Positions 1 to 64,000 of a stretch of 64,000 nt of DNA are shown here, piece after piece. Position numbers and translations under genes: made by a program. The stretch covers positions 455,981-519,980 of the forward strand of contig CAVVUS010000011.1 in NCBI GenBank assembly GCA_963751345.1. The letters run 5' to 3'. Below the pieces are notes generated by a model that worked only from the letters and a program-made list of their open reading frames with translations, did not search any database and was not told the DNA's origin. The stretch is from an uncultured Chloroflexia bacterium. Its GTDB lineage: Bacteria > Chloroflexota > Anaerolineae > B4-G1 > SLSP01. Each line of letters starts with the position of its first letter. Within the stretch, counting starts at the first letter, position 1.

Positions 1-71
1 GAGATCTATGCCTGAGGAAACGAAGGGTATCTGGCAAGATATGCACAGCGAGGAATGGTGGGTTCATGTGA

Positions 72-566
72 TTGGAGGGTGCCCTGAGCCCTGATGAACA
101 GGAAGCTTGGGACCGGCATCTCCTGGGGTGTGTGCAGTGCCAGCGTGAGTGGGCGGCCCTGGCCTCTGTGGATGAGTTTCTGCGCCTCGCCCCGGCGCCA
201 CCCCCGCTGTCCCGCGATTTCACTGCGGTCACGGTGGAGCGGATCGCGCAGAAGCAGCGCCTGCGTCGGCTGCTAAGCTTCATCGCGGGCACGCTGATCG
301 TCGCTGTGGTCGCCGTCGTCGTGTTCGCTGCATTAGGCTATGCCTACACGTCTATGGAGAGAGGCATCGGCGCGGTGATATTCGCACGCCAGATCCTCTT
401 TCAGTCGCTTGTTCACACCCTGGTCGGGCTCATAGTGAGTTGGAAGGCAGCACTACCTTTTATCGTGGGGGCGACGGTCGCCGTCTATCTGGTGATGATG
501 CCGAACGGCTTGCTTGTGACCGCGGCGCTCTTCTGGTTATCGCGCGGTCGTCGGGTGGAAGCCTGA
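72..566 (+). CDS. Membrane-anchored zinc-binding anti-sigma factor (zf-HC2/ZAS)
   Basis: HLLGCVQC = H-x3-C-x2-C motif followed by hydrophobic TM helices. The true start is probably upstream (ATG at 8 or 41) across a frameshift. Confidence 0.75.
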   Translation: MEGALSPDEQEAWDRHLLGCVQCQREWAALASVDEFLRLAPAPPPLSRDFTAVTVERIAQKQRLRRLLSFIAGTLIVAVVAVVVFAALGYAYTSMERGIGAVIFARQILFQSLVHTLVGLIVSWKAALPFIVGATVAVYLVMMPNGLLVTAALFWLSRGRRVEA

Positions 567-603
567 CAACTCGAAACCCAAAACTGCCTTCTTGGAGGTT
601 CTG

Positions 604-1773
604 ATGAAGAGATTCACATTATTCACGATCTTGATGGTTGCAGTGGCCTGCGCCCTGGTCGCCTCGCCGGTGCTGGCGGCACCGGCGGTCGCTGCCCCCG
701 TCGCACAGGACAGCGGTGGCGTTCACTTCGGCGCTTATACACTGGATGCGGGCAACAGCGTCTCAGGCGATCTCGTTGTCCTCGGCGGCCCTGTGTTGCT
801 GCGGTCCAACTCCCAGTTCAACGGTGACCTGACCGTCTTTGGCCAGCTCAACATCGAAGAAGGCGCCACATTGGCCGGGCAGTTGGTGGTGTTCGGCTCC
901 GCAGACGTCGCGGGCACCATTGACGGCGACGTCTTTGCGATGGATTCGATCGCGTTTCAGAGCACTGCCCACGTTGGGGGGAATGTCTCTGCCGTGGGAA
1001 GCGTCGACCAGGCGCCTGGCGCCGTGATCGAGGGCCAGGTCACGCCGATTGATCGGAGCGGATGGCAGTGGCCCGGCGGGATCACCATCCCTCGCCCTTC
1101 TCCGAACCCTGTGACCGGACAGACCGGGGGCAACCAAACGCCGCGATGGCTGACGTTCCTATGGAGTGTGGTGCGTGGTGTTGCGAGTGTGGTGATCATG
1201 GGGCTGCTGGCCGCAGTGATCGCTAGCCTCTGGCCAACACAGTCGGAGAGGGCCGGCCGCGCGATCGAGGAGGCGCCGCTCGCCTCATTCGGGATCGGAC
1301 TGCTTGGGCTGATCCTTTCCTTTCTCGCTGCCGTCCTGCTGGCTATCACGATCTGCCTGAGCCCCTTCGCCGTGATCGGTCTGATCATCGTCGGTGTTGG
1401 GTTGTTGTTGGGGTGGGTGTCCCTGGGCCTGGTTCTGGGGCGCCGAATCCTGGTGGGCCTGCTGAACCAGACGACACCCTCGACGGCGGTGGCTGCGGTC
1501 GTAGGCACCGTCCTGGTTACGTCGCTCCTGGCCATCTCGCGGATCTTCGGGGTCCTCAACGGTCTTCTCGTTTTCCTGCTGGTGCCGCCTGCCGCAGGCG
1601 CCGTGATCCTCACGCGGTTCGGCTCCATGCCATATGCAACGCGGGGAAGCAACGTGACCGTCCATCCTCCGGCTTCTCTCGCGCCGCAGGCACCGGCACC
1701 TCCTCCCGCGCCGGTGGCATCGACGCCGCCTCAGGAGGAGGCCGCCCCACCGTCTGAAGCGGACGAGGCGTAG
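604..1773 (+). CDS. Bactofilin-like (polymer-forming cytoskeletal) beta-helix membrane protein
   Basis: GGAGGT RBS before ATG 604; signal peptide; G-D-L/V-V-x-x-G repeats; several C-terminal TM helices; Pro-rich tail. Confidence 0.7.
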   Translation: MKRFTLFTILMVAVACALVASPVLAAPAVAAPVAQDSGGVHFGAYTLDAGNSVSGDLVVLGGPVLLRSNSQFNGDLTVFGQLNIEEGATLAGQLVVFGSADVAGTIDGDVFAMDSIAFQSTAHVGGNVSAVGSVDQAPGAVIEGQVTPIDRSGWQWPGGITIPRPSPNPVTGQTGGNQTPRWLTFLWSVVRGVASVVIMGLLAAVIASLWPTQSERAGRAIEEAPLASFGIGLLGLILSFLAAVLLAITICLSPFAVIGLIIVGVGLLLGWVSLGLVLGRRILVGLLNQTTPSTAVAAVVGTVLVTSLLAISRIFGVLNGLLVFLLVPPAAGAVILTRFGSMPYATRGSNVTVHPPASLAPQAPAPPPAPVASTPPQEEAAPPSEADEA

Positions 1774-1824
1774 CCCTTGTAGCTCGAAGGTGCCTGGCAG
1801 TGGATGCCAGAAGCCGGAACGTTC

Positions 1825-1862
1825 AGCGGCCCGGTATCCGATCGATACCGGGCCGCTTCTTG
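1825..1862 (+). terminator. Intrinsic terminator hairpin
   Basis: AGCGGCCCGGTATC / GATACCGGGCCGCT 14-bp stem followed by a T-rich tail. Confidence 0.65.
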
Positions 1863-1929
1863 GTTGTTGGCGAGGGGCGCGGGGCTATAATCCTGCGTAA
1901 CCGTCCGATGACATGAGCGAAGGAGGGCT

Positions 1930-2661
1930 ATGGACGATCGCTACGCGCGCCAGTTGGTGATACCTGAGATCGGGGAGCCGGGTCAGGCCCGGTTGCGTTT
2001 GTCCAGGGTGCTGGTCGTCGGCGCAGGCGGCCTGGGCTCGCCCATTCTGCTCTACCTTGCCGCGGCGGGGGTGGGCGTGCTGGGCATTGCCGACAACGAC
2101 AAAGTGGGGCTCTCCAACCTCAACCGGCAGATTCTCTATACCACCGAGAACCTTGGGCGGAGCAAGGTACTGGCGGCCGTCCAGCGCGTGAGAGCGCTCA
2201 ACCCCGCCGTCAAAGCCATTCCCCACGAGGAGCGCGTGCTTCGCGAAAACGGCGTGGCGCTGGTCCGGCAGTACGACCTGGTCGTGGAGGCCAGCGACAA
2301 CCTGGAGACGAAGAGCCTGATGAATGAGCTCTGTGTCGAGGCCGCCATCCCCCTCGTCTGGGCGGCGGTGTCGCGCTTCGAGGGGCAGATGGGTGTCTAT
2401 CTGCCCGGACACGCCTGTCGTGGCTGCATCTTCCCGGAGGTTCCGGTGCCCGGCACCTATCCCTCGCCTGCCCAGCTCGGCATCGTCGGGGCCGCCGCAG
2501 GCGTGATGGGAGCTTTGGAGGCCACCGAAGCCCTCAAAGTCCTCCTGGAGATTGGCGAGCCGCTGGTAGACCGAATGCTGCTCTGGGACGGTCTCAACGC
2601 CTCGTTCGACGTGGTGACGTTCGAACGCGACCCGGCCTGTCCCGTCTGCGCAGGCCGATAG
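1930..2661 (+). CDS. HesA/MoeB/ThiF family adenylyltransferase
   Basis: RYARQL start, VVGAGGLG P-loop, SNLNRQ, two CxxC motifs (CRGC, CPVC). Confidence 0.9.
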   Translation: MDDRYARQLVIPEIGEPGQARLRLSRVLVVGAGGLGSPILLYLAAAGVGVLGIADNDKVGLSNLNRQILYTTENLGRSKVLAAVQRVRALNPAVKAIPHEERVLRENGVALVRQYDLVVEASDNLETKSLMNELCVEAAIPLVWAAVSRFEGQMGVYLPGHACRGCIFPEVPVPGTYPSPAQLGIVGAAAGVMGALEATEALKVLLEIGEPLVDRMLLWDGLNASFDVVTFERDPACPVCAGR

Positions 2662-2697
2662 GTCTCTGTGCCTGGAGTTCTGCTGCTTAGGCTGTTG

Positions 2698-2782
2698 GTG
2701 CCTGGCACCTGAAGCGCCGACACCCGCAGTCGAGAGGTCCGTCCCTTCAAGTGCCGGGGACTGCCGAAAGTCCCCGGCACTG
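2698..2782. repeat. Palindromic REP-like element (GTGCCTGGCAC...TTCAAGTGCCNGGNACT family)
   Basis: 65-nt core recurs at 43394-43458 (about 49/65 identical); a short copy lies near 1790. Includes a hairpin between convergent genes. Confidence 0.7.
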
Positions 2783-2789
2783 ATAAGCC

Positions 2790-4240
<1,451 letters not shown>

Positions 4241-4280
4241 TCAGCCTTGTCTTCTGTGGATGGTCTCGGTCGCCCGCCGC

Positions 4281-4949
4281 TCAGCCGTGATGCAGGCCGC
4301 CGGCCACCAGATGACCTTGTTCGTAGTCAATGATGCAGAATGGCTCTACGTTGATGACCTCGGTCTCCCGGTACTGCGTCTGCCATGCAGCCAGTCCATA
4401 GCGGTGGTTGTGCCCGTGCAGCAGCAGGCGCGGGCGGAACCGGCGCATCAGCCTGAGGAAGACCGCGAACCCCCGGTGCGCTCCCTGGCGACTGTCGTGA
4501 ATGCCCGCCGCCGGCGCGTGCGTGATCAGGATATCGAGATAGCGTCCGTGAATCGCGCGCATCAGCAGGAGCTGCAGAACCAGGCGCCGGGCACGCCGTC
4601 GCATCTCTGCCTCGGTGTACTGGTAGGGCTCGCCGGATGAATACCGGATCGAGCCCTCCAATCCCCCGATGATCAGGTCCAGATCCTTGGCGTAGACAAC
4701 TGCCCGGTCGACGTTCTCCCAACCGCCGGGACTGTCGACGACCTGCCCCCGTGGCAGTGTGAGCGGCTTGTCGTGGTTCCCGTGGACATAGAACGCATCG
4801 CGCACGCGGGTCTGCGTAACGACGTATTCCATGTAGTCGTAAGGCAGATCCCCACACCCTACCAGTACGTCGACGGGTCCCGTCAACTGTGGTAGGTTCG
4901 CATGATAGAGCGCGCTGCTGACCTCGTCGCTGATCGCCAGGATACGCAT
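4281..4949 (-). CDS. Calcineurin-like metallophosphoesterase
   Basis: ISD, GCGD, HGNHD, THA and HGHNH motifs. Confidence 0.85.
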   Translation of the reverse strand: MRILAISDEVSSALYHANLPQLTGPVDVLVGCGDLPYDYMEYVVTQTRVRDAFYVHGNHDKPLTLPRGQVVDSPGGWENVDRAVVYAKDLDLIIGGLEGSIRYSSGEPYQYTEAEMRRRARRLVLQLLLMRAIHGRYLDILITHAPAAGIHDSRQGAHRGFAVFLRLMRRFRPRLLLHGHNHRYGLAAWQTQYRETEVINVEPFCIIDYEQGHLVAGGLHHG

Positions 4950-4993
4950 CTGCTGCCCATTCTGTCGCGCCGATGGCGACCACGATGCTCGGC

Positions 4994-5344
4994 CTAGTCT
5001 GCTGTGCCCTCGAGGGCGGCGTCAGCCGCCTGTGCCCCCGGTCCAAAACGCCTGTAGTTTACCGCCAGCTTGTCGGCAACGGCGCCGGTGAGATCGATCC
5101 CCGTTAGATAGGCGAGCTGCAGCAGATAGAGCATCACGTCTGCTAGCTCCTCGGCAAGCGCATCCGGGTCCGCCGACTCTCCCCACTGGAAGTGCTCCAG
5201 CACCTCCGCCGCCTCGAGAGAGAGTGAGATCGCGATGTTGCGGGGCGACTGTTTGAAACGGGAGTCGGCGCGATACCACCCCATCGCCTCGACGAAGGCA
5301 TTCATCGCGTCGGTCAGCTCCTGGATGCTCTTGGCCTCACTCAT
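4994..5344 (-). CDS. MazG-like nucleotide pyrophosphohydrolase
   Basis: EAAEVLEHFQW...EELADV acidic motif. Confidence 0.85.
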   Translation of the reverse strand: MSEAKSIQELTDAMNAFVEAMGWYRADSRFKQSPRNIAISLSLEAAEVLEHFQWGESADPDALAEELADVMLYLLQLAYLTGIDLTGAVADKLAVNYRRFGPGAQAADAALEGTAD

Positions 5345-5348
5345 CCGC

Positions 5349-6849
5349 TCACCGCTTCCAGGTGCGCAGCGCCTCGACGAAGAGCCTCACGCCGAACCCC
5401 GTGCCCCCTTTGGGCGCGTAGGGCGTGGCGGTCTCGACCAGACCGAGCCCCGCGATGTCGATGTGCACCCACGGCACCCCATCGGGAGGGAACTTGCTCA
5501 GGAAGTACGCAGCCGTGATCGTGCCTGCAGGTCGCCCGCCGATGTTCTTCATGTCGGCCACGTCGCTCTTGAGTTGTTCTCCGTAAGCCTCGAAGAGGGG
5601 CAACGGCCAGACGCGCTCGCCCGTCATCTCCCCGGCCTGCCGGAGGTGTTCGATCAGAGCGTCGTCGCCCAACACGGCGGCGGCGTGAGCCCCCAGCGCG
5701 ATGATGCGGCTGCCCGTGAGCGTCGCGATGTCAAAGATCGCGTCAGGGTTGAACTCGCCGGCATAGGTGAGGGCGTCGGCGAGGATCAGCCGCCCTTCGG
5801 CGTCGGTACTGATGATCTCGACGGTCAGCCCCTTGAGAGAGCGGAACACGTCTCCCGGCTTGGTGGCCAGGCTGTCCGGCATGTTCTCGGTGACCGGTGC
5901 CAGGCCCACAACGTGCAGGGGGAGGTCCAGCAGCGCGACGGCGCGCAGGGCGCCCAGAACGGCTGCGGCGCCTCCCATATCTCCCTTCATTGCTTCCATG
6001 CCCTGGCTCGGCTTGAGCGAGATACCCCCTGTATCAAAGGTGATGCCTTTGCCCACCAGCACGATCGTTGGCAGATCGGCGCGGCCTGCATTGTGCTCGA
6101 GGATGATCATCTGCGCGGGCTCGTTCCCGCCCTGATTGACGCTGAGCAGGAGATGCATGCCCATAGCTTCCATCGTGGCCTTGTCCAATATGCGCAAAGC
6201 TCAGACCCGTAGTGTCGGCGACGGTCCGGGCCGCGTCCACCATGTGAAGCGGCGAGGCAATGTTCGCCGGTCGGTTCACCAGGTCGCGTGCCAGCGCCGT
6301 GGATTCGGCGATGATGCGCCCGGTGCGGAGAGCAGTCTCGGTGTTCGCCGGGTCCGCCGCTTGGCTAACGACGACCAGACGTTCGAGATCCGCCCGCTCG
6401 CCCTCTCGCTGCGTCTTTAGCTCGGTGAACCGGTAGCTGCCCAGCAGCGCGCCCTCGGCTGTCGCCTCGATCACACGCTCCGGCGCCTCGTCGAGACCCT
6501 CGGACATGACCGGCACGCTCAACGAGCTGAGCCCGAGGTCGCGGGCCTTGGTCGCCGCCGTCGCTGCCGCTTGCCTGACCCCATCGATCGAGAAGGCAGC
6601 TCGCTTGCCCAGCCCGACCAGGATGACCCGCTTCGCCGGAATCTGCCCGAGTGTGTAGAGCACCAGTGCCTCGTTCCGCTTGCCACGGAAATCGCCGTCT
6701 GCAATCAGCGCCGTGATCTCCTGCCCCAGCGCGCTATCCAACGCCGCCGCCTGTCCTGTCAGCGGGAGCTCCGTAGCCTCAAAAAGGCCGATCGCGACGG
6801 CGTCTGTCTGCTGCGCTTCCAGATCCTGTACACTAGCAATGATGTCCAT
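5349..6849 (-). CDS. pepA: Leucyl aminopeptidase (M17), frameshift near 6200
   Basis: VGKGITFDTGG, MKGDMGG, STDAEGRL, DIATLTG, WVHIDIAG; the N-terminal domain is in the adjacent frame. Confidence 0.93.
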
Positions 6850-7093
6850 CGAAAGACTCCCTTCGATTGTTGGTCTTCCCGGTAAGGCAATTCGCCCATT
6901 ATACCACTCCGGTCGCCGAACCTTGGCTTTGTTCGTGCCTGAGTCTGCAGGAGCAACGGATGCTGGACGACGGGCTCGCCCCCACAACAGCACTCTAACC
7001 CGCGCGGTAGCCCTGTGCAGGCAACTATGCTATAGTTTGGTATGCAATTGCGCCAATTGCCTCTACTGCCTCCTATACCGATCCGGGTGTGAG

Positions 7094-8158
7094 ATGACCG
7101 AAGATAGATCCATACTGACTCGCCGAGTTGCGGATGCCTGGCTCGAAGCCGTCACCCGCGCCAACCCCCTATTGGATGCCGATGAGGTCCGGGCGCAGCT
7201 TAGCGGCATGGCCGCTGATCTTGTTGCCATTGTGGCAGCCGGGTCGTTTGACGCCGAGGCCGCACGCGCGCTTGGCGCGCGGCTCGTCGAGCTGGACCGG
7301 CTTCAGCCTCAGGATCTCGAGCTGATGCAGCTCAGTCTCGCGCGGTCCCTGATGGGCAGTCCTGAATCCGCTGCTGGACTCCTCCCGGAGGATGCTGCGG
7401 TGCCGGACAGAGTCATGCAGGCCCTCTTGAGCCTGGCGTCCGGTTTCTACACAGCCGCCGCCCAGCGGCTGAGCGAGCGCGAGGTCGTCGCGGTCTCCAA
7501 GATCGGGCACGATCTCAAGACGCCGATTAACGCCATCACCGGATTCTCGCGCGTGATCCTGAAAGAGATGGATGGGCCGATCACGGAGCTTCAGCGTCAG
7601 GATCTCACGTCAATCTACGAATCCGGCCAGAAGCTGTTGACGATGGTCAATGACCTCTCCATCGTGCAGAAGCTGGATGCCGCCCAAACCGGCTTCCATG
7701 GGAGGCCCTTTCCGGTTGCCGATCTGCTGGCGGACGTGCTGCGCGTTACGCAGCCGGTAGCGGCGCCCCGGGACTATGTGTTCACCGTCGGAGCTGCAGG
7801 CGACCTGGGGTCCCTGGCCCTGGATGCCACGAGGGTAAGGTGGGTGCTCTTGACCCTCCTCCTGCACGCGATTCGCCATGCCGTGGCCGGTCAGATCTCC
7901 CTGATGGCCCGTCGCGATCCCCAGGACCCCGGATGGCTCGCGGTCGAGGTCTCGTACAGCGTGCCCGAGGGACTGCGCGCGTTTTCCGGGGACGTATTGG
8001 GAGCGGGAGACGGGGGTTTCGACGGGTCCTCCGACCTGGGGCTTGGCGTCTGCAGGCGATTCTGCGAGGAGCTGGGGGGGACCGTCACGCGGACAGGTGC
8101 GAGGGGCGTTACCTTCACGGTTCGTCTGCCCGGCCTGAGCACCGATCCACAGCTCTAG
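7094..8158 (+). CDS. Histidine kinase-like protein (HisKA plus degenerate HATPase)
   Basis: H-box IGHDLKTPINAITGF; C-terminal LGLGVCRRFCEELGG...FTVRLP; N and G1 boxes degenerate. Confidence 0.8.
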   Translation: MTEDRSILTRRVADAWLEAVTRANPLLDADEVRAQLSGMAADLVAIVAAGSFDAEAARALGARLVELDRLQPQDLELMQLSLARSLMGSPESAAGLLPEDAAVPDRVMQALLSLASGFYTAAAQRLSEREVVAVSKIGHDLKTPINAITGFSRVILKEMDGPITELQRQDLTSIYESGQKLLTMVNDLSIVQKLDAAQTGFHGRPFPVADLLADVLRVTQPVAAPRDYVFTVGAAGDLGSLALDATRVRWVLLTLLLHAIRHAVAGQISLMARRDPQDPGWLAVEVSYSVPEGLRAFSGDVLGAGDGGFDGSSDLGLGVCRRFCEELGGTVTRTGARGVTFTVRLPGLSTDPQL

Positions 8159-8232
8159 TTCGTGCAACTTCCGGACGACGTGCTGCGTAGATATCGATAG
8201 ACTACACAGACACAAGTCGGGAGGCACGAAAA

Positions 8233-8592
8233 GTGGAGACAAACATCAAGGTTCTGGGCTGGCTGTATATTGTACTCGGCATTCTGGGCACGCTTGTCGG
8301 TGCGCTGGTGCTGGTCATTCTTCTGGGAAGCGGACTGCTCTCGGGCGATAGGCAGGCTATGGCCATTCTCATGATCGTGGGCGCGGTCGTGGCGGGCGTA
8401 GCCGTGATCGTATCCGCACCCGGGATCGTCGTTGGTGCGGGCTTGCTCAAGTTCCGGCCTTGGGCGAGGGTCTTGGCCCTCGTGTTGGGTTTTCTGAACC
8501 TGCCGGGGTTCCCATTGGGCACGGTGCTGGGCATCTACACCTTCGTCTCGCTGCTTAACCCGGACGCGGAGGCGGTCTTCGCCGGAAACTGA
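8233..8592 (+). CDS. Small membrane protein
   Basis: Hydrophobic helices; WARVLALVLG...FPLGTVLGIYT. Confidence 0.75.
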   Translation: METNIKVLGWLYIVLGILGTLVGALVLVILLGSGLLSGDRQAMAILMIVGAVVAGVAVIVSAPGIVVGAGLLKFRPWARVLALVLGFLNLPGFPLGTVLGIYTFVSLLNPDAEAVFAGN

Positions 8593-8611
8593 TGGGCCGC
8601 TATGACATTCC

Positions 8612-8646
8612 AACACCCCCGCCGACTGCCGGCGGGGGTGTTTTCT
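8612..8646 (+). terminator. Intrinsic terminator between convergent genes
   Basis: AACACCCCCGCCG / CGGCGGGGGTGTT stem followed by T residues. Confidence 0.8.
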
Positions 8647-8673
8647 GTGCGGCCTGCGCCATCCGAAGCGCGC

Positions 8674-9897
8674 TCAGTCGGGATAGGCGTACGGTGCCAA
8701 TGCGAGCGCCGTCGTGCGTGTCAAGGCACCGGATTGCCTGACCTCGTCCAGGCCAAGCACGCCGCCGTCGGCGAAGTAGGCGAAGTCGAAATGAACCGGA
8801 TCGCCGGCGACCTTTCCCGGCAGCGGCATCAGCCGCGCGGTCAGTGGCTTCTGGAGTCGAAGCGAAAGCGCCGCCACATCGAAGAGCAGCGAGGCGATCG
8901 CCTGCTCGCTGACGTCGCCCGGCAAGGGCACGGTGTCGAGACCGGTGCCGCACACCGCCGACCACTGAAGCAGGTCGCTGACGTGCAGCCGCCCCTCGGC
9001 AGCTCGCTGCGCCAGGACGCTGTCCTCGAGGACCGGCATCATCAGCCCACAAAAACCCGTGTGAAGGAACTGGGCGCCTTGCACGGCGTCGGTCAGGGTG
9101 GCGGCCGCAGCCAACGTCCCCGGAGCGCCAAGCGGCTGCCCGGTGAGGGCCTCGAGCGCCCCCCCGATGCTGATCGCGGGGTCAGGATGCGGCGCGAGCG
9201 AGAAGTCGACGCCCAGGAATCTCACGCCGTGCGCCCGCGCGGCTCCTTGGCAGACGGTTGAGATGCCGGTGCCGTGGCTGGCGACCGCGACTCTGAGACG
9301 CCGATGTGCCTCGGCGGCATCTGCTGCGCCGCTACAGGCGGAAAGGGCCAGGTCCGCAGACTCCGTTGCGATGGCGAACGCAGGCGTCTCTTCGGTCCAA
9401 TACGCCGCCGGGAAAAACGGCGTTCCCTGCGGGACGTTCGCCAGGGCGGCGAATCGCAGATTGCCGAAGCCTCCCTCGATCCCCGCTGCCGCACGGATCA
9501 CCTGCGCAGCCCCGCGAATGGCATCCCCATCGATCGCGAGACGCCCGTCGCTGCGGCTTACGATGTGTGTGGTGGCAAAGACCGTCTCTGTGGATTCCAG
9601 AATAGCCGGGAGATACCGCAGCATACCGGTTCCTGCCGGACCCAATGCCACGTAGTCGAACCCGGCGCCCAAGGACTGAGCCTCGAGCTCGCGAACTGCC
9701 GTGACGATCTCCCCCTCGCTGCTCAACCTCTCCAGCGTCGGAAAGGCATCCGTAGCGTATCTGAGCGTCTGGACCTCATACCCTGCTTCGCTGCATATCT
9801 CTTCGACCTCCCGGGCGACCTGGCCCAAGTCGCTCATGGCCGCCGCATCGGGTGGCAACTCGGTCCTGGCGAATACTGTGATTGAGCGAATCCTCAT
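8674..9897 (-). CDS. DUF711 family protein
   Basis: MRIRSIT start with purine-rich RBS; PFFPAAY, GFCGLMMPVLED, SAVCGTGLDTVPLPGD, KPLTARLMP. Confidence 0.85.
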   Translation of the reverse strand: MRIRSITVFARTELPPDAAAMSDLGQVAREVEEICSEAGYEVQTLRYATDAFPTLERLSSEGEIVTAVRELEAQSLGAGFDYVALGPAGTGMLRYLPAILESTETVFATTHIVSRSDGRLAIDGDAIRGAAQVIRAAAGIEGGFGNLRFAALANVPQGTPFFPAAYWTEETPAFAIATESADLALSACSGAADAAEAHRRLRVAVASHGTGISTVCQGAARAHGVRFLGVDFSLAPHPDPAISIGGALEALTGQPLGAPGTLAAAATLTDAVQGAQFLHTGFCGLMMPVLEDSVLAQRAAEGRLHVSDLLQWSAVCGTGLDTVPLPGDVSEQAIASLLFDVAALSLRLQKPLTARLMPLPGKVAGDPVHFDFAYFADGGVLGLDEVRQSGALTRTTALALAPYAYPD

Positions 9898-10029
9898 CTC
9901 TCTCCCCCTCTTCCTGGCGTAACGTGCCTGGCGAACCACGGGGATTATAGACCGAATCCGCGCAGCGCAGACATGGTTTCCGCTCTCTACGGGTGCACTC
10001 CATTCCGGAGGAAAGACGGCCACAGAAGG

Positions 10030-10135
10030 TGGACCGGGCGTCTCGCCCGCTCTGGCGAGGGCGGACTGTGCGCAGGCGGTTGAGGCCACGCCGTGGCTGT
10101 ATTCGTGCGCTGGCGGGCGAGACGCCCGCGGTCCA
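10030..10135. repeat. Inverted REP-like doublet
   Basis: TGGACCGGGCGTCTCGCCCGC ... GCGGGCGAGACGCCCGCGGTCCA. Confidence 0.65.
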
Positions 10136-10373
10136 TTATTGGCGCTCACCTGGCGTCCTTAGCTTGATACGCATGGGCGAGATCCTGAGGCTGCGCTCAG
10201 AACAGGCTGCCCGCGGTCCATCATTGCTGGGCTGCCTGCCCCGATCCTCTCCACCCCCAATTGCGGCGTCGCCAACTCTCTGCTATATTAGGCATGGGCG
10301 CGGGTGCACAGTACCACCGGTCGGCCCGAGGCTCAGTTCCGTCCTATCTCTCGACCACGCAAAGGGGGTCACG

Positions 10374-11027
10374 ATGCCGGTTATAACGATTTCTCGCGAG
10401 TATGGAAGTGGGGGCACGCAGATTGCCCAGCGCCTGTGTCAGGTTCTCGGCTACAGCTACTTCGACAAGGACCTCATGGTCCAGGTCGCTGGCGAGGCGG
10501 GCGTCTCTGAGGCCAACGTGGTCGATTTCTCAGAGGACACCTACAAGATGCGCAGTTTCGTCGAGCGTCTGGTTGGCCGCCGGCGCTTGAGGACCGATGT
10601 CCCGCCTGCGAACGCCGGAGCGACCCCACTGCGGGTCGAGACGCTGAGCGAGGCCGACGGCATCAAGCTGGTCACGGACACGATTCTGGCTGCCTATGAC
10701 CGCGACAACGTGGTGATCGTGGGCCGGGGCGGGCAGGCTATCCTGCAGGAGAAGCCCGGCGTCTTGCACGTTCGGGTCATCGCGCCGCTGGGCGGGCGAG
10801 CGCTGCGCGTCAAGGAAGAGCACGACATTTCGCTGTCCGAGGCGACCGAGCTGGCTCAGACGAAGGACCAGGCTGCGGAGGCCTACCTGGAGCGTTTCTT
10901 CAATATCGACTGGGACAACCCTATGCTCTACCATTTGATCCTCAACATTGGGAAGTGGGAGATCGAGGGCGCGGCCGATGTCATCATCGGCGCGCTGACC
11001 AACCTGAAGACGCTTCCCGAGCTCTGA
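10374..11027 (+). CDS. Cytidylate kinase-like family protein
   Basis: ITISREYGSGG P-loop, VIVGRGG, YHLILN. Confidence 0.88.
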   Translation: MPVITISREYGSGGTQIAQRLCQVLGYSYFDKDLMVQVAGEAGVSEANVVDFSEDTYKMRSFVERLVGRRRLRTDVPPANAGATPLRVETLSEADGIKLVTDTILAAYDRDNVVIVGRGGQAILQEKPGVLHVRVIAPLGGRALRVKEEHDISLSEATELAQTKDQAAEAYLERFFNIDWDNPMLYHLILNIGKWEIEGAADVIIGALTNLKTLPEL

Positions 11028-11040
11028 GTTGCCCGCGGGG

Positions 11041-11098
11041 AGACCTTTGGGGTTTCCAGCCTCAGCCGATTCCTGCTCGAGCTACGAACCCCAAAGGT
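11041..11098. repeat. Palindromic element AGACCTTTGGGGTTT...AACCCCAAAGGT
   Basis: Second copy at 44945-45001; lies between convergent genes. Confidence 0.75.
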
Positions 11099-11100
11099 GC

Positions 11101-12274
11101 TTAACTGACCCAACGCCTGGTCGAGATCCTCGATGATATCCTCGGGATCCTCAATGCCGACGGCGAAGCGGACGAGGCCATCGGTGATCCCCGAAGCCAA
11201 CCGGGTCTGACGTGGAAGACTGCGATGCGTCGTACTCGCGGGGTGCGTGATCAGCGTTCTGACGTCACCGAGACTTACGGTACGCGCACACAGGTTCACG
11301 TGATCGAGGAGATGCCTGCCGGCCTCCAGCCCGCCTTCGACTTCGAACACGACCACGCCGCCGCCGCCGCCCGGCATCTGGCGCCGGGCGAGATCGTATT
11401 GCGGGTGCGAGGGATGCCAGGGATAGCGGACCCAGGCGATGTCGGGGCGATCCGCGAGCCATTCGGCGACCCTCAGGGCATTGGCGTTGTGCCGCGCCAT
11501 TCGCAGCGGGAGCGTCGTGATCCCCCGTGCGATCAACCAGGCGTTGAAAGGGCTGATGCAACCGCCATACCGGCGGATGGGGCCTTTGAGCACGCTTTCG
11601 ATGAAGGCTGCGGAACCTACGACTGCGCCACCCAGCGAGTCCCCGTGCCCGCCCAGGAACTTGGTGGCGGAGTGAACCACGACGTCGATGCCTAGCTCGA
11701 TGGGGCGCTGGTTCACCGGTGTGGCGAACGTGTTGTCGATGATGGTCATAATGCCGTGATGCCTGGCGATCTCGGCCAGCGCGGCGATGTCGTTCATCAT
11801 CAGGGCAGGGTTGCCCGGAGATTCCAGGTAGATCACGCGGGTGTTGGGCCGGATCGCGGCCTCGAACGCAGCGGTATCGGACGCCTCGACGAGGGTGACC
11901 TCGACCCCGTAGCGCGGCAGATCCTCGGTAATCAGGTGATACGAGCCGCTGTAGAGGCCCGTGGTCGCCACGATATGGTCACCCCCCTCGACGACTGCGA
12001 GAAGCGCGGCGCTGACCGCCGCCATACCGGAGGCAGTGGCCACGGCGGCCTCCGCACCCTCCAGAGCGGCGACCTTCTGCTCCATCACGGCGATTGTCGG
12101 GTTGCCCCAACGCGTGTAGATGGGCTGATTTTCCAGCTCGAATGCTCGGGCGGCTTCCTCCGCGCTGTCGAAGATGTAGGTGTTTGCCATATGCAGCGGC
12201 GGGGAGACGTCTTGCGGCGATAGCTCCGTGCCGGTGTGGACAGCCTTCGTTTGCAGACCCCAAGATCGTTTCAT
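11101..12274 (-). CDS. PLP-dependent Cys/Met metabolism enzyme (methionine gamma-lyase / cystathionine gamma-synthase family)
   Basis: YTRWGNPT, ASGMAA, ESPGNP, DNTFATP, HSATKFLGGHGD, SLGD..TLITHPASTTH. Homology ends near 11101, but as read the frame runs on to 10928. Confidence 0.9.
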
Positions 12275-12477
12275 AGGTGTGGCCTTTCTCACAAAATGCG
12301 GGCGCCGAGGGCGCCCTAAGCGCTCAGTGTAGCACGGTCGCCGCGCTTAGCCACGCTCGTGAGCGTCAGACCGTCGAGCGCACGCCTCGCCGGGTTGCTT
12401 CAGCCGCCTTAGCAGGTAGAATCCTGGGAGCGCTCGCACACCGAGAGCATCAGGCATAGGAGATCATACCATACGAG

Positions 12478-15400
12478 ATGACCGGCATCGCACAGATCAC
12501 GCCCATTGAGACAGAGCCCTCGTCCAAACCTCGGCCCCACCGCATCAAGGTCGACGCGTGGAAAGTGGCCTATCTGGTCATCCTGATCCTGGCGCTGGCG
12601 ACACGCCTGGTCGCGCTCGGCGACCGTGCCGTCAGCCACGATGAGACCACGCACGCCAAGTACTCCTGGAACCTCTACACGGGCCGCGGCTTCCGCCCCG
12701 ACCCCCTGATGCACGGGCCCCTCCTCTTCGAGGCCACGGCTTTCTTCTTCGCGCTCTTTGGGGTGAGCGATTTCACCGCTCGCCTCTATACCGCGCTGGC
12801 GGGCGTGGCCCTGGTCATGGCGCCGTGGCTCCTGCGAAAGTGGTTGGGACGGCTGGGAGCCGTCATCGCGTCGGTCAGCCTGCTCATTTCGCCAATCGTG
12901 ACCTACTACTCGCGCTATACGCGCCACGACATCCCGATCATGCTGGCGGCTATCCTCTTGCTCTGGACGATCCTTCGCTATCTCGACAGCGGCGAGCACC
13001 GGTGGTTCTGGCCGATGGGCGTCTTCTTTGCCCTGATGTACGCTTCGAAGGAGAACGCCTACATCTACACAGCGATCTTCTTCGGCCTGATGGCGCTCCC
13101 TCTCCTCTGGCAGATCGTGAGGACCCGCTGGGACCGGCCGAACCTGATCCCGTGGATGGTGCTCCTCCTGGTCATCGCGCTTCTGGCGGGCGGGCTCTTC
13201 GCTGCGTCGCTCCGTCAGCCGCCGCCGGTCGAGCCGGAAGCTGTCACCGATGCCGCCGCGAGTGTCGCCCCACCGGTCTGGGGACGCGCCGGACTGGGAG
13301 TCGGGATCCTCGCCGCCGGACTGATGGCGGTGATCGGTGTCGCCGCGGTGGGGGAGTCAAAGCTCCGTTCGTTCAGGCTTTTCGACGTGCTGGTGGTGCT
13401 TGGCACCTTCACCTTGCCCTTGGGCTCTGCCCTGCTGATGCGCTTCATCGCCGGTGTGGACATGACGCTCTTCTACGGGGCGCTGATGTCGGGAAGTTTT
13501 GCCGGCGTGCCCGGTCCTATCCACCGTCGGGGCGTTCGTGACCCTGGGGGTGACATTGGCGGCGAGCGTCGGCATCGGGCTCTGGTGGAACATCAGGCGG
13601 TGGCCGATCATCGCGCTGGTCTACTACGGTGTCTTCTTCGTTCTCTTCAGCACGATCTTCACGTACGGCTGGGGCGTGCTGACCGGGCTCGTCGGCGGGC
13701 TGGCATACTGGATGGCGCAGCAGGGCGTACAGCGTGGGAGCCAGCCGTGGTACTACTACGGCATCATCGGTTCCCTCTATGAGTACATGCCGGTGGTCAT
13801 CTCGTTGGTGGCGGGGGCTTGGTTGGTCGTCACCACGCTCGTGCGCAGGCCTGCCCCGCGCGCTGAGGTCTCCGATGAGCAGGCCGACAGAGCCCGAACC
13901 TGTTGTGCCCCCGATCTCCGAGCTTCTGCCGCGTCTCTTTCCCTTTTTCCTGCTGGCCTGGGCGCTGCTCTCGTGGGTTGCCTATGCCGTCGCCGGCGAG
14001 AAGATGCCCTGGCTCACGGTGCACATTGTGTTCCCCCACATCCTGCTTGCGGCGTGGGCGCTCGATCGGGCGTTTCACGACCTGACCTGGCGCGGGTTGG
14101 TGAGGCATTGGGCGTGGTTGGTGCCCGTCTCGCTGATCCTCCTCGGGTTCGCGTGGGCGGCGTTCGGAGAATCGTCGGGTAGCATGCGGCAGGTGCTTCA
14201 GCAGAGCGGGGCCGGAGAGCAGTTGGCGCTGGCAATCGAGCAACTCGAGCCGCTTGGGCGGACGATCGGTGGGCTGCTGGGTATTCTGATCTTCGGTGGG
14301 TTGCTCTTTTATGCTGTGGAGATCCAAGGGGTGAGACGCAGCCTCCGCCTGGCCGGGGTGACGGCTGTTGCCATCCTCGGCGTGCTGACCGTCCGCACGA
14401 TGGTGATGGCCTGTTTCATCGACGATGAGCTGGCGACGGAGTTTCTCGTCTACGCCCACGGCACCCCGGACGTCAAGAAGGTCCTGGCCGATCTCGATGA
14501 ACTCTCCTGGCGACTTACGGAGACGCCGGACCAACTCGCCGTGGCCTACGGCAAGGAGGTCGCCTGGCCTTTCTACTGGTATATGGACTCGCGCTATCCC
14601 GAGAGCTACTATTTTGAGACGCCGGACCCGGATCGACTCCTCGCGTCGTCGGTCATCATCGCGGCGCGCTCCGAGTGGCCTGCCGTGGATGCCATCGTCG
14701 GCGACGGGTACGATACCTTCCTGTACAAGCACATCTGGTGGCCCATCGAGGACTACAAGAACCTCACGTGGGAGCGTATTCGCACCGCCCTGACCGATCC
14801 GGCGTGGCGGCAGGCCGTGTGGGACATTGTCTGGAGGCGAGACTACACGCGTTTCGCCGAGCTGCAGAATCCTGCGAGCCCGTTTACCCTGACGACCTGG
14901 CCGAATCGGCTGGAGTTCCGCCTCTATGTGCGCAAGGACGTCAATGACCTTGTCTGGGCTCAGCGCCCCGCAGGCGGGCAGCCGGCCACATCGGGCACGT
15001 CGGCCGACGACCCCTTCGCGGAGGGCGAGCGCGCCGTTTCCCCCGACAGGACGATCGCGATGCCGGGCACGACGCCTCGCGGCATCGCCACGGCCCCCGA
15101 CGGCACGCTCTACGTCGCTGACCCCGCCGGTAACCGGGTCTGGCACCTGACGGCCGACGCCGTGATGCTCGAGGTCTGGGGCAGCTACGGCACCGCGCCG
15201 GGGCAGTTCGACCGGCCCTGGGATGTCGCCGTGGACGCCGAGGGCAACGTCTACGTGGCCGATACCTGGAACCACCGCATTCAGAAGTTCACCGGCTGGG
15301 GCACGCCTCTGTTGAGTTGGGGCCGGTTCGCGCAGGTGGACGTGAACGATCCGACGGGCTGGGGCGCCTTCTACGGCCCGCGGGGCGTGGCGGTCGGCCC

Positions 15401-15884
15401 CGACGGCGAGGTCTACGTTGCCGATACCGGCAACAGTCGGATCCAGGTCTTCGATGGGAACGGGCAGTTCCTGAGGGCCTTCGACGGCGGCGTCATTGCT
15501 CCCGACCAGAGCACACTCGTGTCGCCGCTCTCGGAGCCCTCCGATGTCGCCGTCGCGGAGAACGGCGATGTCTACGTCGCGGACCTATGGCATCGCCGGG
15601 TACAGGTGTTGGCGAGCGACGGTACGTTCCTGCGGGGATGGGATGTGCCTACCTGGGCGAGCGGCACGCTCGACGATGAGCCGCAGCTCTCGGTCCTGGG
15701 TGACGCCGTCGTGGTCACCGATCCCGGCTACGGGCGCATCCTCAGCTTCACGCCCGATGGCACCTTTGTGGAGGCGCTTCGCTCCGCTGAGGGCGATGTC
15801 GTCCCCGCGGGCGTGGCCCTCCACTCGGACGGAATCGCGGTATCAGACGTGCAGGGCGCCCAGGTGTTCGTTTACCGCCGGTGA
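12478..15884 (+). CDS. TIGR03663 (Agl23-like GT-C) membrane protein fused to an NHL-repeat beta-propeller; frameshifts near 13520 and 13890
   Basis: HDETTHA, DPLMHGP, YYSRYTRHD, SKEN, QPWYYY, GEKMPWL; NHL repeats YVADTWNHRIQKF and YVADTGNSRIQVF. Confidence 0.85.
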
Positions 15885-15886
15885 CA

Positions 15887-15958
15887 AGGAGTGGGAAGCA
15901 CTGAGTACGGAGTAAGGAGTAGGATCGCCCTACTCCTTGCTCCGTACTCCTGACTCCT
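15887..15958. repeat. Inverted array of heptamers (GGAGTAR / TACTCCT)
   Basis: GAGTACGGAGTAAGGAGTAGG...CCTACTCCTTGCTCCGTACTC; related tracts at 50431-50480 and 63858-63921. Confidence 0.75.
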
Positions 15959-15959
15959 G

Positions 15960-17099
15960 TCATTTCTGATGATTCGGATCCGTCACCCGCTGATCCTCGA
16001 CGTTCTTGTCCTTCGACGTGGCCTTCTTGGCCTCGATGAAGGCATCGTACGCAGCCCGGTCGACCGGCAGAGCGACAGGATGCCCGGTATGGCCGGAAAG
16101 GAGTATCGCATCGGCAAGTTCGAGGCTGTAGATGGCCTCGGGTCCCGGCGAGATGAGCGGCTCACCTTCCATGATAGCCCTCGCCACGTTGGCGACGATG
16201 GCGGCGTGTCCGGTCGGGCGCTCTTCGAGCTCTATTTCGATTTCCTGGGCATCGGGATGTCCCCACATGGCCTCGACGGCATCCGAGGCGGCTCGCACGC
16301 CGGGCGAGACCTCCCAGAAGTGAATCTCGTCGTTGGCGATGACCAGCTTCCCCAGCTCACCGCACAGCTCGATGCGGGTGCCGGTGGGGAACTCGTTGAC
16401 GCTCTCCAGCAGATAGCCGGTGGCGCCATTGGGATACTCGATGAGGGCCGTGGCTTCGTCCTCGACCTCGATGATGTGCTGTCGGGTAGCGACCTTGGCG
16501 ATCACGCGGGAGGGCATGCCGCCGAGCCACGTGAACAGGTCCATGCCGTGGGGGGCCTGATTCAGCAGGACGCCGCCGCCCTCGCCCTTCCAGGTGGCGC
16601 GCCACCCGGCCGAGTTGTAGTAGGCCTGGCTGCGGAAGTGGCTGTCGATCAGCAGCGTGCGGTAGAGCTCGCCCAGCCGGCCCTCGTCGACGAGGCGCTT
16701 CGCTGCCTGGCTCACCGGCAGCGTGCGCTGCTGGAACATCACGGAGAAGACGACGCCCGTGCGCTTGGCCGCCTCGATCATCGCCTCCGCGCCGGAGACG
16801 GTCACCGCCATCGGCTTCTCGCTGATGACGTGGATCCCGCGCTCCATCGCGTCGACGGCGATGGGAGGGTGGAAGTAGTGCGGGGTCGCCACAATCACGG
16901 CGTCGACCAGGCCGCTGTCGAGCAGCTCGACGTGGCTGGAGAATCCCGGGACGCCATAGGCGTCGGTCGCGGTCTGTAGCGCCGCGGGCGAGATGTCGCA
17001 GACCGCGGTGAGCTTGACTTCGTCGATAAAGGGCATATTCCGGGCGTGGCCACTGCCCATCCCGCCAACGCCGATGATCCCAAAGCGAACGGTATCCAT
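15960..17099 (-). CDS. Gfo/Idh/MocA family oxidoreductase
   Basis: GIIGVGGMG, ATPHYFH, EKPM, GGGVLLNQAPH; GGAGG RBS. Confidence 0.92.
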   Translation of the reverse strand: MDTVRFGIIGVGGMGSGHARNMPFIDEVKLTAVCDISPAALQTATDAYGVPGFSSHVELLDSGLVDAVIVATPHYFHPPIAVDAMERGIHVISEKPMAVTVSGAEAMIEAAKRTGVVFSVMFQQRTLPVSQAAKRLVDEGRLGELYRTLLIDSHFRSQAYYNSAGWRATWKGEGGGVLLNQAPHGMDLFTWLGGMPSRVIAKVATRQHIIEVEDEATALIEYPNGATGYLLESVNEFPTGTRIELCGELGKLVIANDEIHFWEVSPGVRAASDAVEAMWGHPDAQEIEIELEERPTGHAAIVANVARAIMEGEPLISPGPEAIYSLELADAILLSGHTGHPVALPVDRAAYDAFIEAKKATSKDKNVEDQRVTDPNHQK

Positions 17100-17205
17100 T
17101 GTCAGCCTCCTCGTAGACGAGAACGTGGGTTTGCTGTGAGCGAGTATATACCGTGTCGGGATAGATGGGAATTGGCGCACCTTGTGCTTGGAGATGTCGA
17201 TCGTT

Positions 17206-19341
17206 ATGCTTGTCTATCAGCTCACCATTTTCATCTCTGCCGTTCTGCTCTTTCTGATCCAGCCGCTGATCGGGAACGTGATCCTGCCCTGGTTCGGCGG
17301 ATCTTCAGCCGTCTGGTCGGTGGCGGTGCTCTTCTTCCAGATACTGCTGGTCGTGGGCTATGCCTACGGTCACTTCTTGGTCCGGCGTCTGGGCCATCGC
17401 CGTCAGGGATGGGTACATCTCGGCGTGCTGGCCCTCTCTCTGCTCGTGTTGGGGCTCAACTTCATCGTCTGGCCGACGGCCATCACGCCCGGCGACCGTT
17501 GGGCCCCGGCAGCCGGCCAGGCACCGCTGCTCCGGGAGTTGCTGGCACTGGCGGTCAGTGTTGGGCTTCCCTATCTCGTGCTCTCCACGACCAGCCCCTT
17601 GGTGCAGACGTGGTATCGCCGCGCGCTTTCCCGATCGGAACCCCTACCCGCTCTACGCGCTCTCTAATGTGGGGTCGGTTCTGGCGCTGCTTGGGGTATC
17701 CGCTGCTGATGCAGCCCCTATTCACGATTCCCGGCCAGGCGAACGCGTGGTCCGTCGGATACCTGGGGTTCGCCGTAGGGGTGTCGCTCGTCGCAGGGTC
17801 CGTGCTGCGCCCGGCCCTGGGCCGCCGGCCCGGGCCGCGCGCCCGGCGACCCGCATCCGAGAGCGTCGCTGAGACGGCGCCGCAGCCGCGCGCGAGAATG
17901 CGGGGGCGATGGTTGCTCTGGTTGGGCTTCTCCATGGTGGGTTCGGTTCTGCTCCTTGGCACCACCAACGAGATCACGGTCAACATCATGGCGCTGCCTA
18001 TGCTCTGGGTAGGGCCGCTTGGTGATCTACCTGCTCACCTTTGTCATTGTCTTCAGCGGTGACCGGGGCTACTCACGCTGGTACCTTCTGCTTCTGCTTA
18101 TCGCGACCCAGGTCTTCGGGACGGTCTTGTCGCGCGGCAATGCTGCGCCCCTCCTGATGCAGTTGGGTGTCTACGGGGTGACCCTCTTCGCCGGCTGTAT
18201 GGTGAGCCATGGAGAACTTGCGCAGGCTGCGTCCGCGCCAAGGCGATCTGACCGGTTTCTACCTGGTGCTCGGGGTAGGGGGCGCGCTTGGGGGGATCTT
18301 TGTCAACATCGTGGCGCCCGCGGTCTTCAAGGGCACGTGGGAGTTCCCCCTCGCGTTGCTGGCGTGCTGGACGCTCGCCGCGCTTGCGCTCGCGCTCGAT
18401 AAGAGCTCTCGGATTGCGCGGCGGGAGTCGTTCCAGCTCATCATGTTCGCCCTGTTTGCGGTGGGGATGCTCACCAGCGCCTATCTCCTCGTCATGTCCG
18501 TTCGCGGCTTCAACGAGTCCACGCTCGCGTCGGAGCGCAACTTCTACGGCATCCTTCGCGTGCGGGCCGTCGCTCTGGGCGATCCGCCGCACGCCGCCTA
18601 CGAGATGGTGCACGACACGACGATCCACGGCGTCCAGTACGTGACACAGGACCTGCGCGACCGGCCGACGGCGTACTACGGTCGCAACAGCGGGGTAGGG
18701 CTATCCATCCGAAAGCTGCAGGCGCGAAGCGACGCCATTCGCGTCGGCGCGCTTGGTCTGGGGGCCGGCACGATCGCGACCTACAACCGCGCCGGCGACG
18801 TCATGCGCTTCTACGAGATCGATCCCGAGGTCATGCGCTACGCCGAGGGTGAGGGCGGCTACTTCAGCTTCCTGGCGGATGCCGCCGGGGAGATCGACAT
18901 CGTCCCGGGCGACGCACGGCTCTCGCTCGCGCACGAGCTTGCGTCAGGCGGGTCGCAGCGCTACGACCTGCTCGCCGTCGACGTCTTCAGCGGAGACGCG
19001 CCCCCCGTCCACATGCTCACGTTGGAGGCCTTCGACCTCTACCTGGCGCACCTCACCGGCGACGGCCTGCTCGCGATCCACATCAGCACCACGCACCTGG
19101 ACCTCGTGACCCTGCTCGCAGCAGAAGCGCGAGCAACTGGGGCTGCACGGTGTCATCGTCGACGACCTGGCGGGACGACGCCGGCAGCTTCCCGTCGCAG
19201 TGGGTGGTCATCAGCCGCGATCCCGCCGCCCTCGCAGGAGGGTGGCTCGGCGACGCCCCCGACCTGGCCACGCGCCTCGACCCTGCCGTCCGTCCCTGGA
19301 CCGACAGCTACAGCAACCTCCTCCAGGTCATCACCCGCTAG
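17206..19341 (+). CDS. Fused MFS-like membrane / spermidine synthase-like SAM-binding protein (several frameshifts)
   Basis: LLFLIQPLIG..ILPWFGGS, PYPLYALSNVGS, RNFYG, GLGAGT, YEIDP, GDARL, WTDSYSNL*. Confidence 0.85.
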
Positions 19342-19360
19342 TGGACAGTCAAGTTGGTTC

Positions 19361-19427
19361 TAGTAACCGATTCATCGGTTCCGGGGCCGCCTTCTGATGC
19401 ACCGGAACGACTGAAGTCGTACTACGA
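19361..19427. repeat. REP-like doublet
   Basis: TAGTAACCGATTCATCGGTT ... AACGACTGAAGTCGTACTACGAA: two short hairpins with inverted TAG/CTA-type ends. Confidence 0.55.
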
Positions 19428-19500
19428 ACCCCAAAAACCAGCTTCACTGATCACTAAGTGCTTCGGCCCGCGACCGGCGTTGAAGACGTGCCGCCGGCAC

Positions 19501-19574
19501 GTCTTCTGAGACGCTACGTCTTCTGAGACGCTACTCTTCGAGACGCTACGTCTTCTGAGACGCTACGTCTTCTG
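19501..19574. repeat. 17-bp tandem repeat (GTCTTCTGAGACGCTAC), about 4.5 copies
   Basis: Read directly; grows out of the palindrome GAAGACGTGCCGCCGGCACGTCTTC. Confidence 0.9.
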
Positions 19575-19602
19575 CCTCCCTCGCCACCTGCCGTGCCCGC
19601 CA

Positions 19603-19693
19603 CCCCCGACCTGGCTACGCAGTCGGCCCCGCTGTCCTTCCCTGGACTGACAGCTACTCCAACCTCCTCCTGGTCATCACGCGCCAGCCGTAG
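19603..19693 (+). pseudogene. Diverged duplicate of the 3' end of the upstream MFS/spermidine synthase gene
   Basis: About 72/86 nt identical to 19256-19341; encodes PDLAT...AVLPWTDSYSNLLLVITR. Confidence 0.8.
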
Positions 19694-19843
19694 CTCGGCC
19701 TGCGACGTCTGTTGTAGAGACGCGGGCTTGCCCTGCGCCAAGCCGCGGGAAGGGCCGGGGGCCTCTCCCTTGACAGGCGCTCCCCGCCACATAGGATGGG
19801 GCGTGGGAACGCCGATAGTGTTGAGCCTCAAAGGGGTCGACCT

Positions 19844-21496
19844 ATGCCATTGACCACAGGACAAATACTTCAGGATCGCTACCGCGTTGACGCCCTGCTT
19901 GGGCAAGGCGGGATGGGCGCCGTCTACCGGGCGGTCGATCTGCGCCTCGACAAGACCGTGGCGATCAAGGAGATGGTGCCCCAACCCGGCCTGGATCCGA
20001 CTGCGTTGGAGCAGTTCCGCACGCAGTTCCGGCAGGAAGCGGTGACCCTTGGGAAGCTGTCACACCCCCACTTGGTGCCGGTGACGGACTACTTCGAGGA
20101 GCGCGGCAACGATTACCTGGTGATGGCCTTCGTCGAGGGGGAGAGCCTTGCCGAGCGAATCAAGAGAGAGGGCGCGCTCCCCGAAGCACAGGTCGTGTTC
20201 TGGGCGCGCCAACTGCTGGATGCGCTGGCTTACTGCCACGCGCGTGGAGTCATCCATCGGGACGTCAAGCCGCAGAACGTCATCATCACGCCGGAAGGCG
20301 AAGCCGTGCTGGTGGACTTCGGCCTGGTCAAGCTCTGGGACCCCGCCGACCCACGGACCAAGACCGCGATGCGGGCATGGGCACGCCCGAGTACGCGCCG
20401 CCGGAGCAGTGGGGCAACTTGGACCGGCACACCGATCCCAGGACCGACATCTATGGCCTCGGCGCGACACTCTACCACGCCCTCGTGGGCCGGGCCCCGC
20501 TTACGGGCAGCGACAGGATGGCGTTCCCCGCGCAGTTCAAGACCCCCCGCCAGATGAACGGGCTGATCAGCCCGGCGGTCGACGACGCTTATCCGGAGAG
20601 CGATGGCCCTTGCCTGGGACGAGCGTTGGGCGAGCGCCCGCGACATGGCCGCGGCTCTCGAGCGCAGGGTCCCACTCGACGACACTCGTATCACGACCGG
20701 TGGGCAGCCCTCAGGGCGCCGCCGGTTGTCCTGGATTTGGGTGGCCGGCATCGTGGTGCTGGCGCTCGGCGGGATCGCGGCCCTGTGGTGGATGCGAAAC
20801 GCCGCCGCTGTCCCTGGCCCGACCCCGGCCCCCAGTTACACGATCTCACCGGGGATGCAGCCCTCGCCAACGGCCGCCGAGCCGGTCGTGGCGACGGTGC
20901 CCGAGGGCGAGTCTCAGGTCGAGCCGACAGCCACAGCCGCCGCGACCCTGGCGCCGAGTCCGACTCCGACGCTCCCGCAGCCCACCTCCACCGTGGCGCC
21001 AACCCCCAGTCCGACCCCCCGGCCGACTGACACGCCGGCCTGCCCCCCTGTCCGGGGCGCATTTGCCGACGCCTGGGCGGCCGGACAGGACCGCCTCGGG
21101 TGCGCCCAGGGCGACCCCTTCACCGGTGTGGTTGCCGAGGAAGCCTTCGAGCACGGGAGGATGTTCTGGCGGGAGCCCCTGGACACGGGACAGGCCCTGG
21201 TCCTCTACAATGGCGGTGCTTGGCACACATACCAACACGCGCCCTACGTCGAGGGAAGCCCCGAGTTCCCCTGCGCCGACGCCGACACCCCGGCGCAGTG
21301 TCCGCCCACACCCAAGCGTGGCTTCGGCGCGATGTGGTGTGACATTGGCCGGATCCGCACTGGCCTTGGCAGCGCTCTTGACTGTGAACGCAGCTACACC
21401 GGCACCATGCAGCAGTTCGACCGCGGCGCCGCCCTGCGCACCGACGCCGGCACCATCTACCTCTTCTACGCGGACGGGCTGTGGGAGCGCCGATAA
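19844..21496 (+). CDS. Membrane Ser/Thr protein kinase (Hanks type) with Pro/Thr linker and extracellular domain; frameshifts near 20378 and 20600
   Basis: LGQGGMGAVY, VAIKE, HRDVKPQN, DFG, GTPEYAPPEQ; TM helix; TTGACA-16-TAGGAT promoter at 19770-19797. Confidence 0.9.
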
Positions 21497-21518
21497 ACGA
21501 CATCATCACCTTCACGCT

Positions 21519-21796
21519 CAAGGCAACTGCTACCGCAGCGCTCCCCCGCGACGCGGGTCCTGCCGACCACGCTACCTTCCTTCCTTGACTTGATCGCCGC
21601 GGGTGTTGCTGTCAGCCACACCATGTCACCGCACTCCCGCGAGGAGAAGCCCGACGCGATCTGTTCCGTTACATCGAGTCGTTCTACAATCGTCGGCGTC
21701 TGCATTCGTCGATTGGCTACCTCAGTCCGGTGGCCTTTGAACAGAATATCAACGGTGTTTAGCACTGCATAGTGTCCACCAAAACGGGGGAACCTC
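21519..21796 (+). mobile_element. IS3-family relic (OrfB C-terminus and right end)
   Basis: GNCY motif; [31 protein letters not shown] at 21649-21762; IR-like GTGTCCACCAAAACGGGGGAACCTC. Confidence 0.85.
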
Positions 21797-21961
21797 TGAT
21801 TGTATAGCGCTACTGCAAGAACTGGACAAGCACCGTCACAGTCGGGTACCCCAGCACCGCTTTCGCCGCGACCCTGAGACGTACCTCGCGGGGCTAGAGG
21901 AGTCACTCCCTATCTGATCTTGCTACCCTAACTGTCGAGATCCGGAAAGGTCTCGGCACGC

Positions 21962-22160
21962 TATTTCGCCACCGCCTCTTCGTCGCGCTCCACCGGCTTC
22001 TGGCGCGTCCAGCGCATCCATTTCAGCAGCCGCCCCACGTGCCGCACGCTCTACATCACCCCGAACCTTCTAAGGATCACTTGCCGCACGCGTCCACACC
22101 CTCCCCCAAAATCTATATGCCTCGGGTCCGCGTGGCAGGTGCCCTGCCAGGCGCCCGGCT
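21962..22160 (-). mobile_element. IS630-family transposase relic (winged HTH region)
   Basis: RVRQVILRRFGVM*SVRHVGRLLKWMRWTRQKPVERDEEAVAK*, with an internal stop. Confidence 0.7.
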
Positions 22161-22365
22161 CGTCCTCCGACAAGCTGGGCTGGGGGCGCCCTGCCCGGAC
22201 TGTTACTCGGAGGAGATAATGGGTTGGGGTACGCGGTCGCAAGGCGCGGGCTGCACGGTTAGGCCACGTCTCTTATACCCACAACAGATGATGCGCAATG
22301 GTGCCCTCCTGTCGATCGAGCACGCGCTTCGTCGCTGACAACTGACGGCCTCTCATCAACTCCGC

Positions 22366-22394
22366 TTGCACTTCGCGCCGATTGGGTGTAATCT
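22366..22394 (+). promoter_or_regulatory. Putative sigma70 promoter of the cas operon
   Basis: TTGCAC-17-TAATCT, with TG directly adjacent upstream of the -10. Confidence 0.4.
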
Positions 22395-22539
22395 GTGCAT
22401 GGTGCGAGCTAAGGTGGGTTCCACGCGCTCCCAAATGTCGAACTTTCCTTTGTGGCTCTGTGCTGCGTGCTGCAACTATTGAAGTACGCCGCCACTCTTG
22501 TGTGTTGAGCGGTTCTTCTACGGTCTGTGAGGCATCAAG

Positions 22540-24753
22540 ATGCCCTACTATGCGCACTCGAAGGAAGGCGTCAGCAAGGCTGAGTGGCAACTGCTGCTCG
22601 ATCACCTGACCAACACCGGTGAAATCGCCGCCGAGCTGGGGCGCGATGCCGGGATCTCTGAGTTGGCGCGGACGGTTGCGCTGGTGCACGACCTGGGCAA
22701 GTACTCACGGGCATTCCAGCGCCGGCTGGAGGGCTCCAGGGCCAGGGTCGACCATTCGACGGCTGGGGCGCAGGCATTGGTGAGCCACTTCCGGGATCAT
22801 CCCCTCGCGAAGCTGCTGGCCTACTGCATCGTCGGGCACCACGGTGGTCTGCCGGACTACGGTGACGCCACGGACGTTGAGACCCAGGGCACGCTGGTAT
22901 CCCGCCTGAAGGCGAAGGTGCAGGATTACAGCGCCTTCAGAGACGAGATAGACCTCGCACAGATTGCCCTGCCGAACCGTCTCAGCATTCGCCCTCTACG
23001 CGAATCCCCACATTACTCTCTTGCATTCCTGACACGGATGGTCTACTCGGCGTTGGTCGACAGCGACTTCCTGGAGACAGAGACCTATATGAGCGGCGGT
23101 GAGAAACCGCGCGGCGCCTACGCCGACATCGCCACCCTTTGCCGAGTTCTGAACGAGGCACTCCAGGACTTGGACAACCCAACGACGCCGATCAACGAGA
23201 AACGCACTGAGATACTGCAAAGCTGTCTCACCAAGGCTGGGTGCAAGCAGGGCGTCTTCACGCTGACGGTGCCGACGGGAGGAGGCAAGACGCTGTCATC
23301 GATGGCGTTTGCGCTCAACCACGCCGTCAGGCACGGACTTAAGCGCGTCATCTACGTTATTCCCTATACCAGCATCATCGAACAGAACGCCGCGGTCTTC
23401 AAGGGCATCCTCGGCGAGGAAAACGTGCTCGAGCATCACGCCAACTTCGACTGGGAGCGTTTCGGCGACAGGTATAGCGACTCGCCGGGTGATATGACCA
23501 ACGGCGCAGCGACGAAGCTGAAGCTGGCCGCGGAGAATTGGGATGTCCCCATCATCGTCACCACTAACGTGCAGTTCTTCGAGTCGCTCTATGCTCACCA
23601 GTCCTCACGCAGCCGCAAGGTACACAACGTCGCCAAGAGCGTGATCATCTTCGATGAGGCGCAGATGCTGCCGCTTGGGTATCTCAAACCCTGCCTGACG
23701 GCGATCCGGGAGTTGGTGGCCAACTACGGCGTTAGCGCCGTCTTCTGCACGGCGACCCAGCCGAGACTCGAGCGCTTCCTCACCGATCAGCCTGTCACCG
23801 AGCTGGCGCCGAACCCCGCCGACCTCTACAATTTCTTCAAGCGGGTCCGGGTCCGGTATACCGGCGTGATGGATGACGGGACGTTGGTCGAGCACATGAG
23901 CAGTAGCGAACAGGCGCTCTGCATCGTCAACACACGGCGGCACGCGCGAGGGCTTTATCAGATGCTGGCCGACAGGGTCCCCGCCGGCGAGGTCTTCCAT
24001 CTCTCCACGCTGATGTGCCCGGCACATCGCAAAGCGACCATCGCCGAGATTCGCGAACGGCTTAGCAAGGGCTTGCCTTGCCGGGTGGTCTCGACCCAGA
24101 TTATGGAGGCCGGCATTGACGTGGACTTCCCGGTTGGCTTCCGGGCTATGGCCGGGTTGGACTCGATCATCCAGGCGGCAGGGCGCGTGAACCGTGAGAA
24201 TAGGCGGCCTGGAATCTGCGACCTGACCGTTTTTGAGCCGGATAGCCAGTTCGTGGGGCGCATGCCCGGGCACATCAAGCAGGGGGGGGACCTCGCACGC
24301 CAGGTCTTCATACAGCAGGAAGACCCGGCCTCCCTTGCGGCGATCGCCGCCTACTTCGACCAGCTCTATGAGGTTCGGGGGGACCATGCACTGGATGTAA
24401 AGAAGATCCTGTCATACTTCGACGGTGGCGGCGGCCGGTTCGAGTTCAGAAGTGCTTCGGAAGCGTTCAAGCTGATCGAGGACAACACGGTGCCCGTTAT
24501 CATCCCGTATGACAAGCGAGCGCAGCATCTTCTTCAACAGCTCAAGGAGAGCGAGTATCCGGGGTCGCTGATGCGGCGGCTGCAGCTCTACATCGTGAGC
24601 ATCTACGAACGTGAGTTCCAGGCCCTGGAAGGCTCCGGGCTGATTGACATCTACGCCGGCAGCTACGCGGTACTGAATGACCTCTGTCGCTACAACGATC
24701 GGACAGGGCTGACCCTTCCGGAGAGCAGCGGTGGCGAAGGCATCTTCCTGTGA
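22540..24753 (+). CDS. cas3: CRISPR-associated HD nuclease/helicase Cas3
   Basis: YAHS, HDLGK, HHGGL, VPTGGGKT, FDEAQ, STQIMEAGIDVDF, QAAGRVNR. Confidence 0.97.
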   Translation: MPYYAHSKEGVSKAEWQLLLDHLTNTGEIAAELGRDAGISELARTVALVHDLGKYSRAFQRRLEGSRARVDHSTAGAQALVSHFRDHPLAKLLAYCIVGHHGGLPDYGDATDVETQGTLVSRLKAKVQDYSAFRDEIDLAQIALPNRLSIRPLRESPHYSLAFLTRMVYSALVDSDFLETETYMSGGEKPRGAYADIATLCRVLNEALQDLDNPTTPINEKRTEILQSCLTKAGCKQGVFTLTVPTGGGKTLSSMAFALNHAVRHGLKRVIYVIPYTSIIEQNAAVFKGILGEENVLEHHANFDWERFGDRYSDSPGDMTNGAATKLKLAAENWDVPIIVTTNVQFFESLYAHQSSRSRKVHNVAKSVIIFDEAQMLPLGYLKPCLTAIRELVANYGVSAVFCTATQPRLERFLTDQPVTELAPNPADLYNFFKRVRVRYTGVMDDGTLVEHMSSSEQALCIVNTRRHARGLYQMLADRVPAGEVFHLSTLMCPAHRKATIAEIRERLSKGLPCRVVSTQIMEAGIDVDFPVGFRAMAGLDSIIQAAGRVNRENRRPGICDLTVFEPDSQFVGRMPGHIKQGGDLARQVFIQQEDPASLAAIAAYFDQLYEVRGDHALDVKKILSYFDGGGGRFEFRSASEAFKLIEDNTVPVIIPYDKRAQHLLQQLKESEYPGSLMRRLQLYIVSIYEREFQALEGSGLIDIYAGSYAVLNDLCRYNDRTGLTLPESSGGEGIFL

Positions 24754-24778
24754 AACGGCACTTAAAGGAGGCAGGTCT

Positions 24779-25441
24779 ATGGGTTATGGCATAGCGATCA
24801 GAGTCAGGGGCGACTACGCTCTCTTCACCAGACCCGAGATGAAGGTCGAGCGCGTGAGTTACGATGTGATGACGCCCTCGGCGGCGCGCGGGCTAATCGA
24901 GGCGATTTACTGGAAGCCGGCCATTCGCTGGGTGATCGACCGTATCCACGTCCTCAACGAGATCGCGTTCACGAACATCCGGCGGAATGAGGTGAGCGAG
25001 AAGGTGTCCGCAAGGGAGGCCCAGCGGCGCATGAACGGCTCCCGCGATGCCTTCTACCTTGACGCAACCAAGTACCGTCAGCAGCGAGCGGCACTGGTCC
25101 TGAAGGACGTGGATTACGTCATCGAGGCACACTTCGAGATGGTGCCGGACAAGGCCGGACCGGGTGACACGCCAGAAAAGCACTATAACATCGCGCTGAG
25201 GCGGCTGCGAAAAGGGCAACATTATCACGCGCCTTGCCTTGGCACGCGCGAGTTCGGCGCACGGGTGGAGCCCATCGAGGATGGCGTCTTCCCGCCGAGC
25301 GCCCTGATGGGCCGGCGGGAGCTGGGTTATATGCTCTACGACCTCGATTTCTCCGACCTGGACGATATCCGGCCCTTCTTCTTCAAGGCGACGCTTCAGG
25401 ATGGTGTGCTCGACCTGAGCGACGTGAGTCTGGTGAGGTGA
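24779..25441 (+). CDS. cas5c: Type I-C Cas5c (Cas5d)
   Basis: GDYALFTRPEMKVERVSYDVMTPSAARG..EAIYWKP, LGTREF. Confidence 0.97.
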   Translation: MGYGIAIRVRGDYALFTRPEMKVERVSYDVMTPSAARGLIEAIYWKPAIRWVIDRIHVLNEIAFTNIRRNEVSEKVSAREAQRRMNGSRDAFYLDATKYRQQRAALVLKDVDYVIEAHFEMVPDKAGPGDTPEKHYNIALRRLRKGQHYHAPCLGTREFGARVEPIEDGVFPPSALMGRRELGYMLYDLDFSDLDDIRPFFFKATLQDGVLDLSDVSLVR

Positions 25442-25445
25442 GACG

Positions 25446-27299
25446 ATGATCCTGCAATCGCTCGCACGCTACTATGACATCCTCGTGGCAGATCCCAAGA
25501 CAAACATCGCGCCGCGCAACTTCAGCGCGGCCAACGTTAGTTATGCAATCGTCCTCTCGACAGGAGGAGAGCTGATGGGTCTACTGTCGCTCTTCGAGCA
25601 GGTACCCCGTGGCAAGAAGATGGTCGAAAGGCCAAGACGGATGCTCGTACCTGAGCAAGTGAAACGTTCGTCCGGCGTGAAGGCCAACTTCCTCTGCGAC
25701 AATTGCGCGTACGTCTTGGGCATCTCAGATAGGGATGAAGCCAAGCCGGACTATAGTCGGGAGCGATTTCAGGCATTCCGAGCGCACAACCTGGCGTTGC
25801 TTGCCAGGGCCGAAAGCGTGCCCGCAAGGGCCATCTGCGGATTCCTTGAAAATTACGATCCGGCACAAGCGCATAGCCATCCCGAGATCCGCCGCCACTT
25901 GGAGACGCTCCTCAAGGGGGGGAACCTCGTGTTTATCGTCGACGGATCCTTCGCTCACGAGGACAAGCAAGTCCGGGCCGTCTGGGAAGCGTACAAGGAT
26001 TCGGAAGAGGCGGAGTACGCTCAATGTCTGGTCACCGGCGAGGTGGCGCCCATTGAGCGGCTCCATGCCAGTCTGAAGGGGATTCGCGACGCGAACCCGA
26101 CGGGTGCCACGCTGGTTGGCTTCAACGCAAGCGCCTACGAGTCGTACAACCGCACACAGGGCATGAATGCGCCGGTGAGCAAGCAGGCCACCTTCGCCTA
26201 CACCACCGCGCTCAACTACCTCCTCTCGCGCGAGAACGAGAACCCCGCAATCACGCTGGGCGACACCACGGTTGTCTACTGGGCCGAGAGCCCCAACAAG
26301 GCCTATCGGGATGTGTTCATGGGGCTCTTCGATCCGACCTTCGTCGAGGTAGAGGCAGAGGAGTCGTCGAGTCGTGACCGGCAGGCTGAGCGTCGCCTCA
26401 GTGAAGTGGCCAGAAAGGTCAAGCATAGTCAGCCGCTGGATGTTGACGCCCTGTTGGAGGGACTCGATCCGGGCATGCGCTTCTACGTACTGGGTCTGGC
26501 CCCGAACGCAGCACGAATCTCGGTGCGCTTCTTCCACGCAGATCTTTTCGCCAACTTCATCGACCGAATCATGCGCCACTACAGAGACCTGTCGATGGTC
26601 AAGGAGTTCGACAACCAGAGGACGTACCTCACCGTCCGGGACGTGGTGGACGAGACCATCTCCAAGAAGGCCTCGAATCCCAGCGCCTCGCCACTCCTGG
26701 CGGGAGCGATCTTTCGCGCGATCCTCACGGGCGCACCCTATCCGGCAGGTCTCTATAGCGCCATCCTTACCCGCGTCAGGGCGGATCAGGATGACAGGAG
26801 CAAGAGGATCTCGAAGATCGGCTACGAACGGGCCGCGATCCTCAAGGCCTACTTGCTCCGGAAGTACCGTAACCAACCCGATCACCCAATCCAGGAGGTA
26901 CTGCAGATGTCATTGAATGAAGGGAGTAGGAACCCGGCGTACGTGCTCGGGCGCCTCTTCGCCGTGCTGGAGAAGGTGCAGCAAGAGGCCATCCCTAACC
27001 TGAATGCGACGATCAAGGACCGTTACTTCACGACGGCCTGCGCCTCACCGGCCTCCGTCTTCCCGGTCCTGCTACGGCTCTCGCAGCACCATATCTCCAA
27101 GGCGGCGTATGGCTATGCCAGCGATCGTCGCATCCAGGAGATACTGGACCTTCTCGACGTCGAGACCAACCCGATCCCGACCCGGCTAGATCTCGACGAG
27201 CAGGGCGTCTTCATCCTCGGCTACTACCACCAGCGCGCAGCCTTCTACCGGAAGCGGGACGCAGGCGATGCGGCCGAAGTTCCGTTGACCGACAACTAA
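25446..27299 (+). CDS. cas8c: Type I-C Cas8c/Csd1
   Basis: MILQSL..YY, CLVTG, LVGFNA.AYESY, LAPNAARISVRF, YVLGRLFAVLEK, FILGYYHQ. Confidence 0.96.
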   Translation: MILQSLARYYDILVADPKTNIAPRNFSAANVSYAIVLSTGGELMGLLSLFEQVPRGKKMVERPRRMLVPEQVKRSSGVKANFLCDNCAYVLGISDRDEAKPDYSRERFQAFRAHNLALLARAESVPARAICGFLENYDPAQAHSHPEIRRHLETLLKGGNLVFIVDGSFAHEDKQVRAVWEAYKDSEEAEYAQCLVTGEVAPIERLHASLKGIRDANPTGATLVGFNASAYESYNRTQGMNAPVSKQATFAYTTALNYLLSRENENPAITLGDTTVVYWAESPNKAYRDVFMGLFDPTFVEVEAEESSSRDRQAERRLSEVARKVKHSQPLDVDALLEGLDPGMRFYVLGLAPNAARISVRFFHADLFANFIDRIMRHYRDLSMVKEFDNQRTYLTVRDVVDETISKKASNPSASPLLAGAIFRAILTGAPYPAGLYSAILTRVRADQDDRSKRISKIGYERAAILKAYLLRKYRNQPDHPIQEVLQMSLNEGSRNPAYVLGRLFAVLEKVQQEAIPNLNATIKDRYFTTACASPASVFPVLLRLSQHHISKAAYGYASDRRIQEILDLLDVETNPIPTRLDLDEQGVFILGYYHQRAAFYRKRDAGDAAEVPLTDN

Positions 27300-27321
27300 A
27301 ACACAGCAAGGAGATCTGACG

Positions 27322-28185
27322 ATGGGTGATCCAATTCGCAACCGCTATGAGTTCGTCCTGCTCTATGATGTGGAGAACGGCAACCCCAATGGGGACCCCG
27401 ATGCCGGCAATATGCCCCGCATCGATCCCGAGACCGGCTACGGCATCGTCACCGATGTCTGCCTCAAACGCAAGATTCGCAACTACGTCGAGCTGGTCCA
27501 CGAGGACGCGCCGGGCTACATGATCTACGTCAAGGAGGGCATCCCGCTCAATGCGCAGCACGAGAAGGCCTATATCGCCAGCGATATTGACCTCAAGAAT
27601 GCCAAGAAGCCCAGTGACGACGAGCGTAACACCGTCAGGAAGTGGATGTGTGCGAACTTCTACGACGTGCGCACCTTCGGCGCAGTGATGAGCACTCAAG
27701 TGGACTGCGGGCAGGTGCGCGGTCCGGTACAGATGAATTTCTCGCGCTCGATCGATCCCATCGTCCAGCAGGAGGTGACCATCACCCGCGTCACCGTGAC
27801 GCAGACGGAGGCCGATAAGCGGACTGAGATGGGGCGCAAGCACATCGTGCCCTATGCCCTCTATCGCGCCGAGGGCTACGTCTCAGCCAAGTTGGCGAAC
27901 CAACCCGGCAAGGGCACCGGGTTCTCCGAGGCCGACCTCGAGTTGCTGTGGCAAGCGCTGGCCAATATGTTCGAGCACGACCACTCGGCGTCGCGCGGGA
28001 AGATGGTGGCCAGAAAGCTGATCGTCTTCAAGCACGAGAGCGAGTTGGGCAACGCCCCGTCACATCAGCTCTTCGATCTGATCAGCGTCGAGCGGGATCC
28101 CGAAGTCTATCCGCCGCGCTCGTACAAGGACTACGACGTGCAGATCGATCGAGATGGCGTGCCGGCCGGGGTGGCAGCTGATTGA
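27322..28185 (+). CDS. cas7c: Type I-C Cas7/Csd2
   Basis: NRYEFVLLYDVENGNPNGDPDAGNMPRID, MGRKHIVPYALY, EHDHSASRG. Confidence 0.97.
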   Translation: MGDPIRNRYEFVLLYDVENGNPNGDPDAGNMPRIDPETGYGIVTDVCLKRKIRNYVELVHEDAPGYMIYVKEGIPLNAQHEKAYIASDIDLKNAKKPSDDERNTVRKWMCANFYDVRTFGAVMSTQVDCGQVRGPVQMNFSRSIDPIVQQEVTITRVTVTQTEADKRTEMGRKHIVPYALYRAEGYVSAKLANQPGKGTGFSEADLELLWQALANMFEHDHSASRGKMVARKLIVFKHESELGNAPSHQLFDLISVERDPEVYPPRSYKDYDVQIDRDGVPAGVAAD

Positions 28186-28802
28186 GCGCCTTTGAACCGA
28201 CCTACAGCCCGGATGATCTCCTGCCGCTCTCAGGCATCCAGCACTTCTGCTTCTGCCGGCGGCAGTGGGCGCTCATTCATGTAGAACGGCAGTGGGCAGA
28301 GAACCGGCTCACTGCCGAAGGCCGTGGCATGCACGAACGGGCGGATGACCCCTTCTTCACCGAGACACGAGACGGCGTATCACATCCCGTTCCTGCCGGT
28401 GGCGTCATATCACCTGGGTCTGACGGGGAAATGCGATGTCGTGGAGTTCACGCAATCGCCGGATGGCGTGCGACTTCGAGGAAGAGAAGGCACCTATCTG
28501 CCGACGCCGGTCGAGTACAAGCGCGGCAAAGCCGAAGACGGACCGGAGCGACGAATCGCAGCTCTGCGCTCAGGCAATGTGTCTCGAGGAGATGCTCTCC
28601 GTCGACATTCCGGTCAGGCTACCTTTACTATGGAGAGACACGGCACCGTGTCGAGGTGGCGATGACCGACGGATTACGTGCCTTTGTGGGGGAGATGGCG
28701 GCTGAAATGCACGATTACTTCAGGCGAGGTCACACGCCCAAGGTCAAGACGTCAAAGGCGTGCCGTTCTTGTTCACTCAAGGATACTGCCTGCCCGGCCT
28801 AA
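28182..28802 (+). CDS. cas4: Cas4 (frameshifted, likely sequencing error)
   Basis: LSGIQHFCFCRRQWALIH, GKCDVVEF, PVEYKRG, QLCAQAMCLEEML, CRSCSLKD..C spread over three frames. Confidence 0.92.
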   Translation: MSAFEPTYSPDDLLPLSGIQHFCFCRRQWALIHVERQWAENRLTAEGRGMHERADDPFFTETRDGVSHPVPAGGVISPGSDGEMRCRGVHAIAGWRATSRKRRHLSADAGRVQARQSRRRTGATNRSSALRQCVSRRCSPSTFRSGYLYYGETRHRVEVAMTDGLRAFVGEMAAEMHDYFRRGHTPKVKTSKACRSCSLKDTACPA

Positions 28803-28880
28803 AGCGAGGCCCTTCGAACGCTTCGGCATACATCCGGAAGAGGATCGAGGACGCATCCTGATGCGCGGACGTGTGAACCA

Positions 28881-29912
28881 ATGAGGAAACTCCAGAACAC
28901 GCTATATGTGACCGACCCCGAGCTCTATCTGACGATCGAGGGTGAGGCCGTCGTCATCCGCAAGGAGGCGAAGGTCGCACTGCGACTGCCGCTTCACAAC
29001 CTGGAGAACATCGTATCGTTCACCTACACGGGGGCCAGCCCGGCCCTAATGGGGGCCTGCGCCGACCGAGGCATTGGGCTTTGCTTCCTCTCGCCGGGTG
29101 GGCGGTTCCGCGCCCGGGTCACGGGGCGGGTCCAGGGCAACGTCCTGCTGCGCAAGACGCAGTATGCCATCTCCGAAGACTCGGCCCGGAGCGCCGCCAT
29201 CGCGTCCTCTTTCGTGCTGGGGAAGATCTATAACTCCCGCCAGGTGCTCCAGCGCGCGATCCGAGATCATGCCCTGATCGTGGATGTCGATGCGCTGAGA
29301 GCAGCGTCCGACTCGCTTAAGGCGATGATGCCTATCGTCAGCGAGTGCGGGTCCGTGGCTGACTTGATGGGCTTCGAGGGTCGCGCGGCCAAGACGTACT
29401 TCGGGGTCTTCGACCAACTGATCCTGCAACAGCGGGAAGATTTCCAGTTTAGCAATAGAACGCGGCGACCACCACTGGACAACGTGAATTCGGTGCTCTC
29501 GTTCCTCTATGCGGTGCTGGCGAACGAGGTCTCGTCTGCGCTCGAAGTCGTGGGGCTGGATCCCTACGTGGGGTTCCTGCATCAAGATCGCCCCGGCCGC
29601 CCATCGCTGGCGCTGGACCTGATGGAGGAGCTGCGCGCGGTCTTCGTCGATCGCCTCGTGCTCTCTCTGATCAACCGCAGGCAGATCACAGGGACGGGCT
29701 TCACGCAGAAGGAGAGCGGGGGCATCCTGATGGACGACACGACGCGGAAGAAGGTCCTCACCGCCTGGCAGGAACGGAAGCAGGAGGAAATTCGCCACCC
29801 CTTCTTGGGTGAGAAGATGCCCTTTGGCCTGATCCCTTACATTCAGGCATTGCTGTTGGCACGCACACTGCGAGGAGATCTGGATACCTATCCGCCCTTC
29901 TTCTGGGGATAG
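28881..29912 (+). CDS. cas1: Type I-C Cas1
   Basis: MRKLQNTLYVT, GFEGRAAKTYF, RRPPLDNVN, GLDPYVGFLH, SLALDLMEELR. Confidence 0.98.
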   Translation: MRKLQNTLYVTDPELYLTIEGEAVVIRKEAKVALRLPLHNLENIVSFTYTGASPALMGACADRGIGLCFLSPGGRFRARVTGRVQGNVLLRKTQYAISEDSARSAAIASSFVLGKIYNSRQVLQRAIRDHALIVDVDALRAASDSLKAMMPIVSECGSVADLMGFEGRAAKTYFGVFDQLILQQREDFQFSNRTRRPPLDNVNSVLSFLYAVLANEVSSALEVVGLDPYVGFLHQDRPGRPSLALDLMEELRAVFVDRLVLSLINRRQITGTGFTQKESGGILMDDTTRKKVLTAWQERKQEEIRHPFLGEKMPFGLIPYIQALLLARTLRGDLDTYPPFFWG

Positions 29913-30018
29913 CGCGCCGGCCTGAGCAGAAGTACCTTAACAAGCGATTGGACAGTGCCGCTCGGTCGCGGGTTGCCGCATGGCCGTGTTGAGTGCGGCA
30001 CAGGAAGCGAGGTGTATC

Positions 30019-30309
30019 GTGATGGTATTGATTACCTATGACGTGAGCACCGAGACTGAGGATGGAAAGCGACGGCTGCGGCGAGTGGCGAAGCGATGCC
30101 AGAGCTACGGCCAGCGCGTTCAGAACTCGGTGTTTGAGTGCATCATCGACCCGGCGCAGATGGTGAAGCTGAAGGCGCAACTGGAGGAGATCATCGATCC
30201 GGACAAGGACAGCCTGCGTTACTATTACCTGGGTAACGATTGGCGAAAACGCGTCGAGCATGTCGGCGCGAAGGCCACGGTCGATCTCGAGGGGCCGCTG
30301 ATCCTCTGA
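30019..30309 (+). CDS. cas2: Cas2
   Basis: VLITYDVST...RLRRVAK.C..YGQRVQNSVFEC, DSLRYYYLG. Confidence 0.97.
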   Translation: MMVLITYDVSTETEDGKRRLRRVAKRCQSYGQRVQNSVFECIIDPAQMVKLKAQLEEIIDPDKDSLRYYYLGNDWRKRVEHVGAKATVDLEGPLIL

Positions 30310-30478
30310 CGCGAACCAGAAGTGCACATGAAGAACATAGGAGGTTCGCGGCGATAAGTATGAAGGAGGTGTTGTTTATCGGCAGTTACATGCACGACCG
30401 ATACGGGTTAAATGCGGGGCGTCCCAGGTCCCTTCCCACATCTAGTGGGGCGATGTCAGATCGGCCCCATATGTTGCG
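30310..30478 (+). promoter_or_regulatory. CRISPR leader
   Basis: Lies between cas2 and repeat 1; lower GC; contains the GCGAACC...GGTTCGC inverted motif typical of I-C leaders. Confidence 0.8.
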
Positions 30479-32931
30479 GTCGCACCCCGCGCGGGGTGCG
30501 TGGATTGAAACATGCGTCGTGGGCTGAGCATCTGCAGGGCCGCGAGTCGCACCCCGCGCGGGGTGCGTGGATTGAAACTGTCCGACACCGCAACGGCAAG
30601 CATTGAGGTCGCACCCCTCGCGGGGTGCGTGGATTGAAACATCAGTCACGAAGTACGTGCTGCCTGGCCAGCGAAGTCGCACCCCTCGCGGGTGCGTGGA
30701 TTGAAACTCCTGATGCCAGGTCCGGACGCACGTATCTGCATTTGTCGCACCCCTCGCGGGGTGCGTGGATTGAAACTGCAATTAGCATCCGATCTGCGCA
30801 GCGACGCGCTTGTCGCACCCCTCGCGGGGTGCGTGGATTGAAACACCATGGTCGCAGCTATGCGACGCTCTCGGCGTCGCACCCCGCGCGGGTGCGTGGA
30901 TTGAAACCTGTACTGCGGTGCGCACAGCTGAAGAGTACGGCTGTCGCACCCCTCGCGGGGTGCGTGGATTGAAACGCTACAAGCGCCAGGTCGACGCACC
31001 GTACGGCTGGTCGCACCCCTCGCGGGTGCGTGGATTGAAACAACTGCGACACGGATCCACGCGATGGTCTGCGATGTCGCACCCCTCGCGGGGTGCGTGG
31101 ATTGAAACTGCGACGGCGCACATCGCCACGCTGGTGCCAGCGCGTCGCACCCCTCGCGGGGTGCGTGGATTGAAACCATGCGCGCTGCGAGGCAGGCATC
31201 CCGAGCGGCGCTGGATACGCTGAGTCGCACCCCTCGCGGGGTGCGTGGATTGAAACTCACACGAGCCGTCCGGGTCTGACATGCGGCGTAAGTCGCACCC
31301 CGCGCGGGGTGCGTGGATTGAAACCAGCCGCAGCTGCGACATTTGGTTAAGCTCTGACAATGGGTCGCACCCCGCGCGGGGTGCGTGGATTGAAACGCGA
31401 TGTCGGCATGACAACGGATGGCGGAGCGTCGCACCCCGCGCGGGGTGCGTGGATTGAAACCATTCAGGACGTGCTCGCTCGCTGAACGTCAGAGGGTCGC
31501 ACCCCGCGCGGGGTGCGTGGATTGAAACCGGTCGACTACACGGTACTCTCGCATATCGCGGGTCGCACCCCGCGCGGGGTGCGTGGATTGAAACAGCCGA
31601 TCGTCTGTTGGCGCCGGTCGAGCGCGGTCGCACCCCGCGCGGGGTGCGTGGATTGAAACCACGGTAGAACGGATGGCATGCACTGACGAGCTCGCACCCC
31701 GCGCGGGGTGCGTGGATTGAAACATCCGGCCCTGTGCTTATGTCGTCGTCACGAGGGTCGCACCCCGCGCGGGGTGCGTGGATTGAAACACTGATATAGC
31801 AGCGTCGTCGAGTCGCCGAAGCGCGATTGTCGCACCCCGCGCGGGGTGCGTGGATTGAAACACTACACGCTGTCGAGGTAGGCTCGGCGGCCGTGGTCGC
31901 ACCCCGCGCGGGGTGCGTGGATTGAAACTGTCATGACGCGCTCATAGCAACGTCGCGCATCGAGTCGCACCCCGCGCGGGGTGCGTGGATTGAAACTCAC
32001 AACGGCGTAATCCTGCGTTGAGTCCACCGATGTCGCACCCCGCGCGGGGTGCGTGGATTGAAACCCGTGGAATTGTCGCACAAGCGCGTGATCGAAGCGT
32101 CGCACCCCGCGCGGGGTGCGTGGATTGAAACACTTTCCCGCCCGTGTCGTCGTCCATAAGTGGGCTGGGTCGCACCCCGCGCGGGGTGCGTGGATTGAAA
32201 CACACACGCCGGCAAATAGACGAGCGACAAGATCACGTCGCACCCCGCGCGGGGTGCGTGGATTGAAACACAGGTCGGCGTCCAGTACGGTCGAAGGCGT
32301 CCGGTCGCACCCCGCGCGGGGTGCGTGGATTGAAACACGCTCAGATAGGCGATGGCATAAGTCTCAAGTAGTCGCACCCCGCGCGGGGTGCGTGGATTGA
32401 AACACGTACGAGGTAACGCCGAGCGAAATGCCATCGTCGCACCCCGCGCGGGGTGCGTGGATTGAAACCACTTGCTGTCACGCCGATACCGCCCTCTGCC
32501 AAGTCGCACCCCGCGCGGGGTGCGTGGATTGAAACATGACGTGATCGCGACCTGCGGGGCTAGAGTCGCACCCCGCGCGGGGTGCGTGGATTGAAACACG
32601 CTGTCGCTGCGGATGCGGAGGCATGGCCAGCAGTCGCACCCCGCGCGGGGTGCGTGGATTGAAACGCATCGACTCGTGACTCCGACCCAGATTGGGCGTC
32701 GCACCCCGCGCGGGGTGCGTGGATTGAAACTCGCTCGACAACGGCGGGCGCCCGCAGCCTGCCGTCGCACCCCGCGCGGGGTGCGTGGATTGAAACTCAT
32801 CCTGGAACTCGGTGGCATACTCGGGGTCCGATGTCGCACCCCGCGCGGGGTGCGTGGATTGAAACACGTAAGCTCAAGACAGTGGTGCCGCCGGTGTGGT
32901 CGCACCCCGCGCGGGGTGCGTGGATTGAAAC
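30479..32931 (+). CRISPR. Type I-C CRISPR array: 37 repeats of 33 nt (GTCGCACCCCGCGCGGGGTGCGTGGATTGAAAC), 36 full spacers plus an 18-nt truncated spacer
   Basis: Hand count; spacers 29-47 nt; hairpin GCACCCC/GGGGTGC; ATTGAAAC 3' handle. Confidence 0.99.
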
Positions 32932-32949
32932 TCCGGGGCAGGATCGCCC

Positions 32950-33300
32950 TGTGTGCCAATAATAGTGACACAACTCTGCTCGGGAATTAGGAGTAGTATA
33001 GAGAGCAGAGGAGCTTGAAATGATGACTGATGAGGGGCGTAATGCAAGGGAAGTGCCGGATCCCGAGGTACGGGTAACGCGGAAGCAGCGGCAGTTCAGC
33101 GCCGAGTACAAGCTGGAGATCCTGGCGCGCGCTGAGGCATGTACGCAGCGGGGCGAGTTGCGAGAGATGCTGGAACAGGAAGGGCTGCACTCGTCATATC
33201 TGAGTCGCTGGCGCAGGGCACGAGCCGCCGGAAGACTGGGAGGTACGCGCAGCCAGAAGCGCGGGCCTAAGCTGGTGTGTGTCAAAGTCATTGACACACA
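32950..33300 (+). mobile_element. Internally deleted 351-bp IS3-family element
   Basis: TG...CA ends with about 18/23 inverted-repeat match; truncated OrfA PDPEV..RQFSAEYKLEILARAEAC...EGLHSSYLSRWR. Confidence 0.85.
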
Positions 33301-33306
33301 CCAATT

Positions 33307-33419
33307 GTCAGAACACGCTAAATGCCCGGAAAGGCATTGGGACGTCACGAACCCGACTCCGTAGTCTGGCGAGAACGTGTGCGCCATAAAACACGAAAGG
33401 CCCGGAAGGGCATTACCAC
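33307..33419 (+). CRISPR. Degenerate two-repeat mini-array of a different (37-nt) repeat family
   Basis: GTCAGAACACGCTAAATGCCCGGAAAGGCATTGGGAC + 39-nt spacer + GCCATAAAACACGAAAGGCCCGGAAGGGCATTACCAC (27/37 identical, no gaps). Confidence 0.6.
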
Positions 33420-33429
33420 GCACCTTGCC

Positions 33430-33555
33430 CGCATGACCGCGCGGTTCATCATCCGGCTGGTCAACCGGCGCTATCTCAAGGGCAACATCACGCTTGCCGG
33501 CGACAAGGCCTTCGCTGACTCATGCGATATCGTCGCCGACCGGATCCTGGCCCCG
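33430..33555 (+). pseudogene. IS21 IstB-like ATPase fragment
   Basis: ARFIIRLVNRRYLKGNITLAGDKAFADSCDIVADRIL resembles the IstB segment LxxRYExGSxIxTSNxxFxxW. Confidence 0.5.
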
Positions 33556-33723
33556 CCATCCCTGATTGTCTGCCCCTCTTTCGACGCTCATCTGAACGCC
33601 GGCATAATCTTCGTCGTGAGCGCCCACGTATCGGTGGGACATTCACATCCGCAGACGGGGCACCACCCGTCTCTACAACGGCAGCGTAGCCGCGGAAAAG
33701 CGACCCACACCCCACCTCCACAC

Positions 33724-33778
33724 TTGATTGGCCCCGTTTCCTGTGCTATAGTAGGGATATGAGATAGAACATAGGTTC
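33724..33778 (+). promoter_or_regulatory. Sigma70 promoter with downstream LexA (Cheo-type) SOS box
   Basis: TTGATT-17-TATAGT with TGn extension; GAAC-ATAG-GTTC at 33767-33778. Confidence 0.7.
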
Positions 33779-33836
33779 CATATTGCCCTGGTGGCACGAT
33801 CTCCCCGATACTCAACACTCCCAGGGAGTGCTGCCT

Positions 33837-34019
33837 ATGACCACCCAACCCGGCGCCGTCTTCCTGGCAAGCGACAGTCTGCACGATGAGTGGACCAGGC
33901 GCCCGCACGTGATCATCGACCGGTTGCCGCTGATGACCGCCGCGGCGGAACTTAGGGCCATGCTCTACGGGTTGCGCCGCACGTGGGGTCCCAGGACAAC
34001 AAGTGAAAGAAACTCTTGA
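33837..34019 (+). CDS. Small hypothetical protein (60 aa), possibly SOS-regulated
   Basis: GGGAG RBS; lies between the SOS promoter and a strong hairpin. No recognisable domain. Confidence 0.35.
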   Translation: MTTQPGAVFLASDSLHDEWTRRPHVIIDRLPLMTAAAELRAMLYGLRRTWGPRTTSERNS

Positions 34020-34047
34020 GAGAAAACCTATGAAAGAGAATACAACA

Positions 34048-34077
34048 CCTACCCGCCGCGCTGGCGCGGCGGGTAGG
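34048..34077 (+). other. Perfect GC-rich hairpin
   Basis: CCTACCCGCCGCGC-TG-GCGCGGCGGGTAGG; no U-tract. Confidence 0.7.
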
Positions 34078-34383
34078 GTGGGCCTTTCGGAGAAGCTGCC
34101 GATCCTTCCAGGCGCATGCCGGTCTTCGGGCACGCCGGCCCAAACGGCAGAGGGTCAGATCCGCGCACCCGCCCCTTGCCATTCGGCAGGCCGCCGGCTG
34201 CCGAAATCCCGCCTCCGACGCCGGTTCCCGTTCGGGCGCGCAACCGTAGGGGCGCACGTAGTCCCGGCATCACCCTCAATCTGCTACCACGCCCGGACCC
34301 GCGATCGCCCCCGCCCCGGGACGTTCATCTTGCCGATAATGGGGAACACTACATTGCCATTGACATCCGCCGGGCGGGGCCCT

Positions 34384-34640
34384 TTACGAAACGAACCCAT
34401 AATGGCCATTGAGCCCCCTGTCCGCCCAAGCCCCATTCATGGGGCGCTGCCATCTAGCCCGGCGACTTCATCGCCGGGCGGGCCTCGCCGGGCGGGCCTT
34501 CATCGCCGGGCTTCGTCCGCCGCGCGGGCCTTCCTACTCCCTCCTATTACCAAACGAACCCATTTTCGCCGCCTCCCCGCTGGATGCGTCCCCGGGGAGC
34601 AGGCCGCTACCCCCCTGTTTTGCGAAACGAACCCATTTTC
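34384..34640 (+). repeat. Three dispersed copies of TT(A/G)C(G/C)AAACGAACCCAT(TTTC)
   Basis: Copies start at 34384, 34547 and 34620; three more on the minus strand at 50404-50549. Confidence 0.9.
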
Positions 34641-34734
34641 CTGCGACCGTCGGTTTGCGCCCCCTCCCCGCCGGGGGTACAATACCCGCAGGCGGTAGAA
34701 CCACGGTCGTATCTCTCATACGAAGGAGGGTAGG

Positions 34735-35238
34735 ATGGCGATCGACTTCAGAGGGCCTTCGGGCGTTCCCCTTTTGCTCAACGTCAATGGTGAGGAGTTC
34801 CACGTCTTTGTCGAACCGCGGCGCACCCTGCTCTCGGTGCTGCGTGAGGAGCTTGGCCTCACGGGCGCCAAGCGCGGCTGCGGACACGGGCAGTGCGGCG
34901 CGTGCACGGTCATTCTGGATGGTGAGACGGTCTACGGCTGTCTGACCCTGGCGATCGACTGCGAGGGCCGCGAGATCCGCACGATCGAGGGCCTCGTCCA
35001 CGGTGAGGATCTTCATCCCGTACAGAAGGCTTTCATCGAGCACGACGGATATCAGTGCGGGTTCTGCACGCCCGGACAGGTGATGTCGGCCGTGTCGCTG
35101 CTCGAACATACGCCACAGCCGACGGAATCCGAGATCCGTCAGGGGATGGCGGGCAACGTCTGCCGCTGCGGCGCCTATCCGAACATCATCGATTCCGTGG
35201 CAGCGGCAGCCGAGATGATGGCCGGAGAGGGGGACTGA
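34735..35238 (+). CDS. Xanthine dehydrogenase-family (2Fe-2S) subunit
   Basis: GCGHGQCGACTV, QCGFCTPG, CRCGAY; own promoter TTGCGC-17-TACAAT at 34655-34683. Confidence 0.95.
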   Translation: MAIDFRGPSGVPLLLNVNGEEFHVFVEPRRTLLSVLREELGLTGAKRGCGHGQCGACTVILDGETVYGCLTLAIDCEGREIRTIEGLVHGEDLHPVQKAFIEHDGYQCGFCTPGQVMSAVSLLEHTPQPTESEIRQGMAGNVCRCGAYPNIIDSVAAAAEMMAGEGD

Positions 35239-35242
35239 CACG

Positions 35243-37585
35243 ATGCCTACGATCCGCAAGACAAAGGTCGAGTTCGAGGGCCGTATCGAGGAACGAGAGG
35301 TTATCGTCGAGGAAGAGCACGTCGAGCCCTGGGGGCGAGAGGCCAGGTTGCGCCTGGTGGGCCAACCGACCCCGCGCGTCGACGGCGTAGCACGGGTCAC
35401 CGGGCGCGCCGTCTACACCCACGATGTGCATCTCCCGCGGATGCTGATTGGGCGATTCCTGCGGTCGCCGCATCCGCACGCCCGGGTCAAGGCGGTGGAC
35501 AGCACCAAGGCCGAGGCGCTGACCGGTGTGGCGCTGGTATGGCATCGCGACCAGCCGCCGCCGATCGGCTATCTCTTCGGCCGCGAGATCTTTCCGGAGG
35601 AGGTCGCCTACGAGGGTGCGGAAGTAGCCTTCGTGGCGGCGCGCGACGAACGCATCGCCGAGGATGCCCTGGCGTTGATCGAGGTGGACTATGAGCCGCT
35701 GCCCTTCGCCTACGACTTCGACGCTGCGACGGCGGAGGGCGCCCCCACGGTCCTCGAAGGCGAGGATAACTGGGTGACGCCGGAGGGCGATGTCTACGAG
35801 CGCGGCGACCTCGACGCCGGAGGTCGGGAGGCCGACGTGGTGGTGGAGCTGACGTTCACCACGCCCCTGGCCTCGCACTGCTGCCTGGAGACCCACGGTA
35901 GCGCCGCGAGCTGGGAGGGCGATCAGGTGACGGTGTGGCACTCCACCCAGAGTGTCTTCGGCACCCGCAGCAGTGTCGCCGATGCCCTCGATATGCCGAT
36001 GGACAAGGTCCGGGTCATCTCGGACTATATCGGTGGGGGGTTCGGCAGCAAGTGGGGGGCCGAGCCCTACACTCTGATGGCCGTCCTCGCCGCGCGTCAG
36101 ACGGGGCGTCCGGTCAGGGCCGTCCTGGAGCGAGGCGAAGAGCACCTCGCCGCGGGCTATCGGCCCGGCAGTTGGCAGCGCGTCCGGCTGGGCGCCAAAC
36201 GAGACGGCACCTTGACGCTGATCGAGCACGAGGCAAAGGTGACCACGGGCGTCTTCGGCGGGGCGGGCCCCGTCATCGGCGGCCCGGCAAAGGACCTCTA
36301 CCGGTGCGCAAATGTGCGCACCGTGGTCTGGACCGCCCGCGCTAACGCAGATCACGCCAGGGCCTTCCGGGCGCCGGGTTACGTCGAGGGCACCTTCGGA
36401 CTGGAAGGCGCGATGGATGCCCTGGCCGACAAGCTCGGTATGGATCCCCTGGAGCTTAGAATGAAGAACTACGCCGAGAACAGCCCCTCGCGCGGTGGAC
36501 CCTATACCTTCAAGGGGCTGCGGCAAGCCTACGAGATGGGCGCTGAGCGCTTCGGATGGTCCGGCACCATGGCGGAGTCGGAGAGGGTGGAGGGCCCCTG
36601 GCGACGCGGTCGCGGGATGGCGAGCCAGATATGGGGCGGCGGAGGTGGTCCTCCGGCGAACGCGATTGTGAGGCTGCTGCCCGATGGCACGGCCGAACTC
36701 AGCGTCGGCGTGCAGGACATCGGCACCGGCACAAAGACCGTGCTGACCCAGGTGGCGGCTGAGGAGCTGGGGCTGCCCCTGGAGGCGGTCCGGTGCATCA
36801 TCGGCGATACGCTGCCGGCGCCGTTCGGGCCGGGCAGCGGCGGAAGCGTGACCCTGGCGTCGTCGACCCCGGCGGTTCGCTCTGCCTGTCGCGAGGCGCT
36901 GCGACAGGTGATCGCGTTGGCCGCCGTGATGATGGGGTTGGAAGGCGCCGGCGTCGACGACTTCGACGTGACGATGGGGAGATCGTCTACCGGCAGGACC
37001 CCGACAAGCGCCTGGGCTTCAACCAGGTGACGGCGAAGATGGGCAACTACACCATCGTGGCCAAGGGCGCCCGCGGGCCCGAACCCCGACGATATGGCGA
37101 TCAACACCTTCGGGGCGCACTTCGCCCAGGTGGCCGTCAACGTGGAGACCGGCCAGGTGCGCGTCGAGCGCGTCGTCGCGGCCCACGACATCGGCCGCGT
37201 GGTCAATCCGATGACGGCGGCGAGCCAGGTCTACGGCGGCGTCATGATGGGCTTGGGGTTTGCGACGACCGAGGGACGCGTGATCGACCCTGACACGGGG
37301 CTGCAGCTCACGGCCAATCTTGAGGACTACAAGGTCCCACTCATCGTCGATACCCCGGCGATCGAGGCGCTCTTTGTGGACGTCGCGGACACCGAGGCCA
37401 ACAGCGTCGGCAGCAAGGGGCTGGGCGAGCCGCCCATCATCCCCGTGGCGGCAGCCATCGCGAATGCGATCTTCGATGCCGTGAGGATCCGGGTGACCGA
37501 CCTGCCGATCACGCCTGACCGTCTGCTGGGCCTGCTGCCGGGCGCTGCGCCGGACGCTGCCGGCGTTCCCGAGGAGGTGAAGTGA
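35243..37585 (+). CDS. Xanthine dehydrogenase-family molybdopterin-binding subunit (frameshifts about 36975-37085)
   Basis: LRSPHPHARV, IGGGFGSK, FRAPG, DIGTG, SKGLGEPP. Confidence 0.93.
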
Positions 37586-38580
37586 TGACGCTGCATCCGT
37601 TTGCGTATGCCAATGCCACCTCCGTCGAGGAGGCGGTAGAGAACCTTGATGCGGTGACCTGGCCGCTGGCCGGGGGCACCGATGTGGTGGCGCTGATGAA
37701 GGACGGGCTGGTTGCCCCGGAGCGTCTGGTCAACCTCAAGACAATCCCGGGCATGGCGGACGTGGCAACGAGCCTGGACGGGCTGCACATCGGCGCCCTC
37801 GCGACGCTGTCCGATCTGGCGTCAAACCCGGATCTCCGACGGCGGCCCGACCTTGCCGCACTGGTCCAGGCGCTTGACGAGACCGCGACGCCGCAGTTGC
37901 GGCATATGGCCACGATCGGGGGTAACTTGCTCCAGCGGCCCCGCTGCTGGTACTTTCGCAACCCCAACGTCCCCTGCTGGCGAAAGGGCGGACGTCGCTG
38001 CTTTGCATTCCGCGGCGAGAACAAATACCATACGATCCTGGGAGGCGGCCCGTGCTATGCCGTGCACCCATCGGATCCCGCGGTGGCCCTGCTGGCGCTG
38101 GGTGCCTCCGTGCTGTTGATCGGTCCCCGCAATCGGCGGGTCGTCCCGCTGGGCGAGTTCTACGCGCTGCCGCAGCGCGATCGTCAGGTGGCGGATGGGT
38201 ATCATCCGGTTACGGTCCTGGCGACCGGCGAGATCGTGGCCGAGATCATCGTCCCCCAGGCCGAGGAGGGGACCTGGTCCGCCTACGTCAAGGTGATGGA
38301 GCGCGGCGCCTGGGATTTCGCCCTGGTCAGCGCGGCGGTCAGCCTCGACAATGGAGGGCGACACGGTCCGAGTCTGCCCGCGTCGCGTTGGGCGGCTGTC
38401 GCGCCGATACCCTGGCGCGCAGAGGCGGCCGAGGCCGCGCTCGTTGGCCAGCGGCTCACCGATGCCGTGACGCGCGAGGTGGCCGAGGCCGCTGTCACCG
38501 GCGCCCGCCCGCTCGAACACAACGGCTACAAGGTGGCGTTGGTCAAGAGCGCGCTGGCGCAGGCGTTAGGAGCGCGTTAG
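37582..38580 (+). CDS. Xanthine dehydrogenase-family FAD-binding subunit
   Basis: LAGGTD, ATPQLRHMATIGGNLLQRPRCWYFR, Cys-rich insert, HPSD, PIPWR. Confidence 0.93.
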   Translation: MMTLHPFAYANATSVEEAVENLDAVTWPLAGGTDVVALMKDGLVAPERLVNLKTIPGMADVATSLDGLHIGALATLSDLASNPDLRRRPDLAALVQALDETATPQLRHMATIGGNLLQRPRCWYFRNPNVPCWRKGGRRCFAFRGENKYHTILGGGPCYAVHPSDPAVALLALGASVLLIGPRNRRVVPLGEFYALPQRDRQVADGYHPVTVLATGEIVAEIIVPQAEEGTWSAYVKVMERGAWDFALVSAAVSLDNGGRHGPSLPASRWAAVAPIPWRAEAAEAALVGQRLTDAVTREVAEAAVTGARPLEHNGYKVALVKSALAQALGAR

Positions 38581-38642
38581 CAGGTTGGCACGTTAGCACG
38601 TTGGAACGTTCGGAAAGCCGTACCCTCGAACGTTCCAACGTT
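38575..38642. repeat. Inverted octamer repeats (ACGTT(A/G)G(C/A))
   Basis: GTTAGCAGGTTGGCACGTTAGCACGTTGGAACGTTCG...CGAACGTTCCAACGT. Confidence 0.65.
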
Positions 38643-38690
38643 TTCTGTGTCTCAACGGGCGAACGAGGCTCTCGAGAAGGATGTGCGGTG

Positions 38691-39066
38691 GCTGATCGGC
38701 GGTTGTGTCGTAGAGACGACCCGGTGGGTCGTCTTCGGCCGCGCAGGCTACTGCGAGTGGGGGCTTCTGCGTCCGGAGACGTGCCACCGGCACGTCTCTA
38801 CGGCGGCGAAGACAGAGCTGATCGGCGGCTGTGTCGTAGAGACGACCCGGTGGGTCGTCTTCGGCCGCGCAGGTACTGCGAGTGGGGGCTTCTGCGTCCG
38901 GAGACGTGCCACCGGCACGTCTCTACGGCGGCGAAGACAGAGCTGATCGGCGGCTGTGTCGTAGAGACGACCCGGTGGGTCGTCTTCGGCCGCGCAGGTA
39001 CTTCGAGTGGGGGCTTCTGCGTCCGGAGACGTGCCACCGGCACGTCTCTACGGCGGCGAAGACAGA
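38691..39066. repeat. BIME/REPIN-like array: three near-identical units of about 125 bp, each an inverted GTAG-REP pair
   Basis: Units start at 38691, 38817 and 38942; GTAGAGACGACCCGGTGGGTCGTCTTC ... GAGACGTGCCACCGGCACGTCTCTAC. Confidence 0.92.
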
Positions 39067-39092
39067 TTGAGAATTGTCCAAGGACATCGAAG

Positions 39093-40928
39093 ATGACCGA
39101 TCAACAACAACGCGAGTTCGCTACGATTGAGGCGCACGGGCGCCTGCATCCTCCGGATTGGGCCGTCAAGCAGCGGTACCTGATGGGGTTGATGGATGAG
39201 GCAGCCGAGACCTTCGTGGAGCGGTATACGCGCCCCGACGGCACGCTCATCTGGCGCGACGCGTGGCCGGGGATGGACGGTTCCGACGACGGGTATGAGA
39301 GCTTCATGTCTTTCGCGCTCTTCTACCTTCTCGGGGGCAGCGAGCGGGTGCACGCGCTGGCCCGGCGCGAGTGGAATGCCGTGACCTGGCAGTTCACCGA
39401 GTACGGCCAGGTCCGGCGCGAGTACGACGCCTACTACGACTGGATGCACCACGGTGAGAGCTCGACCTATATCTACTACCTGGGTATGGCGAATCCCTAT
39501 CACCACGTCGATCGTACCCGCGCCCTCCGTTTCGCGGCGATGTACGCAGGGCTCGATCCCGAGGCGCCCAACTGGGATCCGGACCTCAAGATGATCCGGT
39601 CGCCGATCAACGGCAGCATGGGGCCGCGGGCCGAGATGTCTGCCGAGGACTGGGTCACGCACCGCCCCGTGCTGGCCGACTACCTCACCCCTTACGAGGA
39701 CGTGCCGGGCTTCGACATCACGGATCCTTTCACCAAGCTCGACTGGAACGACGACGAGACCTTCGCGAAGATCCTCAAGCTGATGAACGAGCGGATGGTG
39801 CCGGGCGACGTGCCCCTGAACCTCAACGCGACCAGCCTCATCACCAGTGCCTATCTCTACACGGGCGATGAGATCTACAAACGCTGGGTGCTCGACTACC
39901 TGGGCGCCTGGCGTGAGCGGACCGAGAGGAACGGCGGGATCATGCCGGACAACATCGGCCCCACCGGCGAGATCGGTGAGCGGATGGGCGGGAGGTGGTG
40001 GGGTGGCTACTACGGTTGGCGCTGGCCCCACGGCGCCTGGATCATCCTCGAGTCGACGCTGATCGCCGGGCAGAACGCGACGCTGCTGACCGGCGATCCC
40101 TCGTGGCTGGATCTCCACAGATCGCAGGGAGACCTGCTCTGGTCGCTGCGCAGGGAGGAGAACGGTGCCGTGACGGTGCCCTTCCGCCATGGCGCCGGTG
40201 GGTGGTTCGACTACCGGACGATGCAGCCGCGCCACTACGCCCACCTCTATTTCATGAGTCGCGACCCCGCGGACTGGGCGCGGATCGAGGAGCGATATCC
40301 CGACCGATCGTCGTGGTATGCGGGGCCGACACATTTCGGCAAGTCCGGGCATTTCTGGCCCGAACGGTGGTTTGGGTATATGGTGGGCGAGAATCCCGGC
40401 TTCCCGGATCAGGCGCTCTCAGAGACCTACACGTGTATGCAGCAGCGCCTCGACAGGATCGACCGCGATGACTGGAGCAACCTGGAGGAATGGGATGTGC
40501 ACCACTGGCAGGATCTCAATCCTGTCGTTCCCGAGGGGCTCATCCAGATGGCGATGGGCACGCCGGCGGCGATCTATCACGGGGGACTGCTGCACGCCAG
40601 CGTGCGCTATTTCGACCCGCAGGGCGAGCGCCCGGGCCTTCCCGCCGACGTCGCAGCGCTGGTCGAGGCGATCACGCCGGATGGCCTGACGCTGACGCTG
40701 GTCAACACCAATCCCCTGGCGCCGCGCGAGGTCCTGGTGCAGGCCGGAGGCTTCGGCGAGCACCGGTTCAGCGAGGTGCGAGATGCCGAGGCACCGGGGG
40801 CACCTTCGGTGCCGGTCAATGACAACGTGCTCCGGGTGCGGCTTGGTCCCTGGTCGCAGGCACGGCTTCAGGTGAGGATGGCCCGATACGTCAACCGGCC
40901 GACCTACGCTTTCCCGTGGTGTGTCTAG
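39093..40928 (+). CDS. Hypothetical protein (611 aa, rich in Trp/Asp/Tyr)
   Basis: Long ORF with strong GC3 bias; motifs DGSDDGYE, YDWMHHGE, WWGGYYGW. Confidence 0.85.
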   Translation: MTDQQQREFATIEAHGRLHPPDWAVKQRYLMGLMDEAAETFVERYTRPDGTLIWRDAWPGMDGSDDGYESFMSFALFYLLGGSERVHALARREWNAVTWQFTEYGQVRREYDAYYDWMHHGESSTYIYYLGMANPYHHVDRTRALRFAAMYAGLDPEAPNWDPDLKMIRSPINGSMGPRAEMSAEDWVTHRPVLADYLTPYEDVPGFDITDPFTKLDWNDDETFAKILKLMNERMVPGDVPLNLNATSLITSAYLYTGDEIYKRWVLDYLGAWRERTERNGGIMPDNIGPTGEIGERMGGRWWGGYYGWRWPHGAWIILESTLIAGQNATLLTGDPSWLDLHRSQGDLLWSLRREENGAVTVPFRHGAGGWFDYRTMQPRHYAHLYFMSRDPADWARIEERYPDRSSWYAGPTHFGKSGHFWPERWFGYMVGENPGFPDQALSETYTCMQQRLDRIDRDDWSNLEEWDVHHWQDLNPVVPEGLIQMAMGTPAAIYHGGLLHASVRYFDPQGERPGLPADVAALVEAITPDGLTLTLVNTNPLAPREVLVQAGGFGEHRFSEVRDAEAPGAPSVPVNDNVLRVRLGPWSQARLQVRMARYVNRPTYAFPWCV

Positions 40929-41204
40929 TGCCGGATCAGGGCCATCGTCGGGCATGGGACCTCTAGCCACGCGCATCCCGGGGGGATCCCTGATCCGCTG
41001 GGTGTATTCAGCAGGAGCGGTGGCTCGGGTGTCCGGCCTGCGGGGCACCTGGGGGCGCTCTGACGCGCTCTGGTGCACCAAACGGAGCGCCGGCGGATCA
41101 CGGGCTCGTAGGAAGAGAATTGGGCGGGAAGGGCAATCCCGCGGAAGTGCTATGCTGGTACACCGAGATGCAGTTGACAGGATGGGTCGGGCCGGAGATA
41201 TGAT

Positions 41205-42344
41205 ATGCCACTCTACGAAGAGGCGCCCGAGGTGGGGAATGAACACCGTGAGGCATTCCTGAACCAGTTCGAGGCGTGGCTGGACGCTAATTTCGAGGCT
41301 GCTTCCGCCGAGCGGGAGCAGTTCTTCCGGCCTGACTTCAGTTCCGTTGAGGCGTACGAACGTTCGATCGTATTCCTCCGTGAGAGGTTCCGGCAGATGC
41401 TGGGCCGCCCGCTGACGGAGCTGAATCGCACGGCCCCGGACGTAGGGGCGCAGCACGCTGCGTCCCGTGCAGACCGCGGGGCTGCGTCCCTACCGGCGGA
41501 TCAACGCACGTCGGGGGCGGGGGATGCCATTCCGGCCGCGCGCACCGTCTCCGTGGCACAGGACGACCTCGGGCATATCGAGCGCATCTGGATTGAGGTC
41601 TTCTCGGGGCTCGATCTCTATGGTTTGCTCTTTGTGCCCCACGGCCCCGGCGCACACCCCCTGGTGATCTCGCAGCACGGAGGGTTGGGCACGCCTGAGC
41701 TCACCGCGGGGTTCTTCGGCTCGGCGAACTACAGCGATATGACGCGCCGGGTGCTACGCCGCGGCGCCGTCGTCTATGCGCCCCAGCTCTTCCGCTGGGA
41801 CGTCAAGTTTGGGCCCCAGCCGGACGTGGTGGAACTCGATCGCCAGATGAAGCAGCTCGGCGGATCGATTGCAGCCTTCGAGTTGACCTGCCTGGCACGG
41901 GGGCTCGATCACCTGCTGACCCGGCCCGAGGTGGACCCGGAGCGGGTGGGGATGGTGGGGCTCTCCTACGGTGGGTTCTTCGCGCTCTACGCCGCGGCTG
42001 CCGATCCCCGGATCGGCGTGACACTGTCGTCGTGCTTCTTCAACGACCGGCGCCGCTACGGGAGGCGCGACTGGGGGTTCTTCAACGCTGCCAATACGTT
42101 CTTCGATGCCGAGGTGGCGGGGCTGGTCTGCCCTCGCCATCTATATCTTGAGGTGGCGCAGAACGACGAGCTGCTGGACGTAGCATCCGCGAGGCCTGAG
42201 GCCGAGAAGGTCGCGGGTCTCTATGAGCGTCTGGGGATCTCGGAGCGCTTTGTCTATCACGAGCACCCCGGTAAACACGAGTTCGATCCCTCCGACGAGG
42301 GGATAGATTTCCTCTGCCGCAATCTGGGATTGGCCAATCGCTGA
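41205..42344 (+). CDS. Alpha/beta hydrolase (dienelactone hydrolase / esterase-like)
   Basis: QHGG, GLSYGG nucleophile elbow, DEL, GKHEF. Confidence 0.85.
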   Translation: MPLYEEAPEVGNEHREAFLNQFEAWLDANFEAASAEREQFFRPDFSSVEAYERSIVFLRERFRQMLGRPLTELNRTAPDVGAQHAASRADRGAASLPADQRTSGAGDAIPAARTVSVAQDDLGHIERIWIEVFSGLDLYGLLFVPHGPGAHPLVISQHGGLGTPELTAGFFGSANYSDMTRRVLRRGAVVYAPQLFRWDVKFGPQPDVVELDRQMKQLGGSIAAFELTCLARGLDHLLTRPEVDPERVGMVGLSYGGFFALYAAAADPRIGVTLSSCFFNDRRRYGRRDWGFFNAANTFFDAEVAGLVCPRHLYLEVAQNDELLDVASARPEAEKVAGLYERLGISERFVYHEHPGKHEFDPSDEGIDFLCRNLGLANR

Positions 42345-42373
42345 TCCTATCTCAACACCCGAGGTGAAAGTCC

Positions 42374-43339
42374 GTGTCTGATACACTCTATGCAAGTATC
42401 GATCTGGGCGGGACGAAGGTGGCCTGCGCCTTTGGGACCGCAGAAGGTGATGTCGTCGCCGAGAGGACGGTGCCGACGGAGTCGCACGCTGGGCCGCTTG
42501 CCGTCCTCGACCGGATGGCCGGTCTCGTGAACGAGATGGCGGCTGAAGTGGGCGTATCGCCCGCCGCAGCCGGCATGGGAGTGCCCGGCCTTGCGGATGT
42601 GGCGCGAGGCATGACGCGCTTCTTGCCCAACCTGCCGACGCAGTGGCGCGACGTGTCCGTCCGCGACGTGCTGGCGCCGAAGATCGGCTGTCCTGTCTAT
42701 CTGCTCAACGACGTCCGCACCGCCACGCTCGGCGAGCTGGTCTTTGGGCACGGCAGGGACGCCTCTACGATGGCGTTCTTCGCCCTGGGCACCGGGATCG
42801 GTGGCGGCATCGTCGTCGACGGCAAGCTGCGGCTAGGGCCGTTGGGTGCCGCCGGGGAGCTGGGCCATCAGACCATCCTGCCGGACGGCCCGCTGTGCGG
42901 CTGCGGGAACCGCGGGTGCCTGGAGACGCTGGCCAGCGGCCCGGCGATCACCGCGCAGGGCGTCTGGCTGATGGCGTGCGGCCGGGCGCCGCGGCTGTAC
43001 GATCTGGTGGAGGGTGATGCGGCACGCGTGACCCCGCGCGAGATGGCGCAGGCCGTCGCCGAGGGAGATGAGGCCGTGCGCGATGCCATCCTCAGGGCTG
43101 CGGAGTTCCTGGGCATCGGCGTCGCCAACGTGATCATCGCCCTGCATCCCGACCTGGTGGTGCTCGGCGGCGGCGTGGCGCAGATGGGCGACCTGCTGTT
43201 CGATGCCGTCCGCGAGACCGTGTCGCGCCGCGTGCGCATGTTCCCCGTTGACGATATCCGCATCCTGCCCTCGCAGCTCGGCAGCCGCGCCGGGACGCTG
43301 GGCGGCATCGCCCTCGCCGCCAAGGGTGGGGTGGTGTAG
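42374..43339 (+). CDS. ROK family sugar kinase
   Basis: DLGGTK, NDV, LGTGIGGG, GELGH, CGCGNRGCLE. Confidence 0.93.
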   Translation: MSDTLYASIDLGGTKVACAFGTAEGDVVAERTVPTESHAGPLAVLDRMAGLVNEMAAEVGVSPAAAGMGVPGLADVARGMTRFLPNLPTQWRDVSVRDVLAPKIGCPVYLLNDVRTATLGELVFGHGRDASTMAFFALGTGIGGGIVVDGKLRLGPLGAAGELGHQTILPDGPLCGCGNRGCLETLASGPAITAQGVWLMACGRAPRLYDLVEGDAARVTPREMAQAVAEGDEAVRDAILRAAEFLGIGVANVIIALHPDLVVLGGGVAQMGDLLFDAVRETVSRRVRMFPVDDIRILPSQLGSRAGTLGGIALAAKGGVV

Positions 43340-43393
43340 GCACGTGAGATGGCTTCGGTCTGCCTGGCACTGTCGACGCCATCTGCGGCGCGA

Positions 43394-43458
43394 GTGCCTG
43401 GCACCTGAAACGGCGACGCCCGCGACCGCGGTGGACTTGTCTTCAAGTGCCCGGCACT
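43394..43458. repeat. Second copy of the GTGCCTGGCAC palindromic element
   Basis: Same length as and about 75% identical to 2698-2762. Confidence 0.7.
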
Positions 43459-43475
43459 GAGAGGAGGATTTATGT

Positions 43476-44980
43476 ATGAAAGCAATTCTCATCCTTTCCG
43501 ATTCCCTTAATCGTCACTTCCTGCCGCCCTACGGCAACGAGTGGGTGATCGCGCCGAACATCCAGCGATTCGCTGACATGTCGGTGGTCTTTGACAACCA
43601 CTGGATCGGCTCGGCGCCCTGCATGCCCGCGCGGCGCGACATGCTCACCGGGCGGCTCAACTTCCTGGAGCGGGGGTGGGGCGGGGTGGAGCCGTTCGAC
43701 GTGCCCTTCCCGCACCTTCTGCGCGACGAGGCGGGCATCTTCTGCCACATGGAGACCGATCACTACCACTACTTCCACGGGGGCGGAGAGAACTACCACA
43801 TGCCCTTCAACACCTACACCTTCCACCGCGGGCAGGAGGGGGACACGATGGTCTCGCGGGTGACGATGCCCGAGGAGCCCACGCACCTGGGCCAGTGGCG
43901 GGGCCAGTATGCGCTCAGCCGGACGACGTACCACGAAGCGGCCGATTACCCGACGCCGCGGACCTTCCAGGGAGCGATTGACTGGCTGGAAGCCAACGAG
44001 GGAGAGGACGACTACTTCCTCTGGGTGGAAGCCTTCGATCCCCACGAGCCCTTCGACTGCCCGGACAGCTACCTTGACCTCTACGACGACGATTGGGAAG
44101 GCCCGCTCTACAACTGGAGCGGCTATGAGAAGGTCGACGAGAAGAGTGAGGCGACGCGCCACCTCCGCAAGCAGTACGCCGCGACGCTGACGATGATGGA
44201 CGAGTGGTTCGGCAAGCTGCTCGACGAGCTGGAGCGCCAGGGCGCGCTGGACGATACGCTGATCATCCTGACGACCGACCACGGGCACATGTTGGGCGAG
44301 CGGGGCCTGACGGGCAAGAACGCCTGGCACGCCTGGAACGAGATGGCGAACATCCCGCTGATGGTGCACCTGCCGGGCGGAGCGCACGCGGGCGAGCGGC
44401 GCAGCCAGCTCACGCAGAACGTCGACATTGCGCCCACGCTCCTCGACTGGTTTGGGGTGGAGGCGGACCTGCCGCTCCACGGCGAGAGCTGGATGCCGAT
44501 GTTGACGCACGACGCTCCAGCGGAGCGTCGTGCCGTGCTCTACGGCTGGTTCGGCCAGACGGTCAACATGACTGACGGGACGTACACGTATCTACGTGCC
44601 CCCGCGACCGAGGAGAATCAGCCGCTCTACCGGCACTTCCTGACGCCGGGGTCCTTCAGCATGCGCGATGTCGCCCCGCTGTCGTTCTACGACGAGGCCG
44701 AGTTCGGCCACTTCCTGCCGTACACGCCCTATCCGGTCATCCGCGCGCGGGTGCAGCGATCCGCGGAGCCCCGACTGGGCCGACACGCGTCTCTACAACA
44801 TCGTCGACGGACTACGCCCAGACGCGGAATCTCGCGGGCACGCAGGTGGAAGCGGACTACGAGGCGCTGCTGATCGAGACACTGGAGGCGATGGACGCCC
44901 CACCGTCGCAGTATGAGCGGCTGGGGCTGAGCGCAAGTAGCAGAAGACCTTTGGGGTTTCCTCGAGAGAGCGCCTGCTAG
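43476..44980 (+). CDS. Cys-type formylglycine sulfatase (frameshifted near the 3' end; end uncertain)
   Basis: CMPAR (CxPxR), LTGR, DPHEPF, TTDHG, DIAPT. Confidence 0.9.
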
Positions 44981-45001
44981 AGAAAGAAACCCCAAAGGTC
45001 T
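44945..45001. repeat. AGACCTTTGGGGTTT palindromic element, second copy
   Basis: AGACCTTTGGGGTTT / AAACCCCAAAGGTCT. Confidence 0.75.
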
Positions 45002-45010
45002 CCAGAACAG

Positions 45011-45046
45011 CAAACGCGGCCAGGTAATCTACCTGGCCGCGTTTGC
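45011..45046. terminator. Hairpin terminator between the convergent sulfatase and tRNA
   Basis: CAAACGCGGCCAGGTA / TACCTGGCCGCGTTTG. Confidence 0.75.
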
Positions 45047-45052
45047 TTGGTG

Positions 45053-45135
45053 TGCCCGAGAGAGGACTTGAACCTCCACGTCCAAAAGGACACAGGTCCT
45101 CAACCTGCCGCGTATGCCGATTCCGCCACTCGGGC
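45053..45135 (-). tRNA. tRNA-Leu(GAG)
   Basis: GCCCGAG acceptor stem, TGGCGGAATCGGCA D-arm, GCAGG-TTGAGGA-CCTGT anticodon arm, variable arm, GGTTCAAGTCC T-arm. Confidence 0.96.
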
Positions 45136-45148
45136 TCAACCGCCCTAG

Positions 45149-45176
45149 ATTATACGGGATATCGTGGTTCTGTCAA
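45149..45176 (-). promoter_or_regulatory. Consensus sigma70 promoter of tRNA-Leu
   Basis: TTGACA-16-TATAAT on the minus strand. Confidence 0.8.
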
Positions 45177-45178
45177 CC

Positions 45179-46283
<1,105 letters not shown>

Positions 46284-46360
46284 CGTAAGCTCCTCTCTAT
46301 CTTCTGAACCTTGCGCAAGGATGGTTGCTGAACTTCAGCGGCCGTATGTAACCGAAGTGC

Positions 46361-47092
46361 CTAGGTCAATACCACCCGAATCCCCAACTCGCTCAGATCC
46401 CATAGCGGCAGATTGTCCGCCTCGCGCCCGGTGATCAGGACGTCGATCTCGCTCGCCGGGGCCACGAAGAGCGCGCCTGCGCGTCCCAGCCGCTCCGGTG
46501 AGATCAGCACGATCCGCTGCGCCCCCAGCGAGAAGAGCGCCCGCGTCATGTTGGCGGTCTCCCGGTCATCGTGGGTGACCCCACGCTCGGCGTCGAGCCC
46601 GTCCGCCTCAAGGATCACGAGGTCGGCGTGCAACCGGCGCAGCGCCTCCGGATCGCCGTAGATCCCGTAGCCGGCGCCGACCTGCCCTCCGATGACGTGC
46701 AACGTGTGCCGACGCTGCCGGGCGAGGTGCCACGCTGCGTCGAGGGCGTTCGTGATGATGGTGAGGTGGTCGTGCGCTTGGAGGAAGGGAACAATCTCGC
46801 CTGTCAATGTGCCGGGGCCCAGAAAGAGCACGCTCCCATCGGGTATGGCCCTCGCTGCGGCCTCCGCGATACGCCGGGCCAAATCGGATGCGCTCCGGCG
46901 GCTCTCCTCGCCCTCACGGATGACGGCGCCCCCGTGCACCCGCCGGATCCGGTGCTGCTCGTCCATCTCGGCGAGATCCCGCCGAATTGTGACGGGATCG
47001 ACGTCCAGTAGCTCTGCCAAGTCGGTCACCCGCACCGCGCCCTCATCGGTCAGCTTGCGCAGGATCACTTGGTGGCGTTGGTTCTTGAGCAT
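46361..47092 (-). CDS. DeoR/GlpR family transcriptional regulator
   Basis: VTIRRDL...RVHGGA HTH; ITNA. Confidence 0.92.
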   Translation of the reverse strand: MLKNQRHQVILRKLTDEGAVRVTDLAELLDVDPVTIRRDLAEMDEQHRIRRVHGGAVIREGEESRRSASDLARRIAEAAARAIPDGSVLFLGPGTLTGEIVPFLQAHDHLTIITNALDAAWHLARQRRHTLHVIGGQVGAGYGIYGDPEALRRLHADLVILEADGLDAERGVTHDDRETANMTRALFSLGAQRIVLISPERLGRAGALFVAPASEIDVLITGREADNLPLWDLSELGIRVVLT

Positions 47093-47114
47093 AGGCGTCC
47101 TATCTCACGCCTTC

Positions 47115-47143
47115 ACTATAGCACCGGCTGCACGGTGTGTCAA
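47115..47143 (-). promoter_or_regulatory. Sigma70 promoter of the DeoR gene
   Basis: TTGACA-17-TATAGT; GGGCAGAAGCG direct repeats upstream at 47151 and 47181. Confidence 0.7.
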
Positions 47144-47197
47144 CGGAAAGGGGCAGAAGCGTGCAATATCGTGCGAAGATGGGCAGAAGCGGACGGG

Positions 47198-47319
47198 TCG
47201 TCTGAATCACGGATTCCGCCGCTCGGAAGCGGGTGGATTGCACGGATTTCACGGATTACCGACTTGGCATACCCGGTCCGTGAAATCTGTGTAATCCTTC
47301 GAACCCGTGATTCAGACGA
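47198..47319. repeat. Long imperfect palindrome built from CACGGATT(T) nonamers
   Basis: 15-bp perfect terminal IR TCGTCTGAATCACGG / CCGTGATTCAGACGA. Confidence 0.8.
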
Positions 47320-47320
47320 G

Positions 47321-49556
47321 CTAATCCCCGGGCTCGCCGACGGCCTCGGGAAGCGGGGTGATGGGGAGGCCGTAGTAGCCCTCGATGATCTGGCGGAACA
47401 TCGGCGCGGCGACGCTCGAGCCCTCGCCCGCGTTCTCCAGCATCACGACCATCGCGATCTCCGGGTTGTCCGCCGGGTAGTAGCCCGCGAACCAGGAGTG
47501 GGGGAGGTCCGTCTCCTGCGCGGTCTCGGCGGTGCCGGTCTTGCCCGCCACGGGGATGCCGAGCCCGGCGAAGCGGTGGGTGGCGGTCCCGAGCTCGACG
47601 TTGGTGGTGACCCCCAGCATGGCCTGGCGGATGATCTCCAATTGCGCGGCCGATACGGGCAGGTTGCCGACGGCCTCGGGCTGGGTCACCTGCGGCGGGT
47701 ACCTGGTCGTTGCCCTCGACGTGATCCACGAGGTAGGGACGGTAGAGCGTGCCGTCGTTGGCCACCGCGGCGACCATGCGCGCGATCTGGATCGGCGTCA
47801 CGAGGAGGTAGCCCTGGCCGATGGCCAGGTTCACGGTGTCGCCGGTGGACCAATACTCGCCGTAGACGGCGCGCTTCCAGTCGGGATCGGGCATCAGGCC
47901 GGCGGCCTCAGGGAGCTCTCGCAGCCCGGTGGGCTGCCCCAGGCCGAAGCCCTTGCCGAACGTGGGCAGCGCGGTGTCGTCGATCGCGTCGAGCCGGGCG
48001 CCTGCCTCGTAGAAGACCACGTTGCAGGAGGCGGTCAGGCCGTCGGCGAGCGTGATGTCGCCGTGCCCGGTCTCCAGCCAGCACATCTTGCGGTTGGCCT
48101 CGCCCAGCCCGTCCCAATAGCCGGGGCAGAAGAAGGGCGTGTCGGCGGTCATCCCGCCGGGGCCCAGGGCCGTCGCCATCGTCACGATCTTGAAGACCGA
48201 GCCCGCGGGGTACTGGCCGAGCGTGGCCCGGTTGAGCAGCGGCTGGTTCGGATCGTTGAGGATGGCGCTGAGCGCCCAATCGTCGGAGGGGCGGACAAAT
48301 GCGTTGCTGTCGAACCCCGGCCCGCTGGCCAGCGCCCGGACGGCGCCGGTGCGCACGTCGAGTGCCACGACGGCGCCCTTGCGGCTGCCCAGCGCCTGCT
48401 CGGCGGACGCCTGGAGGTCCCGGTCGATCGTGGTGAAGATCGCGCGCCCGCGCTCCGGCATGCGCTCCGCCATGCTGCCCTGGTAGGTGCCGTCGGCGTT
48501 GACGAGGTAGAGCCGCGCGCCGTTCGTGCCCGCCAGGATCGACTGGCCCCACGCTTCCAGGCCCGAGATGCCCACGTACTCGTCGCCGCGGTATCCCTTG
48601 TCGCGATACGCCCGGTAGTCCTCCGCGGGGATCGGCGAGATCCAGCCGACGACGTCGGCGCCGACCCCGTTCAGCGGGTAGAGCCGGCCCTGCCGCTCGC
48701 GTCGCACGACGCCAGGAAGCTGGAGCGCTTCGTCATTCGCCAGGCTCTCGTCGCTGGTGATGTCGCCGATGGGAATGTACCAATCCGCGGGCTGCCCGGC
48801 GTAGCGCGCCTGGATGTCGGCGATGGTCATCCCGAGCACCTGGGAGAGTGTGGCCAACAGCGTCGTCTCGTCCGTGATCTGGTTGGGGACCACGCCGACG
48901 GTGACGATGGAGGCGGGCACGGCGAGCCCGGCGCCCTGGTCGTCGTAGATGTTGGCGCGGGGCGGGATCTGGTACTCGATCCCGAAGGTGCTCCCGTCGG
49001 CCAGGTCGGGCCAGACCGCGCCCTGGTCCCAGTCGACCCACCATTGGTCGCCGCTGCGCACCAGGTTGAGGCGGTTGTTGGCCTGGAGATCGCCGAAGAG
49101 CGCCGTGTGCCAGATCTCGCGGAAGTCGATCCACGCGACGCCGTTGTCGATATTGAGCGTCTCGGGGAGGACGGTGACGCTGACCGTGGTGGTGGTGTCG
49201 AGTGGGGCGAAGTAGCCTGCCTGGAAGGCGTCGGCCGTCATCTCGTTGCGCAGCGCCGGGGTGAGGAGGCCGTACATCTTGGTGTAGTCCTCGTCCTGCC
49301 AGGCGTTGAGGAAGCCGGTGCCGATCTGCTCGGGCGACACGACGTCGAGGGTGGGGGTGGCCAGCGGGAGCAGCGTCGATCCCTGGGTGGGGCGGAAGGC
49401 CGAGAGCGGCGTGGGCGTGGCGCCGCCGCAGCCGGCGATCAGGAACGAGATGAGGATGATGGCCACGTAGGTCACCCTAACGCAGAGGCGCAGGGGCGCG
49501 GAGATACAGAGATTCTTTGGATCAGATTGGCTACGAGCTCTATGTTCTCTTGGCAT
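47321..49556 (-). CDS. Class B penicillin-binding protein (PBP2-like lipoprotein with NTF2-like N-domain), frameshift near 47690
   Basis: Lipobox IAGC; GSVFK (SxxK), SCN (SxN), KTG. Confidence 0.92.
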
Positions 49557-49599
49557 CGCTTGACCTTGGTCTCTCTCAGCGTCTCCGCGCCTCTGCGTT
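49479..49599. repeat. Inverted nonamer element AACGCAGAGGCGC...GCGCCTCTGCGTT overlapping the PBP start
   Basis: 13-bp terminal IR with internal degenerate 9-mers. Confidence 0.75.
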
Positions 49600-49632
49600 G
49601 ATCATGCCGCTGCCGCACTTCGGGTTAGCCAT

Positions 49633-50326
49633 TTACACCTCCGTTCCCTCATCGCCCGCGCAGCCGCGATAGCCGAAGTGCTGTGCGCAGAGCGCCGGGA
49701 TGTCGACATCGAGCGTCCAGCCTGTGTCACGAAGCAGCCTGACCACGGCGCCGAGCGGGAGGCCGACCACGTTGGCGTAGCAGACCTCGAGACGCTCTAC
49801 CGGGTGAAAGCCGGGATGCTGGATGGCGTAGGCGCCGGCCTTGTCCATTGGGTCGCCGGTGGCGATGTAGGCCGCGATCTCGGCGTCGGTATAGGGCCGC
49901 ATCACCACGCTCGGTGGTGACGCGGCGCACCTCGACGGATCCTGACGGGCCGGCGAGCGCGACCGCGGTATGCACCCGGTGGCGGCGTCCGCGGAGCGCT
50001 TCGAGCATCGTCCGGGCCTCGGCGGCGTCCGCGGGCTTCCCGAGTGTCCGCCCGTCCAGGTCGACCACCGTATCGGCGGTGAGAACGCGCCCAGCGGACT
50101 GGGCGATGCGCCCAGCGGACTGAGCGATGCGCCCAGCAGACTGGGCGATGGCGGCGAGCGCTTTGTCGTGGGCGAGCCGTGCGGCCAGGTCGGCCGGGGC
50201 CTCGCCGGGCCGCGGCGTCTCGTCCACCTCGACGTCGAGGGTCGTGAAAGGGATCCCGAGCCACCGGAGCATCCGCTGTCGGCGCGGCGACCGGGAGGCC
50301 AGGATCAGTGGGTGTGGTGCCAGCAT
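49633..50326 (-). CDS. maf: Maf family nucleoside triphosphate pyrophosphatase, frameshift near 49905
   Basis: [34 protein letters not shown]. Confidence 0.92.
50087..50149 (-). repeat. In-frame 21-bp tandem repeat, three copies (IAQSAGR)
   Basis: GCGCCCAGCGGACTGGGCGAT x3 with single substitutions. Confidence 0.9.
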
Positions 50327-50403
50327 AGCCGTTAGTATACGCGAAACGCGGGCGAGAGCCATGGTGGAAGCTGATAGCCGGCAGCGGTCGGCATGCGCGG
50401 GTG

Positions 50404-50673
50404 CGAAAATGGGTTCGTTTGGAAAAGGGCGGGAGTAGGAAGTAGGGAGTAGAGGAGTAGGGAGTAGGGAGTAGGAGGAGATGGGGCGGCGAAAATGGGT
50501 TCGTTTCGTAATTGGGGGAGACGGTCGAGAAAATGGGTTCGTTTCGTAAAGCGGGAAGGTGGATGGCGACCGTCTTCTCGGCAACGCGTCTGGCGCAGGT
50601 GGGACAGTGAACCTCCAAGGCGTGCACTTGATCATTTGTTCTATTGTACGACAGGAAAGGTGAGCAATCAAGT
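50404..50673 (-). other. Promoter + LexA-like box + three AAACGAACCCATTTTC motifs (homolog of the 33.7-34.65 kb unit)
   Basis: TTGATT-17-TACAAT; GAAC-AAAT-GATC at 50630-50641; motifs at 50529-50549, 50490-50511 and 50404-50424. Confidence 0.75.
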
Positions 50674-50734
50674 ACGCAGCTCGTGGCCTCGTGCGATCAG
50701 ATTCTTGCTCCTGCCGCATAGTACCAATTTCCTA

Positions 50735-50763
50735 TTGCGCTAGCGTAAGAGATCGGATAGAAT
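50735..50763 (+). promoter_or_regulatory. Sigma70 promoter of the Flp pilin gene
   Basis: TTGCGC-17-TAGAAT. Confidence 0.6.
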
Positions 50764-50822
50764 GTAGTCAGGTTCAGGGGAAGTTTTACACTAGCTCAAT
50801 TAATCATTACGGGAGGATTGCC

Positions 50823-50978
50823 ATGTTGTATTTGCCGAGAGAAGAGGGCCAGGGCCTCGTAGAGTATGCGTTGATTCTGGTTTTGATCGCCATCATCGTG
50901 ATCATCGTCCTGGCGCTGCTGGGTGGCCGGGTCAGCGAGGTCTTCAGCACCATCGCCAGCGGATTGGGTGGAAGCTAG
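50823..50978 (+). CDS. Flp family type IVb pilin (51 aa)
   Basis: EEG|QGLVEYALILVLIAIIVI Flp motif; GGAGG RBS. Confidence 0.93.
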   Translation: MLYLPREEGQGLVEYALILVLIAIIVIIVLALLGGRVSEVFSTIASGLGGS

Positions 50979-51004
50979 CCCAACCGGTCTGTCAGGCAGT
51001 CAGT

Positions 51005-51040
51005 ACACAAGACCCCGTTCTATCTGACGGGGTCTTGTGT
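51005..51040 (+). terminator. Terminator after the pilin gene
   Basis: ACACAAGACCCCGT / ACGGGGTCTTGTGT. Confidence 0.75.
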
Positions 51041-51984
51041 GTTGGATTGGGGGAGTGTGTATTCCTGGCGGTTCACGGTTGTTGACCGATGGTATTGCCT
51101 CCGGCCTCTCATTCATACAGAGACATCAGGGAGCCGGCGGCGGGTGGCCCTACGACGCCGGGCCGTTCTGTTATGTGGAACCGACGTCACTCGCCCTATT
51201 GGCGGCTGCAACCGAGTGCATCGGCGAGAGCACTCTGCGGTCTGATTGTCGTAGGGCCCCAGAAGTGGAGAGGGGCCTGGCATGGCTCAAGAGGCAGATT
51301 GGCCCCTCGGGCGCAGTGACGCTTCCAGGAGATCCGGATCATCCTCATTGGAGTACCTCGCTAGCGCTCTTTGCCGCCTCGCGCCTGGGTGAGACGGGGG
51401 CGACGTGGCGGGAGAGTGCTCGTTTCCTTCTGAACTGGCAGAGCGTTGTCACCGAACCCGATCCCGCTATTCCGCTCAATAGCGAGCTAGAGGGCTGGCC
51501 GTGGTATCCGGATTCCTTCAGTTGGGTGATACCGACAGCCCACGCTCTTCTTGCTCTGAGGCTTACCGGTAACGGCTCGCACTCAAGGGTGTCCGAGGGC
51601 GTGGCCCTCCTCCTGGATCGTGCCTGTGTTGCAGGTGGCTGGAACTACGGGAACCGCGAGGTGCTTGGGCAGACATTGGATCCCATGGCGGAGACGACTG
51701 CGTGGGCGCTGCTTGCGCTTCAGGGCGAGCCCCCGGCACAGGATGCAACAGAGCTGGGCCTCGGCGTCCTTACGCGGGAACTCCGGACCCATGCATCCAG
51801 TCTGTCGTTGGCGATGGCACTTCTCTGCTTTCAGCTCTACGGGTATCCTATGGGTGATCTCCCGACGCACCTTCTCGAGCGTCAGATGGATGACGGCAGC
51901 TGGCAGCACCAAGTGCATGTTACGGCGTTGGCTGTGCTGTCGCTCAAGGCAGTCCTCGGAGCGGGCAATGCCTTCGCGCTCTAG
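51037..51984 (+). CDS. Prenyltransferase/squalene oxidase repeat protein (start uncertain)
   Basis: QxxxGGW repeats, GWPW...SWVIPT, GGWNYGN, QMDDGSW. Confidence 0.75.
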   Translation: MCWIGGVCIPGGSRLLTDGIASGLSFIQRHQGAGGGWPYDAGPFCYVEPTSLALLAAATECIGESTLRSDCRRAPEVERGLAWLKRQIGPSGAVTLPGDPDHPHWSTSLALFAASRLGETGATWRESARFLLNWQSVVTEPDPAIPLNSELEGWPWYPDSFSWVIPTAHALLALRLTGNGSHSRVSEGVALLLDRACVAGGWNYGNREVLGQTLDPMAETTAWALLALQGEPPAQDATELGLGVLTRELRTHASSLSLAMALLCFQLYGYPMGDLPTHLLERQMDDGSWQHQVHVTALAVLSLKAVLGAGNAFAL

Positions 51985-51994
51985 TACGGTCCCA

Positions 51995-53009
51995 ATGGAC
52001 CGTAGGCGTTTCCTGAAGCTTCTGCTCGCAGCAGTTGGGGGCATTGCTGTTGGTGGGGGATCGCTCAGGGAGTATAGGACGCTCAGACAACCTCGTGCCA
52101 ACGTCGATGGTGCTCCGTGCCTCCTCCTATGAGGACGATCTGTATGGTGCACTGCTTCGCGGTATCCGTGAGTTTCCGGAATTGCTGGACCGCTGCCGCG
52201 GTGCTAAGGTCCTGTTGAAGCCCAACCTTGTCGAGTATCACGCCGATGCTCCGATCAACACGCATTGGTCGGTCGTGGTTGCTGCAGCAGAGGTGTTTCG
52301 GACGCTGGGAGCGCGCGAGGTCGTGGTGGCTGAGGGTCCAGGGCATCAGCGAGATGTCGGCTACGTGTTGGAATACTCCGGCATGGGCCGAGCGCTCGAG
52401 AGTGCCAAGATCGCCTTCGTCGATTTGAACCTTGATGGGATTGTCCCCGTCCCATTGGTCGCCAATCACACCCAACTGGGCCGTCTCTTCCTTCCGCAGA
52501 CTCTGCTGGGCGCCGATGTGGTTGTCTCGATGCCGAAGCTGAAGACGCACAAATGGACCGGTGTCACTCTATCGATGAAGAACCTGTTTGGCGTCGTCCC
52601 CGGTGTCAAGTACGGGTGGCCAAAGAACATACTACATTGGCGTGGCATCGACCAAAGCATCTGGGATATCAACCTGGCTGTGAAACCTGCGTTTGCCATC
52701 GTTGACGGGATCGTGGGTATGGAAGGAAACGGCCCCATCAGTGGCACAGCCACAAACGCCGGTGTCCTCGTTCTTGGCAGCAATCTTACGGCTGTGGATG
52801 CCACGAGCGCGCGGTTAATGGGCGTCGTTCCAGAGCGAATCTCCCATCTCATGGGCATGGTCGAGCATGGGGGTACAGTTGCCGAGAGCAGGATAGAACA
52901 ACTGGGGGAGGCCGTGGGCGCGGCGAGCCACGATTTTGCGGTAGCTCCGCACATCGAGGGAATCAAGCAACCCCTTAGCCTGATCGAGCGCTATCTGCTG
53001 GGTCGCTGA
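51995..53009 (+). CDS. DUF362 domain protein with twin-arginine-like N-terminus (frameshift near 52105)
   Basis: MDRRRFLK leader; VLLKPNL, VAEG, PKLKTH, TLSMKN.FG, GMEGNGP, AVDA. Confidence 0.85.
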
Positions 53010-53277
53010 TTCGAGCTTCCGTCATCTGATACGTCTCTATGGGCATATACCTCGCTAGCGAGAGATATCAGGTCACAGATGAGGTCGGGAGTGTCATTGT
53101 TCCAGTGTATAATGAGGAGTGCACGCCGGCTGAAGGTGCGAAGCGCCTAGAGGTGTCTGTTTCCCACGATTTCGGAACTGTTGCGTAAGGCAAGCAGCGG
53201 GCCCTGACGAACGGTTGGGATGCCACCTACGCCTTTCCGCGGGGCCGGGTATCTCACAATTACGAAGGCATATTCTC

Positions 53278-54493
53278 TTGAACAATCGTCCCATTCTGTG
53301 GAGGCAAGTCTACCGTGTGGCGCGCTGGCCGCTGCTGATCCTCGGCTTGGTTGTGGTGCTCGCAGGTCGGATCGCGTGTGCTGACCTCGCCGAGGATTCT
53401 GGCAACTGATGATTTCGTGCAGTACTGGGCCGCCGGAAGGGTCGTCCTCCAAGGAGCGAACCCCTACGATCCAGCGGCACTCAGCCAGTGGCAGGCCGCA
53501 TCGGGTCGCACAAGCTATGAAGCGAATGCCCCCACCATCGCCTGGAACCCGCCCTGGATCCTTCCGTTTCTGATGCCACTGGGGGCGATACCCTATCCGT
53601 GGGCGCGCATCGTGTGGTTCTGCCTGAGCCTAGCGGGACTCGTCATTTCCGTGCGAGTGCTATGGCGAACGTACGGTGGCGAGCAGGATTTCGAGCCCCT
53701 GGCCTTGGCCCTCGTGTTGGCATTCCCGCCGACATTAAGCGCTCTGCGCGTCGGACAGTTAGGGCCGCTACTACTGGCCGTGCTTATGGGTTTGCTACTG
53801 GCCGGGATTCGAGGACGCTGGGCCGTGGCCGGGGCATGTGCGGCCCTGCTGACGATCAAGCCGCAGCTCTTCCATATGCTGATCGTCGCACTGATCCTGT
53901 GGGCGATCACCGAAAGGTCGCTCTCTCTCGTCATAGGCGGAGCCGTTGCACTGCTATCCGCCCTTGGTGTAGCCGCTGCTGTGGACCCGGGTGTGTTGGG
54001 GCAATACCTTACCGCGGTTACGACATATCCGCCTGACGCGTGGGCCACTCCGACGGTGGGGGGGCTGCTGCGGCTGCTCCTGGGCGTGGATCGCTTCTGG
54101 CTCCAGTTCCTGCCCTCCGTACTGGGGAATCTCTGGCTGTGTTGGTACTGGTGGCGCCGTCGTGATTCGTGGTCCTGGGTGAAGCAAGTGCCTATCCTCA
54201 CCTTAGTAGGGCTCTTGACAGCTCCCTACCTGTGGTCGTATGATCTAGTCCTGCTCGCAGTCCCACTCGTGCCGGCTCTGGCACGCCTTTTGCAAGGCAA
54301 GTCTGTGAGGAGCTTCCTGGTGTCTGGTCCCGGTCTGTCGTACATAATCCTGGTTGTGGCAATGTTTGTGCAGGGGCAGTTCGTGAGGAATGATTTCTGG
54401 TCCCTATGGTTCGTGCCTGCTTTCGTCCTCTGGTACTGGGTGGCCGAGTCTCGATCCGTGACGCCGGTTGGCCCGGCCTCGGCGGAACCATGA
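53278..54493 (+). CDS. Glycosyltransferase family 87 (DUF2029)-like membrane protein (frameshift near the 5' end)
   Basis: DFVQYWAAG, NPY, NPPW, GQ, IKPQ, WSYD. Confidence 0.8.
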
Positions 54494-56004
54494 GCAGCGC
54501 GTCGCGGGTTGGCCGCCTGCGCCTGGACATCTCGCACCTGTGGCCCATCATCATCCTGGCCGCCTTCGGTTTCCTGGTCTCTCTGAATCCTCTACCCCCA
54601 AACGACTTCTGGTGGCATCTAAGGATCGGCGAGATAATCTCCAGGACCCACGAAATCCCCAGCACGAACCAATTCGCCTGGACCCTGCCCTCTGATTCCA
54701 CCTTCGTATATGCAGCATGGCTTGGCGAGCTGGCGCTATACGCTATCTATCGATGGGGCGGGCTGGCGCTGGTGACCTTCGTCCGTACGCTAATCGTCCT
54801 GATGGCCTTCTGGCTGGTGGCCGTTGAAGCACATCGACGCAGCAACTCGTGGCGCATTGCAGCATTCGCCCTCGGGCTTGCCTGCCTGATGTCTCTGAAT
54901 AACCTCGTGATTCGTCCACAGCTCTGGTCGTTCCTGCCGTTTGTGATCTTCTTCACCCTGCTAAGCCGCTATGTGGATGGTGACCTACGGCGGGGGTGGC
55001 TCCTCGTCTGTCCCGGCATCATGGTGCTGTGGGTCAATGCACACGGGGCTTTCGTCTTGGGCCTGGTGCTCTGCGGAGGTGTCGCAGTCGGCGAGCTATT
55101 TCAGCTACTCACGGGAGGTGCCAGCGCCGATAGGCGCCGCAGAACGCTTTGGCTGGGTTTCATCACCCTATTGGTGGCCCTGGCAACGCTTGTGAACCCA
55201 CGGGGCCTTGAGATTGCGACTTATGTACGGGATCTGCTGACAGATGCGCCGAGCCAGTCGCTGGTCGTCGAATGGCAGTCGCCCACGCCAACGGGCATCG
55301 CCAACGTTGCATTCTACGTCAGCATCCTTGTGATACTCCTCGTATTTGCCTCCTCACGCGTGCGTCTCAGAGCCACCAATGTGCTCCTTCTACTAGGCTT
55401 TCTCTGGCTCGCCTGGCAAGGTCAGAGATACGTCGTCTGGTTTGCCATGGTCGCAATGCCAATCCTCGCGGAAGCCATTGCGGGGCTGGACCTCTCGTTC
55501 TTGCAGGCCCGCGACCTTCGCCGAAACTGGCTCAACACCGCGCTCGGCTGTCTGCTCTTTCTACCGGTCGTACTCGTGCAACCCTGGTGGGTGGAGCGGA
55601 TGCCGTTGCCGGATATCTACTGGTCACAGGTCCATCGCGGCACCGACATCGGGCCGCTGACTGACGTTGAGACGCCGATTGGCGCGGCCGAGTTTCTTGC
55701 GGCACACCCGGGAGGCCGGCTGTTTAACGAAATGGGCTATGGGAGCTATCTCATCTGGGCTGTGCCAGAGCAAGGCGTCTTCATTGACCCCAGGGTCGAG
55801 CTATATCCCTATGACCAGTGGATGGACTATGTCCGCATCGGGCGGGGCGTGCGGTACAATGAACTACTCGAGTCGTACGGTGCCGATCGCATTCTGCTTA
55901 GTTTAGCCCAGCAGCCCGAGCTCGCCCTTGCCCTTGCCGATGACCCCTTGTGGACGTTGGAATATGAAGACGCCTACGCGCAGTTGTGGACTCGTAGCGG
56001 ATGA
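54490..56004 (+). CDS. Polytopic GT-C-like membrane protein (DFWWH family)
   Basis: DFWWHLRIG, RPQ, WVNAHGAF, EW.SP, GSYLIW, FIDPRVELY; ATGA overlap with the upstream gene. Confidence 0.8.
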   Translation: MSSASRVGRLRLDISHLWPIIILAAFGFLVSLNPLPPNDFWWHLRIGEIISRTHEIPSTNQFAWTLPSDSTFVYAAWLGELALYAIYRWGGLALVTFVRTLIVLMAFWLVAVEAHRRSNSWRIAAFALGLACLMSLNNLVIRPQLWSFLPFVIFFTLLSRYVDGDLRRGWLLVCPGIMVLWVNAHGAFVLGLVLCGGVAVGELFQLLTGGASADRRRRTLWLGFITLLVALATLVNPRGLEIATYVRDLLTDAPSQSLVVEWQSPTPTGIANVAFYVSILVILLVFASSRVRLRATNVLLLLGFLWLAWQGQRYVVWFAMVAMPILAEAIAGLDLSFLQARDLRRNWLNTALGCLLFLPVVLVQPWWVERMPLPDIYWSQVHRGTDIGPLTDVETPIGAAEFLAAHPGGRLFNEMGYGSYLIWAVPEQGVFIDPRVELYPYDQWMDYVRIGRGVRYNELLESYGADRILLSLAQQPELALALADDPLWTLEYEDAYAQLWTRSG

Positions 56005-56345
56005 CTGTACAGCCTCCGTACGTCTACCGAGTGTGGCCGGTATATGGCGCAGTGCATATCCGTGGGACTCCCACAGTCCTGCGATGCTGCCGTATCTTGT
56101 GGGATCATCCCATAGTCTACGATCTGGCGCGGCGTTCTGGAGTACCGGGATCGCTGGCGCCCGCTCTTCGCGCTCGTCCGGCTTGCCACGCTCCTCAGCG
56201 CACCGCTGACGCTCGCCCAACTGAGATAGCTGCCGGTGGCCGTGCAGATCAGCGTGCCCGTCCTGGCGTTCGTCTACGTTGAGGTTTTCCGGGCTCTACT
56301 GTCAGGCAGGGAGGCGCCAGCAGCGGTCGGCGGGATGGCCAGCGT

Positions 56346-57880
56346 CTAGGGTGACGCTAGTCTGCGTCGCGTCAGAATCACTGCCGATCCATCGGCGTAG
56401 ATCTCGGTCCACTCAGGCGAGCCCTGCGCGGCAGCGACGAGAGCCGGTTGCGTGGTCGGACTGAGCATCAGCGTTTGGACGCCGTACTTGTTGAGTCGCT
56501 GCTCCCAATCGCCCTGTGCTGCAGAGACATTGAGGTAATCGAGCCAGAGGTCGAGCGGATAGAGCTCGATGCGTGGATCCACAAAGACGGGGTAGGCCGG
56601 CTGTGCGGCCCAGGCCAGATAGCTGCCAAAGCTGACCTCGTTGAAGAGTGGTCCCTGGGGCTGCTCGCTCAGCAGGAAGTCGGTAGCGCGATTGGAGTCT
56701 CGCCGGAGACCAGGCCCGCCTTGACTGGGGGGAGAGGCAGATACCGCTTGAACCACGGGAGCGTGACGCCTGCGCCTAGCAGCAGCACGATGGCGAACAC
56801 CGTGTTCAGCGTCGCGGATTGCGGGGCAGGCGACTCCTATGGGCATGGCGGGCATACGCTGTAAGGGCGGTGGCGTGGTCCGCCAAGATCGGTGCCGCCA
56901 CCAGGCCGAACCAAATCGCGCCGCGCGTCGTACGGAGGCCCAATGCGCCGAAAGTCAGGAAGATCGTGAGCTGGAGGGCTGTGGGCCGGCGGGGAGATAC
57001 AGCCAGCAATGCGGCCAGGGCCGAGAAGAGCGGCCAGAGAACAGGCCGCCGTCAAGGGAGCCAGAACGACGGCGGCGCCCACTCCGGCACCAGTCCCTGG
57101 ACGGCGGCGTTGGACGTGAGATCCGTGACGTAGCTCAGGATGCCAGGACCACCGGGGTTGAGCAGACACGCCAGGCTCGCCGTCGCGAGCGCCGCGGTAG
57201 CGGCGATCAGCCGTCGTGTGAACGGCCTTTCCCGTTTCGTGCAGGCGCTGTCGCCAGAGCTTGCCAGGCTCTCATCGACGAGCCACAGGCCGACCAGCAG
57301 CAGGCCGATCACGAAGGAGCCGTGGCAGTTCACCCAGACGACCATCCCACGGGGAAGACCGCGAGCAGCCAGCGTCGCGGGCGCTCGCGATAGGCCTGGA
57401 TGGTCAGCAGGAAGAGCGGGGCCAGCCAGAAGGTGAAGGCCTGCGGGCGGACGTTCCAGTCGTTGATCCCGAGCGCTGCGGCAAAGAACGTGGCGCCGGC
57501 GGCGACGCGCCAGTCGTGGGTCAGGCGGTAGCAGAGCCACAGCGTCAGCGCATAGGCGCCGGTCACGATCAGGCTGTGGGCGAAGACGATCAGGGCCGGG
57601 CCGCCCAGCGCTATAGACGAGGTAGAAGGCCGTCTCGGCCAGCCAGTAGACTTGGTAGGCGGGGTAGGGGGTGCCGGCGGCGGTGAACGAGGTCGTGTCG
57701 ACCGTCGGGATGTGGCCTGTGGTCACGATCTCGCGCCCGGCGGCCATGTGCCACCAGAAGTCATGAGGGCGGATGGGGTGGGTGTTGAGGAAGATGAAGA
57801 TGCCGACGAGCACGGCCAGCGGCCAGAGGTGGGCGATGGACAGTTTGGGCAGACGTCTAGTGATCGTGTTTGGGCATGCC
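56346..57880 (-). CDS. Paralog of the 54490-56004 protein (multiple frameshifts; start approximate)
   Basis: DFWWHMAAG, RPQ, WVNCHGSF, EWAPP, GSYLAW, FVDPRIELY. Confidence 0.75.
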
Positions 57881-58006
57881 TTCAGTTCCCAATCTCCGTG
57901 ACAGGACAATTGACCTATGGTACTATCCGCTCAGAACGTGTCAATGTGCTGTCTGTCGGGCTCGCCATCGTTTTCATCTGCATCTGCGCCACTCAGGGAG
58001 ATCGGG

Positions 58007-59539
58007 ATGCGTCGACTAGCGACCTATATCCGGCTATGGATGCGATCTGGAGACAGCATTACACCTGGTTTGGCCTCTATATATGTGTTCCTTGCATGTG
58101 TATTGATCTTCCTAATGACCCAAGTGAATGTGGTCGGCGGTGATAGTCCCGGCATCGCCTACCTGACAGTCTCGTTGCTGAAAGAGGGGACGTTTCGGCT
58201 GGACGGGTTCATCAATCAGAATCCCTTCTTTGATCTACAGCGTGCTCCTCACTATGTCGTTGAATCCCAGGGGCATTACTACTCCAAGTTCTCTCCCCTA
58301 CCGTCCCTAATGGCAACCCCGGTGTATGCTATTGGGCTGGCTCTCGCGCCTGGTGTTGAGGGCGATATACAGGCTGAGGCCGCCCTCTATATGCTATTGT
58401 CTCGGGTCGCGGCTGTGGTGCTCTCATCTGCGGTTACTGTGGCCGTCTTCCTGCTGCTGCGCTTTCTAGTCAAGCAATCCGAGGCGATGTTATTGGCGCT
58501 TGCATATGCCCTCGGAACGTTCACGTGGGCTTCTGCTACCAACACGCTCGCTGCTCAGAGTTCTGGAGAACTCCTCATGGCTTGTGCGCCTCTCCGCACT
58601 CGTGTACTACGAAGTGAGTGCTGGTCAGACATGGGCCGCCGCTCTGCGTTGGGGGTTGCGGGACTCTTGCTTGGCTTGGCTGTTGCGGCGAGGCCCCAGT
58701 TAGTGCCGAGTGCTGCGCTCTTGGGGATCTATGCTATGGTGCGGGCGCGACACGATGGTTGGTCCGGGGCCAGTTTCGTCCTTGGAGCGCTCATCATCGC
58801 GGCTCTGTGGGGAACGTACAATGTGCGGGTTTTGGGTCACCTCTGCAGACCGGTTACCAGCGAGAGGCAATAGAGGGCTGGTCCACGCCGCTCTCGGTCG
58901 GACTCCCCGGACTACTCTTGTCACCGAGCCATGGTCTTCTGATGTACAGTCCCATCCTCTTGCTTGGGTCTGTCTGGGCAACTGTTGTCATATGGCACCG
59001 CGGCGCAACAAAGTGTGATGATGGCAGCCGGATCGTGTGGCGGACGGAGACTCGTACCGCTTGGCCGTGTCTCGAGTCTGGCTGTGCTGATACAGGTGCT
59101 GTTGATGAGTCACTGGTGGGCATGGCACGGCGGCGTCGCCTACAATCAGCGCATGCTGCAGGAAGTTCACCCACTGATGATCTTTATGACTGCCCTGGGA
59201 CTTGCGGGTCGCAGGGCGCCAGGCGTGCGCGCTGTGCTGATCGGGGCCGCGCTCTGGGGGAGCTTTCTGAATGCGTGTCGGGTCGCCTTCTGGGATCAGC
59301 ACTTGGCCTGGGTGGAGGTCTATCATCCCGAGATCGTCTGGTCCTTCCGAGATATCGAGCCCCTCGCATATCTGCGTTGGCACGGATCCGCAGGATTTCT
59401 TGTCGGCATCCTCGGCGTGCTGGGGAAGGTACTGGTGGGGCTCGTACTGCCTGCGCTGGTGATCAGGACGATCGGTCGGCAGAGACAGGCCGGACCCGTT
59501 GCGGACGCTCTTGCCGCCTGGACGGTCAACAGGGGATAG
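58007..59539 (+). CDS. GT-C-like polytopic membrane protein (frameshifted)
   Basis: YYSKF, ARPQ, GLLLSPSHGLLMYSP, WWAWHGG...RML.E. Confidence 0.65.
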
Positions 59540-59542
59540 CCG

Positions 59543-60777
59543 ATGACCCAAACGTCCGGGCATCGTTACCTCCCCTACTTTGGTCTCGTGATTGATCCTG
59601 TTCCTGGTCCGGGTCGTAGCCCACGCAGAGCTCGGCTGTCATGTCGATGTCAGGCCCCTATCGACCCGAGAACAAGCCATCGCCATATGGCCGCCACAAT
59701 CGCCGCTGGAGTTGGGTAGGAGCGTGTGTGGTTCGCTCCCACTTGAGCGCTGGGACATCGAGTACTACATCCGAATTGCGTCGTCCGGGTATCTCGCAGG
59801 GGATGGCACCCTGCAGTTCACCCGCTGTATCCCCTCCTGGCGCGTGTGCTGGTTCGCGATCTGGCGTCTGGACCGCTACCTCACTCGCCATGGTTGCGTT
59901 TGGTGCTGCCACTTGGGATGGTCTGGGCCTTCTATCGATCTGGCTCGACTCGACCTCGAACGGCGCGATGCGCAGTTCGCTACGTTCGTGTCTGATGCTC
60001 AGTCCCTATGCTCTGGCGCTCTACGTGCCCTATACAGAGTCCCTGTATCTCTGCTCTTTGCTGTGCTTACGTTCTCCTGTGGGCTCGCAGGAGCCGGTGG
60101 TGGCTCGCAGGAGGGCTGCGGTTGCGGCGAGCCTGACTCGGTCGCAGGGCGTGCTTCTCTTGCTCCCGCTTAGCGTGGCTATCTGGAACGATCTGGAGGG
60201 CACCGTTACGAGTCGGGCAGGACTTGCGCCAATCGGGGGCTTTGCAGGTCGCGTCTTTGCTCTGGTGTCTGCTCCTTTGACGCTCGTCGTCGTGGTTGCT
60301 CTATCGCCGTATGTTCCTGGACGCCTCGCGCCCGCCGGAAGAGGCTAGGGCTCGTTCACTCCATATTCTTCTCCGGCTGACTCGTACCAGGTAGTGCCAG
60401 TGTCAGGCCTTCGTGGCACCGTGGACGGCGTTGGCGAGGGGATTCGCCAAGTTGCTCAGCGCCCCAGATGTCGACATCGTCGTCAACCTGACGTGGGCCA
60501 CGGTCTTTCTCGTGATGTTGGTCTGACCTGGCGGCATCTGCGCAGTGAGTATAGACTATACACGATGTCTATGGCGCTGGTGAGCTTTTCTCTACATACG
60601 GGGCCGACGCATCCATATATGGGGCTTCTGCGGCATCTGCTTCTTGCGTTTCCGGTTTTTCTTGGGTAGCTCAAGGTATACAGAGCGAGGCCCGTCGCGC
60701 AGTTGCCGCGCTAATTGGCGGTTTGAGCCTGTGTTTCGTACTGCTACTATATGGGCTGGAAAGGATGGGCTGCCTGA
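59543..60777 (+). CDS. PIG-V/GT76-like mannosyltransferase family protein (multiple frameshifts)
   Basis: RWDIEYYIRIA..GY, PYTESLYL, LTRSQG, RHLLLAFP. Confidence 0.65.
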
Positions 60778-60899
60778 GACATCGTCGAGCCAGGACTCAG
60801 CCAGTGAGACTCATCGCGTTGGCCGTGTCGTCGGTGAACCCGACGCACGTCGCCTAGAGTCTGTCATGCACTTTGACTGACGAATGAGGTAGGATACCC

Positions 60900-61014
60900 T
60901 GTGTGCCAATGACTTTGACACACACCAGATGGCAGTATGAGTCTGCACCCCAGAGGCAGTGCTCATGGCAGACTATGGCTGTACTTTGTCCAACTGCGTT
61001 ACGTTTGACACGCA
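60900..61014. mobile_element. Orphan IS end (possible MITE) related to the mini-IS3 at 32950-33300
   Basis: 60900-60928 is 28/29 identical to the reverse complement of 33272-33300; a weak partner end TTTGACACGCA ends at 61014. Confidence 0.6.
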
Positions 61015-61164
61015 GCGGGTAGAGAGACAATAGTGGCAAGTTTAGCTTACACTGCAGGGGTTGCACAATGGCGCATCTGAGCATACTGTCTCTAAGGAAC
61101 CACGGTCTCTCGACGATTAGAGACCGTAGCTCTATCAATTGGCTGTGTTGATACGGGGCCGGCT

Positions 61165-62833
61165 GTGAGCGGATCTCGTCGGGTTTCCATCTTGTTGCTC
61201 CTGCTGGCCTTCGCGATGCGTATGTGGAGGCTAGACACCGATCCCCCTCCCGCGGACCTGATTCGTGATGAGGCTCCCTGGACAGACGAGGGCACGATCG
61301 CTCATCCTGTGATTCAGGCTATTGAGAGCGGCAATGGTTGTGGTTCCCTTGCTTTCGTTGGCGGGCGCTCTCTCCATCAGATCATGCTCTGCGGCGTGTT
61401 CCAGCACTTTGGCGTAAGCAAAATCGCAGGTAGGTGGCTCACCGCTTTCTGCGGCATGATCGGATTGTCGGTACTTGGGTGGATGGGCTGGACTATTTGG
61501 CCGAAGTACGGAGCTCAACTGACATATGGATTGGCCGGTACAGGCTTTCTCTATGTGGTCTTTGACCGACTACTCCTCACGGAAGGGATCCTTATCGCCT
61601 TGCTTACATGCTGCGCCTGTTTGGGCATCATAGCAGACAGAAGGTGGCAGGGCTTCTTAGTAGGATGTCTTGTGGGGATACTGGCTATGGGGTTCAAGCT
61701 CCATGCGCTGGCGTTGGCTCCGGCCCTTCTAGCGATGTACCTCCTAAGACGTCGGCATATGGTGATTCCATTTGCCCTGGGGCTAGCGCTCGTGGTCTTC
61801 GTCTGGCGGGCTTGCTTAGTTCCCGGCGCATCGATTGCGCGCGTAGCTGATGTTCCACCTAGGATTGTTGACAAGACTATGGGCCTTGCTGATCCCCTCG
61901 GCGTACTCCAGCAGATCTGGTGGGCCGGCATCGCGGCCCGGTTCTTCCCTAACCAGGTTCCCATATTGATTTTTGCGAGTCTGGATCTTGTTGCTTGTCT
62001 TCTTCGGCCCAGCCGATGGGTTAGGAGTGCACCTACAACCGCGTTGGTGTGCCTTGCCCTGGTTTGTTATAGCGCTTCTGGGCGCTTGTGCATTCAAATA
62101 TGGTCCGGCTCGCTATTTTCACTTTGTGTCACCACCACTAGTGCTTCTCTCGATATCTGGAATGCGGCGTCTTTGGGAAGGCAGACCTTTTCCCGCCGCT
62201 TCACACGCGCATCGTCTTGCCGTGTCATTGGGATTCGGCATCTGGCTGCTGATGCAGGTTTTCTCGCCTGTGTCGGTTCTCGGTAGATGGCAAGGGTGGG
62301 TTCCTCTGCTAGGAGTGCCACTACCGCTGTTTCTGTTCTGGCTCTTGAATCTACAACGTGATACTTGGGTGATGGCGTCTGTCCGCTACCGTCGGATACC
62401 ATTCCTGGTCTTGCTGACCGTTCAGTTCCTGCTTCAGGGCATCCTCTATACTGCCGGTGTGGCTATGAGTAGGCCTGACTTATCGAATGCGTCATCGGAT
62501 CTCTCGTTAGCACTTCCCGATGGCGCCATATTGGCAGGGCGACTGGCTGGTACTGTGGCTTTGACGGGAAGCTTCCACGCGGTGCCCCTCCTAGAAGATG
62601 TCGAGGTCTCAACGCTCACGAGTCTGAGTGAAGCCGGACCAGTCTGGGTGATTCTCCTAGAGGGCGATGAATTTCGAGTCGAATCTGCGCTGTGGCCACG
62701 CTTGACGCTGATACGCACATATCCGGTACACTACCTTCGCGACTCCCGGTCACTGTCGATATGGAGATTTGATGCGAACAGCAGTCTGCCGATGCCTGCC
62801 AACTTAGTGCATTTTCCGGAGCGGAGATGCTAG
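61165..62833 (+). CDS. ArnT/PMT-like (GT-C) membrane protein (frameshift near 62060)
   Basis: RMWRLD...WTDEG, RLLLTE, many TM helices; lower-GC codon usage. Confidence 0.65.
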
Positions 62834-63027
62834 ATGTGCCATCCCAGAACCGCTGCCTATCACATGAGTGAGCATCTCGCGCTTGTGTCCTCTGTGACTT
62901 TATCCCATACATGCGCTATGTCATTTTTCATATTGCAGGAGAATGGTTATAATAGTACAATGGTCTTGGCGTGTGATAAAGGGTCCCGCCCCCTTTGATC
63001 ATCACGCTGTTGGTTACCCTCCTTTCG

Positions 63028-63059
63028 CAGAAACACGCCCCGCAAGGGGCGTGTTTCTG
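63028..63059. terminator. Terminator hairpin
   Basis: CAGAAACACGCCCC-GCAA-GGGGCGTGTTTCTG. Confidence 0.8.
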
Positions 63060-63097
63060 TTCATGGCGAATGACACGGCGTGGGAAGCTCCATGCCC

Positions 63098-63797
63098 TCA
63101 TCCCATCACCAGCAGCCGTCTGCAACTGTCGCAGTACGCCTCCTGGCCGCGCTCGACCTTGACGCGCGTGGGACGGAGGACTTCGGTGCCGCAGATGCTG
63201 CAGGTGCCGGCCCTGAGCTGCGCGACCGGCAGGTGGCCGGTGCGCTCCCGCAGGTAGCCGTAGGTGTCGAGCATCGCGGGCGGGATCTCGGCCGCGGTGG
63301 CCTCCCGCTCCCGCGCCAGCCCCTCGATGCGGGTCTCGAGCTTGGCACGCTCCGCCAGCAGTCTGGCGTGCAGGTCCTCCCCGCGCTGTTCCAGCGCGAC
63401 GACGCGGGCGGCCGCCGCCTTGGCCGCCAGGTCGGTCTCCTCGCGCTCGATCATCGCCTCCAGCACCTCGTCCTCCAGCGTGGCAACGCGGCGCTTGAGC
63501 GACTCCAGCTCGGCCTGGAGGTCCTGCAGCTCGCGGCTGTTGACGATCCGCCCGCTGTAGAGGTTCTGCTCCTCGCGGGACGCGCTTGACCTGCGCCTGC
63601 CCGAGCTCGAACTCCAGCTCGTGCTGGGTGTGCCGGGCAGCCTCCACCGCGGCGTCGGCTTGCTGCGCCAGGCGCCGGGCCCGCGCAAGTTCTGCGTCCT
63701 CCTGGAGCTCCAGCGCGATCTCGCCTAACCGCTCCTGGTGCTCCTCCATCTCTAGGTCAATCTGCTGCAGGCGGATCAGCGCTTGGGGCCAGGGCAT
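63098..63797 (-). CDS. Coiled-coil protein with C4-type zinc ribbon (DUF164/zf-RING_7-like), frameshift near 63585
   Basis: LQQIDLE, LYSGRI...EL..LQ.E, CSICG...CDSCRRLL. Confidence 0.85.
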
Positions 63798-63829
63798 GGG
63801 AGCGTCTCCTTTGGGAAGCGGTAAGAATG

Positions 63830-63955
63830 AGCTTTCAGCTATCAGCGGTCAGCAAGGGGAGTAGGAAGTAGGGAGTAGGCCTTGTAGCGCGCTCTACTCT
63901 TACTCCTTACTCCTTACTCCTGCTTTTTCGCTGAGAGCTGTTAGCTATCAGCTAG
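63830..63955. repeat. Nested heptamer repeats (GCTATCA/GCTGANA and GGGAGTA/TACTCCT)
   Basis: Read directly from the sequence. Confidence 0.7.
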
Positions 63956-64000
63956 CCGGCCGAATTACTCTTCTTGCGATCAAGACTGCCGCGCCGATGA

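Follow-up and report, generated by a model that had tools for sequence, protein, structure and literature searches.

The two units described here, A and B, are probably relics of a family of SOS-type cassettes, each made of a LexA-box promoter, a 5' piece of a protein gene (called X or Y in the following) and a short motif, and the family occupies at least 14 loci in this Anaerolineae genome (G000); we put the probability of this reading at roughly 0.6. Both units lie in the window, namely the whole 64,000-nt stretch of DNA that was analysed. In the prototype cassette, a LexA-box promoter would precede gene X, and the motif would form the conserved 3' flank. At each locus of the family, a LexA-box promoter is accompanied by the short, decayed 5' remainder of a protein gene and by the motif in one to three copies; most units, unit B included, would be X cassettes that were deleted internally with both ends retained. 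A first-pass annotation had proposed a new non-coding unit that acts as a sponge RNA or a LexA decoy, which is not supported: the units carry remnants of protein-coding genes, of X in the majority type and of Y in unit A.

Features of units A and B

Unit A and its immediate surroundings contain the following features, the motif copies being located by an exact-match scan.

33724..33752, plus strand: promoter TTGATT-17-TATAGT (sigma-70-like scan, 9/12), with TG before the -10
33765..33780, plus strand: LexA-type box TAGAACATAGGTTCCA, with GAAC-ATAG-GTTC at 33767-33778 as a perfect palindrome core
33837..34019 including the stop, plus strand: 60-aa ORF (Y), N-terminal remnant of a longer gene from a family other than X
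34048..34077, no strand assigned: 13-bp GC-rich hairpin (13 pairs), terminator-like on the minus strand only
34381..34405, plus strand: motif copy A1, TTTACGAAACGAACCCAT, followed by AATG
34427..34497, plus strand: dispersed repeat of ~70 nt with two small hairpins, distinct from the motif family
34544..34568, plus strand: motif copy A2, ATTACCAAACGAACCCATTTTCG
34617..34641, plus strand: motif copy A3, TTTGCGAAACGAACCCATTTTCC
34735..37030, plus strand: xanthine-dehydrogenase (XDH) family genes (2Fe-2S subunit and Mo-binding subunit), downstream and outside unit A

Shuffles of the promoter region gave a mean of 0.2 such sites, and the box begins 13 nt past the -10. A blastn search revealed a paralogue of unit A on contig C12 with 88.7% identity over 301 nt and divergence beyond; the stretch from promoter to box is the same in both save for two bases within and just after the box, the C-terminus of Y is not conserved in the paralogue, and the hairpin falls within a stretch of ~450 nt that the paralogue lacks. 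Y had 26 library matches at E<=1e-3, most of which pair its residues ~5-55 with the N-terminus of proteins of 226-422 aa; when the matches were scanned for Pfam families, DnaA_N was found in 2 of 10 and no Pfam family in the rest. Unit A looks, from its sequence, like a chimera: its LexA-box promoter and ~50 initial codons taken from gene Y have been joined to the same motif array as in the other units. The ~70-nt repeat within this array has blastn matches at 78-91% identity on at least nine other contigs. The downstream genes are assigned to the XDH family by Pfam (Fer2_2, 8.9e-32; MoCoBD_1, 3e-64; Ald_Xan_dh_C, 1.7e-22), and unit A together with this operon is present twice in the relative G002.

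Unit B is encoded on the opposite strand, and its motif copies were found by the same scan.

50671-50643, minus strand: promoter TTGATT-17-TACAAT (sigma-70-like scan, 9/12)
50628..50643, minus strand: LexA-type box TAGAACAAATGATCAA, with GAAC-AAAT-GATC at 50641-50630 (one mismatch), abutting the -10
50525..50549, minus strand: motif copy B1
50487..50511, minus strand: motif copy B2
50431..50475, minus strand: heptamer tandem repeat (TRF, period 7), TACTCCC on the strand of the unit, 6.3 copies, just upstream of B3
50401..50425, minus strand: motif copy B3
49636..50326, minus strand: maf-like gene split over two frames, downstream of the unit

Here shuffles of the promoter region gave a mean of 0.1 such sites. 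The box of unit B is the majority type among the units, TAGAACAAA[AT]GATC, and its left half and spacer are identical to those of the box in the lexA promoter, TAGAACAAATGTGC. The two parts of the maf-like gene match Pfam Maf over positions 1-109 (6.4e-30, in 49730-50326) and 126-186 (1.1e-18, in 49636-49908). By its sequence, unit B looks like an internally deleted relic of X with both ends kept. The promoters of both units and, in unit A, the GAAC-N4-GTTC box, the 60-aa ORF and the hairpin lie where the first-pass annotation had placed them, and we confirm its count of 25 identical positions out of 33 between the promoters.

A motif dispersed through the genome

The sequence AAACGAACCCAT matches the window six times against 0.17 expected, and none of 100 shuffles reached six; an exact-match scan of the window placed the matches at 34389, 34552 and 34625 on the plus strand (unit A) and at 50409, 50495 and 50533 on the minus strand (unit B). 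In the genome-wide search, the motif proved to be a dispersed repeat with 28 exact 12-mer copies. Its form is CCCCCC-n-YWTTRCGAAACGAACCCATTTTCG, ~24-30 nt in length, and C-rich, G-poor tracts precede the copies; conservation extends over ~24 nt, with information content out to ~30 nt, and is asymmetric and non-palindromic. The 3' flanks TTTTCGCCGCC and CGACCGTC are common to units A and B, as had been noted before, and the 3' TTTC that had been assigned to the motif needs one correction, copy A1 being followed by AATG instead. To our knowledge, the motif fits no ECF, sigma-54 or sigma-70 promoter, IHF site, parS, dif, DnaA box or tRNA T-arm, and a literature search with exact sequence strings returned unrelated papers only.

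One to three copies occur per locus in this genome, and arrays of up to six in the relative G004. The copies stand in direct orientation at an irregular spacing of 38-163 nt, and adjacent spacers inside the arrays are alike, which suggests that the arrays grew by local tandem duplication. A CRISPR array was considered and rejected, given the irregular spacing and neighbouring spacers that are alike rather than unique. Two relatives have a variant of the motif, CGAAACAAACCC, in all 30 listed copies of G004 and all 10 of G013.

A coding origin of the motif was also rejected, because its reading frame varies among the copies and because the stop codon of X precedes it in this genome; in Zixibacteria as well, the motif sits in differing frames. 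The first-pass annotation had named conservation of the motif within a single frame of a genuine protein family as something that would refute its reading. In part this is so: the motif keeps to no single frame of a protein, yet it is the fixed flank of such a family.

Promoters with LexA-type boxes

GAAC-N4-GTTC is the type of LexA box used in Chloroflexi. A promoter with a box of the form TAGAA(C/T)-N4-G(A/T)TC was observed in the same orientation, 55-860 nt upstream, at 14 of the 16 non-coding motif loci of this genome, and the association of motif clusters with a promoter and LexA box that the first-pass annotation had anticipated is thereby borne out genome-wide. In most units, unit B among them, the box directly adjoins the -10; at all five loci inspected in the relatives, likewise, the -10 hexamer is directly followed by TAGAA(C/T). 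The boxes of units A and B are of the same type as those in the lexA promoter (given above) and the recA promoter (TAGAACGTTTGTAC) of this genome. Boxes of the TAGAAC-N4-GTTC type, mostly full palindromes, are furthermore present upstream of putative radA, imuB/Y-polymerase-like, radical-SAM repair and FtsK-like ORFs, the names of which come from reading the ORFs by eye. Judged from these sequences, the units would be derepressed after DNA damage. A published account (PMC3323433) describes the GAAC-N4-GTTC type from B. subtilis and Gram-positive bacteria; literature searches on the LexA motif of Chloroflexi and on SOS-box repeat elements returned nothing relevant.

Between this genome and G002, the promoter and box are 94% conserved, compared with 88% for the right flank, 62% for the left flank and 81% for the interiors of the units. 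The promoter and box are only modestly better conserved than flanks and interiors, which counts against our explanation of the units, and the relics may or may not still have a function.

Gene X and its 3' motif

Gene X encodes an all-helical protein of ~260 aa with a basic, very conserved N-terminus, KQLAANRANAxKSTGPRTxEGK..NALKHG. A near-full-length copy with two frameshifts (C30:392547(-)) is preceded by TATAAT-TAGAATAAACGTTCTA, and the motif follows the X stop at a distance of 23 nt. Several units retain the first codons of X, and short ORFs in other units begin like it (MAGIKHVTEKQ compared with MTGPKRVTEKQ). When the cassette of G002 was used as a blastn query, 5' similarity was detected in two units and 3' similarity at 11 loci; in most units, the nucleotide similarity to the 5' end of the X coding sequence is weak, which counts against their derivation from X. 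In the genus, X was found in 5 of the 31 genomes searched, and each X has the motif in the same orientation just past its 3' end. LexA-type boxes are present in the X promoters of this genome and of 5 of 9 further loci; some of these boxes follow the -10, and others sit within the spacer, two different positions in all.

One search restricted by length gave 532 clusters of the X family at E<=1e-3. No match above threshold was obtained in Pfam, NCBIfam, PHROGs or PADLOC, and neither a significant sequence match nor a significant fold match in the PDB, where the best Z of 8.6 came from generic helical hairpins; fold and profile searches likewise gave nothing beyond generic coiled-coil matches. 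In IMG/VR, a relative of X is encoded on one viral contig only, and a phage origin of X is thus unsupported by that search. The motif would be a cis-acting site at the level of DNA, most likely bound or used by X; since neither a catalytic nor a DNA-binding fold is recognisable in X, that it acts on the motif is a guess.

X and the motif in other phyla

X was observed next to the motif also in Zixibacteria, Planctomycetota, CPR bacteria and others. Among 118 public loci that were fetched, 14 have an X homologue and the motif in the same locus, four of which were read base by base, and ~30 X loci were examined in all. X-family genes occur in all five motif-rich genomes of other phyla. The motif lies 0-25 nt past the stop codon of the ORF, overlapping the stop in L052, and its orientation relative to X differs between phyla, both being found. 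In a phylum sample of 250 genomes, X was present in five genomes and the exact 15-mer in eight with no overlap between them, which counts against the linkage; motif variants with one to three mismatches adjoin X in 3 of 4 inspected X lineages from this sample, and no such variant was found near the three X-like copies of G254.

Short copies with the middle lost are not confined to Anaerolineae: in three phyla, many of them retain the 5' module of the cassette together with its motif at the 3' end. In the Zixibacteria genome G033, 13 solo copies fuse the 5' leader of X to its 3' end, and in the Planctomycetota genome G034, the 5' module of the X cassette is present at 17 of 18 motif loci, with a (CTCTTGC)n tract ahead of the motif copies that is analogous to the heptamer repeat of unit B. 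Other phyla keep the motif in cassettes that bear other 5' modules, and Isosphaeraceae G035 has ~20 X-like matches, too divergent to define the ends of an element.

We also noticed that several motif copies in G034 have an in-frame ATG giving M..AH(V/A)K(F/L)PNEPIF, with many spacings being multiples of three, and that public gene calls run through the motif in P0039 (..ITKQTHF..) and P0068 (..YETNSF..).

Possible mobility of the cassette

The cassette may spread, or may once have spread, as a mobile element, of which the units would be non-autonomous relics. It is possible, and we propose it only tentatively, that the cassette is an undescribed SOS-inducible mobile or selfish element in which X recognises an asymmetric 3' site of 17-24 bp and promotes copying or relocation without inverted repeats, the units in the window being non-autonomous. 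Such an element, if real, would cover Chloroflexota, Planctomycetota, Zixibacteria and CPR bacteria as well as further phyla that are for the most part uncultured. No direct sign of mobility was seen. Short copies outnumber X in this genome, with 14 units against one copy of X. Comparison with 16 loci of G002 showed that most units are orthologous between the two genomes; the two candidate differences in presence or absence are not clean empty sites, one having replaced sequence and the other a 54-nt poly-A resembling an assembly artefact. Two of five relatives have one particular Zixibacteria locus, but with broken synteny. By inspection, the cassette ends on the left (..CCTTGATTG..) and on the right (..CCCATTTTCG) have no inverted similarity, and neither terminal inverted repeats nor a target-site duplication were seen in the inspected units of this genome and copies of G033. 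No recognised transposase was found as an autonomous partner, X itself having no family match. Downstream ORFs of similar lengths (360-375 aa) were considered as a transposase and rejected, the proteins being unrelated to one another.

Alternative explanations

The units could instead be working promoters, inducible by the SOS response and equipped with leaders, from which the downstream genes are expressed; X or another damage-induced factor would then use the motif as its operator, and the result would be a second-tier SOS regulon. In our own reading, 11 of 15 units in this genome point at the next gene, but this proportion is not far from chance. The high conservation of the promoter and box would fit such a role, as would the position of the motif ~115 nt upstream of XDH-family genes in the more distant relative G014 and a rearranged orthologue of unit B in G002, which keeps the -35, -10, box, SD and motif with a diverged sequence in between. 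The downstream genes, however, have no common theme (XDH-family operon, maf, putative rarA-like, ABC-F-like and others), several of them have promoters of their own, and 12 of 19 copies in Zixibacteria face the 3' end of a convergent gene. Also, each genome has ~30 sites of 17 nt that are nearly identical, and variants are particular to a genome, as in G004; this would be more consistent with copying from a master than with independently evolved operators, and we regard control of the downstream genes as unlikely. Quite improbable, in our view, is that the motif is a crossover or att-like site of a site-specific recombinase by which X and Y cassettes are exchanged in an integron-like manner. 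This idea is prompted by the position of the motif just past the stop of the ORF, by its presence at the 3' side of the two unrelated 5' genes X and Y and by the order of X, motif and large serine recombinase in 5 of 5 CPR loci; nonetheless, a similar recombinase is absent from the whole of this genome and from the vicinity of the motif at the remaining fetched loci, and no attC-like paired inverted repeats were seen.

The first-pass annotation had proposed an SOS-induced RNA with multiple motifs that titrates an RNA-binding protein by a CsrB-like logic, and the promoter and box followed by one to three motifs (up to six in G004) without a long ORF, together with C-rich, G-poor tracts that would leave the RNA unstructured, speak for such a sponge. 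Against this, the motif is the 3' flank of X in several phyla, and it can run with or against the X transcript, an inconstancy that does not favour a role as RNA. There is no conserved secondary structure around the motif on either strand: the folding energies of 26 copies are not in excess (mean z of -0.31 forward and -0.27 reverse), and RNAalifold gave an empty structure forward and a weak 5-bp hairpin (-0.64) in reverse. The sole match in the window at the Rfam gathering score is a tRNA elsewhere, the unit giving only noise at E<=10, so that a known Rfam family, which had been envisaged as another outcome, does not account for the units either. The units are, moreover, explainable as gene relics. 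We consider a titrating RNA very improbable. Still harder to believe is the proposed decoy array, in which the motif CGAAC-CCAT-TTTCG would bind LexA and buffer the SOS response. The motif is one mismatch off GAAC-N4-GTTC and lies near true LexA-type boxes, but the variant CGAAACAAACCC in G004 and G013 destroys the half-site CGAAC that looked like a LexA box, all of the copies in question reading CAAAC. The same motif is, moreover, kept in phyla with other 5' modules, and its conservation over ~24 nt is asymmetric and not palindromic; we give the decoy next to no credence.

Significance and relation to known systems

If the units are relics of X and Y cassettes, an abundant hypothetical family with no Pfam model would gain a handle on its function, being linked to a specific site on the DNA and, in Anaerolineae, controlled by DNA damage, and a cross-phylum motif that now appears as unexplained intergenic repeats would obtain an origin. 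Annotators of metagenome-assembled genomes from Chloroflexota, Planctomycetota and Zixibacteria could then mask the relics rather than call spurious ORFs. Should X mobilise DNA, it would represent a new class of mobility protein.

Several known systems resemble the cassettes in part. Like CsrB and RsmZ, the units repeat a short motif several times behind a single promoter; unlike them, the motif is not in hairpin loops, has no conserved structure and is not fixed in orientation relative to transcription. REP/BIME elements are likewise short, intergenic, clustered and high in copy number, whereas the present motif is non-palindromic, directly oriented, distributed across phyla and tied to one protein family. 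Integron cassettes share with X and Y a short conserved site after the stop, common to different genes, and direct arrays, but X cassettes have their own promoter, no paired inverted repeats of attC and no integron integrase in sight, and their arrays have no ORFs. LexA also controls other mobile or selfish DNA, such as integron integrases, SXT-type ICEs, lambdoid prophages and SOS-induced toxin genes such as tisB. A LexA-type operator overlapping the promoter of an element-borne gene is common to all, but X is unlike the integrases, repressors and toxins of these elements. MITEs differ from the cassettes, in which neither terminal inverted repeats nor target-site duplications were seen and no known transposase is present; furthermore, two species of the genus have most of the copies as orthologues, so that these would be old or immobile. 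The cassettes are nonetheless like MITEs in that one or two full-length coding copies per genome are accompanied by 10-30 short, dispersed copies that have lost their middles and carry genome-specific variants.

Units A and B in the window

The source genome, an Anaerolineae assembly of 5.40 Mb (49 contigs, 62.8% G+C), carries in the window (C11:455981-519980) two units, A (33722-34650, +) and B (50404-50673, -), each with a promoter, a LexA-type box and three copies of a motif. All of the features listed in the first-pass annotation were present, and sigma-70-like scoring bore out both promoters:

33724-33752, +, unit A promoter, TTGATT-17-TATAGT
33767-33778, +, unit A box GAAC-ATAG-GTTC; the box lies 13 nt 3' of the -10
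33837-34019, +, unit A 60-aa ORF
34048-34077, unit A hairpin
34389, 34552 and 34625, +, the three copies of the 12-mer AAACGAACCCAT in unit A
50671-50643, -, unit B promoter, TTGATT-17-TACAAT
50409, 50495 and 50533, -, the three copies of AAACGAACCCAT in unit B

The 12-mer was thus observed six times in the window against 0.17 expected, and six copies were reached in none of 100 shuffles. Unit B is of a type derived from gene X, which encodes a ~260-aa all-helical protein of no known family, and has already lost the start codon. The 60-aa ORF of unit A, on the other hand, has no likeness to X; it gave 26 library matches, most of which place it at the N-terminus of proteins of 226-422 aa, and DnaA_N was found in two of 10 scanned matches with no Pfam family in the other eight. 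A paralogue of unit A at C12:77270-77860 shares 88.7% identity along 301 nt, promoter and box included, and diverges beyond; its ORF continues straight into a motif copy, and unit A has an extra stretch of ~450 nt in comparison. Because of this non-X ORF, its N-terminal matches and the comparison with the paralogue, unit A is read as a chimera, in which a LexA-box promoter and the 5' remnant of a different gene, Y, are joined to a motif array.

Several other features were noticed around the units. Similarity among A-type units begins near 33601, and a hairpin-bearing stretch 5' of the unit A promoter (33650-33704, GCAGACGGGGCACCACCCGTCTCTACAACGG..), common to the C12 paralogue and the copies in the genus relative G002, is repeated on contigs C3, C17, C27 and C33. 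A separate dispersed repeat of ~70 nt (34427-34497, ..GAGCCCCCTGTCCGCCCAAGCCCCATTCATGGGGCGCTGCCATCTAGCCCGGCGACTTCATCGCCGGG..) has two small hairpins and blastn matches on at least nine other contigs, and looks like a REP/MITE-type family with no relation to the motif. In the own promoter region of the XDH-family operon (34678-34709), TACAAT has, 12 nt further on, a weak half box resembling that of LexA (TAGAACCACGGTCG), at a spacing similar to the one in unit A. At 38691-39066, a 125-nt sequence is repeated in tandem (3.0 copies, 98% matches). The maf-like gene 3' of unit B (49636-50326, -) matches Pfam Maf positions 1-109 and 126-186 in different frames, owing either to an assembly error or to decay into a frameshifted pseudogene, and contains a 21-nt repeat in three tandem copies (50087-50150). 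The gene divergent from unit B (50691-50978, +) might be a pilin, as indicated by its N-terminal sequence and a weak Flp/Fap match of 27.1 bits (E 3.7e-06) below the Pfam cut-off of 32.2.

A dispersed motif behind LexA-type boxes

In the whole source genome, we found 28 exact copies of the motif, the conservation of which spans ~30 nt (CCCCCC-n-YWTTRCGAAACGAACCCATTTTCG). Two matches in apparent coding genes (C11:50658, in an EF-G-like frame, and C43:64124) are probably due to chance; when these were left out and one copy with a single mismatch was counted in, 16 non-coding loci were obtained. A regular-expression scan placed a co-oriented box, TAGAA(C/T)A-N3-4-G(A/T)TC, 5' of the motif at 12 of the 16, with a promoter evident at nearly all, and relaxed inspection added contigs C7 and C13 to give promoter and box at 14/16. 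Also in relatives, TAGAA(C/T) directly follows the -10 hexamer ahead of the motif in all five inspected loci, three of which have a full GAAC-N4-GATC box. Given these 14/16 and 5/5 loci, the genome-wide check proposed in the first-pass annotation, namely a search for motif clusters with a promoter and a LexA box upstream, turned out positive. Of the 18 other members of the genus, 12 have the motif, as do none of 12 genomes of two sister families, and a variant, CGAAACAAACCC, is present in 30/30 listed copies of G004 and 10/10 of G013, both from the genus. Neighbouring spacers are alike within the arrays from C30:236680 onward, from G002:C2:170225 onward and on C12, which points to local tandem duplication.

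GAAC-N4-GTTC is a LexA motif also in Chloroflexi. The single lexA gene of the source genome has the promoter TTGACA-TAGAACAAATGTGCGAC-TATAAT, and the recA box is GTAGAACGTTTGTACTATAAT. Boxes of the TAGAAC-N4-GTTC type, mostly full TAGAAC-N4-GTTCTA palindromes, further precede ORFs which we take, by eye, to be radA, imuB/Y-family-polymerase-like, radical-SAM repair and FtsK-like genes. The majority box of the units, TAGAACAAA(A/T)GATCTAT, has one change in the right half-site, where the lexA and recA boxes deviate as well; in-silico support for SOS control is hence good. For B. subtilis and Gram-positive bacteria, GAAC-N4-GTTC is described as the LexA motif (PMC3323433). SOS-type control of the units is plausible and generalises beyond the window.

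Gene X and its probable derivatives

In most units, the box is followed by a Shine-Dalgarno sequence and by a short ORF. A long version of X at C30:392547(-) starts with MTGPKRVTEKQLAANRANARKSTGPRTPEGKAISRHNALKHGIL, ends with ..RYETSLQNQLDRALARLEHLQRLRG.. and has two frameshifts, with 23 nt from the stop to the motif. The ORFs of other units start with MAGIKHVTEKQ.., MIGTNHPTDKQ.. and MPGISHITVRQ.., which by their sequences are recognisable as decayed X starts. At the nucleotide level, the intact cassette of G002 (promoter, X and 3' motif) matches two units with its 5' end and 11 loci with its 3' end.

X belongs to a family of 532 clusters (E<=1e-3, in a search limited to longer proteins), and many of the listed members are on 1-2-kb contigs. 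No Pfam domain was found in the 120 listed clusters, X had no match passing the thresholds of Pfam, NCBIfam, PHROGs or PADLOC, and no significant match came from a profile search of the PDB. X is all-helical in a confident AlphaFold model (mean pLDDT 85.9), for which fold searches (Foldseek, VIA-align) returned only generic helical matches (best Z 8.6), and the neighbours in ESM-Atlas were all without names. Within the genus, five of the 31 genomes searched have X (the source genome, G002, G011, G013 and G014), at one locus each and always with the motif 3' in the same orientation.

The X promoter has a LexA-type box in the source genome and at five of nine further loci examined; among the other four, one is truncated where its contig ends, and the three from other Chloroflexota families are without the box. 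In G002, G011 and G013 the box sits directly against the -10, but another Anaerolineales MAG has it within the -35/-10 spacer of two X genes. The same operator in two architectures suggests that LexA control of X has been selected in this class.

X and the motif in other phyla

A scan for CSAAACRAACCCATTTT in one genome per species (596 Gb) gave at least 118 stretches; with ~1000 chance matches expected by rough estimate, single matches prove little. Two features of the listed matches, however, argue that many of them are real: many have the extended left flank in common (..AAATTA or TTTTG), and MAGs of Planctomycetota, Zixibacteria, Chromatiaceae and Isosphaeraceae have the motif in arrays of two to three. 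Five array-bearing genomes have 4-30 motif copies each versus none for the reversed control, and all five encode X-family proteins. An X homologue and the motif share one locus in 14 of the 118 listed stretches. The motif appears as the reverse complement, 0-10 nt past the X stop, in CPR bacteria and in a Pirellulales MAG; at one such locus (L052), it contains the end of the X frame. In the Pirellulales MAG (L030), X adjoins, by eye, an apparent 3' part of a tRNA gene; tRNA genes are common integration sites for mobile elements. A 250-genome sample of the phylum had X in five genomes and the exact 15-mer in eight (mostly single copies, near chance level) with no overlap, but with mismatches allowed a variant motif adjoins the X 3' end in three of four of these Chloroflexota lineages; none was near the three X-like copies of G254.

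Short derivative copies are found as well. In the Zixibacteria genome G033, the X 3' end is followed by ..AAAAACGCTATACCGAAAAACGAACCCAT.., a hairpin and GAAAAAGTTGTTTT..TGTGGATAACTT, where similarity ends sharply, and 13 solo copies join the X 5' leader (..TATATGAAACT..AAGAGGAGAAG) to the X 3' end. The X cassette of the Planctomycetota genome G034 opens with ..GCGCGCCAAGTACTT.. and closes with the motif and a ~60-nt tail. Among 18 motif loci examined there, 17 carry the same 5' module at a distance of 85-389 nt 5' of the motif, or 1353 nt in the case of the X locus. Tracts of (CTCTTGC)n precede motif copies in G034, as does (TACTCCC)n in unit B (50431-50475). Many short copies with both cassette ends, in three independent lineages, are the signature of non-autonomous mobile-element derivatives. 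In Zixibacteria, the 5' module had no obvious match in the lexA promoter, and a lexA gene was not found in G034.

Some details of these copies are recorded here. In most of 14 aligned copies of the solo elements (L129-L148, L183), a perfect DnaA-box nonamer lies within the terminal TGTGGATAACTT, and a second class of G033 motif copies is preceded by ..TAGGTTCCCTTTATATG. In G034 (L210-L226), an in-frame ATG stands ~18-21 nt upstream of several motif copies (M..AH(V/A)K(F/L)PNEPIF), and ~11 of 18 motif spacings are multiples of three, with 63 nt recurrent, compared with 3 of 11 in the source genome; a small repeat-peptide ORF may exist in G034.

Rival readings and mobility

The units had been proposed to encode an SOS-controlled ncRNA acting as a CsrB-like protein sponge, or else to form a DNA decoy array. 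While the promoter and LexA-type-box architecture stands and recurs genome-wide, the RNA part is not supported: mean folding z of 26 copies was -0.31 and -0.27 on the two strands, the consensus fold was empty in the forward direction and a weak 5-bp hairpin (-0.64) in reverse, Rfam gave no match, and the motif takes both orientations relative to X. A decoy for LexA is contradicted by genomes with the CAAAC variant and also by phyla that conserve the motif in cassettes with other 5' modules. That the motif is a recombination site has some support, since X, the motif and a large serine recombinase follow in this order in 5/5 CPR loci, but no such recombinase is near the other loci examined or in the source genome. 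At these CPR loci (L018, L052, L059, L099, L115), the motif is in reverse orientation and the recombinase, with Resolvase, Recombinase and mostly also Zn_ribbon_recom domains, on the same strand; L115 has an unannotated 196-aa ORF between the two. The units may, with lower probability, be domesticated regulators; by our own reading, 11 of 15 units in the source genome point at the next gene, but only 7 of 19 Zixibacteria copies do.

Signs of movement were also sought between genomes. Most of the 16 unit loci of G002 have an orthologous unit in the source genome, so the copies are old. Neither of the two differences is a clean empty site: one is replaced sequence, and at the other a 54-nt poly-A (C24:32258-32311) stands in the source genome exactly at the site of a three-motif unit of G002. 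This poly-A and further homopolymer runs (C15:18414-18517, 104 C; C18:128727-128862, alternating A and G blocks) look like assembly artefacts. One Zixibacteria locus is filled in two of five relatives, with upstream synteny broken there, and no terminal inverted repeats or target duplications were seen at the inspected units of the source genome and copies of G033. Between the source genome and G002, identity is 94% in promoter and box, 81% in unit interiors, 88% in right flanks and 62% in left flanks, hinting at selection on the unit promoters. In G002 (L167, C6, ~134640-135000), a ~400-nt insertion enclosed by inverted repeats (..GGGTGTGCGTCAGTTTTCCGCA ... TGCGGAAAACTGACGCACACCC..) lies just 5' of the unit B orthologue and looks like a classical MITE.

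Taken together, the units are most readily explained as relics of gene cassettes under the control of a LexA box; unit B would derive from X, unit A would be a chimera with Y, and the conserved 3' DNA motif of X is common to both. The motif may act at the DNA level, and the cassette may be mobile. The point of interest is hence the cassette, in which an unannotated protein family is tied to an asymmetric 17-24-bp site across phyla. While it has none of the known hallmarks of transposons, its short derivative copies are like MITEs.
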